From Octopus vulgaris (lineage: Eukaryota), in contig OX597820.1 of the NCBI GenBank assembly GCA_951406725.2, forward strand, positions 127,162,001 to 127,226,000: a DNA stretch of 64,000 bases, in the 5' to 3' direction. Of this stretch, positions 1-64,000 are shown piece by piece; position 1 is the first letter of the stretch, and the number at the start of each line of letters is the position of its first letter. The notes beneath the pieces are model-generated. The model worked only from the letters and a program-made list of their open reading frames with translations, did no database searches and had not been told where the DNA came from. The translations under genes were made by a program, and so were the position numbers.

Positions 1-224
1 GACTTCCAGTTTCTGTCTATCAAATCCACTCACAAAGCTTTGGTTGGCCTGAGGCTATAGTAGAAGCCCAAAGTGCTCTGCAGTGGGTCTGAACCCAAGA
101 CCACATGGCTGGAATGTAAGCTTCTTAACTACAGTCACATCTGTGCCAATGAAGCCAGATCTGCAACCATTAAAGCATATCATATTTAAAAAGTTACTAG
201 GCAAAAGAAAACAAAAATGACAAA

Positions 225-380
225 TCTCTTATATAAAATCCATTCTCTGTGTGTGTCTTCTCGGATCCCGGGCATCTTCCATCTGATTGCGCTCAAATTT
301 GGTATGTAGATACCGACGGTATCAGGGCATGTATAAGTCTTGAAAAAAATTACAAAAATTGATTCCAGGTGAGAATGCGT
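225..380 (+). mobile_element. Probable Helitron 5'-end fragment
   Basis: A|TCTCTTATATAAAA...tgtgtgtgtc...gcgctcaaatttggtatgtag, typical Helitron left-end organisation; no 3' end seen. Confidence 0.45.
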
Positions 381-1445
381 CAAGCCAAGTGAAATTGTTG
401 TTATGGCTGATGCCGGTGTCACGTACCTGGTACCCTTGCCAGTGGCACGTAAATACACCCTTGAAACATTGGGCCTCACAGAGGCAATGATTAGTCGTGG
501 CCAATGCCGGTGTCATGTAACTAGCACCTGTGTCGGTGACACATAAAAGGCACCCATTTCACCCTTGGAGTGGTTGGCATTAGGAAGGGCATCCAGCTGT
601 AGAAACTATGCCAAACTAGATTGGAACCTGGTGTAGCCCTACAGTTTACCAGTTTCAGTCAAACCGTCTAACTCATGCCATCGTGGAAAGCAGACACTAA
701 ATGAAAATAATGATTGCTTATTTTTGAAAGACATTGTAGGGTAGGAGTGAGAGGCAGGAGCTGGCTGGTTTGAATACTAAAGGGTTAAAAATCACCTCAT
801 TATTTTCTGTATGGATGTAGTTTTTAATACTTTAGGTTTCTCAACAATAATAATAATAATAATGCCTTCGAGAAAGACATTAATGCCACGTAATCTAACC
901 TCGCACATTCATTTTATAGGGATGTATAATAAATATAGCTTCAGAACTAATTCTTTTGTATGAAATCAAAATGTAATATCTAATATTCCCTATCCAAATT
1001 GAGGGTTACGTAATAGCAGATGGTTCACGAAATAGGAATTATTGAAATTCTGGGTGCTTTCTTTTTTATATTTTTTTCTGTTTTGATTCATCTGAGAATC
1101 TTAGACACCCCTCAAAAGCTGGCTTTCTGCCTCATTAGAAGAAATCAATATTGTAGTTCACTGTTTCTTAAGTACAGTTTTTTGAATATGATATGCAGCA
1201 AATAAGTATGGGGTATGACTGTGCTGATGAAAAGCTCACTCTGTGACCATGTGCTTTCAAGTTCAATCTCTTATTACATGGCATCTTGGTCAAGCGTTTT
1301 CTGTTACAGCCTCTGGTTGACCTTTTGAGTGAATTTGGTAGACATAAACTGTATGGAAGCCCATTTTGTGTGTGTGTGAGAGGTGTTTGTCATACCCCAG
1401 CTGGCACCCACTTGCTACCATTTAACAACTAGTGTTGGTTTGCTT

Positions 1446-1677
1446 ACCTCCTTGACGATTTCATCTCAATCGAAGGAGAGGGGCTTTCTCCGTCCGGGTT
1501 GCGGATCCGTGGAATAAGCTGCCGGACGAGATGGTGAAGATGCCAACGACCGCTTGGTTCAAAGTCTCTCTTGACCAGAAATGGTCTGAATTCTTTGTAT
1601 GACCACCTTCCTTGTCCCCCTACATGGCCTTGCTTTTGCTTTTTGGGCCAATAAAAATTGAATTGAATTGAAAAAAA
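1446..1677 (+). mobile_element. CR1-clade LINE 3' end inserted into a SINE
   Basis: Translates ...FSVRVADPWNKLPDEMVKMPTTAWFKVSLDQKWSEFFV* (CR1 ORF2 C-terminal motif FS.RV...WN.LP...FK..LD), short 3'UTR, AATAAA and (AATTG)n tail; host SINE resumes at ~1678. Confidence 0.85.
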
Positions 1678-2986
1678 CATAGTGGTTTGGCATAAAAGAC
1701 TGACAGAATAAGTATTAGTCTTAAAGAATATACTGGAATCAATTTTTTTCCACTAAAGCCCTCTATCACAGTGCCCCTGTATAGCCACAGTTCAATAACT
1801 GAGACAAGTATTAAAGAAAAGCAAAAAGAATATACATACATTGCTAACATCTGCAAAGATGGCATAAATATCTCACACTTTATTTACCCAACTGCTCTAA
1901 GAACTCAAAGCCTTGTGCTTCTCTGTGCATGCAACCAGTCTTTTTCCAGTGGAATAAACCAGCCACTCTTCGGTGACTTATTCCTCTGTTTTATCGTAGA
2001 TTTTTAAACTATCATCCATGTATTAATTTTGACATTATCTTGGCACTTCTCCATTTGAATGTCAGTTCTGTTCAACAAATTGGAGTTTTTTTTTTTTTTT
2101 ACTTTCTTCTATTTTTGATTTAGTTTTCTTAGATTTCTTTCCAAACATGTTAATGCTTTGTTTTTCTTATTTATCCCAATCTACTTTGATCAATAATATA
2201 CTAATAAGAAAGAAAAAAAGAATATTAAACTTAAGCATCAAATAATTTTGTAACTGGCGTCTGTTTGTATTGTCTTCTGTGTTAGGATTTCATTTGTCTT
2301 CAGACTTCTTTCTTATCTAATTTCTGCTACACTGAAGCTTCATTTAATCTCTCTGGACTATTTTAAAAGTATGCCACCACATGGTGGTTGATCTAACATG
2401 TTTGATCTACCTTTGAAAGTTCAATCTCATTACCATATTTATTATTCCCACTTGCTTGTGAACTATGGGATAAGCCTCTTCTTTTTTTTTTTTTTTTAAA
2501 TATTCAGATAGGGTTGATTTAAAAAATTTTTTGTTTTATATTATTATTTTCATTCTGGTTTTAAACTTTTTTAAAGAAAAAAAATACAGTAAATCTGATG
2601 TTTAGAAATAGTAATGGAGAAAGAAGCATTGAGAAATTTATGAATAAGTTATTTAGCTCTGTACCTCAAAGCAAATTCTGTTATAAATAATTGTGATATA
2701 TTGAGTAGACAACTCCTTGGATGGAAAAAATGTCTTGATGGCAACTTGGAAGATACAAACCAATAATCTTTTGTTCTTATATCAGATGTGCAGACTATCC
2801 TGGGTTTTTTTTAGCCCAATTTGTTACAGGTGAAGGTGTAGCTGTGTTGGTAATAAGCTTGCTTCCAAACTACATGGTCTTTGGTTCACTTCCAACATGC
2901 AGCACCTTGTGTGTCTTCTACTCTAATCCCAGCCTGACCAAGCTTTGTGAGTGGATGTGGTATATAGAAACTGAAAGAAGCGCTTT

Positions 2987-3029
<43 letters not shown>

Positions 3030-6000
3030 TGTGTGTGTGTGTGTGCCCTTTTGACATCATGTGACGGTTGTAAACAAGCGTCACTGTGATGTTTGTTTCT
3101 GGTCTTCTGTGGAAAACCTGTTTGGTCAGGTGAGGGTTGATGACAGGAAGAGGGCATCTGTCTGTAGAAAATCTGCTTCACCAGGTTCTGTTCGACCCAT
3201 TCAAGCATGGAAAATTGGATGTTTAATTATGATGATATTTACAAGCTGTTGTACTTTGAGACAAATACAGTTAAATGATATATTTTTGTAAAATTTAACC
3301 CTTTATCTGGCCAAAATATATAATCTGTTTTCTGTTCAAACTGACCAGATCCAATAACCTACAATGTTATTCTACATTAGGTAATTACACCATCAAGATC
3401 TTGAAGACATGAGATAATGCATGATTAATTCAAATCAATGTGAATCAATTAGCATTATGTTTGATAGAATAATCAGAACACTCAGGGATTAAACAGCACA
3501 CATTCATCAAACTGAAATTGAAATCAAATTGAAATCAACAATAATGATAATTCTTTCTACTCTAGGCAGGCAGGAGACTAAAATTTTGAAGGGGAGGGGG
3601 GCTAGTTGATTATTGCATTGATCCCAAATGGATGAAAGACACAGTTGACCGTGGCAGAATTTGAGCTGAGAAGGTAAAATTGGAAGAAATGCTGCTAAGC
3701 ATTTTGTCTAGTGTTGTCATGATTCTGCCTACTCACTACCGTAATAATAATAATAATGACCCTTTCTACTATAGGCATTTTTGTAGAAGGGGCTTGTTGA
3801 TTACATTAATCCCCAGTACTCAACTGATTCTTATTTCATTGACCACAAAAGGATTTAAGGCAAAGTTGACCCCTGCAGAGTTTGAACTTCAAACATAAAG
3901 TCTGATGAAATTCTAAGCATTTTGTCCAGCATGCTAACAATTCTGCCAGCTTACTACCTTAATAACAATGATAATAATAATAAAAGGTGAAAATGAAATT
4001 TGTTTTGCATTGAATATTAATTTTGTATTGAAATATAAATTTAATATACAGTAGAAAGCCACTCATTGTGGTCGTTGTAAGCTAAAGCCATTCTGAAAAG
4101 AATTACCAAGTAATGACAATAACTGATTGACAACATTAAGCAAATAAAATTTGGTAACAACTAATTTTGATAACAATAACCAATTGATAACATTATTTGT
4201 GTTTCTAATAAACAACTTCCACTCTGTCTCTTTTGGGTTTGTGCTTACTCATGTCAGGCCCATTGTTTACCACAGTCAGGGTATGCGTATAATGAACTGC
4301 CATCCTAGCATTTTAGAGTCATGGAATTAACCTTTTTATTACCATATTTCTGTTGAATTTATCTTGAAAATAGTGAATTTAGTAAAATAATTGTCATTAA
4401 TTGAGCTGGTGTTTGGAAATAAATTAACATGAAATCTTAATGGAAGCTTTTAATTTAGTTCGCTTTCAAAACAGGAACCAGAATAGTCAGCCTCAGGTGA
4501 ATTGCAAGAACTACAGTAATCTATTAAAATAGTGGGACATCTTTGAAAAATGTTTAAAGACATTTTTATCTTTATTTGTTGATTGAAAAAAGACATACAA
4601 GAGCTGTTCCTTGTAGTTTTCTTTTGTCCAGAAATTTGCACCCCACTTTTGAGAATTTGTCTTGAATTTCATATCAGTCTTGCTTGTGTTATGGTAATTC
4701 TGGCTAGCTAGCAGAAACTGGCAAAATTGCTTGAGAGATGAATAGAAATACCTTGTGCTACTATGACTCTATATATTCTGAGTTCAAATTCTTGCTGAGG
4801 TAGACCTTGACTTAGATCATTCCAGGGGTCAATAAACATGAGCACTAGTCAAGAATTGGGTCTGAGATAATTAACTGCACAACCACCACCAAATGTCTGA
4901 TCACAAAATGCTTATAAAATATAATGTCTGATTACAAAATGTAATCAGACATTATAAAATATGTCTGATTACAAAATGCTTATAAAATATAAATATGATT
5001 TGTAGCCTATGCTACAAATCATATTTATATTTTATAAGCATTGGAGTGGCAGAATCATTAGAACATCAGACAATACAATATACCTTGCAATATTTTTCAT
5101 GTTCCTTATGTTCTGAGTTCAAATCCTGCCATGATCAACTTTTCTATTCACTCTTCTAGAAATAATAAAATAAGCACCAAGAAATACTGGGGTCAATTAA
5201 ACCCCTTTGGTTACAATATCTCAGAAATTTGTACTGCTTTTTGTCAGTTACTTTTGAAAATAGTGAAGAATTTAGTAAAATAGCTTTGTCATTATTAAGC
5301 TGGAGTTTGGAATTTAAATGGACATATTTTGAATGAAAAACAAAACAAAACAGGTATTTCTGTTTGAATCTGCCTGAGCATAGGAGGAATTACAACCGTG
5401 TTTCGTGGTCTGCTACCACAACAGCTCCTTTATAGGATCCAGTTAGCTCAAGACATCATCAGGAGGAACCACGTCTGGTTTCGGCCCCTACTCCTCTACC
5501 GTTTTGACGTGGCGGGCCCCCCTCCCCCCTTTCAGCGGTGTCTTCAGCTCTGGTGTTGGGTGCATGTCTTCTTTCTTCTTCTTTCTCCTGTTCCCTGGCC
5601 TCTTCGATGTACCGGCAGCAAGTGTCAGCCGGTGACTGACTGACTTGTCAAATTTTTCCCTTTAAATACTTGCTGCTAGGCTCCAGCAGGCAGCCCCAGC
5701 AAGTTGTCACGTGACACTGTCTCTCCATAACTGACTAGTGAAGGCGCGTAGTTTTAGCCTGTGCATTCTCTAAACGACCGTCACCTGTCAATCAGCAAAG
5801 CTGATTCAGTCTCAGCTTGTCTCACCTAATGATGTTATTTCCCGACGGCATGTTATGACTTTCAGGCCATTTTTGGTCTTCCCGCTTCAGCCATATATAG
5901 AAGCTGGCTTTTTTTCACCGCCTCCTGTACTCTCTTTGAATGAATAATAAATTATATAGATGTGTGTATGTGTGTAATATATGTATATATCAATCATCAT

Positions 6001-6249
6001 ATGTCTATTGTCCATGCTGGCATGGTTGGACACTTTGACCAGAGCTGGCAAATTGGAGAGCTGCAGGGCCCCAATCTGATCTGGCTTGGTTTCTAAGGTT
6101 CGATGCCCTTCCGAATGCCGACCACTCTAGAGAGTGTGCTGGATGCTTTTACATGGCACCACATAGGTGCCTTTACATGGCACCTGCACAGGACTCTTGC
6201 AGGCCAACCCTCTCCACTTGTGGGAGACCAGCCTTTACACTTCTGCTGT

Positions 6250-6622
6250 GGCACTCCATCGGTTATGACGACGAGGGTTCCAATTGATCCAATCAACAGA
6301 ACAGCCTGCTCATGAAAATAACGTGCAAGTGGCTGAGCACTCCAGAGACTTGTCTACCCTTAACATAGTTCTGAAGGAGATTCAGCGTGATGCAGTGTGA
6401 CAAGGCTGGCCCTTTGAAATACAGGTATAACAGAAACAGGAAGAAAGAGTGTGAGAAAGTTATGATGAAAGAGTACAGCAGGGTCCGCCACCACCCCCTG
6501 CCAGTGCCTTGTGGAGCTTTTGTGTTTTTGCTCAATAAACACTCACAACACCCGGTCTGGGTATCGAAACTGCGATCCTACAACCACAAGTCCGCTGCCC
6601 TAACCACTGGGCCATTATGCCT
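6250..6622 (-). mobile_element. SINE family D
   Basis: tRNA-like head on the minus strand (GGCCCAGTGGTTAG...GTTTCGATACCC); shared block gcaagtggctgagcactcc...gacaaggctggccctttgaa also at 27770-27920, 28260-28560 and 38150-38440. Confidence 0.8.
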
Positions 6623-6751
6623 CCTATACAGACACACACACGTGTATAGTAATAGTAGGGATTTGAAGAATATCATTCTGAGGGTTCGTCTGTCAGCTCC
6701 CTTCTCAACACCCTTTTATAGATGGATGTACACATGCATATATGAATATAG

Positions 6752-7137
6752 ACTCTCTTTTTATTCTTTAATTCGTTTCAGTCATTTTGACTGCGGCCAT
6801 GCTGGAGCACCGCCTTTAGTCAAGCAAATTGACCCCAGGACTTATTCTTTGTAAGCTTAGTACTTATTCTATCAGTCTCTTTTGCCAAACCGCTAAGTTA
6901 CGGAGACATAAACACCAGCATCAGTTGTCAAGCGATGTTGGAGACAAACACAGACACACACACATACATATATACACGTATACACGACGGGCTTCTTTCA
7001 GTTTCCATATACCAAATCAACTCACAAGGCATTGGTCAGCCCGAGGCTATAGTAGAAGACACTTGCCCAAGGTGCCATGCAGTGGGACTGAACCTGGAAC
7101 CATGTGGTTGGTAAGCAAGCTACTTACCACACAGCAC
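6752..7137 (-). mobile_element. Near full-length tRNA-derived SINE (family A; octopus-type)
   Basis: Minus strand reads GCTGTGTGGTAAG (A box) ...GGTTCAGTCCC (B-box-like), internal (TG)n and a 3' tail GGTGCTCCAGCATGGCCGCAGTCAAAATGACTGAAAC plus A-rich repeats. Confidence 0.9.
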
Positions 7138-8465
7138 CTATATATATATATATATATAGATTCATATGTATATTTTGTATGCATGTTAATGTTGATGTAA
7201 TATCTATTATTTAACGAACAAGATTATGAAACAACTGTAAGCAAATGGAATAAACATCTCCACTCTCACCTCACATATATAATTGTCCATTCTTGTTCTG
7301 GAGACAGTCAGCTTTTAACACAAACATTTTCCTTTTTTGTTTGTATCTTTGGTCAATTTACAAACTGTTCCTTGTGGGACCTATTTTAAATGACATTTGC
7401 ATGGGCTGGTGAGCACTAGTTGTGTGTTGTCTATGGGGACACAGGTTAACAGTCCTGGTGGGATACCAGCTGCTGTCACTTCAGCTGATGAGGGGTTAAC
7501 ATTCCATTGACTCAGCCGACTGCAATGTTATCTTCTTCTTTTTTCTCCCTTAAAAGCAAAGTAATTATTTCAGTCCTAAAACATGTGTATAGATATTTGG
7601 AGATCAATACAATCTATGCCAAAAATGAAATAGAGTAAACGGAAGGTTCAATTGTTAAACGTAAAAAGGTCAAATTTTTTTCTTTCCCCTACCACTGATC
7701 AAATATATTTTTTTTTGTTAACATAAGGTTTCCTCTTTCTTGTTTGTTATTTCTTTTTTATTTCTTTCTAGCATTAATATGTTGTTAATTCCATAGCTAA
7801 CAGCCTTCCCATTTTAGTATGAATTAATTAACCATGCTGTTGTTTATTTCAGTGGATGATCGATTCTAATTGCTTTATATACTAAGGTGTAGAATAAAAT
7901 AGAATTAAAAAAATTGTATTTCTTTATAACTATTGTTTCCTCCTTTGTGTGGTTATGTGATTACCAAGAGGTTAAAGTTGATGGTATGTTGGGAAGATCT
8001 GTTAGGTTTTGTTTGTAATGAATTAATTCCCAAGCTACAATTGATGTGCAATTTAATCAAAATAGAATGCAGTTTTCTCTCTTACTCCTTCTCCCCCCCT
8101 CCCTCAACCATTTGTTTGTCTTTCTGTTGCTGACACAATTTGCAAAAGTTGTGTTGTACGCACACACTCACACACTCTTCTGCTCATAACACTGTCACAA
8201 TATACTCTTACTACACAACACTATATCAATCACTATTCTATCTCTTTACTCTTGCATAGACAAATACAGTCTCTTCAATAAATTCCAACAGATTTTCTTT
8301 CTTTTTTTTCATTGCTGAGTCTGGATGAAAGGGAAGAGTCCATGACTTGCAAATCCTCTGAGGCCGATGCCATTTAAGCCCAGAATTGAAAGAGATGGAA
8401 CAAATGCTGCTAAGCTTTTTTTGTCTTGTCTGGTGACAGTTCTGCCAGCTCTTAACCTTTATATA

Positions 8466-8815
8466 TCGTGGCTGTGTGGTAAGAAGCTTGTTTCACAAAC
8501 ATATAGTTCCAGGTTCAGTTCCACTGCATGGCACCTTGGCCAAGTGTCTTCTACTGTAGCCTTAGGCTGACCAATAGCTTGTGAGTGGATTTGGTAGAAA
8601 CTGAAAGAAGCCAATTGTGTGTGTGTGTGTGTCTGTCCATCTGTCCAACGCCACCACTTGATAACCGGTCTTGTGTTTATGCTCCCATAACTTGGCAGTT
8701 CAGCAAAAGAGAATGATAAGGACAAAGCTTAAAAAAAAAAAAAAAAGAAAAGTTCAAGGCTGGTGCTCCAGCATGGCTACAGTCTTGTGATTGAAACAAG
8801 TAAAAGATGAAAGAT
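8466..8815 (+). mobile_element. Family A SINE
   Basis: Same head, body and tail. Further copies or fragments at about 1-140, 1205-1760, 2829-3235, 11140-11315, 14566-14940, 32900-33310, 39055-39255 and 59440-59580. Confidence 0.85.
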
Positions 8816-9251
8816 ATACATATGTATATAGATATATAAAGTATGATGTTAGCAACAAAAGTACTTAAGTTCTATGCCATGAAAGCAAATGTTCTGATAT
8901 TCCCTGGTGATTTTAGCTGACAGTTATTGTTTTGGCAATCATCAGTTTTGTTCATCTACGTAACAAATGGAATAAGCTGAACATTTGCCCCCCCCCCTGA
9001 CATAAAACTTTGTTTATTAGTAACAATAAAGTGTATATATACTCACACACATACACCTCAATAATTCTCATAATCATTGAGTACATATTTTGCCAAGCTT
9101 ATCAACAAAAGAATAGTTTGTTTCCCAACCACATGGTTCTGGGTTCAGTCCCACTGCATGGCACCTTTGGCAAGTGTCTTCTATTGTGGGCCCCCAAACC
9201 AACTAAAGCTTTGTGAATGTATTTGGAAACTGGAAAAAGCTCATTGTGTGT

Positions 9252-9445
9252 GTGACCGCGTGTGGACCGTTGGTGATTTTTTTCCCCTCTGTCTTCCCTT
9301 CTCTGGATCTTTCCTTCTCCTATGTTTCCGACGAAGAGCTCCGCTCGAAACGTTAAACCCTCCTTCTTCCCTTCTTTCCTGAGCGTCCAATAATACTATA
9401 TTTGTTCCACGTCCTCGCGTTGTGTTTTCATGTTTGGATTAACTA
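9252..9445 (+). mobile_element. Penelope-like pLTR fragment containing a minimal type I hammerhead motif
   Basis: GTTT-CCGACGA-A-GAGC(TCC)GCTC-GAAA-CG-TT-AAAC at 9324-9358; second copy at 17326-17517. Confidence 0.7.
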
Positions 9446-9827
9446 TATATATGTGTATATATATATGAGAATTTTTTGCATAAGATAAAAAAAAAACCAA
9501 GGCTGTGTAGGTATTAGAGCATTTATAGATAGCTGTAAGACCCTGTCGCAATATTACCGAATCTGGAACTTAACTATGGTCTGTCTATAGCATTTATTCA
9601 GCATTACCTGATACCTTTGGGTCTCAATGACACCATTATCTCTTAGATATATATATATATGTGTGTGTCTTTGGCCCCTGTGATTGTCATCTACTACTAC
9701 TTGACAACCAGTATCAGTCATTTTAACCAACCAATTATGCCAAATGACTGACGGTAAAATTAAAAGAACAGTTTTACAATGTATCAGTCTCTGTGTTCTT
9801 TGTAATTATGTGATTGGTGTGTGTGTG

Positions 9828-9868
<41 letters not shown>

Positions 9869-9916
9869 CTCTTCTGTGTATGTGTATATATACATGCACA
9901 CACACACACATATATA

Positions 9917-9964
<48 letters not shown>

Positions 9965-10419
9965 GAATGCATAGACATGTTTGGTTAAGAAGTTGGCTTC
10001 CCGACCATGTGATTTCAGGTTCATTCCCACTGCACACCACTGTTCTAGCCATGGGCCAATGAAATCCTTGTTAGTGGATTTGGTAGATGGAAACTAAAAC
10101 AAGCCAATCCTCTTTCTCTCTCTCTCTCTCTGTGTCCTTGATATAACGTGGTAGTTCTAACCTATCATCACCATACTGGTACATCATCTGTGTTCTGTCG
10201 TCTGTGAAGGACATGTCCAGCCATGAGAAAATATTATGTTGCTTGGGAACAGGAAGTCTACAGTCTTAGAAATTCTTCTTCAATGAATTTTGTCTGCTCC
10301 ATCTAAGCATCGAAAGTGGCTGTGGTAGTGATGATGGCACTGAGGATAATGGTGGTGATTGCTGTGACAGCCATGCTGGAGCAGAGCCTTGAAGGGTTTT
10401 TGTGAAAGCAAGTTGGACA

Positions 10420-11115
10420 AGCATCCTTCACATTTGCCATGGCTGACAAAGAGAATCTGAGAGAAGAGAAAACTAACCACAAACACCAAAATTGTTGTCT
10501 ACAAGGCATGTGTCCTCATCATACTACTTTACGGCAGCGAGATACAGAACCTCTACGCCAGATAGAATCAGCGCCTCAATGTCTTCCACCCTTGTAGCCT
10601 GGGATGCATTTTGGATGTCAAGTGGACTGGTCAAGTCACCAATACTGAAGTTCTGAATTGTGCCAAGATACCTAGCATATTTACCTTGCTCCAGCAGTGC
10701 CATCTGCACTGGGTTAGTCACATATATTGTTTGCCAGATGGGAGGATCCTAAAAGACCTCCTGTATGGGCAACTGGAGACTGGCACAAGGACAACCTCAT
10801 TTTCATTTCAAGGATGTTGGCAAGAGAGATTTGGACATCCTCAGATGGCAAGAGGTCGTGAATGATTGTCTACACTTGAGACAAGTTCTACACAAGAGGA
10901 TGGAGCAAGGGAAAGAGAAACTAAAATTTGCCACTAAAGAAAAGGTCACTTGAAGAAAGGAAAACTCATTCGCACCCATAGAAAGCATCTTCAAATGCAA
11001 TCACTGCATGTGAGATTGCTGCTCTCATGTGGGCCTGTATTGCCACTGCAGACATTGCACGGCCGTCAGCAGCTGACACAAAACTATCCAGGTGCAGATC
11101 CATGGTCCTACAATC
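10420..11115 (+). mobile_element. Decayed RTE-clade LINE ORF 3' part
   Basis: TKIVVYKACVLIILLYGSE...ILDVKW...VTNTEVL...LHWVSHIYCLPDGRILKDLLYGQLETG, with stops and frameshifts. Confidence 0.88.
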
Positions 11116-11696
11116 ATGATAAATGCTTATGAAATGTATGCGCACACACATAGATAACGGTGTCCTTTCAGTTTCTAAACTACCAAATCTCCCATCAAGG
11201 CATTGGTCAGCCAGGGTTATAGAAGACACTTGCCCAAGGTGCCACACAGTTGAACTGAACCTAGAACCATGTGGTTAGGAAGCAAACATCTTATGACATA
11301 GCCATACCTGCACCTGTAATGGATTTTTCTCTCTTTGAGGCCAAATTTCTATTCATTAGTTCATTTGCCTTTTCAGCTGTGATTCTGTCGTAGATCTGTA
11401 TAACCATAGTTGGCTCGGACTAGATACACTTCAGCAGACGGTGGGGAAACTATTCCACTACTTCATACTCTGCTATTAATGCCATCTTTCATGTTGTATA
11501 GTTAAACTATCACGAAAATATTCCATACTCAATAAAACAGACTTGGTTGATTTTGTGGTCTTTGATCCAAGAAGCCATGTAAGGCAGTTTATATATATAC
11601 ATTTTTTTTAACAATTCTCTTGTAGGCTTTTACTTTTACATAAATGGATTTACAGAAAAAAGCCAGAAAAATCTACAAAATGCAACAAAAAAGAAT

Positions 11697-12286
11697 CTGA
11701 TTGGTCTTCTATAAACTTCATTTTTCTTATTTTATATACACACACACACACCTATACACACACACACCTATACACACACACACACCTATACACACACACA
11801 CACCTATACACACACACACACACCTATACACACATACACGCCTATACACACACACCTATACACACACACACACACCTATACACACACACACACACACACA
11901 CCTATACACACACACACACACCTATACACACACACACACACCTATACACACACACACACCTATACACACACACACACACCTATACACACACACACACACC
12001 TATACACACACACACCTATACATACACACATACCTGATTGGTCTTCTATAAACTTCATTTTTCTTATTTTATATACACACACACACCTATACACACACAC
12101 ACCTATACACACACACACGCCTATACACACACACATACCTATACACACACACACCTATACACACACACATACACACACACACACATACACACACACACCT
12201 ATACACACACACACCTATACATACACACATACCTGATTGGTCTTCTATAAACTTCATTTTTCTTATTTTATATACACACACACACC

Positions 12287-12320
<34 letters not shown>

Positions 12321-12352
12321 CACACACACACACCTATACACACACACACACC

Positions 12353-12409
<57 letters not shown>

Positions 12410-12530
12410 CTATACACACACACACACCTATACACACACACACACACACACCTATACACACACACACATATATACATATACACATGCATGTACACACACA
12501 CACACATATATACATACACACACATACATT
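11697..12530. repeat. Compound tandem repeat: three identical ~40-bp unique heads each followed by CCTATA(CA)n arrays
   Basis: ctgattggtcttctataaacttcatttttcttattttatatac at about 11697, 12033 and 12233. Confidence 0.95.
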
Positions 12531-12706
12531 TTTTTCTTCTGCTGTGATTATAGCTGATCCGACACATTTACTCGATTCATGCAAATTTTACTAAGTCTTG
12601 AGAGAGATCAATATTCAAAATGGCTGGAATATTTATGCAATGAATCAAGGAATTTTAATGTCAAAATGTGTTGGAAATTCTCTTTGACATAAGGAATCTA
12701 TGTGTG

Positions 12707-12754
<48 letters not shown>

Positions 12755-12923
12755 CACGTACACACACACACACACACACGCATTCATACCTATGTATATG
12801 TAGTCATAGTTTTATGTATGTATGCTACATACAAAGACTTATGCATATGTATGTACGTATATATATCTACATACATACATAGCCACATGTACTTAGAAAG
12901 ACGTGTACACACATGCATACATG

Positions 12924-12965
<42 letters not shown>

Positions 12966-13245
12966 TATATTATGTAAACAGTTCTGATCATTTAACTAGC
13001 ATAATTTTCTGTGCCTCATTGACTGCCTATTAAATCTTCATGGAGCCATTTTACCATTTTAGTCTGCAGAACGAAGTAGCACTGACTTGTAGATCAGAAG
13101 AATAATTATAGTAATTTCCATTTCCATAGCATCATCAGTAATTTCATATTTTATTGAGTGATATAAATATTTTAGTATCCAATGTTTCTGCCAACAGGTA
13201 GCTAATGTTAAAATATGGATCTTCTTTTTCTCCTTTTCCAGTGAT

Positions 13246-13284
<39 letters not shown>

Positions 13285-14024
13285 AAATATATAGAAAAAA
13301 TTAAAAGAACATGAAAATGATGAAGTTAATATATTTTGTCAGTGCCAACTTTTTATTTCTAGTAAGGCATGGAAAACATTTACATAAAAATTTATATACA
13401 TTGATGTACTCTCTCCAGTTCAGCTATAAAATAAATAACATTCAGTCGAATTGCTGTGTATAGTTTGTTGAACTGTGGAACCCGATGCATTGTCTGAATC
13501 CTTCTGCATTGACTCAAGCAGGCAGACACCGTCATCATCATCATCATCATCATAACTTCCACTTTTCCATGCATGAATGGGCTCAGATGGAATTTGTTGA
13601 AATGAATTCTCGATGACCAGATGACCTCCCTCATTGGCAACCTTCACATTTCCTAGCAAGGTAATATTTTTTTCCCCATGACTGGATATGTTTCCATGTA
13701 AGATTGGAAATGGATGACACTGCTTGTATGATGATGATGATGATGATGCTGCTTGGTTGGAGACACATGCACACACACACATTTGCGTCTGTGTGCATGT
13801 ATGTATATATATATATTTCATCATGTTGAACCTTTAATCCCTACAAATTTTTTTCTCACTCCATTTTTTTCTTCTCTTTCTCTATTTTTTTTTTTTGTCC
13901 CTTTTGATCCTTCCTGTCAAAGAGCATAGGCTTGAAACATGAAAAAGACTTCTCCATTCTTTCTGAGCATTAAACTAATACATCTACCTGTTCTTCCTTC
14001 ACCTTTAGTTTTCTGTAAATTTGC

Positions 14025-14059
<35 letters not shown>

Positions 14060-15013
14060 TCTGCTTCATCTATTTATAAGGCTTTGGTCAGCTCAGGACC
14101 AAAGTGGAAAATGTCAAAGGTGCCAAGCAGTGAGACTCAACCCTAAACCACATGGTTCGGAAACAAATGTCTTTACCACACAGCTATGATTGAGCCTCTT
14201 TCTGTCTACCTCATGTGGCTTTCTTCAATCTGGGTGTTTAGTAGAAGTGCCATGCAGTAGGCCTGAACTCAAAATCACATAGATAGGAAATAAACTTCTT
14301 AACCACTTTGTCATGTCTTTGAAAAATTGAATCCAGAATATGCAATCCTGAATTTCTACTATTATAGGTATAGACATGGGCATATGATTGAAAGATTTCA
14401 GTTCCACTCTCTGTGCAGCACCATAGGCCTGTGTCTTCTTTTGCTCTTGCATCAGGTTGACCAAAGCCTTGTGAGTGAAATTTGATAAATGAGAACTTTG
14501 TGAAAGTTTGTCAAAGATGTGTATATGTGTGTGTATTTGTGCTCATGTATGTGTATACATAAACACAGGCGTGGTTGTGTGGTAAGAAGCTTGCTTCCCA
14601 ACCATATGGTTCTGTGTTTAGGCCCATTGCATGGCACCTTGGGCAAGTGTCCTCTACTATAACCTCAGGCTGACCAAAGCCTTGAGTGGATTTGGTAGAT
14701 GGAAACTGAAAGAAGCCCATCGTATATGTGTGTGTGTGTGTGCTTGTGTCTATGCTTGTCTCCCTACCATCACTTGACAAGCAACGTTTGTGTGTTTCCG
14801 TACCCATTAGTTAGTGGTTTGGTAAAAGAGGCTGATAGAAGAAGTACTAGGCTTGCAAAGAATAAATCCTGGGGTCGATTTCTTTGACTAGAAAACCTTT
14901 GATGGTGGTGCTACAGCATGACTAAAACAAGTAAAGATATAGATATATATATATATATATAATATAATTGAAAAAATAGTCAACAAGAAGTGTGGTTAGA
15001 TAACTATCTAATA

Positions 15014-15122
15014 AACATTACACATGTTTCGATACAACAAAGATCCACATCTACACAGAATTTAAAGTAAACAACAGTTTACCTGTGTAATGGGATTCAG
15101 TTGTGTCTCCTCAGGTGATATT
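15014..15122 (-). ncRNA. Hammerhead-ribozyme-like motif with extended stem II (probably decayed)
   Basis: Minus strand AATATCAC-CTGAGGA-[~80-nt hairpin]-GAAACATGT-GTAATGTT. Confidence 0.55.
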
Positions 15123-15223
15123 TAGTAGCTGCCCAATTAATAAACCTTTTGACTTCGATGCTAACACATGTTTACAGTAATACTTCTGTTAGCTCACTGG
15201 ATATGTTCCTTAACCCTTTAGCT

Positions 15224-15881
15224 CAATGGGGGGTTCTCAATCATTTTTTGCCTCTGGGCCATTTTGGTTCTTATTTAACTCTAATGGACCCCCAAAGTTA
15301 CTTAATATTTCAAGAAATTCCATTTTATTTCTATAATTAAATATTAGGAATTGTATAAAAAAAAATGTTGGAATATTGTATTGTAGAAGAGTACTCTTTT
15401 ACTTGTTTCAGTCATTTGACTGTGGCCATGCTGGAGCACCACCTTTAGTCGAGCAAATCAACCCCAGGACTTATTCTTTGTAAGCCCAGTACTTATTCTA
15501 TCGCTCTCTTTATACCGAACTGCTAAGTTACGGCGACGTAAACTCACCAGCATCGGTTGACAAGCAATGTTGCGCGGACAAACACAGACACACAAACATA
15601 TATACACACATACATATATATACATATATACGACGGGCTTCTTTCAGTTTCCATCTACCAAATCCACTCACAAGTCTTTGGTCGGCCCGAGGCTATAGTA
15701 GAAGACACTTGCCCAAGGTGCCACGCAGTGGAACTGAACCCGGAACTATGTGGTTGGTAAGCAAGCTACTTACCACACAGCCACTCCTACGCCTATAAGC
15801 AATTTATTGCACATAAATTTTAACAGCAAAATCTTCTATTGGACACCCAAGGGTCATGTGGACCCTGGCTGAGAACCCCTG
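15224..15881. mobile_element. hAT-like MITE nested in the piggyBac-like MITE
   Basis: Termini ca..ggggttctca / tgagaacccctg; degenerate 8-bp TSD ctttagct/ctttggcc. Confidence 0.65.
15393..15797 (-). mobile_element. Full-length family A SINE
   Basis: High identity to 6752-7137 and 48847-49240; nested in the hAT-like MITE. Confidence 0.9.
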
Positions 15882-16030
15882 CTTTGGCCCTTAAACTGGG
15901 CAAATCTGGCCCCTCACAGCTACAAAATCATTTTTAAAATAATCACAGCATCATTGAAATCACAAAACTAAAAAAATAATACTTCATTAATTAGAAACAA
16001 TGTGAACAAATAAGCATTCTACTTGACTGT

Positions 16031-16355
16031 GTGATGTTACATGACTCAGTGGTGAGAGCATCGGGTTTACAATCATGAGGTAGTGAATTCAATTCCCAGA
16101 CCGAGCTGTGTGTTGTGTTCTTGAGCAAGACACTTTATTTCGTGTTGCTCCAGTTCACTCAACTGTAGGAAAGCAATTGTGATGTCACTGGTGCCAAGCT
16201 GTATCAGCCCCCTTTGCCTTTCCCTTGGATAACATTGGTGGCATGGAGAGAGGAGGCTGGTATGCATAGGTCTTCCGTAAAACTTGCCTGGACTTCCGTG
16301 TCAGAGTTTAACTTTCTAGGTGCAATCCCATGGTCATTCATAACTGAAGGGGGTC
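16031..16355 (+). mobile_element. SINE family E with 10-bp target-site duplication
   Basis: tRNA-like head (ctcagtggtgagagca...gaattcaattccc); perfect TSD ACTTGACTGT at 16021-16030 and 16356-16365; inverted relative at 20848-21130. Confidence 0.85.
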
Positions 16356-16451
16356 ACTTGACTGTATCTAAATGTTAAAGGGTTAAACAAGTGGTGATGG
16401 GTAAGCTAAGCACTAAAGGGTTTTACAAAAATAAAAACCAAAAAAAACAAT

Positions 16452-16570
16452 GCTTACGGCCATATCACGTTGAAAGCACTGGTTCTCGTCCGATCACCGA
16501 AGTTAAGCAACATCGAGCCTAGTTAGTACTTAGATGGGTGACCGCTTGGGAAACCTGGGTGCTGTAAGCA
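16452..16570 (+). rRNA. Solitary full-length 5S rRNA copy (probably retroposed pseudogene)
   Basis: GCTTACGGCCATATCACGTTGAAAGCAC...GTCCGATCACCGAAGTTAAGCAAC...TTAGTACTTAGATGGGTGACCGCTTGGGAAACC...GTGCTGTAAGCA; termini pair (GCTTAC/GTAAGC); box A and box C recognisable; single copy, not in an array. Confidence 0.92.
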
Positions 16571-18005
16571 TTCCATTCCTTTTAATGGTGTTGCCCCAGC
16601 ATGGCCACAGCTCGTGAGCTGAAACTAGATAAAATGAAATGCTAAATGAAACAGTGTTATACATGCTCATTGTATCATAACTAAGAGTTGTAAACTTGGT
16701 AAGCAGTTTTTAACTAATACAAATGAAGGTGATAGACATCACCAAATGACTAAAAAAAGGTTCAGTGACCTGCTGTCACACCTTTCGAAGCACTCAATAA
16801 CTTGAGATAACCTCATGCAATGTGACGTCTCACATTGTGATTTAAAGTTAAGATAAAATTAGAAAGCAAGTTTTAATTAAAATCTAATGCTATTATAAAT
16901 TACGAAGCAGTTGATTTAATCGACTTTAATCACAATTACACAGTTTTACTGACCATTAATTTCGCAGAAAAGTAGCAGCGAGAAATAAGAACAGTTAATG
17001 CATAGCTACAACTGTGGCTCAGGCCAGAGTTTTTCTTTCTTTTTTATATATATTTTACTGCATATTGATTGATTTTTTTTGAAGAACGCATTTAACTCTT
17101 CAGCATTCAGATTACTCTGTCGAATGTAATGCTTATTTATTCATATTGCTTTGAATTAATCATGCAGGCATGGCTGTGTGGTAAGAAACTTGCTTCTCAA
17201 CCACATGGTTCCAGGTTCAGTCCCACTGTGTAGCACCTTCTGCTTTAGTACCTTCTGCTGTAGCCTCAGGCTGACCAAAACCTTGTGAGTAGATTTGGTA
17301 GAGGAAAACTGAAAGAAGCCTGTCATGTGACCACGTGTGTACCGTTGGCGTTTTTTTTTTTTTTCCTCCGTCTTCCCTTCTTTGGATCTTTCCTTTTCCT
17401 ATGTTTCTGACGAAACGTTAAACCCTCCTTCTTTCCTGAGCGTCCAATAACACTATACTTGCTCCACGTCCTCGCATTGTTGTGTTTTCTCTTTGTGTTT
17501 TCATGTTTGAATTAACTGATATATATTGGGTCATTCCATAAATAATGTGGTTTTTTCAATTGCATGAAATGAAAATCAGAGGGGGATGGGATAAACTACC
17601 TGCATCAACTTTCTATAGAAGCAGCTAGTAATTTCACTCCTAGTTCAATTACTTTGATTCTGAGATCAACAAATTACTATATTTGCTGGCATATACAACT
17701 CCTGCCTTTTTCACAAGAATTCTTTACAGAACAAACACATTTATAAGCTTAGTCATACTCCTATTGAAAGATATTGTATTGTGGTTTTGCATGGGAAAAT
17801 GTTTTATTCTGTTCATGTAAATATAATGTTGCTACAATAGACTAGAATAAAACATATTCTTTCAAATTACCTGTATAGTTCTTATATATTTTCAGTCTCG
17901 CAAATTGCTATGCAGGATGTAAAAACTGATATTATGGGCCGTGATGTTTGTAAATGCGATAAGCCAGCAGGGTGGGTAGTGTACCACTGCTATGTATGGT
18001 TTTGT

Positions 18006-18224
18006 TGTCAGCTACCGTGGCTGGGCCTCTCTGTTCCATATTCATCTTGTCAGCTACCGTGGCTGGGCCTCTCTGTTCCATATTCATCTTGTCAGCTACC
18101 GTGGCTGGGCCTCTCTGTTCCATATTCATCTTGTCAGCTACCGTGGCTGGGCCTCTCTGTTCCATATTCATCTTGTCAGCTACCGTGGCTGGGCCTCTCT
18201 CTTCCATATTGATCTTGTCAGCTA
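18006..18224. repeat. 42-bp minisatellite, 5 copies plus a partial copy
   Basis: TGTCAGCTACCGTGGCTGGGCCTCTCTGTTCCATATTCATCT repeated at 18006, 18048, 18090, 18132 and 18174. Confidence 0.97.
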
Positions 18225-18555
18225 TGAGTAAGCCTACAGAATTCAAGAATCTTCATTTGTGAAACCAAATGTTTGTGATTCCTTGACCTAAGTAGACCCT
18301 TCTGCTTATAAGAAACATCATTGTCATCATTTCGATGCCCACTTTTCCATGTTTGCATATGTTGGGTGGAGTTTGCTGAAGCAGATTTCTGTGGTCAGAT
18401 GCTGTTCTTGTTGTTAACCTCCTTCACCTATTTCCAATCTACATATTTCCCCGTAACAGGACATGTTTTCACAGAAGATTGGAAATGGATGCCACTTGCA
18501 TGATGATGACACTTGCTTACAACTATCATGCAATGTCAAAGTTGCGTGCGCGTGC

Positions 18556-18586
<31 letters not shown>

Positions 18587-18739
18587 AAGGGTGTGATAGG
18601 TAAATTGTCAGGATTTTATATTTGTAATTTCATGTATGTGTACTGTTTGTTTTTGATTTTGTCGACTACACAGTATAGTAGGGTCAGTTGGGCACCGTCT
18701 GTGAGAAATACAGCACCATGATACAATTCACTCTGCCAG

Positions 18740-19162
18740 AAATTTGGAAACAACTGCTTGGCATTCATGCTGCAAGCTCCAGTACAAACAGATGGTGAAC
18801 ACACAGAACAACCATTTCCTTGCTGTGTCCCCAAAACATGTACCAAGAATGATAAAAATCAAACAGCCAGTCAGCATCATTGTGTTTGGAGTGATCACTA
18901 GCGATGGCGATGTTATGCCTCCATTCATTTTCTTACACGGCCTCAGACTCAACATCGAGGCCTACATGAAGTGCCTGGAGGAGGTAGTGCTGCCCTGAGT
19001 CAAGAGGGTGGCTGCTGGAAGACCCTATGTCTGGCAACAGGACTCTGCGCCCTGCCAGACAAATTGGAGAACCCAGTCATGGCCGTCAGACAATTTCTGC
19101 AACCACATCACCCCTAATAATTTGGCCACCTAACTCCCCAGACTGCAACCCCCTTGATTACT
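18740..19162 (+). pseudogene. Tc1/mariner-superfamily transposase relic, DD37D (maT) type
   Basis: VSIIVFGVITSDG...YMKCLEEVVLP*VKRVAAGRPYVWQQDSAPC...(1-nt shift)WPPNSPDCNPLDY; 37 residues between the second and third Asp after frameshift correction. Confidence 0.85.
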
Positions 19163-20520
19163 GCTTTACCATATTGTCTTTGTTGTAAAAATGCTGGTGA
19201 TGGTAGTAATTGTTATAATCATAATATTATTATTAGACAATTGCAGCGTTGAAGGTGTTTATAAGCCATTTAAGAAACACACAAAAACCGTTAGATTCAC
19301 TTCAACATTTAAATTTAATTTGTCAAAATATGTTAAAGTGAATCTAACGGTTTTTGTGTGTTTCTTAAATGGCTTATAAACACCTTCCACGCTGCTATTG
19401 TTTTCGTTCCAGCTCACGATCTCAGATCAAGTCACTCGCTATGCAAGTACATCTCCGTAATTATTATTAGAAATAGATTTAAAATCATCACTGTCATCAC
19501 CACTACAATTATCATCTGTCATCACTTCCATTCTTATTGCCATCACCTCCAATGACCATAAGTACATGAACCAATGAGGTTGCTTTCCTGTAGACACTCA
19601 ACGTGTTAGAAGTAGCAGTCAAATCTCCTTCAAACTATTGTACTATCTTTCAGAAAACGGGTCTGCTGGATTATGTATTCTTGGGTTTGTTGCACACAAG
19701 AAAAAAAGACAGGCTGCTTAAGAGTGGAATGCCTTCAATTATAGGGCTGTTCATTTGAGGGGTAGCGAGTGATTGGGGGTTAAATTGTAGCAGACATATC
19801 TCCATGAGCCATCAAGAATACAGGCTGCGATTATGATATCTCAGTCAGAAACAGCAACCAAATATTTCTCGGATCTCATGGATGTTCTATGTCTGAATAA
19901 AAAACATCATGATGACGATGACTGGAACACTTTTGATAATAGATTTTGAATTTGTTCAATTGGTGATGACGTGGGTTTTTAAGCAACAACTAGACATCAC
20001 CACCATGATGATTTGTAGTTTGAAGAATAACATAGAACATAACATCTGCTTGCAGAACCATCCAATTTATGCTTAATTCCCCCTCCCCCCCACCACACAC
20101 ACATGTATATAAAAGAGATAGGGAGAGAAGGGCAAGTGGCAGAGAGGGGGAGTGCAAGTGGGGAAGTTGATTGATGAGTGAGTAAGTGAAAGTAAGTAAG
20201 TTATTCAGACATAAATATATTTTTGGTACTATTGTTGGTTTGGTGTTAACTTCTGTTGCAGTTTAAGCATTGGAATCTCAGACATAAGATTTGTCCGATC
20301 TAATGAGGAAAAGAAAAAGAAAAACATTTTCAACAAACAGAAAATAACTATATGTATAAAAAAAAATCTAAAAATATTATGATTACAAAATGAATGACTG
20401 AAGAAATTTTGGCACTTATGACTATGGATATGTATGTATGTATGTGTGTGTGTGTGTGTGTATATATGTATATATATATACATCTATATTTTCATTTTGC
20501 TTTTCTTTGTCTTTTTTCAG

Positions 20521-20592
20521 GAGGCTCAGTTTCAGAGATTATCTGAAAAACTTGACATTGAAAGACAACCCGTAGCCAACAAATTGAAAAAG
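20521..20592 (+). CDS. CTNND2: Internal coding exon of a delta-catenin/p120-family (catenin delta-2/plakophilin-4-like) gene, N-terminal coiled coil
   Basis: Strong acceptor (ttttgcttttctttgtcttttttcag), 72 nt in phase 0/0, donor AAG|gtattt. Translates EAQFQRLSEKLDIERQPVANKLKK, resembling vertebrate CTNND2/PKP4 '[24 protein letters not shown]' as recalled. Exact paralog assignment uncertain. Confidence 0.85.
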
Positions 20593-23189
20593 GTATTTAG
20601 CAAACATTAAGAATTTTATTTACTTAAATACATAAATAAATATAATATGTCTGTATAAATATGCATGTTTTGTTTTTGTAATCATCTGAAGTTACAAAGT
20701 TACTTTGTTATTTGGTAAGTTCCACCTGCACAGAGTTCTTGGTCCTTGAGTCACTTTGTAATTTCTGCCAGTTAAGAATTTTCTTAAAATGGTGTTTATT
20801 CAGGTTTTGAGTTCTGTTTACCTTGTCTGTACTAAAAAAAGTAAAAGCTCTCTTTAGTCATGCATAACCATGGGATTGTTCCTAGAAAGTTACCCTCTGA
20901 GGCACAAGTCTGTTTATGGAAGACGAGCAGTTATCCATGCATACCAGCCTCCCCTCTCCATGTTATCAAAGGGAAAGTTCCGATAGTTTAACACCAGTGA
21001 TGTTGCAACTCATTTCTACAGCTGAGTGAAACTGGAGCAACGTGAAATAAAGTGTCTTGCTCTCGGTCAGGGAATCAAACTCACTCCCTCATGATTGTGA
21101 GTCTGACACTCCAACCACTAAGCCATGCACCTTACTGTACTACCAAACCTGTAAAATATGAGTGCATAAATGTGTGTGAATGTGTGTGGGTGAGAGAGTG
21201 TGTGTCCTGTCCATCTGTCAGAGTAATGAGGACCATCTGGACATCCTGTGAGATGACTGATAACATTCATGGTAACTTTGTTTAAAATGAAGGGTTGTGC
21301 ACCAACAACCTCACTTTCTTGTCTGTGATCCAATGGCAAGACAAGGTCAAGATGACTGGGAACAGGGACAGATGCTGGGGATGACAAAGATGTCTTACTT
21401 GCCACACCTTGCTCTCTCCATTTTACAATGAATGCGTTGCCAGTACTGCCTGACTGGCCCCGTGCCGGTGGTACGTAGAAGGACCCACTACACTCTCGCA
21501 GTGGTTGGCGTTAGGAAGGGCGTCCAGCTGTAGAAACTCTGCCAGATCAAGATTGGGGCCTGGTGCAGCCATCTGGTTTGCCAGCCCTCAGTCATTCATC
21601 CAACCCATGCTAGCATGAAAGTGGACGTTAAATGATGATGATGATGATGTTGCTGTAGCCACTTTGTCTTCCATTGAACCATGAAGGTTTCTTCTGCAAA
21701 GTCCACTGGATCCAGTCTTCACACGCATAAGTAGACAAACCCCTAATATGCCAATCAACATTTGTGGGGAATGGTTTGTTTGGTAAAATCTGGAAAGGAA
21801 TCTCTCAAGACTTCTGAAAAACTCCAGCATCGATCCAGAATCATTGAAAAAACCTTATTGGAGAAAGCTGTATGTGATGTAATTTCTGCCAAGAGCAGGA
21901 TTAAATATCTATTGCAGGCATAGCACAACTTATGTTGGTAATTGATTCCAAAACATGTGAATTAACTCAAAAAAATTTTAATAATGTGAGAAAACATTTA
22001 AAAAAAATTTATTAGCTGATATCTGTTCTGAGACGTGAAATACTTGTCACTGAAAAGAACAACTTTGAGTATATGTGTACACACACACGCACACATATTG
22101 TGTGTGTGTACCTATAATATAGTGTGTGGTGCTAATGCTATGTAAAAAGCACGCTGTACAGTGTGTAAAGTGGTTGGTATTATGAAGGGCCTCCAGCTGT
22201 AGAAATTGTGCCAGAACAAATAATGAAGCCTGGTGCAGCTCCTGGTCTTACCAATTCCTTTCAAACCGTCCTACCCATACCAGCATGGAAAACAATCATT
22301 AAATGATGTTGGCGATAATGATGATGACGTTGTTTGGGCATATTTTCGCATGTATTTTATTTAATTTTCCACCGCAGTATTGATTTTTAGGAGGTTTTTT
22401 TTTTTTTAAAGTTTAATGTTTTTAAATAGGTTTTCTGAGACTGACAATAAATCAAATAAATTGACTGAAGTCGAGGTTTACCGTTTCCATTAATTTCTCA
22501 AAAAGAAAGAAAAAAAGAAGAAAAAAACACAAATAAGACGTAAAGCTGTAAAAGATGTAACATGAAAGAACATTAAGTTGAGGTTTGCCTGTATAAATGC
22601 CTCTGAATGAAAAGACAAGAAACTCTTCTTGATTACTCTTGAATACATCCATGAGTGATGTCATAGTTTCCATACACAAATATGTGTGTGTGTGTTAGAG
22701 TGATTGAATGTGTATGCAGTGACATATTACTTCTTTGCTGCCATCCACCAAACAAAATGTTACTAAGTTACCGAGTGAGAATAATGTGATGTCCTAAACT
22801 AAAATTTGGACAAGGGGCTGAAGGAGAAAGAATATGCTGAAACTAAACAAGGTGTATAAAGGCTGTGTATAAAACTGTACTTATTTCACTTAATCAAACT
22901 AAAATCATAACATTTGTTTTAACACCCTACTCCCCCCCCCCCACTCTCTAATCACACTTCTATTAACTTTGGTTTCTACACCAAACACAGAACTGCTCTG
23001 AATTATTCAACAGATCACACTTAAAATTCATCTGTGATTTTGTGCACTTGTTGACCGTTTGTTTGTGTGTGGGAAAGTAACTCTGTTTTGAATACTTATA
23101 TGGAGTTGGGGCTGTACAAGTTTCACTACATTTCTTGTGCATAAATTTTCATGTACGAATACATCATCACTAAAAGTAACATATTATAA

Positions 23190-23723
23190 GAAGCATATGT
23201 GTGTGTATGTATATGTATGTATGTGTGTCTGCTTGTGAAGACCTGTTGAGGCAAGTGAAATCAAAAGCAAAATCAAATTCGATGACTGGCATCCATGCTA
23301 GTGGAGCGCTAAGCATGATCATTGCCGGAGCAACAAGCTGGCCTCTGTGCTGATGGCACGTAAAAAAACACCATTCAAGCATGATCGTTACCTGCATCGC
23401 CTTACTGGCACTTGTGCTAGTGGCACGTGAAAAAACATTCGAGCGAGGTCGTTGCCAGTGCCACTGGACTGGCTCATGTGCAGGTGGCACATAAAAAGCA
23501 GCATTTGAGCATGGCTACTGCCAGTACCACCTGACTGGGCCTCGTGCTGGTGGCACGTAAAAGCACTCACTACACTCTCAGAGTGGTTGGTGTTAGGAAG
23601 GGCATCCAGCTGTAGAAATTCTGCCAGATCAGATTGGAATCTGGTGCAGCCATCTGGTTCGCAGACCTCAGTCAAATCATCCAACCCATGCTAGCATGGA
23701 AAGCAGACATTAAATGATGATGT
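23190..23723 (+). mobile_element. Retroelement 3' region (family C) with internal GGTGGCACGTAAAAAGCAC subrepeats and (GAT)n tail
   Basis: Five subrepeats, then ttaggaagggcatccagctgtagaa...gcatggaaagcagacattaaatgatga; 5'-truncated relatives at 380-712, 21440-21650, 22130-22330 and 5990-6200 (minus). Confidence 0.8.
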
Positions 23724-24207
23724 GTATATATATATATATATATTAAACAATGATTATATGTGTGCATACATGTGTGTGTATTGATTCCCAAGCTCATGTT
23801 CTTTGGTTCAGTTCTACTGCTTGTCACCTTGGCCAAATAAACCTGGGTCAAACAAAGCCTTCTGAGTGGATTTGGTTGGTGGAAACATAAAGAAGCTTGT
23901 GTGTCTGTGTCGGTACATTTGTTTCCTTGTCATGACATTGCTCGTTAGTTGTAAACGAACATCACCATCTTACAAGTGGTGCCCTTTATTTCCAATTTTC
24001 CTGGAAAACTTGTCTGGCAAAGGGAAAACATTACCATTTAGGAACAGGTGTGGGCTGATGTCAAGAAGGGCATCTGGCCATAGAAATTTTGCCTCAACAT
24101 GCTCTGCTCAACCCATGTGAGCATGAAAAAGTGAACATCAAAATGATGTAGACACATTTAACCATACTTAAAAGTTCTGCTCATTTCTCATGTAAATTGT
24201 TGACATC

Positions 24208-24575
24208 AGGCATGGCTGTGTGCTAAGAAATTTGTCTCCCAACCACATGGTTTCAGGTTCAGTTCCACTGCATGGCAACTTGGGTAAGTGTCTTCTACTA
24301 CAACCTCAGGTTGACCAAAATCTTGTGAGTGGGATTTGGTAGATGGAAGCTGAAAGAAGCCCATCATGTGTGTGTTTGTCCTTCACCACTGCTTCACAAC
24401 TGGTGTTGGTGTATTTACATCCCCATAACTAAGCAAAAGGTGACTGATAGAAATAAGTACCAGGCTTAAAATAAAATAAATATAAAGAGTGGAATCGATT
24501 TGTTCCACTAAAATTCAAGGTGGTGCCCCAGCATGGCCACAGTCTCATGACTGAAACAAGTAAAAGATGAAAGAA
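24208..24575 (+). mobile_element. Family A SINE
   Basis: ggcatggctgtgtg...ggttcagttccactg...ggtgccccagcatggccacagtctcatgactgaaacaagtaaaagat. Confidence 0.85.
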
Positions 24576-25676
24576 CATAAGAATTTAGAAACTTTGAGAG
24601 AACACGAAATCTTTTTTTGGAACTATGAAATCCAAAGCAGATAAAGCTGCAAATAACAGATTATAATAAATATTGGGTTTAAAAGCCTTTGAGTTTTTCT
24701 ATCCAAAAGCAGCAATTTTTTAACACCATATTTACATTGTATTATTTGTATTTTTTATCTGCTTTGTTTCACCACTCCAAAGAAAAAAAAAAAAAATGTA
24801 TGTGTGAACTTTATTATTGTTGCTAAAATATGTGAAGTACAATAGATTACTGGTGCATCCATGTCTCCCCTGGGATACACTGTCAACTATTGCTGGAGCT
24901 GTATTGTTAAAAAAGCAATGTATGTTCTGTGTATGATTATTGTTCACAAAGATTGCAAAAAAAAAAAAAACAAAAAAAAAAAACAATGTGGGAAAATATA
25001 TTTAAAAAAAAAGGAAGAAAGCTGTTTGATAAATTTATCTTTCGCTGTCTTTCTCACCTCCTCTTTTCTGTCTTTATTCATCTCTTCTTTGTCTCTTCTC
25101 CACTTTCTCACTTTTGCTGCCTCTCTCTTACACTCTCTTTATTCACTCTTCCCCTTTCTCTCCCCCATCACTTTCTCTCTGTCTTTTTCCTTCCCATTTC
25201 TTATCTTTCTTAGAATATATGTCTATGTAAGCATCATATTCGAATATAGCCATGTGTTATTGCCAGAGTTCATATTGATACACACACACACACGTCTGCA
25301 TATGTAATGATTTCTTTGGATTTCATATGGGGAGAATGAATTAAGACCCCCCCCCAAAAAAAAAAATTTTTTTTTTTCTAAATTTTATCCCATTCTATTT
25401 CTATTATTTATGTATATTATTAACCATGAGGATATGAATGGCCAAATGAATACTGACTACTTTTAAACTGGCCATGTCCAGCCCAAATATTCCACCTGTT
25501 CTATGTTCAAACCTGCCAGATCCGGCCTCTCACACCTACACTAAAATGCCATTCTAAAAATAACAATCACATCATCAAATTCTCAAAACATTTCTGCTTA
25601 TTTAAAATTTTTTTTATTAAAATGTCTTTTTTAAATTTAACATCAAATGGGTATTGTGTCGATTAGATTGGCTCCT

Positions 25677-25707
<31 letters not shown>

Positions 25708-26312
25708 CACCTTCTCCATCCCTAAAATAATGGCAAACAAAGTTTCAGTAAGATTGAACTAAATTTCAAGGTGGTGATAACAAAAGAAAAGAAAATCCAA
25801 TTTTATGAAAATATACTTCAAAACAATATAAAATAATGTCTTAATTGAATTTCGATTTCATATTCAATACACCCTCTTCTTCCCCTACATTTCTACTTTC
25901 AAGAATCTCTTTTTTTTAATTTTTTTTTTATCAATTTAATATTTTGAAACAGGAAATTCTTCCCTCCCATAAAATTTATAAATCTTTCAATAAAAATTTC
26001 CATGTTTCATTGTGCATGTATGTATATGTAAATGTGTGTGTGTGTGTGTGTATATATGTTTGTGAATGTGTTTGTGTGTGTGTATGTATGTATATGTATA
26101 TATATATATATACATATACACACACTCTTTAGTAAATTTAAGTTTGATTTCTGTTAAATCTAGAAGAAAAATTTTCATCTTGGTATTTATGTATTATATT
26201 TTATCTTACACTTTTTGCAATTCCTTAATTATATCTTTTGATTAGGTCTTTTTTTCTTAGTTAATGGGATGGGCAGAACTGAAAGATCTTGGTCCGTATT
26301 ATTATTTCTATT

Positions 26313-27430
26313 GAGCGAGCTGACTCATTAGCAAGCTGGGTGAGATGCTCAAGTGGCGTTCTGTCCATCTCCACACATTCTGAGTCGAAATTCTGCTGAG
26401 GTTGACTTTGCCTTTCATCCTTTCAGGGTCAATAGAATAAGTACCAGTTGAGCACTGGGGTCAGTGTAATCGGCTTAGACCCACCCCTTGAACATGCTGG
26501 CCATGTGCCAAGATTTGCAATTATTATTATTATTATTATTATGAAGGCAGTGAACTGGTAGAATGCCAGGCAAAATGTCTAGCACCATTTCATCTGTCTT
26601 TATATTTGATTTCAAATTCCACCAAGCTCAACTTTGTCATTCACCCTTTTAGGGTCGATAGGTTAAGTACCAGTTGAACACTGAGGTTGATGTAATCAAC
26701 TTTCTCCCACCTAGGAAATGGTGGCCTTGTGCCAAAATTTGAAACCAGTATTGCTTTAGACGCTAATTTTTAAGGCAGCGAATTGGCAGAATCATTAGCA
26801 TGCCAGGCAAAATGCTTAGCGCTATTTCATCCATCCTTATGTTCTAAGTTCAAAATCAGCCAGGGTCAACTTTGCCTTTCATCCTTTTGGGGTTATTGAA
26901 ATAAGTACCAGTTGAACACTGGGGTCAATATAATCAACTAGTCCTCTCCCTCAAATTTCAGGCATTGTGCCTGTAGTAGAGAGTATTATTATTATTAAGG
27001 TGGTGAGCTGGCTGAATTGTTAGCAATCTGGACAAAATCCTTAGTGGTATTTCATCTCTTACGTTCTGAGTTCATATTCCATCGAGATCGTCTTTGCCTG
27101 TCATCATTTCGGAGTCAATAAATACCAGTGAAACACTGGGGGTCGATATAATCAACCATCCTCCTCCCCAAATTTCAGGCCTTGTGCCTTCAGTAGAAAG
27201 GATTATTATTATAATTAAGGTGGCCAGCTGGTAGAATCGTTAGCATGCCAGACGAAATACTTGGTGGTATTTCGTCTTCACATCCTGAGTTCAAATGCTG
27301 CCAATGTTGACTTCGACTTTCATCCTTTCAGGGTTGGTAAATAACAGTTGAGTATTAGAGTTGATGTAATCAACTTAGTCCCTCCCACAAATTTTCAGGC
27401 CTTGTACCTATAGTAGAAAACATTACAATT
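26313..27430 (+). mobile_element. Five head-to-tail copies of a ~220-bp SINE (family B, Meta-domain-like core, (TTA)n tail)
   Basis: Units start at about 26313, 26545, 26773, 26998 and 27218; B box GAGTTCAAATTC; core GACTTTGCCTTTCATCCTTTCGGGGTCGATAAAATAAGTACC resembles the MetaSINE domain as recalled. Confidence 0.85.
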
Positions 27431-29109
27431 ACCAATAATATTAATACACCAACTTGTTGCTTTTGTACATACATACCTGTGGTATGAGTCACATTTACTT
27501 CAAAGGAAGAAGTGAGTGGGAGAGAGGAGGACAGTGAGTGGTGACGGCATTCATTTTCTGTTTTTAAATATTTATCACATCACAAGAAAATTTGATACGT
27601 AAATACCTTCATTGTTAAATTAAAAGTGGAAGAGGGAAGGGACAGAGGAAGTGAGGGGGAGAGAGAGTAGATACATAGATCGAAAGAAAAATTGATACAT
27701 AGATACATAGACACAAAGTTAAACAACTACAGCAAATATTGGATGTCACTTTCACTACCACACGAGGATAAAATTAACTCACAAGTGGCTGAGTACTCCA
27801 CAGATATGCATACCATTGACGTAGTTCTCAGGGAGACTCAGCCTCACACAGAAAATGACATGGCTGGCCCCTTTGAATTGCAGCTATAACTCATCGTGTC
27901 CAGCTGAGTGGACTGGAGCAAGATAAACCAAGTAGTTCAAAGAAAATGAAAAAAGATCCTATATTGGGGCAGGAAAATCTTTTTAGTTGTTAGGGTCACT
28001 ATGGGTGTTAATCTGGTCCTGACAGCAGTATTTGTGGTTCTCACAGATCCGGAAGCCAAGCCCCCATATAAACACCAATGCACAGGCTGTTGTTATCAAA
28101 CTGAGCATGAGTCAAGGGCAAAGTCACTACATGGCAGAATAGCAATTATTTCATCTTGGCTTTCACTGCTTACATGAAACACGACACTTTTCCCTTTCGA
28201 TTGGGAACATTTCCTTTCCTTTCTCTCTTTTCCAAAAATTGTCACTTTGTCAGTTAAGACAATGAGGTTCCTCTTTATCTGATCAATGGAAATGTCTGCT
28301 TGTAAAATTAACTCACAAGTGGCTGAGTATTCCACAGACATGCACACCGTAAGGTAGTTCTCGGGGAGATTCAGCCTCAAACAGAATGGGACGAGGCTGG
28401 CTCCTTTGAATTACGGCTACAACTCAGTGATCTGAGTGGACTGCAGCAAGATAAAGTAGAGTACCTTGCTCAAGAACACAGTACACCACAGGGAATTGTA
28501 CTCATGACTTTACGATCGTGGGCTGAATACTCCTAACCACTGAGTCACGCACCTTCACTCTCTTAACTGTAGAGAAAAGGGATGAAGCGATAGAGAAAGG
28601 GAAGCATCAGTCATTTACAACGACAATTAGACTGGGATCTAGTTTTTTTCATTAGCAAAATATGTATTTTTTAAAAGACAGTAAAAAATTCTGAAAAGCG
28701 GTTATATTAATGTAGCTTTCCAGTCTCATTGCTTTGAAGGTATAATGTTGTGGAGAAATATGTTACAGAGGTTTAAAAAATCAAAAAAAAATCATATATT
28801 TTTAGCCAATAGTGAGATAGAAATTTTCTGCATTTAGCCGAGCGGTGTCAACATTAAGATTGTATCTTGTGAAATTTAGAGTTTAGCATCTGACCTGTTC
28901 ATTGTAGGTTTCTAAATAAACAGAAATACCTAATAGAATCAACATGTATCATCGTACTGTCTCTCTTGTCTTTTCATTGATTATATTGTTGTTTTTTTTC
29001 ATTTGTAATATTAATATATTTGTCTGCTTGTGTTTACTTTAGGCATATTTCAGTATTATGATTACCTGTCGTGTATTAGTGTACATCATTAATATATAAG
29101 TGTATGTGT

Positions 29110-29600
29110 GAAAAGGGTATGGCCTGGTCGCTTGTAATGATATGCATAAGATCTGTTCATCAAATCTAAGTAGAGATTTCAAACTTAAAATCTTCAAAGC
29201 CACAGTCGAACTAATTCTACTATATGGCTCAGAAACCTGGACATTATCAAAGAAGCTTGAGAGGCAGTTGGATGGTATCTTACACTCGCCTCCTTATGAG
29301 AGCTCAAAATCTCTCATGGAAGCGTCATCCAACCAAAGTACAAATATATGGGAAACTACCACCTGTGTCATCTCTTGTGAAAGGTAGGAGAGTCCAGTTT
29401 GCTGGACATTGTTGTAGAGCTGAAAACGAGGTAATTTCTTCTCTTCTCCTCTGGAAGCCATCTGCTCGCGATACCAGAGGGTGCACACTCTCCTATCCTG
29501 ATGTAATCTCCAGGGATACAGGTATCCAGCAACAGGACCTCTGTAATGCTATGATGGACCGTGAGGTCTGGCGTAGCATGGTAAATTCCATTGTCTCAAA
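29110..29600 (+). mobile_element. Decayed RTE-like LINE 3' fragment
   Basis: KLKIFKATVELILLYGSETWTLSKKLERQLDG, frameshift, YTRLLMRAQNLSWKRH...RRVQFAGHC.R. Confidence 0.88.
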
Positions 29601-29918
29601 AACTTCAAAGTTGAGTATAGTTTCCATGCTTGAGTTTATAAACTACGATAAGAATAACACTGGTCAACAAAGAATTTCTCCGAAGAAAACAAATACCTGT
29701 ATCTTATGTTTTTGTGAAATGTTCTTAATTAGCAACACACCTTTTATTATTAATGCTGAATTACTGATTATATTTACACTAATTAATGGTGGAAAAAAAA
29801 TCACCTTAATTTGTAATAAAAATACTTTTAAAAAATGAAGGTAATGAGAAATGTTTTAAAAACCCAAATGTTGAAAAAGTCAATATTATGTTGGAAGAAA
29901 CGCACACATGCACACACA

Positions 29919-29957
<39 letters not shown>

Positions 29958-31877
29958 TTGTTTTCAAACTTAATTTTTCGGTGGGTAGGGAAAAAATTGT
30001 TTTGGATCGAGGAAGGAAAAAGTGGAGAGGAGAGATCGCTCTTGGGTTTATTTGATTTTCGCACACGCACAATAAAGAAAACTATATTTTTATAACTTAT
30101 ATTGTTCATGGTAGAAAATGTTTATATGTACTTTGGACGTTGGGTTTTGTGGAAGTTTTCTTCCGTAGAAGCTTCGTTGCCATGATAGAGTTAAAGAAAC
30201 ATGGAAGAATCACGATGGAGTGTTCTTCTTCATTTAAGAAATGTATTATTATCATCAATTCCACCTCAGCCATATCTTCATACAGACATTCACACACACA
30301 CGCACTTTATGTAAGTCTGTGTTCAATATACCCAGCCTGGATAACCAGCCAAATCGAGAGCAACCTTGGTATTTAATATATGTAACAATGCAGTTAAAAG
30401 TACTACCAGGGTACCACAAAACTTACCAAATGTAGAAATATATTAACGCACCCCGAAATTATATAAAACAACACACATGTACACACCCACCTATACTTTG
30501 TGTAAGTTTATGCTCGATATAACCAGTTAAGTCGTGGGCCACCCTGGTAATTAATATATATAATAATACAATTACAGGTGGTTTTACGTTTGTCACAATG
30601 ATACGTGCCACAAAGTGTCACCAAGCACATTGAATAAAAGAAGGCTGTTTTTCCTGAGATCTATATTAAATAACATGCAGATGTCTGTACTTCATGCTAG
30701 TTTGTGCCCAATATAAACAGGTGTAGATAGCTAACCAAGTCGGGTGTGTCTGTGTGTGTGTGGGGGGGGGGCTTAGTATTTAAAATACTAACACACAGAA
30801 AGAAGCAAAGAAAAGTACTAGTACAGAGAAATATGTAATATACTAATACACAGAAAAATTAAAACAAAACCTGCGGGTGAAAAGAATCTCGTGGTGTGAA
30901 GAATTGTGAAAAATCAACATAGACAAAGGCAGCACAGACAACAGTGAACCAGAACGCAGCGTGTGCAGTTGTCATGGTAACAAGCTGCTAATGCCATGCT
31001 GTCTGTTGATTGGCTAAAATTATCCAAATTTCCTAACTTTAATGCCAAATAACATCAGGTTCTTTAATTTATGAGATAAAGTAATTGGTTGATTGTAATC
31101 AAAATTCAAAGTTGCATCGATACAGCAAAACTGAAAGTGATCCGAGCAAAATTAAGTGGGGGCTCATTTTGCAAATGAGAAAGACCAGATCCTTAAACTG
31201 AAATACGATCAATCTTTTCTAGCTTCTTTACTTTCAACAATGAAGAAGTGGGAAAGACATTTAGTAATGAATAGAGGGAAGGTCTTTCAGGTATTTGCCT
31301 TTTTGTTCTGGGAGTTCTAGAACAATCGAGTGTTAGTTCTCTCTTCTTTCCCCCACCCCCGGTGTTTATTCGCCTTCTTTCATAGTTCATTTTGTTGGTG
31401 GGGAAAGACTATATTTTCTTCAGCCACATTTAACGTTTTCTCTACAAACAAGCCTCTCTCCCTTTTTATTTTTTCATACAAAAACTAATGCAAATTTCGA
31501 ACGGGGTATAGCCGTGAAAAGAGCCCATAGAAATGGATAATACCCCCTACAAAATGGGTGGGGGAGAAAAGTTGCCAACAGGTGGCTACACGAAATTCAA
31601 CTCTATACTTTAAAGAGTGTCTTCTACTGGTAAAAGAATAACAGAAGAACATTCCGTACCGCTAAACCAAGAAGGTTCTTAGAATATGTCTGATGTATTT
31701 TAAGTCTAAAAAGTAATTCTGTTTATGTTTGCATAACTGAGATATTTTGGTTGGATTATATAGTTATCGGTTTTTACACTTCTTTCTGCATTCTGTCACA
31801 ATATAGAAACATTTCTCATGGCACCAGCACACAATTTACAATTTATGTTTTCCCTGAATTTTTCACAGGTCCAGCTA

Positions 31878-31912
<35 letters not shown>

Positions 31913-33941
31913 GGCAGTGTGCTGGCAGAATCGTTAGCATACCAGGCAAAATGCTGCTAAGCATTTTGCTTGTCTTTACATTCTGAAAGTCCATGAAAGT
32001 CAACTTTGCCTTTCATCCTTTCAAGGTTAATAAGTTAATAAGATGAGCACTAGAGTTGATGTAATCGACTTAACCACCAATCTTCCTGAGCTTGCTGGTC
32101 TTGTGCTAAGATTTGAAACCATCCGACTCTTACAGGCATAGAAAAACGGATGTTAAAACTGTGTGTGTGTCTGTATACACACACACATATATAATCATTT
32201 GCAGTTGTATTCCTTCTCCATCTATCATGATGATCAGTTTTATTTTATCTTGTTTCACCTTTCATGATTTTCTTTTCATTTCGTGTCTATTCCAATGTTG
32301 TTAGAGAAAACATTTGTGTCGTTGCTGCTGTTTGATGAGAATCAATAAAAAAAATAAACATCTTGCAGAAAGCCTACAAGAAGTTTCAATTTTTTTCCCC
32401 CTTCAAAAAATCACACACACACACACACACACACCTTACTGAAGAAGAAATTGGGTTTTTTTTTTTTGTTTATATTCTTTTCATTATTTACAAAAAAGTA
32501 TTATTTATATTATACTCTCTTAATCAATGCAACTCATTTTAAAATTTTAAAAAAATCTTTCTGATCAGTTGTGGTTTGAAAGAAAAAATTTCTCTTTATT
32601 CATCTTTATCAAACTTTAAGCTTCACTGTCTTATCTTTTTTTTTTTTTTAATATTTTATTTTTATATCTTTTCTAATGCCCTTGAGATCATATGAATGTC
32701 ACACGATCTCATTTGTATCCTTTGTAATACAATTCCAAGATATTTGGCCTGAGCTTGTGATTTATTTTAAGAACATTGAAATTCTTTAATGCATTTTGTT
32801 TAGTAAATTCAGTTTTCCTCCCTTGATTCTGAGTTCAGATCCTGCAAGGATCATTTTTACTGAATGGAGAGGATAAAAAATCATGTAGCAAAACACTGAC
32901 ATGTGGTTTAGAAGTTTGCTTCCCAATCAAATGGTTTCAAGTTCAATCCCACTGCATGACACCTTGAGCAAGTTTTTTTTTACTGCTTTAGCCCCTGGTT
33001 AATCAGAGCCTTGTAAGGGGATTTGGTAGATGGAAACTGGAAGAGGCCAGTCATGTATCTGTGTGTGCCTGTGCACATCATTGCTTAAATACTGTGTAAC
33101 AGTTTTAAATGAGTGCTACCTTTGTACAGGTGGTATCATTCATTTTCAATTTTCTTTGGAAAAATATCAGGCCATGGAGAACTGTTACCTTGCCTGGAAG
33201 CAAGTGAGCTTTGATGACAAGGAGAGCATCTGGCCGTAGAAAATCTGCCTCAATGAATTCCATTTAACCCATGTAAGATTGGATGAGTGATTATTAAAAT
33301 GATGATGATGATGTTGTCCTGGCTCTAACCAGTTCTTAGTGAATTATCCCTAAAATCAATGCATTCAACCAGTTGAAATGGGTGGTTTATTGAATTGTTT
33401 AAAAATACAGGGAGTGACAAAAACAAAAAAAAAAAACTTACCATTCTTGATAAACATTTCAAGTTAATCAGCAAGGGCATACAAGACGCACTGGACTAAA
33501 CCTTGACGGAAACTTTTTTAAAAATAAATAAACCCAAATAGGTAAAATATTCAACTACACGACTCCATTATTAGCTGCATGAGTTCAAAAGCAATGCAAT
33601 GATACCCATTTAAAATATAGAAGGTTTTCCTGCTGCACCCAATGGTTAGTTTTAGATCAAATCACACTGGTTTGAATTTCGTTGCTTTTCATTGTCAAAG
33701 GTAACTGGCAGAAACATTAGCACTTGAGACAAAATACTTAGCAGCATTTCTTCCAACCCTTAATATTCCAAGTTCAAATCCCATTCAGGCCAACTTTGCC
33801 TTTCATCTTTATGGGGTTGATGAAATAAGTACCACTCAAGGACTTTGGTCAGTGTAATCAACTGGTTCCCTCCCTCAGCATCTCAGGTCCTGTGCTGATT
33901 GTAGAAATTATTATGTGGATTGATATACTGGGATGGATTCA

Positions 33942-34000
<59 letters not shown>

Positions 34001-35492
34001 TACTCACTGGCTAGAGAAAAATATGTATTTTTAGTTAAGAGAAATCATCTTACTGTTATTGTTAGGGAGAGGAAGAATTAACAGTGTTGTCTTGTGCTGT
34101 TTCCTTTCATCTCTTGATATACTCAGTTAACATTCCACCTGAGTCCATTCCCCCCACCCCACCCCGCCTCACCCCACCCCTCAGCCAATCTTCTACCCAG
34201 AAAGAATCTGTCAACACATTTGTAACTTTGTTTCTTTGATCTTAAAAAACCACCTCCCTTCAAAATTGCTGGCATTGTGCCTAAATTACAGCTCATCACC
34301 ATCATTATTTCCTTTACAGTAATTGTTAAAACTATTATCAATGTTGTTAGCATCTTTGTTGCTGTTTCTTCATTTCTCAATTATCTTGAAGAAAAAAAAA
34401 AAATGTATATATCTTCACTTTAATTAAATTTCTGTCGTAATTTCCTTTGCATTTATCTTCCCTTCGTTTTTTTTAATCATATCTTTATTTTCTATACTTT
34501 ATTATTTTAAGCTAAATTAACATTCCAATTTAACTGCCATCCAGTTAACTTATTGAAAAGAAGAAAAAGATTGTAATAATTGTGACATTTGGATAATGAT
34601 TTTTTTTTTTCTTTTTTGTTAATTTAATTTTATTTTATTGCTTTTGGAAACATTTCTATGTTAAAGAGGCATGAAACAATGTCAGAATTGATATTTTGTC
34701 TGTGTAGCATTTTGGAAATTAGATTCTGTTCGGTATACAAAATAGGCCATTTTTGTATATATCTGGCTAGCGATTTCAAATGAAACCAGTTGTTGAAACA
34801 TGTATGTGTGTATATATATATATAAATATATATAGTGTGTGTGTGTGTGTGTGTAGACACACGCACATATATATATATGCATACATGTCAGCAAGAAATA
34901 GCTTTTTTTCCTCAAAGATGTAAATTGTTATATTAAGACACAACTATGTTCAGCTTTGATCTTCTTTATTAATGAATGATAACATTTATTTCATCAATGT
35001 TTCAAGACCTCCACGCCCTCATCATTAGGAATTGACAATTGACAAGTCCCTTAACCCCTTGGGGCACTGCAGCCATGAAGTGTATCCAGGCTGAGCTCAT
35101 TTCTACAGCTGAGTGGACTGGAGCAATGTGAAATGAAGTGTTTTGCTCAAGAACACAATGCATAACCTGGTCCAGGAATTGAAACCACAATCTTACGATC
35201 ATGAGTCCAACACCCTAACCACTAAGTCACATGCCTCCACCATCAGGAATTGCCATTGTAAAAATGTTTAAACTGGCATTGTTGAGTTTGCCATTGATAT
35301 CAAGTATTACCATGATCCTTTGCAACTTTCAGCAAAGGGTATAAACAACACACCATTACTTACTATCACTATTCCAGTGATGGGACTGAAGGTTTCAAAA
35401 TGTTAATGGATTTAGGAAGAATCTTATTCCAAATAAAGAACTAATAAGGATATATGAAAAATCCTTAATAAAAATGATCAAAATTGAACATA

Positions 35493-35858
35493 GTCATGAC
35501 TGTATGGTAAGAAGCTTGCTTCCAACCACATGGTTCTAGGTTCAATCCCACTGCATGATACCTTGAGCAAGTGTCCTCTGCTATGGCCTCGGTTTGACTA
35601 AAGCCTAGTGAGTGGATTTGGTAGATGGAAACTGAAAGAAGCCTGCCGTATATGTGTCAGTCTGTCTTTGTTCCCCCACCACTGCTTGACAACCAATGTT
35701 GGTGTGTTTATGTCTCTGTAACTTAGTGGTTCGGCAAAAGAGACTGATAAAATAATTGCTAAGCTTTAAAGATAAGTCCTGGGGTCGGTTTGTTCGACTT
35801 TTAAAACTAAAAAAAAACCTTGTATGGCCACAGTCAAATCACTGAAACAAATAAAAGG
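35493..35858 (+). mobile_element. Family A SINE
   Basis: Same diagnostic blocks as the other copies. Confidence 0.85.
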
Positions 35859-37404
35859 TTAGTCATGTCTGTAGTATCTGTAAATATATTGTATTTGGAC
35901 AGAGTTGTTTGGTATTGAGCACATTTTTGTTATTGTTTCTTTTATTCCTCTTTTTATTAAGTATTGAAAAAAGTCTCTGTAGAATGTCAGTGACCAGGTA
36001 GCAAATATTTGATGAAAGACTTTAGTCAATAACAGTAGAACTTCTGTGTTAATTATCAAATATATTTCTAATATGGCTTCACTAAAATATGGTATTATGA
36101 AGATAGATATATTACCTAAAAAAGTAAAAATGTTCTTATGCAATCTAATGGTGGAAGCTGATGCTTTTGAGTTAGGAAAATATGAAGAATCTTATTAAAA
36201 GCTTAAGTTTTGTTATTTTTTTCATTTGTTTTTACTGAAAATTTTATTAGTATGTAGATTAAACATACAACGCTTCTCTTTTTCTCCCCAAAATGTGTCT
36301 TTTCATTCCATAATCTTGCTTTCAACTTAAAGCCTTCAATAAATTGCTTGTGACAATCAATTTTATTGGGTATAAAACTTCCAATACATACAGTTATTAA
36401 TTATATCATCATCATCTTCATATACATCCGCTTTCTGTACTGGAATGGATTAGATCTTTTGACTGGATGTTTTTACATGGACCCCAGCAGTGCTCAACTG
36501 GTGCTTATTTTATCAACCTCAAAAGGATGAAAAACAAAGTCAACCTCGGTGGAATTTGAACTCAGAATGTAAAGGTGAATGAAGGCCACCAGGCATTTTG
36601 TCCATTGTACTAAGGATTCTTGCCACCTCTTTGTATTTGTTGATAATACAAAGCACAGGTGTAGCCAGGGGGCTAAGAAGTTTGCTTTGTAACTATGTGG
36701 TTTGGGGTTTGATCTCATGGCATGTCATCTTGGGCAAAAGTCTTCTTCTAGAGCATCTGATGGACTAATGCCTTGTGAGTGAAATTTGGTGTGCAGAATC
36801 TCTATGGCAGCTTGTTGTGTGTGTTTCTCCATGTGTTTGCTTTTGAGATGACTTTGGCAGTGGTGACTCATGTCCTGTAAAAACAAGAACCCTAGAGGTC
36901 AACATTTGAGGAATTGGAATAAAATGCATCTGGTTCGAAAACGAGGGCTGGCACCAAGAATGGCAGCCATCCTTAGAATACTGCTTCAAAAAGTGTAGTC
37001 CAACACATGGCAGCATGGAAAAAAAATGAATATAAAAATGGTGACGATGGTGTTGATCTTGATGCTTGCATTAATAAACTGTACACGTAATTGGCAACTA
37101 TCTTCAGTTATGTGAATGAAACTTGCAAGTGCTAAGTGTACTGACTGTGTATAAACCACAGTTGCAAAGAGTGGATAGGCGTCATAAAATCTTTGGCTCA
37201 CAGTCCAATACTCTCTAGATTTGACCTCCTATGGATTTTATATGGCAATATGAATGTAAAAGCCTCTTTTAATTTCAATCTTATTATGATTGAAACTGCA
37301 ATACGGCATTGTGTATGCATGCATTTCTATGCCAGTGCGTTGATTAACAATTGTGCATAAGTAGATGCATACTCACACACAAATGCCAAGTGAATTCATT
37401 AATA

Positions 37405-37439
<35 letters not shown>

Positions 37440-38857
37440 GCATATATAGACACATACAGATGCATACGTGTGTCATTTTACTCATACTGATAATCAGAGA
37501 ATCCATCAATCTACTGTGTATTTCTATAAATATGTATGAATGTTTGTATGTATATTAAATTGATGTGAAGAGGAAAGAAATGGAAAGAGAAAAATCTGAA
37601 AGTCAATTTCAGATATATCTTCATTTAATAATAGCATTGATGAATAATGAAACTGGAGATAATTTTAAAGCTTTCTGGTTTTGTTATTTGTTGAAAGATT
37701 TCTTCATGGCATATAACCACAATCAACACATGCTTATCTATAAATGAATGTAGTTAAATATTATGGTATGGGATATTGCAAGGGAATGCATAAACCTTCA
37801 GCTGTTCTTTGGGCCCAACATATTTCAAATTTTCTACTTGGAAAGAGAAAAAAATTAACAATAATAATGAAGTTTTGACAAAGGACAGTATAGAAAGTAA
37901 ACCACAAATAATTTTTTTTTTTTTTTATATTTTTTAATTTTTTAATTATGCAATTTCTAAATGATAGCATCATTGTTTACAGACCTTCAATGTGCCAGTC
38001 AGAAATTTACCGTATTTTAACTGCATGAATGACAAGGAAGTATCTGTAACTCATTGCAGAGGACTTTGAGGGATACCACCTTTCTTCCAATGGTTACATT
38101 CTTTATTGATACACATTACTAAATAAAAAAGGGGGGGAAAAAAAAAAACTGGCATTCCGTTGGTTATAAGGGCTCCTGTTGATCTGATCAGCAGAACAGC
38201 CTGCTCATGAAATTAACATGCAAGTGGTTGAGCACTCCACAGTCATATGTACTCTTAATGTAGTTCTTGGGGAGCTGCAGTGTGACAAAACTGGCATTTT
38301 GAAATACAGATACCATTCATTTTTCACTGGTGTAACATGAAATAAAGTGTCTTGCCCAAGGATGCAACACACCAATGGATATCGAACCCTTCACTGTAAA
38401 AATCATAAGGCTAATACCCTAACCACTAAGCCATGTGTTTTAACCACACATAGCCAAAATATTTAAATCTCCTGTTCATCCAACCATCATTTAACATCCA
38501 TCATCCATGCTTAATGTGGGTCAACCAATTAGACTGCAGCATACTCTATTTTGGAATGGTTTCTATGACTGGATGAGCTTCTCCATGTCATCTTTTTTCA
38601 GTTTCCGTCTACCAAATCCACTCGCAAGGCTTTGGTCATCCTGAAGCCATAGTAGAAGACACTTGCCCAGGGTGCCATGCAGTTCCTTACCACACAGCCA
38701 TGCCAGCACCTATATATGTGTGTGTGTATGTGTCATCATCATCATCTTTAATGTCTGCTTTCCATGCTGGCATGGGTTGGATGGTTTGACTGAAAACTGG
38801 TAAGGATTTGGCAAGGATCCCCTTCCTAATGCCAACCACTCTGAGAGTGTAGTAGGT

Positions 38858-38898
<41 letters not shown>

Positions 38899-40169
38899 GG
38901 AGCATTTTGCTTAGCTTCATGGTACAGAGGACTCAGCTGGTATCTGTTAGGTATGGAATTTGATTCTCCATAGCCACCTTCTGGTGACTTCTGTCTTCTA
39001 AGGCTAAATAGCCAATCGTGCTCAGCTATTTTCATAGCTGTACTGCATTTGAAATTTGTGTGTTTGTGTTTGTCCCCCAACCATCGCTTGACAACTGGTG
39101 TTGGTGTGATTATGTCTCTGTAACTTAGTGGTTTGGCAAAAGAGACTGATAGAATAAGTACCAGGCTTACAAAGAATAAGTACTGGGGGTTGATTTGCTC
39201 GACTAAAAGCAGTGCTCCAGTATGGCCACAGTTAAATGACTGAAACAAGTAAAAGTATGCATATGACAAGCTTCTGTACAGTTTTTGTCTATTAAATTCA
39301 ACTAAAAAAATATTGGCCAACTTTGAGGCTGTTGTGGATGACATTTGCATAAGGTGTCACCATTGGTGGAGTTGGAGCCAGAGTCATATGGGTTTGCAAT
39401 GCCAAGTTCTTAACCACACAGCCATGCCTATGTCCAATTCTTTTCACGGACTCACCATTCCCTTGAAGTTGCTATAGGGAAAAGTCACTTTTTAATGCTA
39501 GAAGCACTACCAGTAGTTTCCCAAATCACAGGTCGTATCAATACATTTTGAAATCAATATCTCCATGCAAAACAAAAAAAAAAAAAAATTAGATTGAATG
39601 AGATAAATTACTAATTCTCATGTTTTATACTTTATTTATTGATTTCAATCATTTGTTTGCGACCATGCTGTAGCACCTATGTTACACCTATAAACTGATT
39701 GGTTATCCTTTTTTCTTTTTATTCTAGCAGTAAAAACAAAATTGTTTTTGTAATCCTGTGAGGTTTGACAATAAAGATATATCTTAGTAGGAGCAGTATA
39801 AGAAGCCAGGTTTATAAAACTGATTTTAGCCCTGCAATACCCTCCTTTCTCTTTTTTTCTTTCCTGTTTTTTTAATACTTAGATCCACAAAGAGAGTCCG
39901 TTCTTATTTTGTCAACCGTGGACAGATTAAAGGCAAAGTTAATTGTGGTGCAGTTTGATCTCACAATGTCAAAAGTTGAAACTTGGTTTCTATTTTTCTG
40001 TCAGTGATAACAGTAACTGTGGTCAGAAAGGCATGTTGGCTGTGTGTGTGTGCCGGGGGATAGGGCGAATGGAAGAGAAAGATATCTACTTTCTAGTGAA
40101 GTGCTGTAACCTTTACATTCCTTGGGTTTATTTATCATCTATCAGATTTCCTTTTTCTGCAGTAACAGT

Positions 40170-41275
40170 AATAATGATAATGGTATCAAATTTTGGCTTA
40201 AGGCCAGAAAGATTTGGGAGAAAGGATTAGTCAGATATATCAGCCCCAGTAATTGACTGGGAAATTGGAAATCTGTATGTAAAGAGGTGGAAGAAATGTC
40301 ACTAATTTTTTTGTGCAATGCATTAACGACTACCTCGGTAATAAGAATAGCTTAAAATTTTGGCTCAAGGCCAGCAAGGTCAGAGGAGGGGGTAGAACAA
40401 TTACATTGACCCCAGAGATCAATTAGGACTTAGTTTATTAACCCTTAAAGGCTGAAGGACAAAGTCGACGGCAACAGCATTTGAACTAAGAATATAATGT
40501 CAGAAGAAATGCTTCTAAGCGTTTCACTTGACTTAACAATCGATTCTGTCAACTTGTCACCTCAATAATAATAATGGGTTCAAATTTTACTACAAGGGCA
40601 GTAATTTTGGGGAAGGGGATGAGTTGATTACATCAACCCCAGTGTTCAACTGGTACTTAATTTATTGACCGCAAAAGGATGAAAAGCAAAGTCAACCTCA
40701 GTTGAATTTGAACTTAGAACATAGCGACTGGTGAAATATTGCTAAGCATTTCATCCAATGCGCTAACAATTCTGCCACCTCACTGCCTTAATAATAGTAA
40801 TAATAATAATAGTGGTTTGAATTTTGGAACAAGGCCAGCAATTTTAGGGGAAGGAATTAGTCAATTACATTGAACCCAGTGCTCAACTGGTACTTATTTT
40901 ATCAGCCCCGAAAGAGATGAAAGGCTAAATCCACCTCAGTGGAATTTGAACTGAGGACATACAGACAGACGAAATGCCACTGAGCATTTTGTTCATCATG
41001 CTAATGATTCTGCAAACTCACCACTTTAGTAATAATTGGTTTCAAAATTTGGCCCACGACCAGCAAATTTGGTGGGGAAAGATTAAGTAGATTCATCGCT
41101 CCCAGTGCTCAACTTGTACTTATTTTATCGATCCCGAAGAGATGAAAGGCAAAGTCGACATTGGCGGAATTTGAAATGAAAATGTAAAGACAGAGAAAAT
41201 GCCACTAAACATTTAGTCTGATGTTCCAACGGTTCTGCCAGTTCACCACCAAAACAGTAATAATAATAATAACAA
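40170..41275 (-). mobile_element. About five head-to-tail copies of family B SINE, minus strand
   Basis: Repeated ggtacttattttatc...aaaggatgaaaggcaaagtcgac...ggaatttgaact separated by (TAA)n. Other copies at 3540-3960, 4700-5200, 31910-32120, 33700-33910 and 56500-56715. Confidence 0.85.
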
Positions 41276-42198
41276 TAAAAATAATGGAGAATACTAATGG
41301 GGATAAAAGTTGTCAAATAACAGTGTTAATGCTAAAAGCCAGACTGTTAAAACCATTACAGAATTAGCACAAACTGAAATACTATTGCCTGTGTTTGTTT
41401 TCATTTATCTCTTTTTTGTTATCTTTTGTTCTTTTTGTTCTTGTAAATGGTTGATAATGACAAATTAATGTAAAGTGTATAAAATACAAACAGTGAAATG
41501 CTTATTAAGAACATTAGTTATTTGTCTTTTGTAATTTTAAATCACTTCTCGCCTGCTGCTCTTTTTTTTGGTTTTGTTTGTTTTTGTGTAGTTTATGTAT
41601 ATATTTATTCTTTTATTTTTGATATCCAATTTATAGATGAGACAAGCAATTGCTAAATTACTAACACCCTAAATGCTTCTAAGCATCATATATGTGTGTG
41701 CACACATATGTGTGTCCATGTGCATGCGAAGGTGTCTGCATGTGCATATATATATATATGGTTGTGGGCATGTATGTGTGTGTGTGGCTGCATGAATATA
41801 TGTGTGTGCATATGTTTGTACATATGTATATCTGTCTGTCTGTGTGCATATGCATGCATGCATGCATATGTTGAAGTATCCTACAAGCCGTTATCAAAGT
41901 AATCATACAGAAACAAAGCGGTTATTAATCATGCACGCTGTTGGTTTTGCATGAGCAATTAGTGCATCTTTTCTGGCACTCACCACATTGTTTCCTACGT
42001 GAAACAATGAGAGGAGGAGGAGGAGAGACGCAATTTAATCTGCATGCAGGGCATTATTTGTACCGGTAACCAGCAGTCTTGTGCTTTGTTCAGTTTCAAT
42101 GTGTGGTCTCATTCTACACTGATCAATATTTGATTGATGATTGATAGAATATTGTTAGGCATTTTCTGCTACAAAGATCCATGTATTATTTCTCTGTA

Positions 42199-42256
<58 letters not shown>

Positions 42257-43235
42257 GTATATATATATATTGTGTATATATATATATATTGTGTATATGT
42301 ATACATATATATACATACACTCATACACAGACAGTATTCAGTCTTTTCAGATACTGATTAACAAGCTCTTATAACTAAAGAGCTGTCACAGTGTGGTATT
42401 TGGAGAAGAGAGGAGATTCCAAGCTGTTATTTCTTTGACTCCTGAAATAATGAACCTCTAAATAGAGCAAGTTTTCTTCTTTAGAATTCTTGTGTACATT
42501 TTTTTTTTCATTGTTGTAAATATAACATTGCACAAAATTACACTATTAAAAGAAATGTGTACTTGAAAATGGTATGAGGTAGTAGAAGAGAAGGCACGGA
42601 ATCTTTATTCTAACTAGTTCGGTAACTTGGCATTCTGTGTTGTAATCCTGTCAAGAGTAGATTTTAAACAAAACTTCTCTTTTTAGTCAATAAAAATAAA
42701 ATGCGCTCTGTTATACTGGGGTAAAACCAGTCTTGAAATTGAAAGGGCATATGCGTGCACGTACGCACACACAAATATTGACTTTTGTACCAAATCTAAG
42801 AAGCTGCATTAGATGAATTGACAGAATTTTGTAAAGGGTCATAAAAATTAACCCCCCCACCTCTCTCAGTTTTTAAGGGTCAAGTTATTGGCAGCACTTG
42901 ATGCTGTGTAGCTCCTAGTGAAACAAGCTTAGATTAAACTTTATCTTTCTTACTTCTTGGGTTCCTGAAAATAAAGTACTTGTTCAGAACTGCCCTTGGG
43001 TTAACTAAAACCTCCCCAACAATGATTTGTGGCCTCGTGCTTATATTAGTGGTAATAATAGCAAATTTTTTTATTATATTGGCAGTGAGCTAGAGGAGCT
43101 GTTGGCATGCTGGGCAAAATGCTTAGCAGCATTTTGTCCATTTCTATGTTCTGTGTTTAAATTCCATTGGGGTCTACTTGGCCTTTCATCCTTTCAGCAC
43201 TGAAAATTACTGGCTTTGTGCCAAAATTTGAAACC

Positions 43236-43266
<31 letters not shown>

Positions 43267-43999
43267 AATGATAATAAAAATGTGTTTAATAAAAATTTTG
43301 GGTGTAGTTAAGAAGTTTGTTTCCCAACCATGTAGTTTTAGGTTCAGTCCCACTGTGGGGCACCTTAAAGCTTTGTGTGTGGACTTGGTTGAAAGGAGGC
43401 TATTATGTGTGGTGAGAGTGTACATTTGTATATGAGTGTGTGTGTATACACACACACACATGTATGGGTGTGTTTGTGCCTACTCCTCTTCACATCATGT
43501 GATAGGCATTAATGAGTGTCACCTTCATGCAAAACCATGTCCAATCTTCCAACTTCCATGAAAGCATGCCCTGTCATGGGGGTGATGTTACCCTATTTAG
43601 ATTTGGATGCAAGTGAGGGTTGTCTGCAGGAAGAGCATCTACTTGTAGGAAAATCTGCCTCAACAAATTCCACTTGACCCCTGCATGCATAGGAAAGTAA
43701 ATAGCAAAACAATGACTTCTGTTGGAATAAAGTATCTTTGTTTTCAACTGATTTGTAAAATAATAATTTTGTGAAATAACATTACCATTATTTAGCTGGA
43801 AGAATTGTTAGTGCACTGGACCAAATGCTCAGCTGCATTTGATCAAAGAGCTGACCAAACAGTTGTAATACACATTGTCAAAACTGACAGACACCTACGG
43901 TTGTGGGGGTTTTTTTATGTCATCTCTCTTGTATCATCAAAGACTATTTTTTGATCAACTTGTGTTGTGTTGTTCCTAACACTTATTCTACAAGAATTC

Positions 44000-46900
44000 T
44001 ACAGGATGTATAGAGTGGGCCAAAAGTAGATACAGGATGTATAGAGTGGGCCAAAAGTAGATACAGGATGTATAGAGTGGGCCAAAAGTCGATACAGGAT
44101 GTATAGAGTGGGCCAAAAGTAGATACAGGATGTATAGAGTGGGCCAAAAGTAGATACAGGATGTATAGAGTGGGCCAAAAGTAGATACAGGATGTATAGA
44201 GTGGACCAAAAGTAGATACAGGATGTATAGAGTGGACCAAAAGTAGATACAGGATGTATAGAGTGGGCCAAAAGTAGATACAGGATGTATAGAGTGGGCC
44301 AAAAGTAGATGCAGGATGTATAGAGTGGGCCAAAAGTAGATGCAGGATGTATAGAGTGGACCAAAAGTAGATACAGGATGTATAGAGTGGGCCAAAAGTA
44401 GATACAGGATGTATAGAGTGGACCAAAAGTAGATACAGGATGTATAGAGTGGGCCAAAAGTAGATACAGGATGTATAGAGTGGGCCAAAAGTAGATACAG
44501 GATGTATAGAGTGGGACCAAAAGTAGATACAGGATGTATAGAGTGGGCCAAAAGTCGATACAGGATGTATAGAGTGGGCCAAAAGTCGATACAGGATGTA
44601 TAGAGTGGGCCAAAAGTAGATACAGGATGTATAGAGTGGACCAAAAGTAGATACAGGATGTATAGAGTGGGCCAAAAGTAGATACAGGATGTATAGAGTG
44701 GGCCAAAAGTAGATACAGGATGTATAGAGTGGGCCAAAAGTAGATACAGGATGTATAGAGTGGGCCAAAAGTAGATACAGGATGTATAGAGTGGGCCAAA
44801 AGTAGATACAGGATGTATAGAGTGGGCCAAAAGTAGATACAGGATGTATAGAGTGGGCCAAAAGTAGATGCAGGATGTATAGAGTGGACCAAAAGTAGAT
44901 GCAGGATGTATAGAGTGGGCCAAAAGTAGATACAGGATGTATAGAGTGGACCAAAAGTAGATACAGGATGTATAGAGTGGGCCAAAAGTAGATACAGGAT
45001 GTATAGAGTGGACCAAAAGTAGATACAGGATGTATAGAGTGGGCCAAAAGTAGATACAGGATGTATAGAGTGGGCCAAAAGTAGATACAGGATGTATAGA
45101 GTGGGCCAAAAGTAGATACAGGATGTATAGAGTGGGCCAAAAGTAGATACAGGATGTATAGAGTGGGCCAAAAGTAGATACAGGATGTATAGAGTGGGCC
45201 AAAAGTAGATACAGGATGTATAGAGTGGGCCAAAAGTAGATGCAGGATGTATAGAGTGGGCCAAAAGTAGATGCAGGATGTATAGAGTGGGCCAAAAGTA
45301 GATGCAGATGATGTAGATAGGAGTAAGGGCCAAAAGTAGATGCAGGATGTATAGAGTGGGCCAAAAGTAGATGCAGGATGTATAGAGTGGGCCAAAAGTA
45401 GATGCAGGATGTATAGAGTGGGCCAAAAAGTAGATACAGGATGTATAGAGTGGGCCAAAAGTAGATGCAGGATGTATAGAGTGGACCAAAAGTAGTCAGG
45501 ATGAGTGGCCAGATCAGGATGTATAGAGTGGACCAAAAGTAGATGCAGGATGTATAGAGTGGGCCAAAAGTAGATACAGGATGTATAGAGTGGGCCAAAA
45601 GTAGATACAGGATGTATAGAGTGGGCCAAAAGTAGATACAGGATGTATAGAGTGGGCCAAAAGTAGATACAGGATGTATAGAGTGGGCCAAAAGTAGATA
45701 CAGGATGTATAGAGTGGGCCAAAAGTAGATGCAGGATGTATAGAGTGGGCCAAAAGTAGATGCAGGATGTATAGAGTGGGCCAAAAGTAGATGCAGGATG
45801 TATAGAGTGGGCCAAAAGTAGATGCAGGATGTATAGAGTGGGCCAAAAGTAGATGCAGGATGTATAGAGTGGACCAAAAGTAGATACAGGATGTATAGAG
45901 TGGGCCAAAAGTAGATACAGGATGTATAGAGTGGGCCAAAAGTAGATACAAGATGTAATGAGTGGGCCAAAAGTCGATACAGGATGTATAGAGTGGGCCA
46001 AAAGTCGATACAGGATGTATAGAGTGGGCCAAAAGTCGATGCAGGATGTATAGAGTGGGCCAAAAGTAGATGCAGGATGTATAGAGTGGGCCAAAAGTAG
46101 ATGCAGGATGTATAGAGTGGGCCAAAAGTCGATGCAGGATGTATAGAGTGGGCCAAAAGTAGATACAGGATGTATAGAGTGGACCAAAAGTAGATACAGG
46201 ATGTATAGAGTGGACCAAAAGTAGATACAGGATGTATAGAGTGGGCCAAAAGTAGATACAGGATGTATAGAGTGGGCCAAAAGTAGATACAGGATGTATA
46301 GAGTGGGCCAAAAGTAGATGCAGGATGTATAGAGTGGGCCAAAAGTAGATGCAGGATGTATAGAGTGGGCCAAAAGTAGATACAGGATGTATAGAGTGGA
46401 CCAAAAGTAGATACAGGATGTATAGAGTGCACCAAAAGTAGATGCAGGATGTATAGAGTGCACCAAAAGTAGATACAGGATGTATAGAGTGGACCAAAAG
46501 TAGATACAGGATGTATAGAGTGGGCCAAAAGTAGATACAGGATGTATAGAGTGGGCCAAAAGTAGATGCAGGATGTATAGAGTGGGCCAAAAGTAGATGC
46601 AGGATGTATAGAGTGGGCCAAAAGTAGATGCAGGATGTATAGAGTGGGCCAAAAGTAGATGCAGGATGTATAGAGTGGGCCAAAAGTAGATGCAGGATGT
46701 ATAGAGTGGGCCAAAAGTAGATACAGGATGTATAGAGTGGGCCAAAAGTAGATACAGGATGTATAGAGTGGGCCAAAAGTAGATACAGGATGTATAGAGT
46801 GGACCAAAGAGATCAGGATACAGAGAGATAGAGTGGGCCAAAAGTAGATACAGGATGTATAGAGTGGGCCAAAAGTAGATACAGGATGTATAGAGTGGGC

Positions 46901-47440
46901 CAAAAGTAGATACAGGATGTATAGAGTGGACCAAAAGTAGATACAGGATGTATAGAGTGGGCCAAAAGTAGATACAGGATGTATAGAGTGGGCCAAAAGT
47001 AGATACAGGATGTATAGAGTGGACCAAAAGTAGATACAGGATGTATAGAGTGGGCCAAAAGTAGATACAGGATGTATAGAGTGGGCCAAAAGTAGATACA
47101 GGATGTATAGAGTGGGCCAAAAGTAGATACAGGATGTATAGAGTGGGCCAAAAGTAGATACAGGATGTATAGAGTGGACCAAAAGTAGATACAGGATGTA
47201 TAGAGTGGACCAAAAGTAGATACAGGATGTATAGAGTGGGCCAAAAGGAGATACAGGATGTATAGAGTGGGCCAAAAGTAGATACAGGATGTATAGAGTG
47301 GGCCAAAAGTAGATACAGGATGTATAGAGTGGGCCAAAAGTAGATACAGGATGTATAGAGTGGGCCAAAAGTAGATACAGGATGTATAGAGTGGGCCAAA
47401 AGTAGATACAGGATGTATAGAGTGGACCAAGTAGATATAC
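44000..47440. repeat. 31-bp tandem satellite, about 110 copies (TACAGGATGTATAGAGTGGGCCAAAAGTAGA)n
   Basis: Directly visible; highly homogeneous with recurrent variants GGGCC/GGACC, GATAC/GATGC and GTAGA/GTCGA. Confidence 0.99.
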
Positions 47441-47634
47441 ACTTTAAATTTTTTCCATTTTATTACATTTACTCTTATTCAATTACAGTTACATTTATTA
47501 AACACAGTTTAATCTCCTAAATGTTTCACTTTCTTTGTTCTTGACTCAAATTATTTGTCATTATTTACGGTACCTGTAAAAAAATTAATTAATTTAAAAA
47601 GTGTATACCTACTTTTGACCCCCCCCCCCCTGTA
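47417..47634. mobile_element. Tc1/mariner-type MITE (~215 bp) whose left TIR is continuous with the satellite
   Basis: Right end aatttaaaaagtgtatacctacttttgacc(c)n-tg|ta is the reverse complement of left end tatagagtggaccaagtagatatacactttaaatt; CAG terminus with TA flank. Confidence 0.7.
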
Positions 47635-48846
47635 GTAGATGGGTGGGGAAACTTTTTAGTGCAGCAGGCAAAAATTTCCGAAGTCAAACGTCCTTAGGTA
47701 GATCACAAGTTCTGACTCTTATATCTGTGTAAATCTTGTATATATCGATGTATAATTTGATATACATAAATAAAGATAAGTTTAACACATTGAATTAACA
47801 TGTAACATCTTCATTAATATTGCCACTGAATTTAGGACATTTTATACTTATGAGGTATTCTATATTTTTCAAAATGTACCTATCCTAATATTGGAGAAAT
47901 CATTACAATCAAGCACAGACCACATTTAATCTTTAAAAACTGCATTGATATGTAAATGACATAAACAAATTTATCCTAGTGATAATTTTATCAAAGCTAA
48001 TTAACCATTACTTTAAAATTTGGTTTTGTCTAGTGAGAAGGATGAAACTGCTTTTTTTTATTTATTTATTTTTTTTTTTTTTGAAGTTTAGGAATATCAC
48101 ATGCCTTTGAAGAAACTGCGATTCTTAGTCCTTTACTCAAGTTTTCATCGGTAAATCTGGTACAAAGATGATTTTTTTTGCATAATCTAGTTTGGTAAAA
48201 AACTGCTCGCATTTTTTGCAAAAATGTGGAAAAGGAAATAGGGAGGAAAATTTAAATACTTGGGATTCTTGGATATGAATAATTTTTACACAGTATCTTC
48301 TACAATCCTTCAACTTTCATTTCATATAAAAATTATTTCAATACATGCAATGTATTTTTAGTTTTCTCAGCTAAAGTACAGTTGGGTCTCAAGAGGATGA
48401 TACAAACCTAGCAATATGTGTTGTATAGTGAAAACAAGCTTTCCATTCAAATGGCAATTTCCAGACGATTTCTCTTCGAGTCTGGCTGTTTTAAGTTGTC
48501 CTGCAAACCTAACCTATGTCACAAATAGGCATACAAGTATCGTATAAAGTTCATTATTGAAACATTTACCCTATTTTGCACAAACGAGTATATCAGCCTG
48601 CAGGCACAATAAAATGGGCTGGTGGGTGCAATTGTGCTCACGGGCAAGTCTCTCCCCATCCCTGCTTTAGTAGAAGAGTATGTTTCCTTAATTTCTTTCC
48701 AGTGTTTAGTTAGACATCCCTACCGCAAACCGTCCCTGATCAATCAAGCCATCTATGCCATTCCACCCTTGACCACCCTGTCTTTTTCTCAGCCATTCTT
48801 CATATACTGCAGCATTATCCAGTATGTTCTCTTTCTTTTAAGCCAT

Positions 48847-49240
48847 TTACTCTTTTACTTGTTTCAGTCATTTGACTGTGGCCATGCTGGAGCACTGCCT
48901 TTTAGTCGAGCAAATCAACCCCAGGACTTCTTCTTTGTAAGCCTAGTACTTATTTTATCGGTATCTTTTGCCAAACCGCTAAGTTACGGGGACGTAAACT
49001 CACCAGCATCGGTTGTCAAGCGATGTTGGGGGTACAAACACAGACACACACAAACATATACACACACAAACATATATACAACGGGTTCTTTCAGTTTCCG
49101 TCTACCAAATCCACTCACAAGGCTTTGGTCGGCCCGAGGCTATAGTAGAAGACACTTGCCCAAGGTGCCATGCAGTGGGACTGAACCCGGAACCATGCAG
49201 TTGGTAAACAAGCTACTTACCACACAGCCACTCCTACGCC
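48847..49240 (-). mobile_element. Full-length young family A SINE
   Basis: Intact head GGCGTAGGAGTGGCTGTGTGGTAAG and (GTAAAAGA)n tail; CpGs retained. Confidence 0.9.
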
Positions 49241-49899
49241 ATTTAGGTATAAATTTTGAGGAAGAAAAATTGACTTATTTCTCATAGACTATGCAAGCGC
49301 AATGAGGCTTGTTGGCTTCTGTATTGTTTTGTCAATTTGTTCTCTGGAGTGTATAAAAAAAGACACAATGTTTCGGGTAGTGCCACCTTTCTCAGCCAAC
49401 CAAGTTCTATCCTATTATGAATTTGAGCGATGTTTCTCTGTCCTTCAGGTTTTTAGGTTCATTAACTCCTCCTAGACTATTGGTGCAAGGACAATAAAAC
49501 TCAAACCAGCAGTTTTCCTAATCCCAGGGAATGTCCTAAGCAGGGTCTATTTTTTAAGGGCCACCTAATTGGAGCCCCACTTAAACAAACCAAAGATTCT
49601 TGTTTCGATAACTTCTGCACTTGTTGCACATGCACACAAGGTGGCTGATGCTGCACATTAAAGATTAGAATTCACTAAAACTTCAGAAGTAGCTACTCAG
49701 TCACTTGCACAGCTACTCTCCATACAGACTGTGATAACACAACACACACAGACACACACATTTTATATATGTGTATGTATATGCATGTATATATATGTAT
49801 ATCCATTTATATATGTATATCCATCTGTCCATTCATCAATCTGTCTGAAGGTGGAACTGCTAGCACACAGCTGCTGCTAGGTCATATGTATTTGTGTAA

Positions 49900-50476
49900 T
49901 CTATATATATAAAACTGTAGTTGTGTGAGTGTCTGTCTCCTACGATTTAGATTCCTAACTCCTCCCACATTTTGCGGTGCAGTTTAACCAAATTCGGGTA
50001 TCTTATAGTCGTGATTAATATCGAGCCCGTCTGGCTATTAGCGCGCGTCTACGATGAGTCTACGATTTTAAAAATAATTTAACATAATTTTTTATTCCAT
50101 TTTAATGCATAATTTTTCGTGTGTCGATGGCGGCGGAGTTGGCGTCCACGCTCAAACAACTGCACCTGTGTTTGCTTCTCCCCCTTCTTCCCTCCCTCGT
50201 GAAGCTGTGGGGAAGGGAGTTTAAGGAAATCAACGTCGTAATGCGTTGTCAAGGAGACCAGCGTTCTTTTAGAACAACAACTTCATGGCTTGAAGACACC
50301 AAAACAGAAATGGCTAAGAAAGCCCGAATTGGCATCTATAAAGGAAGTAACTCTCTAAAAATGCTTATATGGCGGTGCCCCAGCATGGCCACAGCTCATA
50401 AGCTGAAACTAGAATCAATCAATCAATCATAGTTATTTCCCTTACAAACCCGAGCAACGCCGGGCGATACTGCTAG
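49900..50476 (+). mobile_element. Non-autonomous Helitron (~577 bp)
   Basis: Inserted between A and T; 5' TCTATATATATAAAA; 3' hairpin CCCG-AGCAACGC-CGGG followed by CTAG; no TSD; CpG-rich, hence young. Confidence 0.85.
50371..50430 (+). mobile_element. Very short 5'-truncated LINE/SINE 3' end with (AATC)n tail nested in the Helitron
   Basis: GGCGGTGCCCCAGCATGGCCACAGCTCATAAGCTGAAACTAG(AATC)n; same tail motif as the SINEs and the 5S chimera. Confidence 0.7.
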
Positions 50477-50568
50477 TTATTTATAAAATAATTTATGTAA
50501 TGGTATGGGACTGAAACAAATTGTAATTTGTAATTAAAACCTGTTTATTTCATCTTATGAAAATTCAT

Positions 50569-50599
<31 letters not shown>

Positions 50600-50640
50600 G
50601 ATACATATATATGTATATATACACATATAGATATATACAT

Positions 50641-50683
<43 letters not shown>

Positions 50684-50702
50684 TATATATATACATATAA
50701 AT

Positions 50703-51843
50703 AAACATTGATCATAGAATAAACATCAAATTCAAGTCAACGACTTTATATATAACACCATACCTCAAACATTTGATTATACATATATATTAGCATGGTT
50801 CTTAAACATATGAAAATATACATATACAAAAAACACAGAATGTAAAAATATGCATGTGAATAAACTAAATATATAGAATGGCCTATCAAAATGGTAAATA
50901 CAACCGGCTAAAAATTCATAAAAATTCCAAAGTGTGTCATGCTACTAAAAAAGCTAAATAAACTAAGATAAAATAAAATGTCAATCGACTAAAAAAAATT
51001 TAAGTTTTTTTATTCCCCTTACACAAGAAAGAGTCTGTCCAAAAATTTCAATTGGTAGGTTGGTGCCCACGAGCAAAAAGTGTTCTACACAATCAATTCA
51101 AACACACCTATGGCCATTTCAAGAGTTCATTGCTGTGGTTCAGTTACAGTCAAAGTGCATCTGGGCAATGATCCCCCTCATCAGGATGAACAGGAAACAC
51201 GCTCAAAACGAAACTAAAAAGTTCATACAACGCCACATGGCTAATTTCAAGATAAACCCATCACAGAACCAGTCCAAATTTTCTACCCCCACCCAATTAT
51301 TTCATTATTTACATTTGACATATTTGTCCTCATCTTCTTTGTTGTTAAACACCACATTTCGGCTGATATACCCTCCAGCCTTCATCAGGTGTCTTGGGAA
51401 AATTTCAAACCCGGGTTCTCATTTCTAAGGTATTTTTCAATATTATTATTATTATTTGGGGTTAGTAGCCTGCACTCTTAACCACTATGCCATATGCCCA
51501 TGGGCATATGGCATAGAACTGTAGAATTATTTCATTGCTAAACATGGAGGTGGCTGTTGTTAATAGAAATTGACATTTTATTTTATCTTAGTTTTTTAGA
51601 AGCATGACACACTTTAGAATTTTTATGAATCTCTTAGTGGTTCTATTTTCCTTTTTGAAAGGCTCTTCTATATATTTGTATTTTATTCACATATATGTTT
51701 TTACCTTCTGTGTTTTTTGTATATGTATATTTTTATATGTTTAAGAACCATGGTTATATTTATACATGATCAAATGTTTGGAGGTATGGTGTTTATATAA
51801 AGTCATTGACTCGAATTTCATATTTGTTCTATGATCAATGTTT
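50703..51843. repeat. Long inverted repeat: ~280-bp arms (50703-50985 and 51569-51843) around a ~580-bp spacer
   Basis: For example aaacattgatcatagaa / ttctatgatcaatgttt, and ctaagataaaataaaatgtcaat / attgacattttattttatcttag. Confidence 0.88.
51348..51393 (-). ncRNA. Degenerate minimal hammerhead motif in a Penelope-like fragment
   Basis: GACAC-CTGATGA-A-GGCTG(10-nt loop)CAGCC-GAAA-TG-TG-GTGTT; stem III and cleavage triplet mutated. Confidence 0.6.
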
Positions 51844-51964
51844 CTTTACCTCTGTCTCAATTACATTTGAGCATTTCTTTTTTGCAGTCCTATAAACTCT
51901 TTTGTTTCCACAAAAAGATGCAAAAATTATTTTGTGCACACACACACACACACACACACACAGA

Positions 51965-52140
51965 GGGAGAATTCACAAAAAAACAAAAGATGAAGGCAGG
52001 TGGTGTAGACAACAAACAGATGTATTAGTTTAACGCTCGGGAAGTGAAAAAGTCTTTAACGTTTCGAGCCTTTGCTCATCCACAGAAAGAAACAAAGAGA
52101 GAAAAGAAAGAATATGTAGTAGCTAGCAATCTATCATGGT
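51965..52140 (-). mobile_element. Penelope-like fragment with hammerhead-like motif
   Basis: CTTT-CTGTGGA-T-GAGC(AAAG)GCTC-GAAA-CG-TT-AAAG at 52054-52089; decayed relative at about 13830-14030 (+). Confidence 0.55.
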
Positions 52141-52222
52141 GAATGGCGAAACTCTGCATAAGGAGTAGACAACCACCATATGTGTGTGTGTGTAAAAATA
52201 TACACACGCACACACACATATG

Positions 52223-52830
52223 TATGGTGGTTGTCTACTCCTTATGCAGAGTTTCACCACCTCCTGTACCTACACCTTCGAACCATCATGGCATCTGATG
52301 TGGCTTTTGAAACCAGACAATCTTCTGAAAAGACTCCCACATAGATTGCACATCCGATTTGGACCAGATAAGCTCTGATCTTTGTGGATCTTAAAATGTC
52401 TTTTGAGGCCTCCGTTAGATTTGCAAACCTTCTGGCATTTACTGCTTTCAAATGTGTGTGCAGACATATAAGCAGAATAGTTGGTGGATGTTCATCTTCC
52501 ATGGGTTTGCAAATGAGAACTGAGCCCAGCAAAAGAAAGGCATGGTCTGTCACAAACTGTGCACACAATAAAAGGTCATTGTCATTCACTGTCTCGATCA
52601 TAACATTCTTCTTTAAATCTCTTTTGAGTCTGGCATGCGTTATCCTGGCCTCTTCAAATGATTTCAGTCCACTCCACACTTTCATTTGCCATCCAACTCG
52701 ATCCAAAGCAAGGGTTTCTATGTCTTCTGGATCCATTCCAAGTGACTTCATAGTAGTCCTTATGTCATCCTTAAACCTTTTTGTAGGTTTATGCTGATTG
52801 CGTTTCCCTTCTGCAAGCTCACCATAAAGC
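52223..52830 (-). mobile_element. RTE LINE 3' end with C-terminal C2H2-like zinc fingers
   Basis: LYGELAEGKRNQHKPTKRFKDDI...ETLALDRVGW, then CQKVCKSNGGLKRHFKIH and CNLCGSLFRRLSGFKSHIRCH in a shifted frame. Confidence 0.85.
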
Positions 52831-52854
52831 ATATATATACACATATATATATAA

Positions 52855-52889
<35 letters not shown>

Positions 52890-52943
52890 AACACACACAC
52901 ACACACACACAAACACACACATACATATATTCATAAGTATTCA

Positions 52944-53128
52944 TACAAGGGTTAGACAAAATAATGGAAACACTTTGAAATTTCAAACAAAATTTTAATA
53001 TGGTGTAGGACTGCCTTTGGCAGTAATCCTATGTGGTATGGCCCCGTACAAAGTTTGAATTGTTTCCAAAGGAATTTTTATCCATTCTTCAGCTAAGATT
53101 CTCTAGTTCTTGTAGTGATGATGGTTCA
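52944..53128. mobile_element. Tc1-like element terminal fragment
   Basis: TA|CAAGGGTTAGACAAAATAATGGAAACAC TIR-like start followed by Tc1-type subterminal sequence (atggtgtagg..gcctttggcagtaat). Confidence 0.5.
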
Positions 53129-53244
53129 GTTATATAATAATATAAATTATATATGCATATATACATACATATATGTACATACATCTAAACATATACACAT
53201 GTATATGTCCAATCCATGGACAGTGGACGTTAAATGATGATATA

Positions 53245-53288
<44 letters not shown>

Positions 53289-53880
53289 TGCACACACCCA
53301 CATATATATATACACACACACATTTGTATATATATGCATGCACACATACATATACACACACAGTCACACATATATATATACATACACACATTTTTTCAAA
53401 ATTTGTGGGAATGTGTATAGAATAATATATCAATTGAATAAAGTTAAAACATGGTTTGGTTTTCGCGTTCTTTATTACAGTATTTTAACATGAAAAAAGT
53501 ATTTTGTAATGTTCCTAAAGTTCAATTAGTGCTTTCATGCATTCGTAGTAATCATCAGATTTCAAAATGTATATAACTGACAGTCGAGTTCTTGACAACT
53601 GTTGTAACTCAACTGTCAGTCAATTTTACAGCTAAAGGGTCACACGAAGCAAGTGATCAGTTTCTTGTTTTGGTTCTAGTTACAGATCAGATCTGAGGAC
53701 AGGAACTGTTAAGTGTTAAAATCATTATTCAGATGCCATCTCCATAAAAAAAAAAGTTTTGTTAACAGGTGCCAGTCTGCATAGAAGACAATAGTTTGAC
53801 ATTTCCAACCTCTTTGATGCCAACTGCCATGGATCTTCCTCTAATTTGGATACAAAAACCTTGATTTTGATTGTTCTTAT

Positions 53881-54105
53881 TTAACCCTTTTATTATGTTC
53901 CTGTTAAAATACATTATCTTTATTTCAGTTTAATTTTGAAAATATTGAAGAATTTAATAAAATAACTTTATTATTATAAAGCTGGTGCTTAGAACATAAA
54001 ATAACATCGAAGTTTGATGGAAGGTTTTAAATTAGATCACTTGAAAAACAAACTTGCATCATAGAAGCAAGGGTGGTCATGGATGGGTTGATATCAAAAG
54101 GGTTA
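53881..54105. mobile_element. piggyBac-like MITE
   Basis: TTAACCCTTTT...AAAAGGGTTAA, about 225 bp; related fragments at 4327-4500, 5198-5360 and 55736-55870. Confidence 0.75.
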
Positions 54106-54305
54106 AGGCATCTCATCACAATTTTATTTGATTCATTATGTTCCAAATATCAACTTAATAATGGAAAACTTATTTTGCCTAATCCCTTCAAATAATTATC
54201 TTTAAAATTGACATTTTAGGCAGAGTATATCATTAGAAATCTCATCTCGAAAACATTAGCAGAGGAGTTTTAAAAAGCTAATTAGAAATTGAGTTGGAGG
54301 TGGGA

Positions 54306-54524
54306 TTAACCCTTTTGAAGATAACCTGCTTGAGACTGTCCCTGGCTCTATTATTCAAGCTTTCTGTTTAAAATGATCTAAATGAATGCCTTCAATTAAA
54401 ATTGCATGTTAATTTGTGTTCCATGCATCAGCTTAATAGCTGAAGAGTTACTTTGTTAAAGTCTTCATTATTTTCTAAATTAATTGACACAATAGCAGCT
54501 GAAATATGGTAACAAAAGGGTTAA
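54306..54524. mobile_element. piggyBac-like MITE, opposite orientation to the copy at 53881
   Basis: TTAACCCTTTTG...CAAAAGGGTTAA; internal sequence is the reverse complement of 53881-54105. Confidence 0.75.
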
Positions 54525-56889
54525 TTAATGACCAATATTTAAATGTTTTTGGCAAGTACAGGAGCCAGTTGCAGACTTGTTCTAGTCTTCTGACCTTGTC
54601 GGCTAATGGCCCTAATACATTATCAAGTCAACTATCTTGAGGCAGATAAAAATAGCAATTGTAGTTCTTTTCTCTAACTGAAAGTATTTTATAACAGAAG
54701 CTGTTTTATAGCAAACATATAATCCATTCTAACCAAATCTTTTAACAGTTAGATTATTATTGTAACGAATTGCATAAAAAAAAAAAGCTGGTTTGGCGAT
54801 AATTCCATTTGAGATGCAGAGATTTGGGAATTCTTTTTTAAACAAATACTGTGTAAATATCCTCTTCAGTAAGCTTCTTATTTCCTGATAGATGGAAGCT
54901 TGTTGTTGCTAACAGGTATTAGTCTGTAATGGCATTTACAGCTTTAGCATTTGTAATGCTGCATAAGTTTAGGATAGAGATATCTTGAAATGATTACAAA
55001 GAATTTTAGATTGAACAAAAATTGCTTTTGTTAGTTTTTTCCTTTTTTCTCTTTGAGAAGTGAGTGATGCTTTCGAACACAACAAATTTTTGAAATGTTT
55101 TTTTTTTTCCCCCTTTTACATCATCCTCAACATCATTGTTTTAATGTACACTTTTCCATGCTTCTCTTAGGTCAGATGGAATTTGTTGAGATAGATTTTC
55201 TATAGGTTTCTATGGCCTGATGTCCTTCTTGTCATGGACATACCAGTTTCAAATTGAAGTAGTATTCTCACAGACAACTGGAACTGGGAACAAGTGACAC
55301 TCCTGGTATGATTGACACTCACAACCATTATGTAAAGTCTGGACAAGAAGACAAACTCCTGCGCAAGATGGTTGTAAATGAATATCATCATCATCACATA
55401 AGCAAAATTGTTTCTTTCCAGTCTTTCATGAAAAATATCTTGCTAGGGGTGAAAATATTACCTTGCTTAGAAATAAGTGAAAAAATGGTTTAATAAAAGG
55501 TCATTCGGTTGTAGAAAATCTTTCTCCACAAATTTTGTCCGACTCATGCAAACATGGAAAAGTGGATGTTAAATGATGGTAATGTGTGCGCACGCGTGCA
55601 CGTGCAAATTATCACATCTACGATGAGCAATGGGAATTTGTCATACATTTGTGATATAATCAAAGAAACTCTACACAGTCTTTTGATCTGCTTATGATAG
55701 TAGCTAAATGCCCTTGAGATGATCCTCTACCATCTTAAGCCTTTTGATACCAACTTGCCTGAAATTGACCTCCTAGTACTTTGATACAAATGACCTTCTT
55801 TTAAAGTCATTTGAATTAAAACCTTTTATCAAAATTTCATGTGGATTTATATTCCAAACTAGATCTTAACTCTTTGCCAGTCTTGTGTTTCATGTGTGAT
55901 ACAGAGAACATACTTCTCTGGTCTCCATGCATCATATATAATACACAAACCAATTTTTTTTCAACCCTGGAGTAACTTCTGATTTATGACAGGAATCTGT
56001 TATGTTTTATATTGCTCAGAATGTATGAAACAAGGGCTAACTAAAAGTTTGACAATAACCAAGGGTACTTGAGACAAATTTATGAAAATATTTTGGAGAG
56101 GCAAAGAGTTAATAAAAACAAACTTAATCTACTAAATTGTTCATTATTTTCAAAATTAATTGAAACAAGGGTAGTATGTTTCAATAAAGACATGGTATCA
56201 AAAGAAGGAAGAAGATGTATAATTCAAGGAAAAGTACTCAGATTTGTAAAAACTCAGTATAAAACTCAATGTGATGATGGATTGAATGTTTTTCATCCTA
56301 GGCCTGCTCAGTCAAGGTTGACATGGTGCAAAACAACATGAATTTTAAAATTGGTGGTGAAAAGTGCTATAGTAGAAATGAGGTCATCCAGGATACATTT
56401 GAGAAGAAATGACATAAGATTAAAAAGGGGAAATAATGATATTGGTTTTTTTGGGGTTTTTTTTTTTACTAGACAGGTCAAGATTTATACTAAATTATTC
56501 TTTCTATTATATCCACAAGGCCTGAAATTTTGTGGGAGGGGGTGCTTATTAATTATATCAACACCAGTTCTCAACTAGTACTTATTTTATCAATCCCGAA
56601 AGGATGAAAAACAGGGTCAACTGTGATAGAATTTGGACTCAGAATCTAAGCCAGAAGAAATGCCTCTAAGAATTTTATCCAGCATGCTAAAGTTTCTGCT
56701 AGCTTGCTGCCTTAAACTGACTAAAGAATAATAATAATAATAACATTAATGATTTTTGCTGACAAGTAGCTCTTCAACTTTTTAAATATTTTTGAATTAG
56801 ACTGGAAGCAAACTGAAATATTATTGTTATTGATATTATTTGATCACCATATAGCTATTTTGTTTTTTTGGTGTCCAGATTTTGATTCT

Positions 56890-57225
56890 ATGGCTGTGTG
56901 GTAAGAAGCTTGGTTCCCAAACACAGTTTTGGGTTCAGTTCCACTTCTTGGCACCTTGGGTGTCTTTTACTAAACCCCTGGGCCAACCAAAGCCTTGTAA
57001 GTGGATTTCATAAATGGAAACTGAAAGCTCAAGTGTGTGTTTGTGTGTGTATCTGCATTTGTATTTGTTCCCACTACCACTTGGCAACCAGTGTTGGTTT
57101 GTTATGTCACCATATCTTAGTAGTTTGACAAAAGCAACTAATAGAATAAGTATTTGTTCATTTAAACCCTTCAAGGTGATGCCCAGTGCAGCCACAGTCC
57201 AACGACTGAAGCATGCTAAAAGATA
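56890..57225 (+). mobile_element. Family A SINE (diverged)
   Basis: atggctgtgtggtaagaagctt...ggtgatgcccagtgcagccacagtc. Confidence 0.8.
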
Positions 57226-58102
57226 GAGGATTTCACAGCATTTGCTTCGAGGCCTTTGAAAGTATAATGGATGTCATATCTTGTATCCTATCTTTTATTA
57301 TATCATTAATAACCATTCTTAATCAAAAACCTTGTCAGTAGGAACATAACAGTAGGTGATGTTCACACTTTAATTATTTGTTGAAACCATTTCCCTATTT
57401 AATTTTCTAATGAAAAGCTTGAACCATCAATAAAAATCTCATTGTCGAATTTGTGTAAAAACTGGTGGTTGCTATCATTATTTTGAGAATATTTTATTGA
57501 ATATAGAATTTAATGTTGGTGTTTCAAAGTTGTCAGATGTAAGAATTATAGAGCCTCTATGTTTTCTCAGTTGCTGGGTCAGAAGTTGGGGTAGGAATAA
57601 CAGCAACCTCTTCCTGTTGTCTGTAGCAGTAGCTAATGAAACCCAAGCCATTTTGTGGTGTCACCATACAAATAATCATCTTAAATACTTAACCTTTATT
57701 TGAATATGCATACATACACATATATATTCACATATGTACACGCACACATTTATTTTTATATATATATATAGGTTAGTAGAGTTAGCAGTTGGAATAACTG
57801 TCTAAGGGATAAGAATATCTGCTTTTACTACCAGTATAAATTACCTATGTTAACCCTGGGCATGCATATGCAAGCACACTATGCTTATAGGATAAAGGCA
57901 ATAACAAAATAAACAAGAGTTTATCAAGATACAAATTTAAATTAAGCGGAAAATGGAGAAAATTCTTGATCAACAAATAAATTGACTTCCATAAAGTTTT
58001 GTATTAAAAAAATAGTAATAAATGGTAGCCAGTTTGTTTGTTGATCAAGAATTTTCTTCTTTTTCTGCTTAATTTTTATATATATATGTATATATATAAT
58101 CA

Positions 58103-58386
58103 TCACTAAGTGTGACTGTGAACCTACATTGCTAGAAATAAGAGTTAAAATACTCAATTCTGTAGGAAGAATGCATATGCATACATGCTGACAGAGGAGG
58201 CAACCACCCCATGGTGACTCAAATATCCTACATGTGCTGTTTGAGCAGTCCTTACCTTCAGGATTTTCAAGTTGGCATGGGGCGGTTGCCTCCCATACAT
58301 ATGCACTCTTCCTGTAACATTAAGAGTATTTTAACTCTTATTTCTAGCAATGTAGGTGCATCGGCACCCTTGGTCACACTTGGTGT
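58103..58386. mobile_element. Fold-back MITE-like element with ~125-bp inverted arms
   Basis: acctacattgctagaaataagagttaaaatactc versus gagtattttaactcttatttctagcaatgtaggt (perfect), and ggaggcaaccaccccatg versus catggggcggttgcctcc. Confidence 0.75.
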
Positions 58387-58542
58387 TGATTGAATTTTTC
58401 CTTTATGGTATCACATTGCGCTTAGTTGTTTATATTTATTTTATATATATATACTCACATCTAGAACTTTTAACATGCATGACGCTTATGCATGGTGCCA
58501 AATGAACTAACCATGTTGTTATCTTCACTGTTTTTGTTTCAG

Positions 58543-58724
58543 TGTAGGTTAAATAGTGACACCCCAACCATGACTAGCGCCCCTAATGTTAATGGAGACT
58601 CCCACAACTGGCGTAGTCCAGCATTACATGATTCTCCCGGAGCTGTCTCCTCTATTCATAGTGATGTCCTCGAGGACTCACCGGATGATTCTAAAATGAG
58701 CTCACATCTGTTGGATTCCTGCAT
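58543..58724 (+). CDS. CTNND2: Next coding exon of the same delta-catenin-like gene
   Basis: Acceptor tttttgtttcag, donor AT|gtgagt, 182 nt, phase 0 start matching the previous exon. CRLNSDTPTMTS...NW...SHLLDSC parallels CTNND2 'CKLGSETGSMSS...QW...ELVDSC', which directly follows the coiled coil. Confidence 0.85.
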
Positions 58725-59329
58725 GTGAGTACACATTGGATTTGACCGCTCGCTCGCTGTCGAGGCTGCTCTTCTCTGCTTCCAAATAAACCTCTCAAAG
58801 ACTGCTTTATTATTTGTAGATGGTGACTGTCCATAGTTGCGGTGCAGTTTTTATCCTGCTCCACATCATCTTTCTCCTTTTTCTTATCTGCACTTATTAA
58901 TGACTTTTCTCTTTTTTTTTCTTTTTATTTTAATTTTTTTTATCATAACACATTCTGGCTTATAAAATTACTTACTGCAGTCTTTTGCATCTTAATTTAG
59001 AAATTTTATTTATCATTTTCTCTCTTTTTCTCTCACTAATTGCTTTTAATACTTGATTTATTATTCTCTCTATCTCAATCTTCTAGTGTGCAAAGTGTGT
59101 GCACACGTTTTTGCCTTTTTATCATGGCTGCTGTAGATAGTAATATTAATATTAAAAAAGAGAATTAACCAATGCAATAGCACTTGAAATTAGTTTTCGA
59201 ATTGAACTTTTAGTTTCTTTTATTTTGTTACTTTTTACACAGTTTTGATTTTACATGAATTTGAATTGTTGCTTATATTTTCTATATTTCTGTAAAGCTT
59301 CGATACAAAAATAATCTCTTTCTCACCCC

Positions 59330-59382
59330 CCTCTTACCTGCATTTATTTCTTTCTGTCTTCTCATTTTATTCTCAGGTAAGT
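59330..59382 (+). promoter_or_regulatory. Candidate recursive splice site (acceptor immediately followed by a consensus donor)
   Basis: cttac + atttctttctgtcttctcattttattctCAG|GTAAGT, on the sense strand of the host gene. Confidence 0.5.
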
Positions 59383-60207
59383 GATATATAATTAAATTAC
59401 TAGAATCTATAAATCAGTGTTAATCTACCTTGACAAAAAGTTCACATGCTTCTGGGTTGTCCCACTGTATAGCACCTTGGGCAAGTGTCTTCTACTATAG
59501 CCCAAGGCTGATCAAATCTTGTTTGTGGATTCGGTAGATGGAAACTGAAAGAAGCCCACTATGTATGTGTTTGTGTGTGTTATCGACAGAGTAGGCAACT
59601 TAATGTAACTTAAATTACAAGAAGCCAGGTTTCATGGTTTATATTAGCATTGAAACAGTACAATAGTATTAAGACTGGGGAAATCTCATTTTAACATTAA
59701 AAGCATTGATTATATCGGCAGCAATAAATTTTGTCTGCTCTTCTATAAAATCATATCGTTTTTCAGTCTGTTTTATTGCATGTCTTTACCAGTTAGGTAA
59801 CATGGCTACTATTAACTGCTGTACCAGGGCATGGAGCTTGTTAAATACACAGTAGTAGTGAAATTCTTGTGTTCTCTTCTGTAAACCACAAATCAATATG
59901 TTAATGGTCCACTTTAACCTTCCAGTTATCACTTTGCCATATAAACCATTATATCTCAGCAGCATATCAATAGAATTTGAATTTGAGTTTTAAAACATTT
60001 CTATAAATATTTCAAGCATTCATTGTCCTCATCGTTTTAACTTCCACTTCTCCATGCTTTCAGGAGTCCAATGGAATCCATTGAAGTAGTTTATATAGCT
60101 AGACACCTAATTGCCATCTGTCACTTGCTTCCAAGCAATGTAAACAATCTCCTATGACTGGACTTATTTTCTTTCATTGGGGGTTGGAAAATATGACCCC
60201 ACTTGCA

Positions 60208-60590
60208 TTCTTTTATTCTTTCACTTGGTTCAGTCATTTGACTGCAGCCATGCTGGAGCACCACCTTCAACGGTTTTAGTCAAACTAATTGACTCCATGA
60301 CATCTTTTTAAAGCCTTGTACTTATTCTATTGGTCTCTTTTTGCCTACCTGCTAAGATGTGGGAACATAAACACACCAACACCAGTTGTCAAGTGGTGGT
60401 GGTGGTGGTGGGAACATACAGACACACAGACATATACACATGACATTCTTCTTTCAGTTTCCACCTACCAAATCCACTCACAAGGCTTTGGTTGGGTCAA
60501 GGCTACAGTAGAAGACACTTGTGCAAGGTACCATGCAGTGGGACTGAACCTAGAACCATGTGGTTGGGAAGCAAGTCTTATCACACACAC
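60208..60590 (-). mobile_element. Family A SINE
   Basis: ttcagtcatttgactgcagccatgctggagcaccacc...gcagtgggactgaacctagaaccatgtggttggg. Confidence 0.85.
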
Positions 60591-62012
60591 ACAACATTTT
60601 ACAACCATCATGCAATACCAAGACAAGGCGGTACAGACGCATGTATGTCTCATAATTGTGATCGTCATTTACCAATAGTTGTATCGTCTTTATTGTGAGG
60701 CAGACATTCTATCTGCAGAGGCTCTTCTGGTCACCAATCCTCATTTGCTTCCAGGCAAGGTAGCATCTCCCATACTCGACATGATTTTCATGGAAGATAG
60801 GAAATAAACAACCTCACTTGTATGACGACAATGATGATGATGATGATGATGATGCTCATTTACTACCATCATGTGATGTCTAGACAATGCTACATTCATA
60901 CACAAACATATACTCACATGCATACACATACATTTTTTTTTAAGGTTATTTCTACAGAATTTTCTATAGAAACTATAACCAACACTGATTTGTCATGATG
61001 TTTCATATCTGAATAGTAAATGGCCGTATGCCTCTTCTTCAGTACCACATCCAGCCCAATAACCCACCCATGAGTCGATTGCTTCAATATCTACTAAATA
61101 TAACAGTGTAACACTATTGGATATACCATTTTACATATTAAACAAATATTATGGTTGCATGATACGGTGTCCCTACAAGTAATTAACACTTACACACACA
61201 TATATATACGTACACGCATATACCTGGTGGGCTTTGTTCAGTTTGGGGCTAAAGTAGAAGACACCAAAAGTGCCACACAGTAGGACTGAACCCAAATTCA
61301 CATGGTTCAAAAGGAAAATTCTTAACCACAAAAAATATTTCAAACCAAAACCAATTCAAAATAGTTACTGATTTTTATAAATCCACTCAGGAAATTGTTA
61401 CATTAAAGGTAGAAACTCTTATGAATTAAGGATGTTGGGAAGGAGAGAGGTTGATGGTTTTTCATTAGGTTTTTCTAGCATTTTATGTAAAATAGTTGTC
61501 ACTATTTTAGAAATGTATGGTCCAAATCTGCTTTAATGATTATTTATAGTAGATATTAGATATTTGACTGCATTTTATATAGACTTTTGTCGTCCTTTTT
61601 CGCATTGTCATTTACAACTCTGCCAAATGATTGAGTTGAAATGTTTTTGATGTAAACTTATAGATTTCTGTTCACCCAGGGCCACTTTTTCTGTTAGATA
61701 TTGCTGAAGTACTTACTGGTTTGATAATAAGGCTCTGTCAGTGTGTGTGTGTGTGTGTAAAATCTTTCATGGCACTGCATCTAATCCCTTTCATGTCCAC
61801 AATGTCTGGAAGTGATTTTAGTAGCTGCTTCATAGAACTTGTCAAACTATGAAATCATGTGATCAACGGATGAATTGATACTTTCAAGTCTCTTTCCTTG
61901 CTGCAACCTTTTACAATGGTTTTCTTCTTTGACTGTTTATTTTCTGGGTAAGTTTTGTTACATATCGAAATTGATAAAGTTAACTCATATAAAACGTGTA
62001 ACATATATGTGC

Positions 62013-62055
<43 letters not shown>

Positions 62056-64000
62056 GTGTGTATTTGTGTGTGTGTATATATGCATGTATGTATACAGAGA
62101 TATGTATGTATGAGTATGTGTATGCACATATTTATATAAGAAAGGTAGGCTTGTGTATGCTTATATGTATTGTGTGTGTGTATGTATGTGTATGTATATA
62201 TATATATATATATAAGGAAGGTAGGCTTGTGTATACTTATATGTATTATATGTGTATGTATGTATGTATGTATATATGTTTGTGTGTACACACACATTCA
62301 TGTATATATATATATGTGTGTGTGTGTGTGATCAGAAAAGAAATTCAGTTGCAGCTGACTCCAACTGGAGTTTACTGCTGGTAAAGTAAAGGGTGTTGTT
62401 GGTGGTGACTTCAGACTTCAGAGTTGAACTCGAGGCCAACTTTCTGTTTCAAATGAAGTGCTATGAAACCCTGTGGAGCTGCCAAAAATAATCTAGTTGC
62501 AAAATTGTCAAGATTTAAAATTTCCTGTAGATTTCAAACATATATGAAATAGAAAAATAGTCTTACAAGTTTTAAAAGAAAATTAAAAGTTATTACTTTG
62601 TAATATTATGATTTGCAGGAGTGCAATTATTTAATAATAATTCTTTTTTTAAATGGTTGGAAACCAGTGCATTGCAGGGGTTAAGAGCTGTTGTTATTCT
62701 TAGGCAAGGGTGATTTTGTACTGACTGTATAAGCGTTGAAAGATTTCTGCAGAATCCAATTATATTCTTGAACTTACTCTTAAAATATTGCAAAAATAAA
62801 GAGTATGCTGCTGCTATTGTTGTTGTTGTTGTTTAGCCCTAGGCCAGGTCCTGTCATGTAGACTTATGACTGAAGGCATTCCAGCTGTGATCATTCTTTT
62901 TGTATATAGATGACTACAATGCTAGCACAGGTTGGACAGTTTAATTGGTTCCAATCAGTTGGGGAACCATGTCTTGCTCCAGTGTAGGGGCTTCAACTGT
63001 TAATATCTCAGGTGTGAACATGTCTCTGCTTTAGACAATAGGATTTGAATAAAGGGAGATTTAGCTATTTCTGTTAAAGTAAGGACTTTAGAGGTCTCAT
63101 TTTGGTTTGTTAATGTATGTTGGTTTGTTTGGAGAAATGAGTATTAATAGTTGGAAATGTATTTAAGAGTGTTTTGGTCTTTGTTTAATTATATAGAGGA
63201 ATGTGTATGTGCAAGCTAAGGCAGCCAACTGGCCGAGTCATTAAGTTGATGGATGGGTTGTTTAGGGGTAATTATTCTGCTTCTCTGCATCCTGAGTTCA
63301 AATCCTGCTGAGATAAACTTTGTCCTACTTCTTGGGATCAGTAAATAGATTACAAGTCTAGTAACGAGGCTGACTCATCTCTCTCGTTTTGCTCATTCTG
63401 GAAGAGATGAATTGTAATCAGAAGGATGAGTTCTGCCAAGTCTAAAAAGTACCTGAGGCACATCATGTATTATGGCAACACCCTTACAATTCTATGAATA
63501 AGTTAAGTGCCCCAAAGCTTAGCTTAGAATATGTGTAGACTGCATGGGGACAGTATACTAAACCTAGTGTACTGAATGACCAATTTATTGGAAATTATTA
63601 AGTGTGTTACGTAACTCTGGGATAGTTTTTGTTTTAGTGGATTCTTGAGGTTTGTGATTGTCGAGGAGTTATTGCTATGTGTAATGTTTGAAATATTTGT
63701 TCACTTTTCAACATTTTACTGATAAAGAAGATAAAGCTGTTGAGTAACAATGATTAACACCTGGTGAATCAGGTATCTGACCTCATTTGTTTTCCTCAGT
63801 GTCCTGGGTACTTTAAATCTGGCAGTGTTCACCCCTCTATGTATAGGAGTGACAGAAAGGAAAAGTAGAGAGGAGAAAGAGAGGAGTCAGCCTCATTGCT
63901 GGGCTGGTACTCTATTTACCTACCTCAAATCAAAGGAGGACAAAGTTGATATTCTACTTGATAATTGTTTCTCCGAAGAAAGCATAAACACTGATATTTT

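Follow-up and report, generated by a model that had tools for sequence, protein, structure and literature searches.

A 31-bp intronic minisatellite in Octopus vulgaris, probably grown from the 3' end of an internally deleted Tc1/mariner element

How does one end of a small non-autonomous DNA transposon come to be repeated about 110 times within an intron, and does the resulting array serve any purpose? These questions are raised by a locus in the window, i.e., the whole 64-kb stretch of Octopus vulgaris DNA that was analyzed. A preliminary description had proposed that the left TIR of a Tc1/mariner-type MITE was amplified in place to form a satellite, and that this created a dense array of potential transposase-binding sites. 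Our analysis supports amplification in place. In our reading, which we give a probability of about 0.74, the array consists of repeats of the 3' end of a Tc1/mariner element, likely of the DD41D type, that internal deletion has reduced to 215 bp. It likely arose through in-place tandem duplication of the decayed end, likely expanded through slippage or unequal exchange to become a minisatellite of variable length, and likely has no function. The features discussed below are located in Table 1.

Table 1. Positions of the array, the adjoining elements, and the host exons within the window.
Feature	Position	Strand	Remarks
Upstream exon of host gene	20518..20592	+	Residues 40-64 of P0048, 96% identity; GT donor at 20593
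11-bp tandem pair, 10/11 identical	43985..44006	+	Covers first 7 bases of unit 1
31-bp minisatellite, ~110 copies	44000..47437	+	Unit: terminus-like 9-mer TACAGGATG + terminus 9-mer TATAGAGTG + TIR core GGCCAAAAGTAGA
Outer terminus-like 9-mer of last unit	47407..47415	+	Likely duplicated terminus; alternatively host flank
TA in register with family terminus	47416..47417	+	TACA starts exactly 9 bases before core in 84/122 related ends
3' TIR (window-left), decayed	47418..47447	-	Base 1 C>T; further G>A changes; last copy shortened by 2 bp
Last four transposase codons and stop (HLGD*)	47509..47523	-	Aligns with L056 and L055
First eleven transposase codons (MTNNLSQEQRK)	47529..47561	-	9/11 identical to P0004 N-terminus; E 1.8 alone
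5' TIR (window-right)	47598..47632	-	Includes G12 run
TA at right end of MITE	47633..47634	+	Read from sequence
Second, unrelated high-copy DNA element	47638..48664		Short TIRs; 8-bp flanking duplication CTGTAGTA / CTTTAGTA
Downstream exon of host gene	58543..58724	+	Residues 65-125 of P0048; AG acceptor at 58541-58542

Tandem Repeats Finder called the array at period 31 with 48.3 and 62.2 copies and, over the same span, at period 93 with 37.0 copies; the consensus unit was TACAGGATGTATAGAGTGGGCCAAAAGTAGA. After splitting the array at the unit start, 54 of 107 segments were identical to the consensus and 101 of 106 full segments were clean 31-mers, with a mean divergence from the consensus of 1.8%. 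The other five comprised two segments with a 1-bp insertion and three indel-rich multi-unit stretches (starting at 45272, 45466, and 46784), which resemble uncorrected read errors; because of these three, the exact copy number is soft. An array of some 110 copies and 3.4 kb, as first described, was nevertheless recovered, and its dimensions are those of a minisatellite (units of 10-100 bp in an array of kb scale). No second copy of the 31-bp unit or of the adjoining MITE was found elsewhere within the window. The tandem array is real, and a minisatellite confined to one locus accounts for the evidence better than a satellite family does. Rfam gave no matches over 42000-50000. Stop-free frames of up to 1158 codons run through the array on the minus strand; they were rejected as coding and are an artefact of a unit that has no stop in any minus frame. 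A separate 42-bp minisatellite (5.2 copies, 98% matches) is present at 18005-18224.

The MITE that adjoins the array is 215 bp long. Its left boundary is 47418, within the last array unit, and not 47441. Both TIRs are decayed but clear, and TA stands in register at either end. The inverted match noted earlier between the array end and the sequence downstream was confirmed as a 17-nt arm of 94% complementarity (47429-47445 with 47598-47614). When the unit was compared with the following 250 bp in reverse complement, the score was 21, which was reached by none of 241 background windows, although the best of these scored 20, making the result modest when taken alone. The right TIR contains a run of 12 C (47619-47630; G on the minus strand) where relatives have CCCACCC (GGGTGGG), and this is either a homopolymer expansion or a read error. 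No intact transposase is present: 11 codons from its start and 4 from its end are left, on either side of an internal deletion junction at approximately 47524-47527.

Four of 24 public runs were compared with the window over 47376-48815, namely three contig runs with different organism codes (X1, X3, and X7) and one raw-read run (X22); the latter gave no reads even on the high-copy element next to the MITE and carries no weight either way. The small word shares of the organism C runs (0.13-0.16) were set aside as evidence. A T>C difference at 47558 was shared by 12, 10, and 5 contigs of X1, X3, and X7, respectively, and another at 47566 by 9, 7, and 5. With shared differences in 5-12 contigs in every one of the three runs, the MITE belongs to a dispersed, multi-copy family and is not a single-copy sequence, a point on which the preliminary description hung. 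Moreover, five contigs of X7 depart from the window exactly at 47523 and continue into transposase C-terminal sequence; read by hand, this loose end encodes CCHVEGGHFD, a C-terminal motif of related transposases. Together with the retained codons, it indicates that the MITE is an internal-deletion derivative and that the array stands at its 3' TIR. The amplified TIR is thus the left one in the orientation of the window, as originally stated, but according to the minus-strand codons it is the element's own 3' end.

A scan with the TIR core over 4 of 64 parts of the metagenome contigs yielded at least 95 loci, from which the related ends were taken, while viral contigs gave no matches to the core. 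Among the matches listed, TACA lies exactly 9 bases before the core in 84 of 122 related ends, and this register fixes the family terminus as TA-CAGGGTG-GGCC. The consensus of 101 related ends listed holds to about base 29, bases 8-26 being fixed by the search pattern, and agrees with the short TIRs of 28-32 bp rather than those of >460 bp (sizes from PMC5490172); it was built from the ends of other organisms and may not equal that of the host's family.

At the DNA level, 47527-47625 is 70-76% identical to four of the related loci (L088, L056, L081, and L083; best E 2e-13), and both halves of the MITE are homologous to L056 and L055. L056 is itself a deletion derivative that keeps both transposase ends; a 43-residue frame within it matches 47 proteins, and Pfam found nothing significant in two L056 fragments. 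The two full-length relatives that were scanned carry the Pfam domains DUF4817 and DDE_3. By script, the second and third aspartates are 41 residues apart in 3 of 6 full-length relatives; the other three were mis-scored by the pattern, and none of the six rows has an alignment gap between both aspartates. As the catalytic triad is deleted in the window, the DD41D assignment rests on flanking homology. Accepting this, the MITE, already recognized as Tc1/mariner-type, is likely an internal-deletion derivative of a DD41D (rosa-type) transposon. It shares with rosa/DD41D and their deletion-derived MITEs the TA ends, TIRs near 28-32 bp, the internally deleted non-autonomous form, and, in full-length relatives, the 41-residue spacing; the accessible portion of that account, on the other hand, describes no tandem amplification of an end (PMC5490172).

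The named cluster members of the related transposases come from bats and a leafhopper. In the P0002 and P0003 clusters, transposase relatives are annotated as genes in several bats, which possibly represent recent invaders or a domesticated copy. Within the window, a decayed second Tc1/mariner-type transposase lies at 18705-19167 on the plus strand, upstream of the first matched exon (tblastn against P0004: E 2.6e-8, 28% identity, one stop).

Comparison of the array with the related ends showed that, within the first 22 TIR bases, each unit agrees at 19 positions, after which the register is lost. Bases 5-19 are retained, and every unit carries decay changes, namely the terminal C>T and two G>A. 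The unit extends from the outer TA to a TA at TIR bases 21-22, with TACA at both edges of the TIR, and both junctions within it read TA followed by a terminus. The commonest terminus 9-mer is TACAGGGTG (25 of 117 distinct ends listed). Among the same matches listed, TACAGGATG is the in-register terminus of 9 of 117 related ends and TATAGAGTG that of 3 of 117, which makes both 9-mers natural terminus variants, in agreement with the preliminary description of two terminus forms per unit. A doubled terminus, in contrast, occurs in none of the 117 related ends listed, where the next 9-mer outward never has fewer than 4 mismatches; it is peculiar to the array locus. The 11-bp tandem pair at the left edge, of a kind that covers 0.8% of background bases, may be another duplication of flank plus terminus. 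The duplications of 11, 9, and 31 bp would then make three nested duplications at the array end.

One other locus provides a parallel. L006, from another organism and of the same TIR family, has at least four TIR-containing units abutting one short complete MITE (727-1295, 94% matches). Its 142-bp unit differs in consisting mostly of non-TIR sequence plus a complete TIR, and its array runs to the contig end. Among the matches listed, this was the only TIR-containing array of such kind in 95 loci. At L003 (1091-2340), a long low-complexity tandem repeat without TIR starts directly next to another, very short MITE from this family.

The history that we propose would begin with a DD41D-type transposon whose interior was deleted and which multiplied into a MITE family, as the retained codons and the multi-copy contigs indicate. 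One copy would have landed at a TA in the host intron, where its terminal 9 bp may have been duplicated and both copies have decayed; neither an empty site nor an allele with a single unit was seen in the sequences compared. The 31 bp that run from the outer TA as far as the inner TIR TA would next have been duplicated by way of the short TA/TACA repeat at the TIR edges. Slippage on TA yields 31 bp at once, whereas on TACA it yields 33 bp and requires the later loss of TA; the Haber-Louis model, as summarized in PMC6947457, calls for 5-10 bp of homology, longer than either repeat here. Speculatively, fold-back of TIR on TIR could have aided this step as a stalling structure, and the last two units together with the MITE do fold back (z = -2.68). 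The dimer would finally have expanded about 110-fold by copying of neighboring units, an event that we place in the recent past. The units are only 1.8% divergent yet all share the decay, which suggests that expansion postdated decay and came long after insertion.

The distribution of variants among units is explained by such later growth from neighboring copies. The A2G variant forms 15 adjacent pairs against 5.65 expected (p=0.00005), A29C also clusters among neighboring units (p=0.003), as does G19C (p=0.019, with only 2 carriers), and G20A shows no significant clustering (p=0.069). No higher-order repeat was found, only lag 1 being clearly above expectation (0.56 versus 0.36). The clustering of variants reported initially was thus recovered and reflects local duplication of neighbors, but its interpretation as ongoing homogenization goes beyond the data.

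Sequence depth over the unit differed among the contig runs. In X3, the unit bin had a depth of 10,295 versus 32-67 for its eight listed contigs, a ratio of about 150-330. This is roughly what a single array of the kind would give and is compatible with one locus, but it is no copy number. In X1 the depth was 66, compared with 22-29 for five of eight listed contigs and 123-297 for the remaining ones, which looks like a few units at most, and in X7 it was 0. Since summed contig depth gives no copy number and some records were filtered, the contrast between X1 and X3 is only suggestive; as it stands, the unit depth across the three runs suggests a recent and variable expansion.

The surroundings confirm that the array is intronic, as was initially stated, in an octopod p120-catenin/ARVCF-like gene. 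Two consecutive exons, matching the armadillo-repeat protein P0048 at 96-97%, flank it and enclose an intron of 37,950 bp; a second protein match, at 84%, is labeled Argonauta hians. The ORF at 28327-28533 was rejected as an exon, having no relative found and being absent from the P0048 alignment, and Pfam detected nothing above cut-off in 30 ORFs of the window. Only 3 bp from the right TA of the MITE, a second element is inserted, which we take to be hAT-like from its 8-bp target site duplication. It reaches depths of up to ~50,000 in all three contig runs, with loose ends at 47641, 48620, and 48634. Its flanking 8-mers match at 7 of 8 positions with the MITE present and, when the MITE is removed by eye, at 6 of 8. 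At 40564-41021 and 26900-27419, repeats of 220-238 bp form tandem clusters (about 2 copies per cluster, 75-77%) that resemble cephalopod SINEs.

Other readings of the locus have to be weighed against this one. The outer 9-mer TACAGGATG could be host flank, so that the unit would consist of flank, TA, and 20 bp of TIR, a chance likeness to the terminus having seeded the slip. That units of flank plus TIR do form is shown by L006, the 11-bp tandem pair in the flank covers TACAGGA, and the absence of doubled termini from the related ends listed speaks in the same direction. Such likeness is rare, however: 9-mers with no more than one mismatch to TACAGGGTG have a frequency of 5e-5 per position elsewhere in the window, and the exact 9-mer serves as terminus in the relatives mentioned above. 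We consider host flank unlikely, and it ranks second to a duplicated terminus as the source of this 9-mer. More improbable still is that noisy long reads, or collapse and expansion in assembly, account for most of the assembled length, the true array being short or elsewhere. Consistent with an artefact are the three indel-rich segments, the lack of any contig spanning the stretch, and the best-holding run, X1, in which the unit reaches only ~2-3 times low-copy depth. Random read error, on the other hand, would hardly produce shared and clustered substitutions over 101 clean units, and the depth in X3 is two orders of magnitude above that of its other listed contigs.

The least probable reading, to which we attach very little weight, gives the transposase an active part, either as the builder of the array, through repeated attack of the end on TA within its own TIR, or as a protein that the array attracts as a decoy or chromatin-binding platform. 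The TA-plus-terminus junctions fit such attack, but the consensus TIR has no TA at bases 8-9 that could have been the target for the first junction. Binding is made conceivable by Mos1, in which the linker binds bases 15-18, a region within the retained bases 5-19, and the contacts of HTH1 lie in the inner repeat, G22 among them (PMC4505599), as well as by a domesticated mariner DNA-binding domain that binds TIR remnants genome-wide (PMC9062482). By analogy, each unit would be a partial putative transposase site. Against this, no unit retains the terminal C, and the register fails beyond base 22, the inner region being the one in which Mos1 HTH1 makes its base contacts (PMC4505599). Family copies are diverged, and no intact host transposase was seen. 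Because the unit departs from the TIR beyond base 22 and has mutations from decay, there is no support for a role in transposase binding, and the dense array of binding sites postulated at the outset finds no backing in the units as they read. The absence of the array in X7 and its weakness in X1 also argue against a conserved function. In sum, the minisatellite derived from a transposon end is likely an ordinary length-variable repeat without function.

Tandem repeats derived from parts of transposable elements, TIRs included, are well documented (PMC9659126, PMC12628747, PMC4079207, PMC3389668). The array resembles TE-derived minisatellites in being a single-locus array from part of an element with local duplication; the examples described for those, however, are mostly retroelements with ~2 units (Ahmed and Liang 2012, PMC3389668; Paco et al. 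2019, PMC6947457), whereas here the end of a DNA transposon forms ~110. Tandem arrays of TIR or MITE sequence are also known from TIR-220 of Tetris (PMC4079207) and from Xenopus Xstir/Xmix and miDNA4 (as summarized in PMC12628747 and PMC9659126), and some of these are still joined to the parent element. Their repeats, though, are internal, mobile with the element, and genome-wide as described in these sources, while the octopus unit holds the very terminus plus TA and the evidence points to one locus. In the mostly open-access literature searched, no paper was found on this array or on end-derived DD41D arrays. The array is a well-resolved case of a known class of TE-derived minisatellites, and reveals no new system or function.

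A bolder generalization, which we regard as rather doubtful, would make DD41D ends recurrent seeds of arrays by virtue of their TACA edges and fold-back, the 11-, 9-, and 31-bp cascade here and the 142-bp unit of L006 being two outcomes. In this case, the octopus array would be a young, hypervariable 3.4-kb VNTR whose length influences how the p120-catenin-like gene is spliced or expressed, or which titrates transposase.

Transposable elements are the source of at least 23% of human minisatellites and satellites, and an initiating mechanism is recognizable in only 6% of those (PMC3389668). The birth of a minisatellite is rarely caught with its parent intact. At this locus the parent element, the amplified end, and the junction are all legible, as is an independent locus that parallels it. 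Unit depth seems to vary about a hundredfold among related organisms. The locus thus lends itself well to testing how an array is born from the end of a transposon, and it may provide a highly variable marker.
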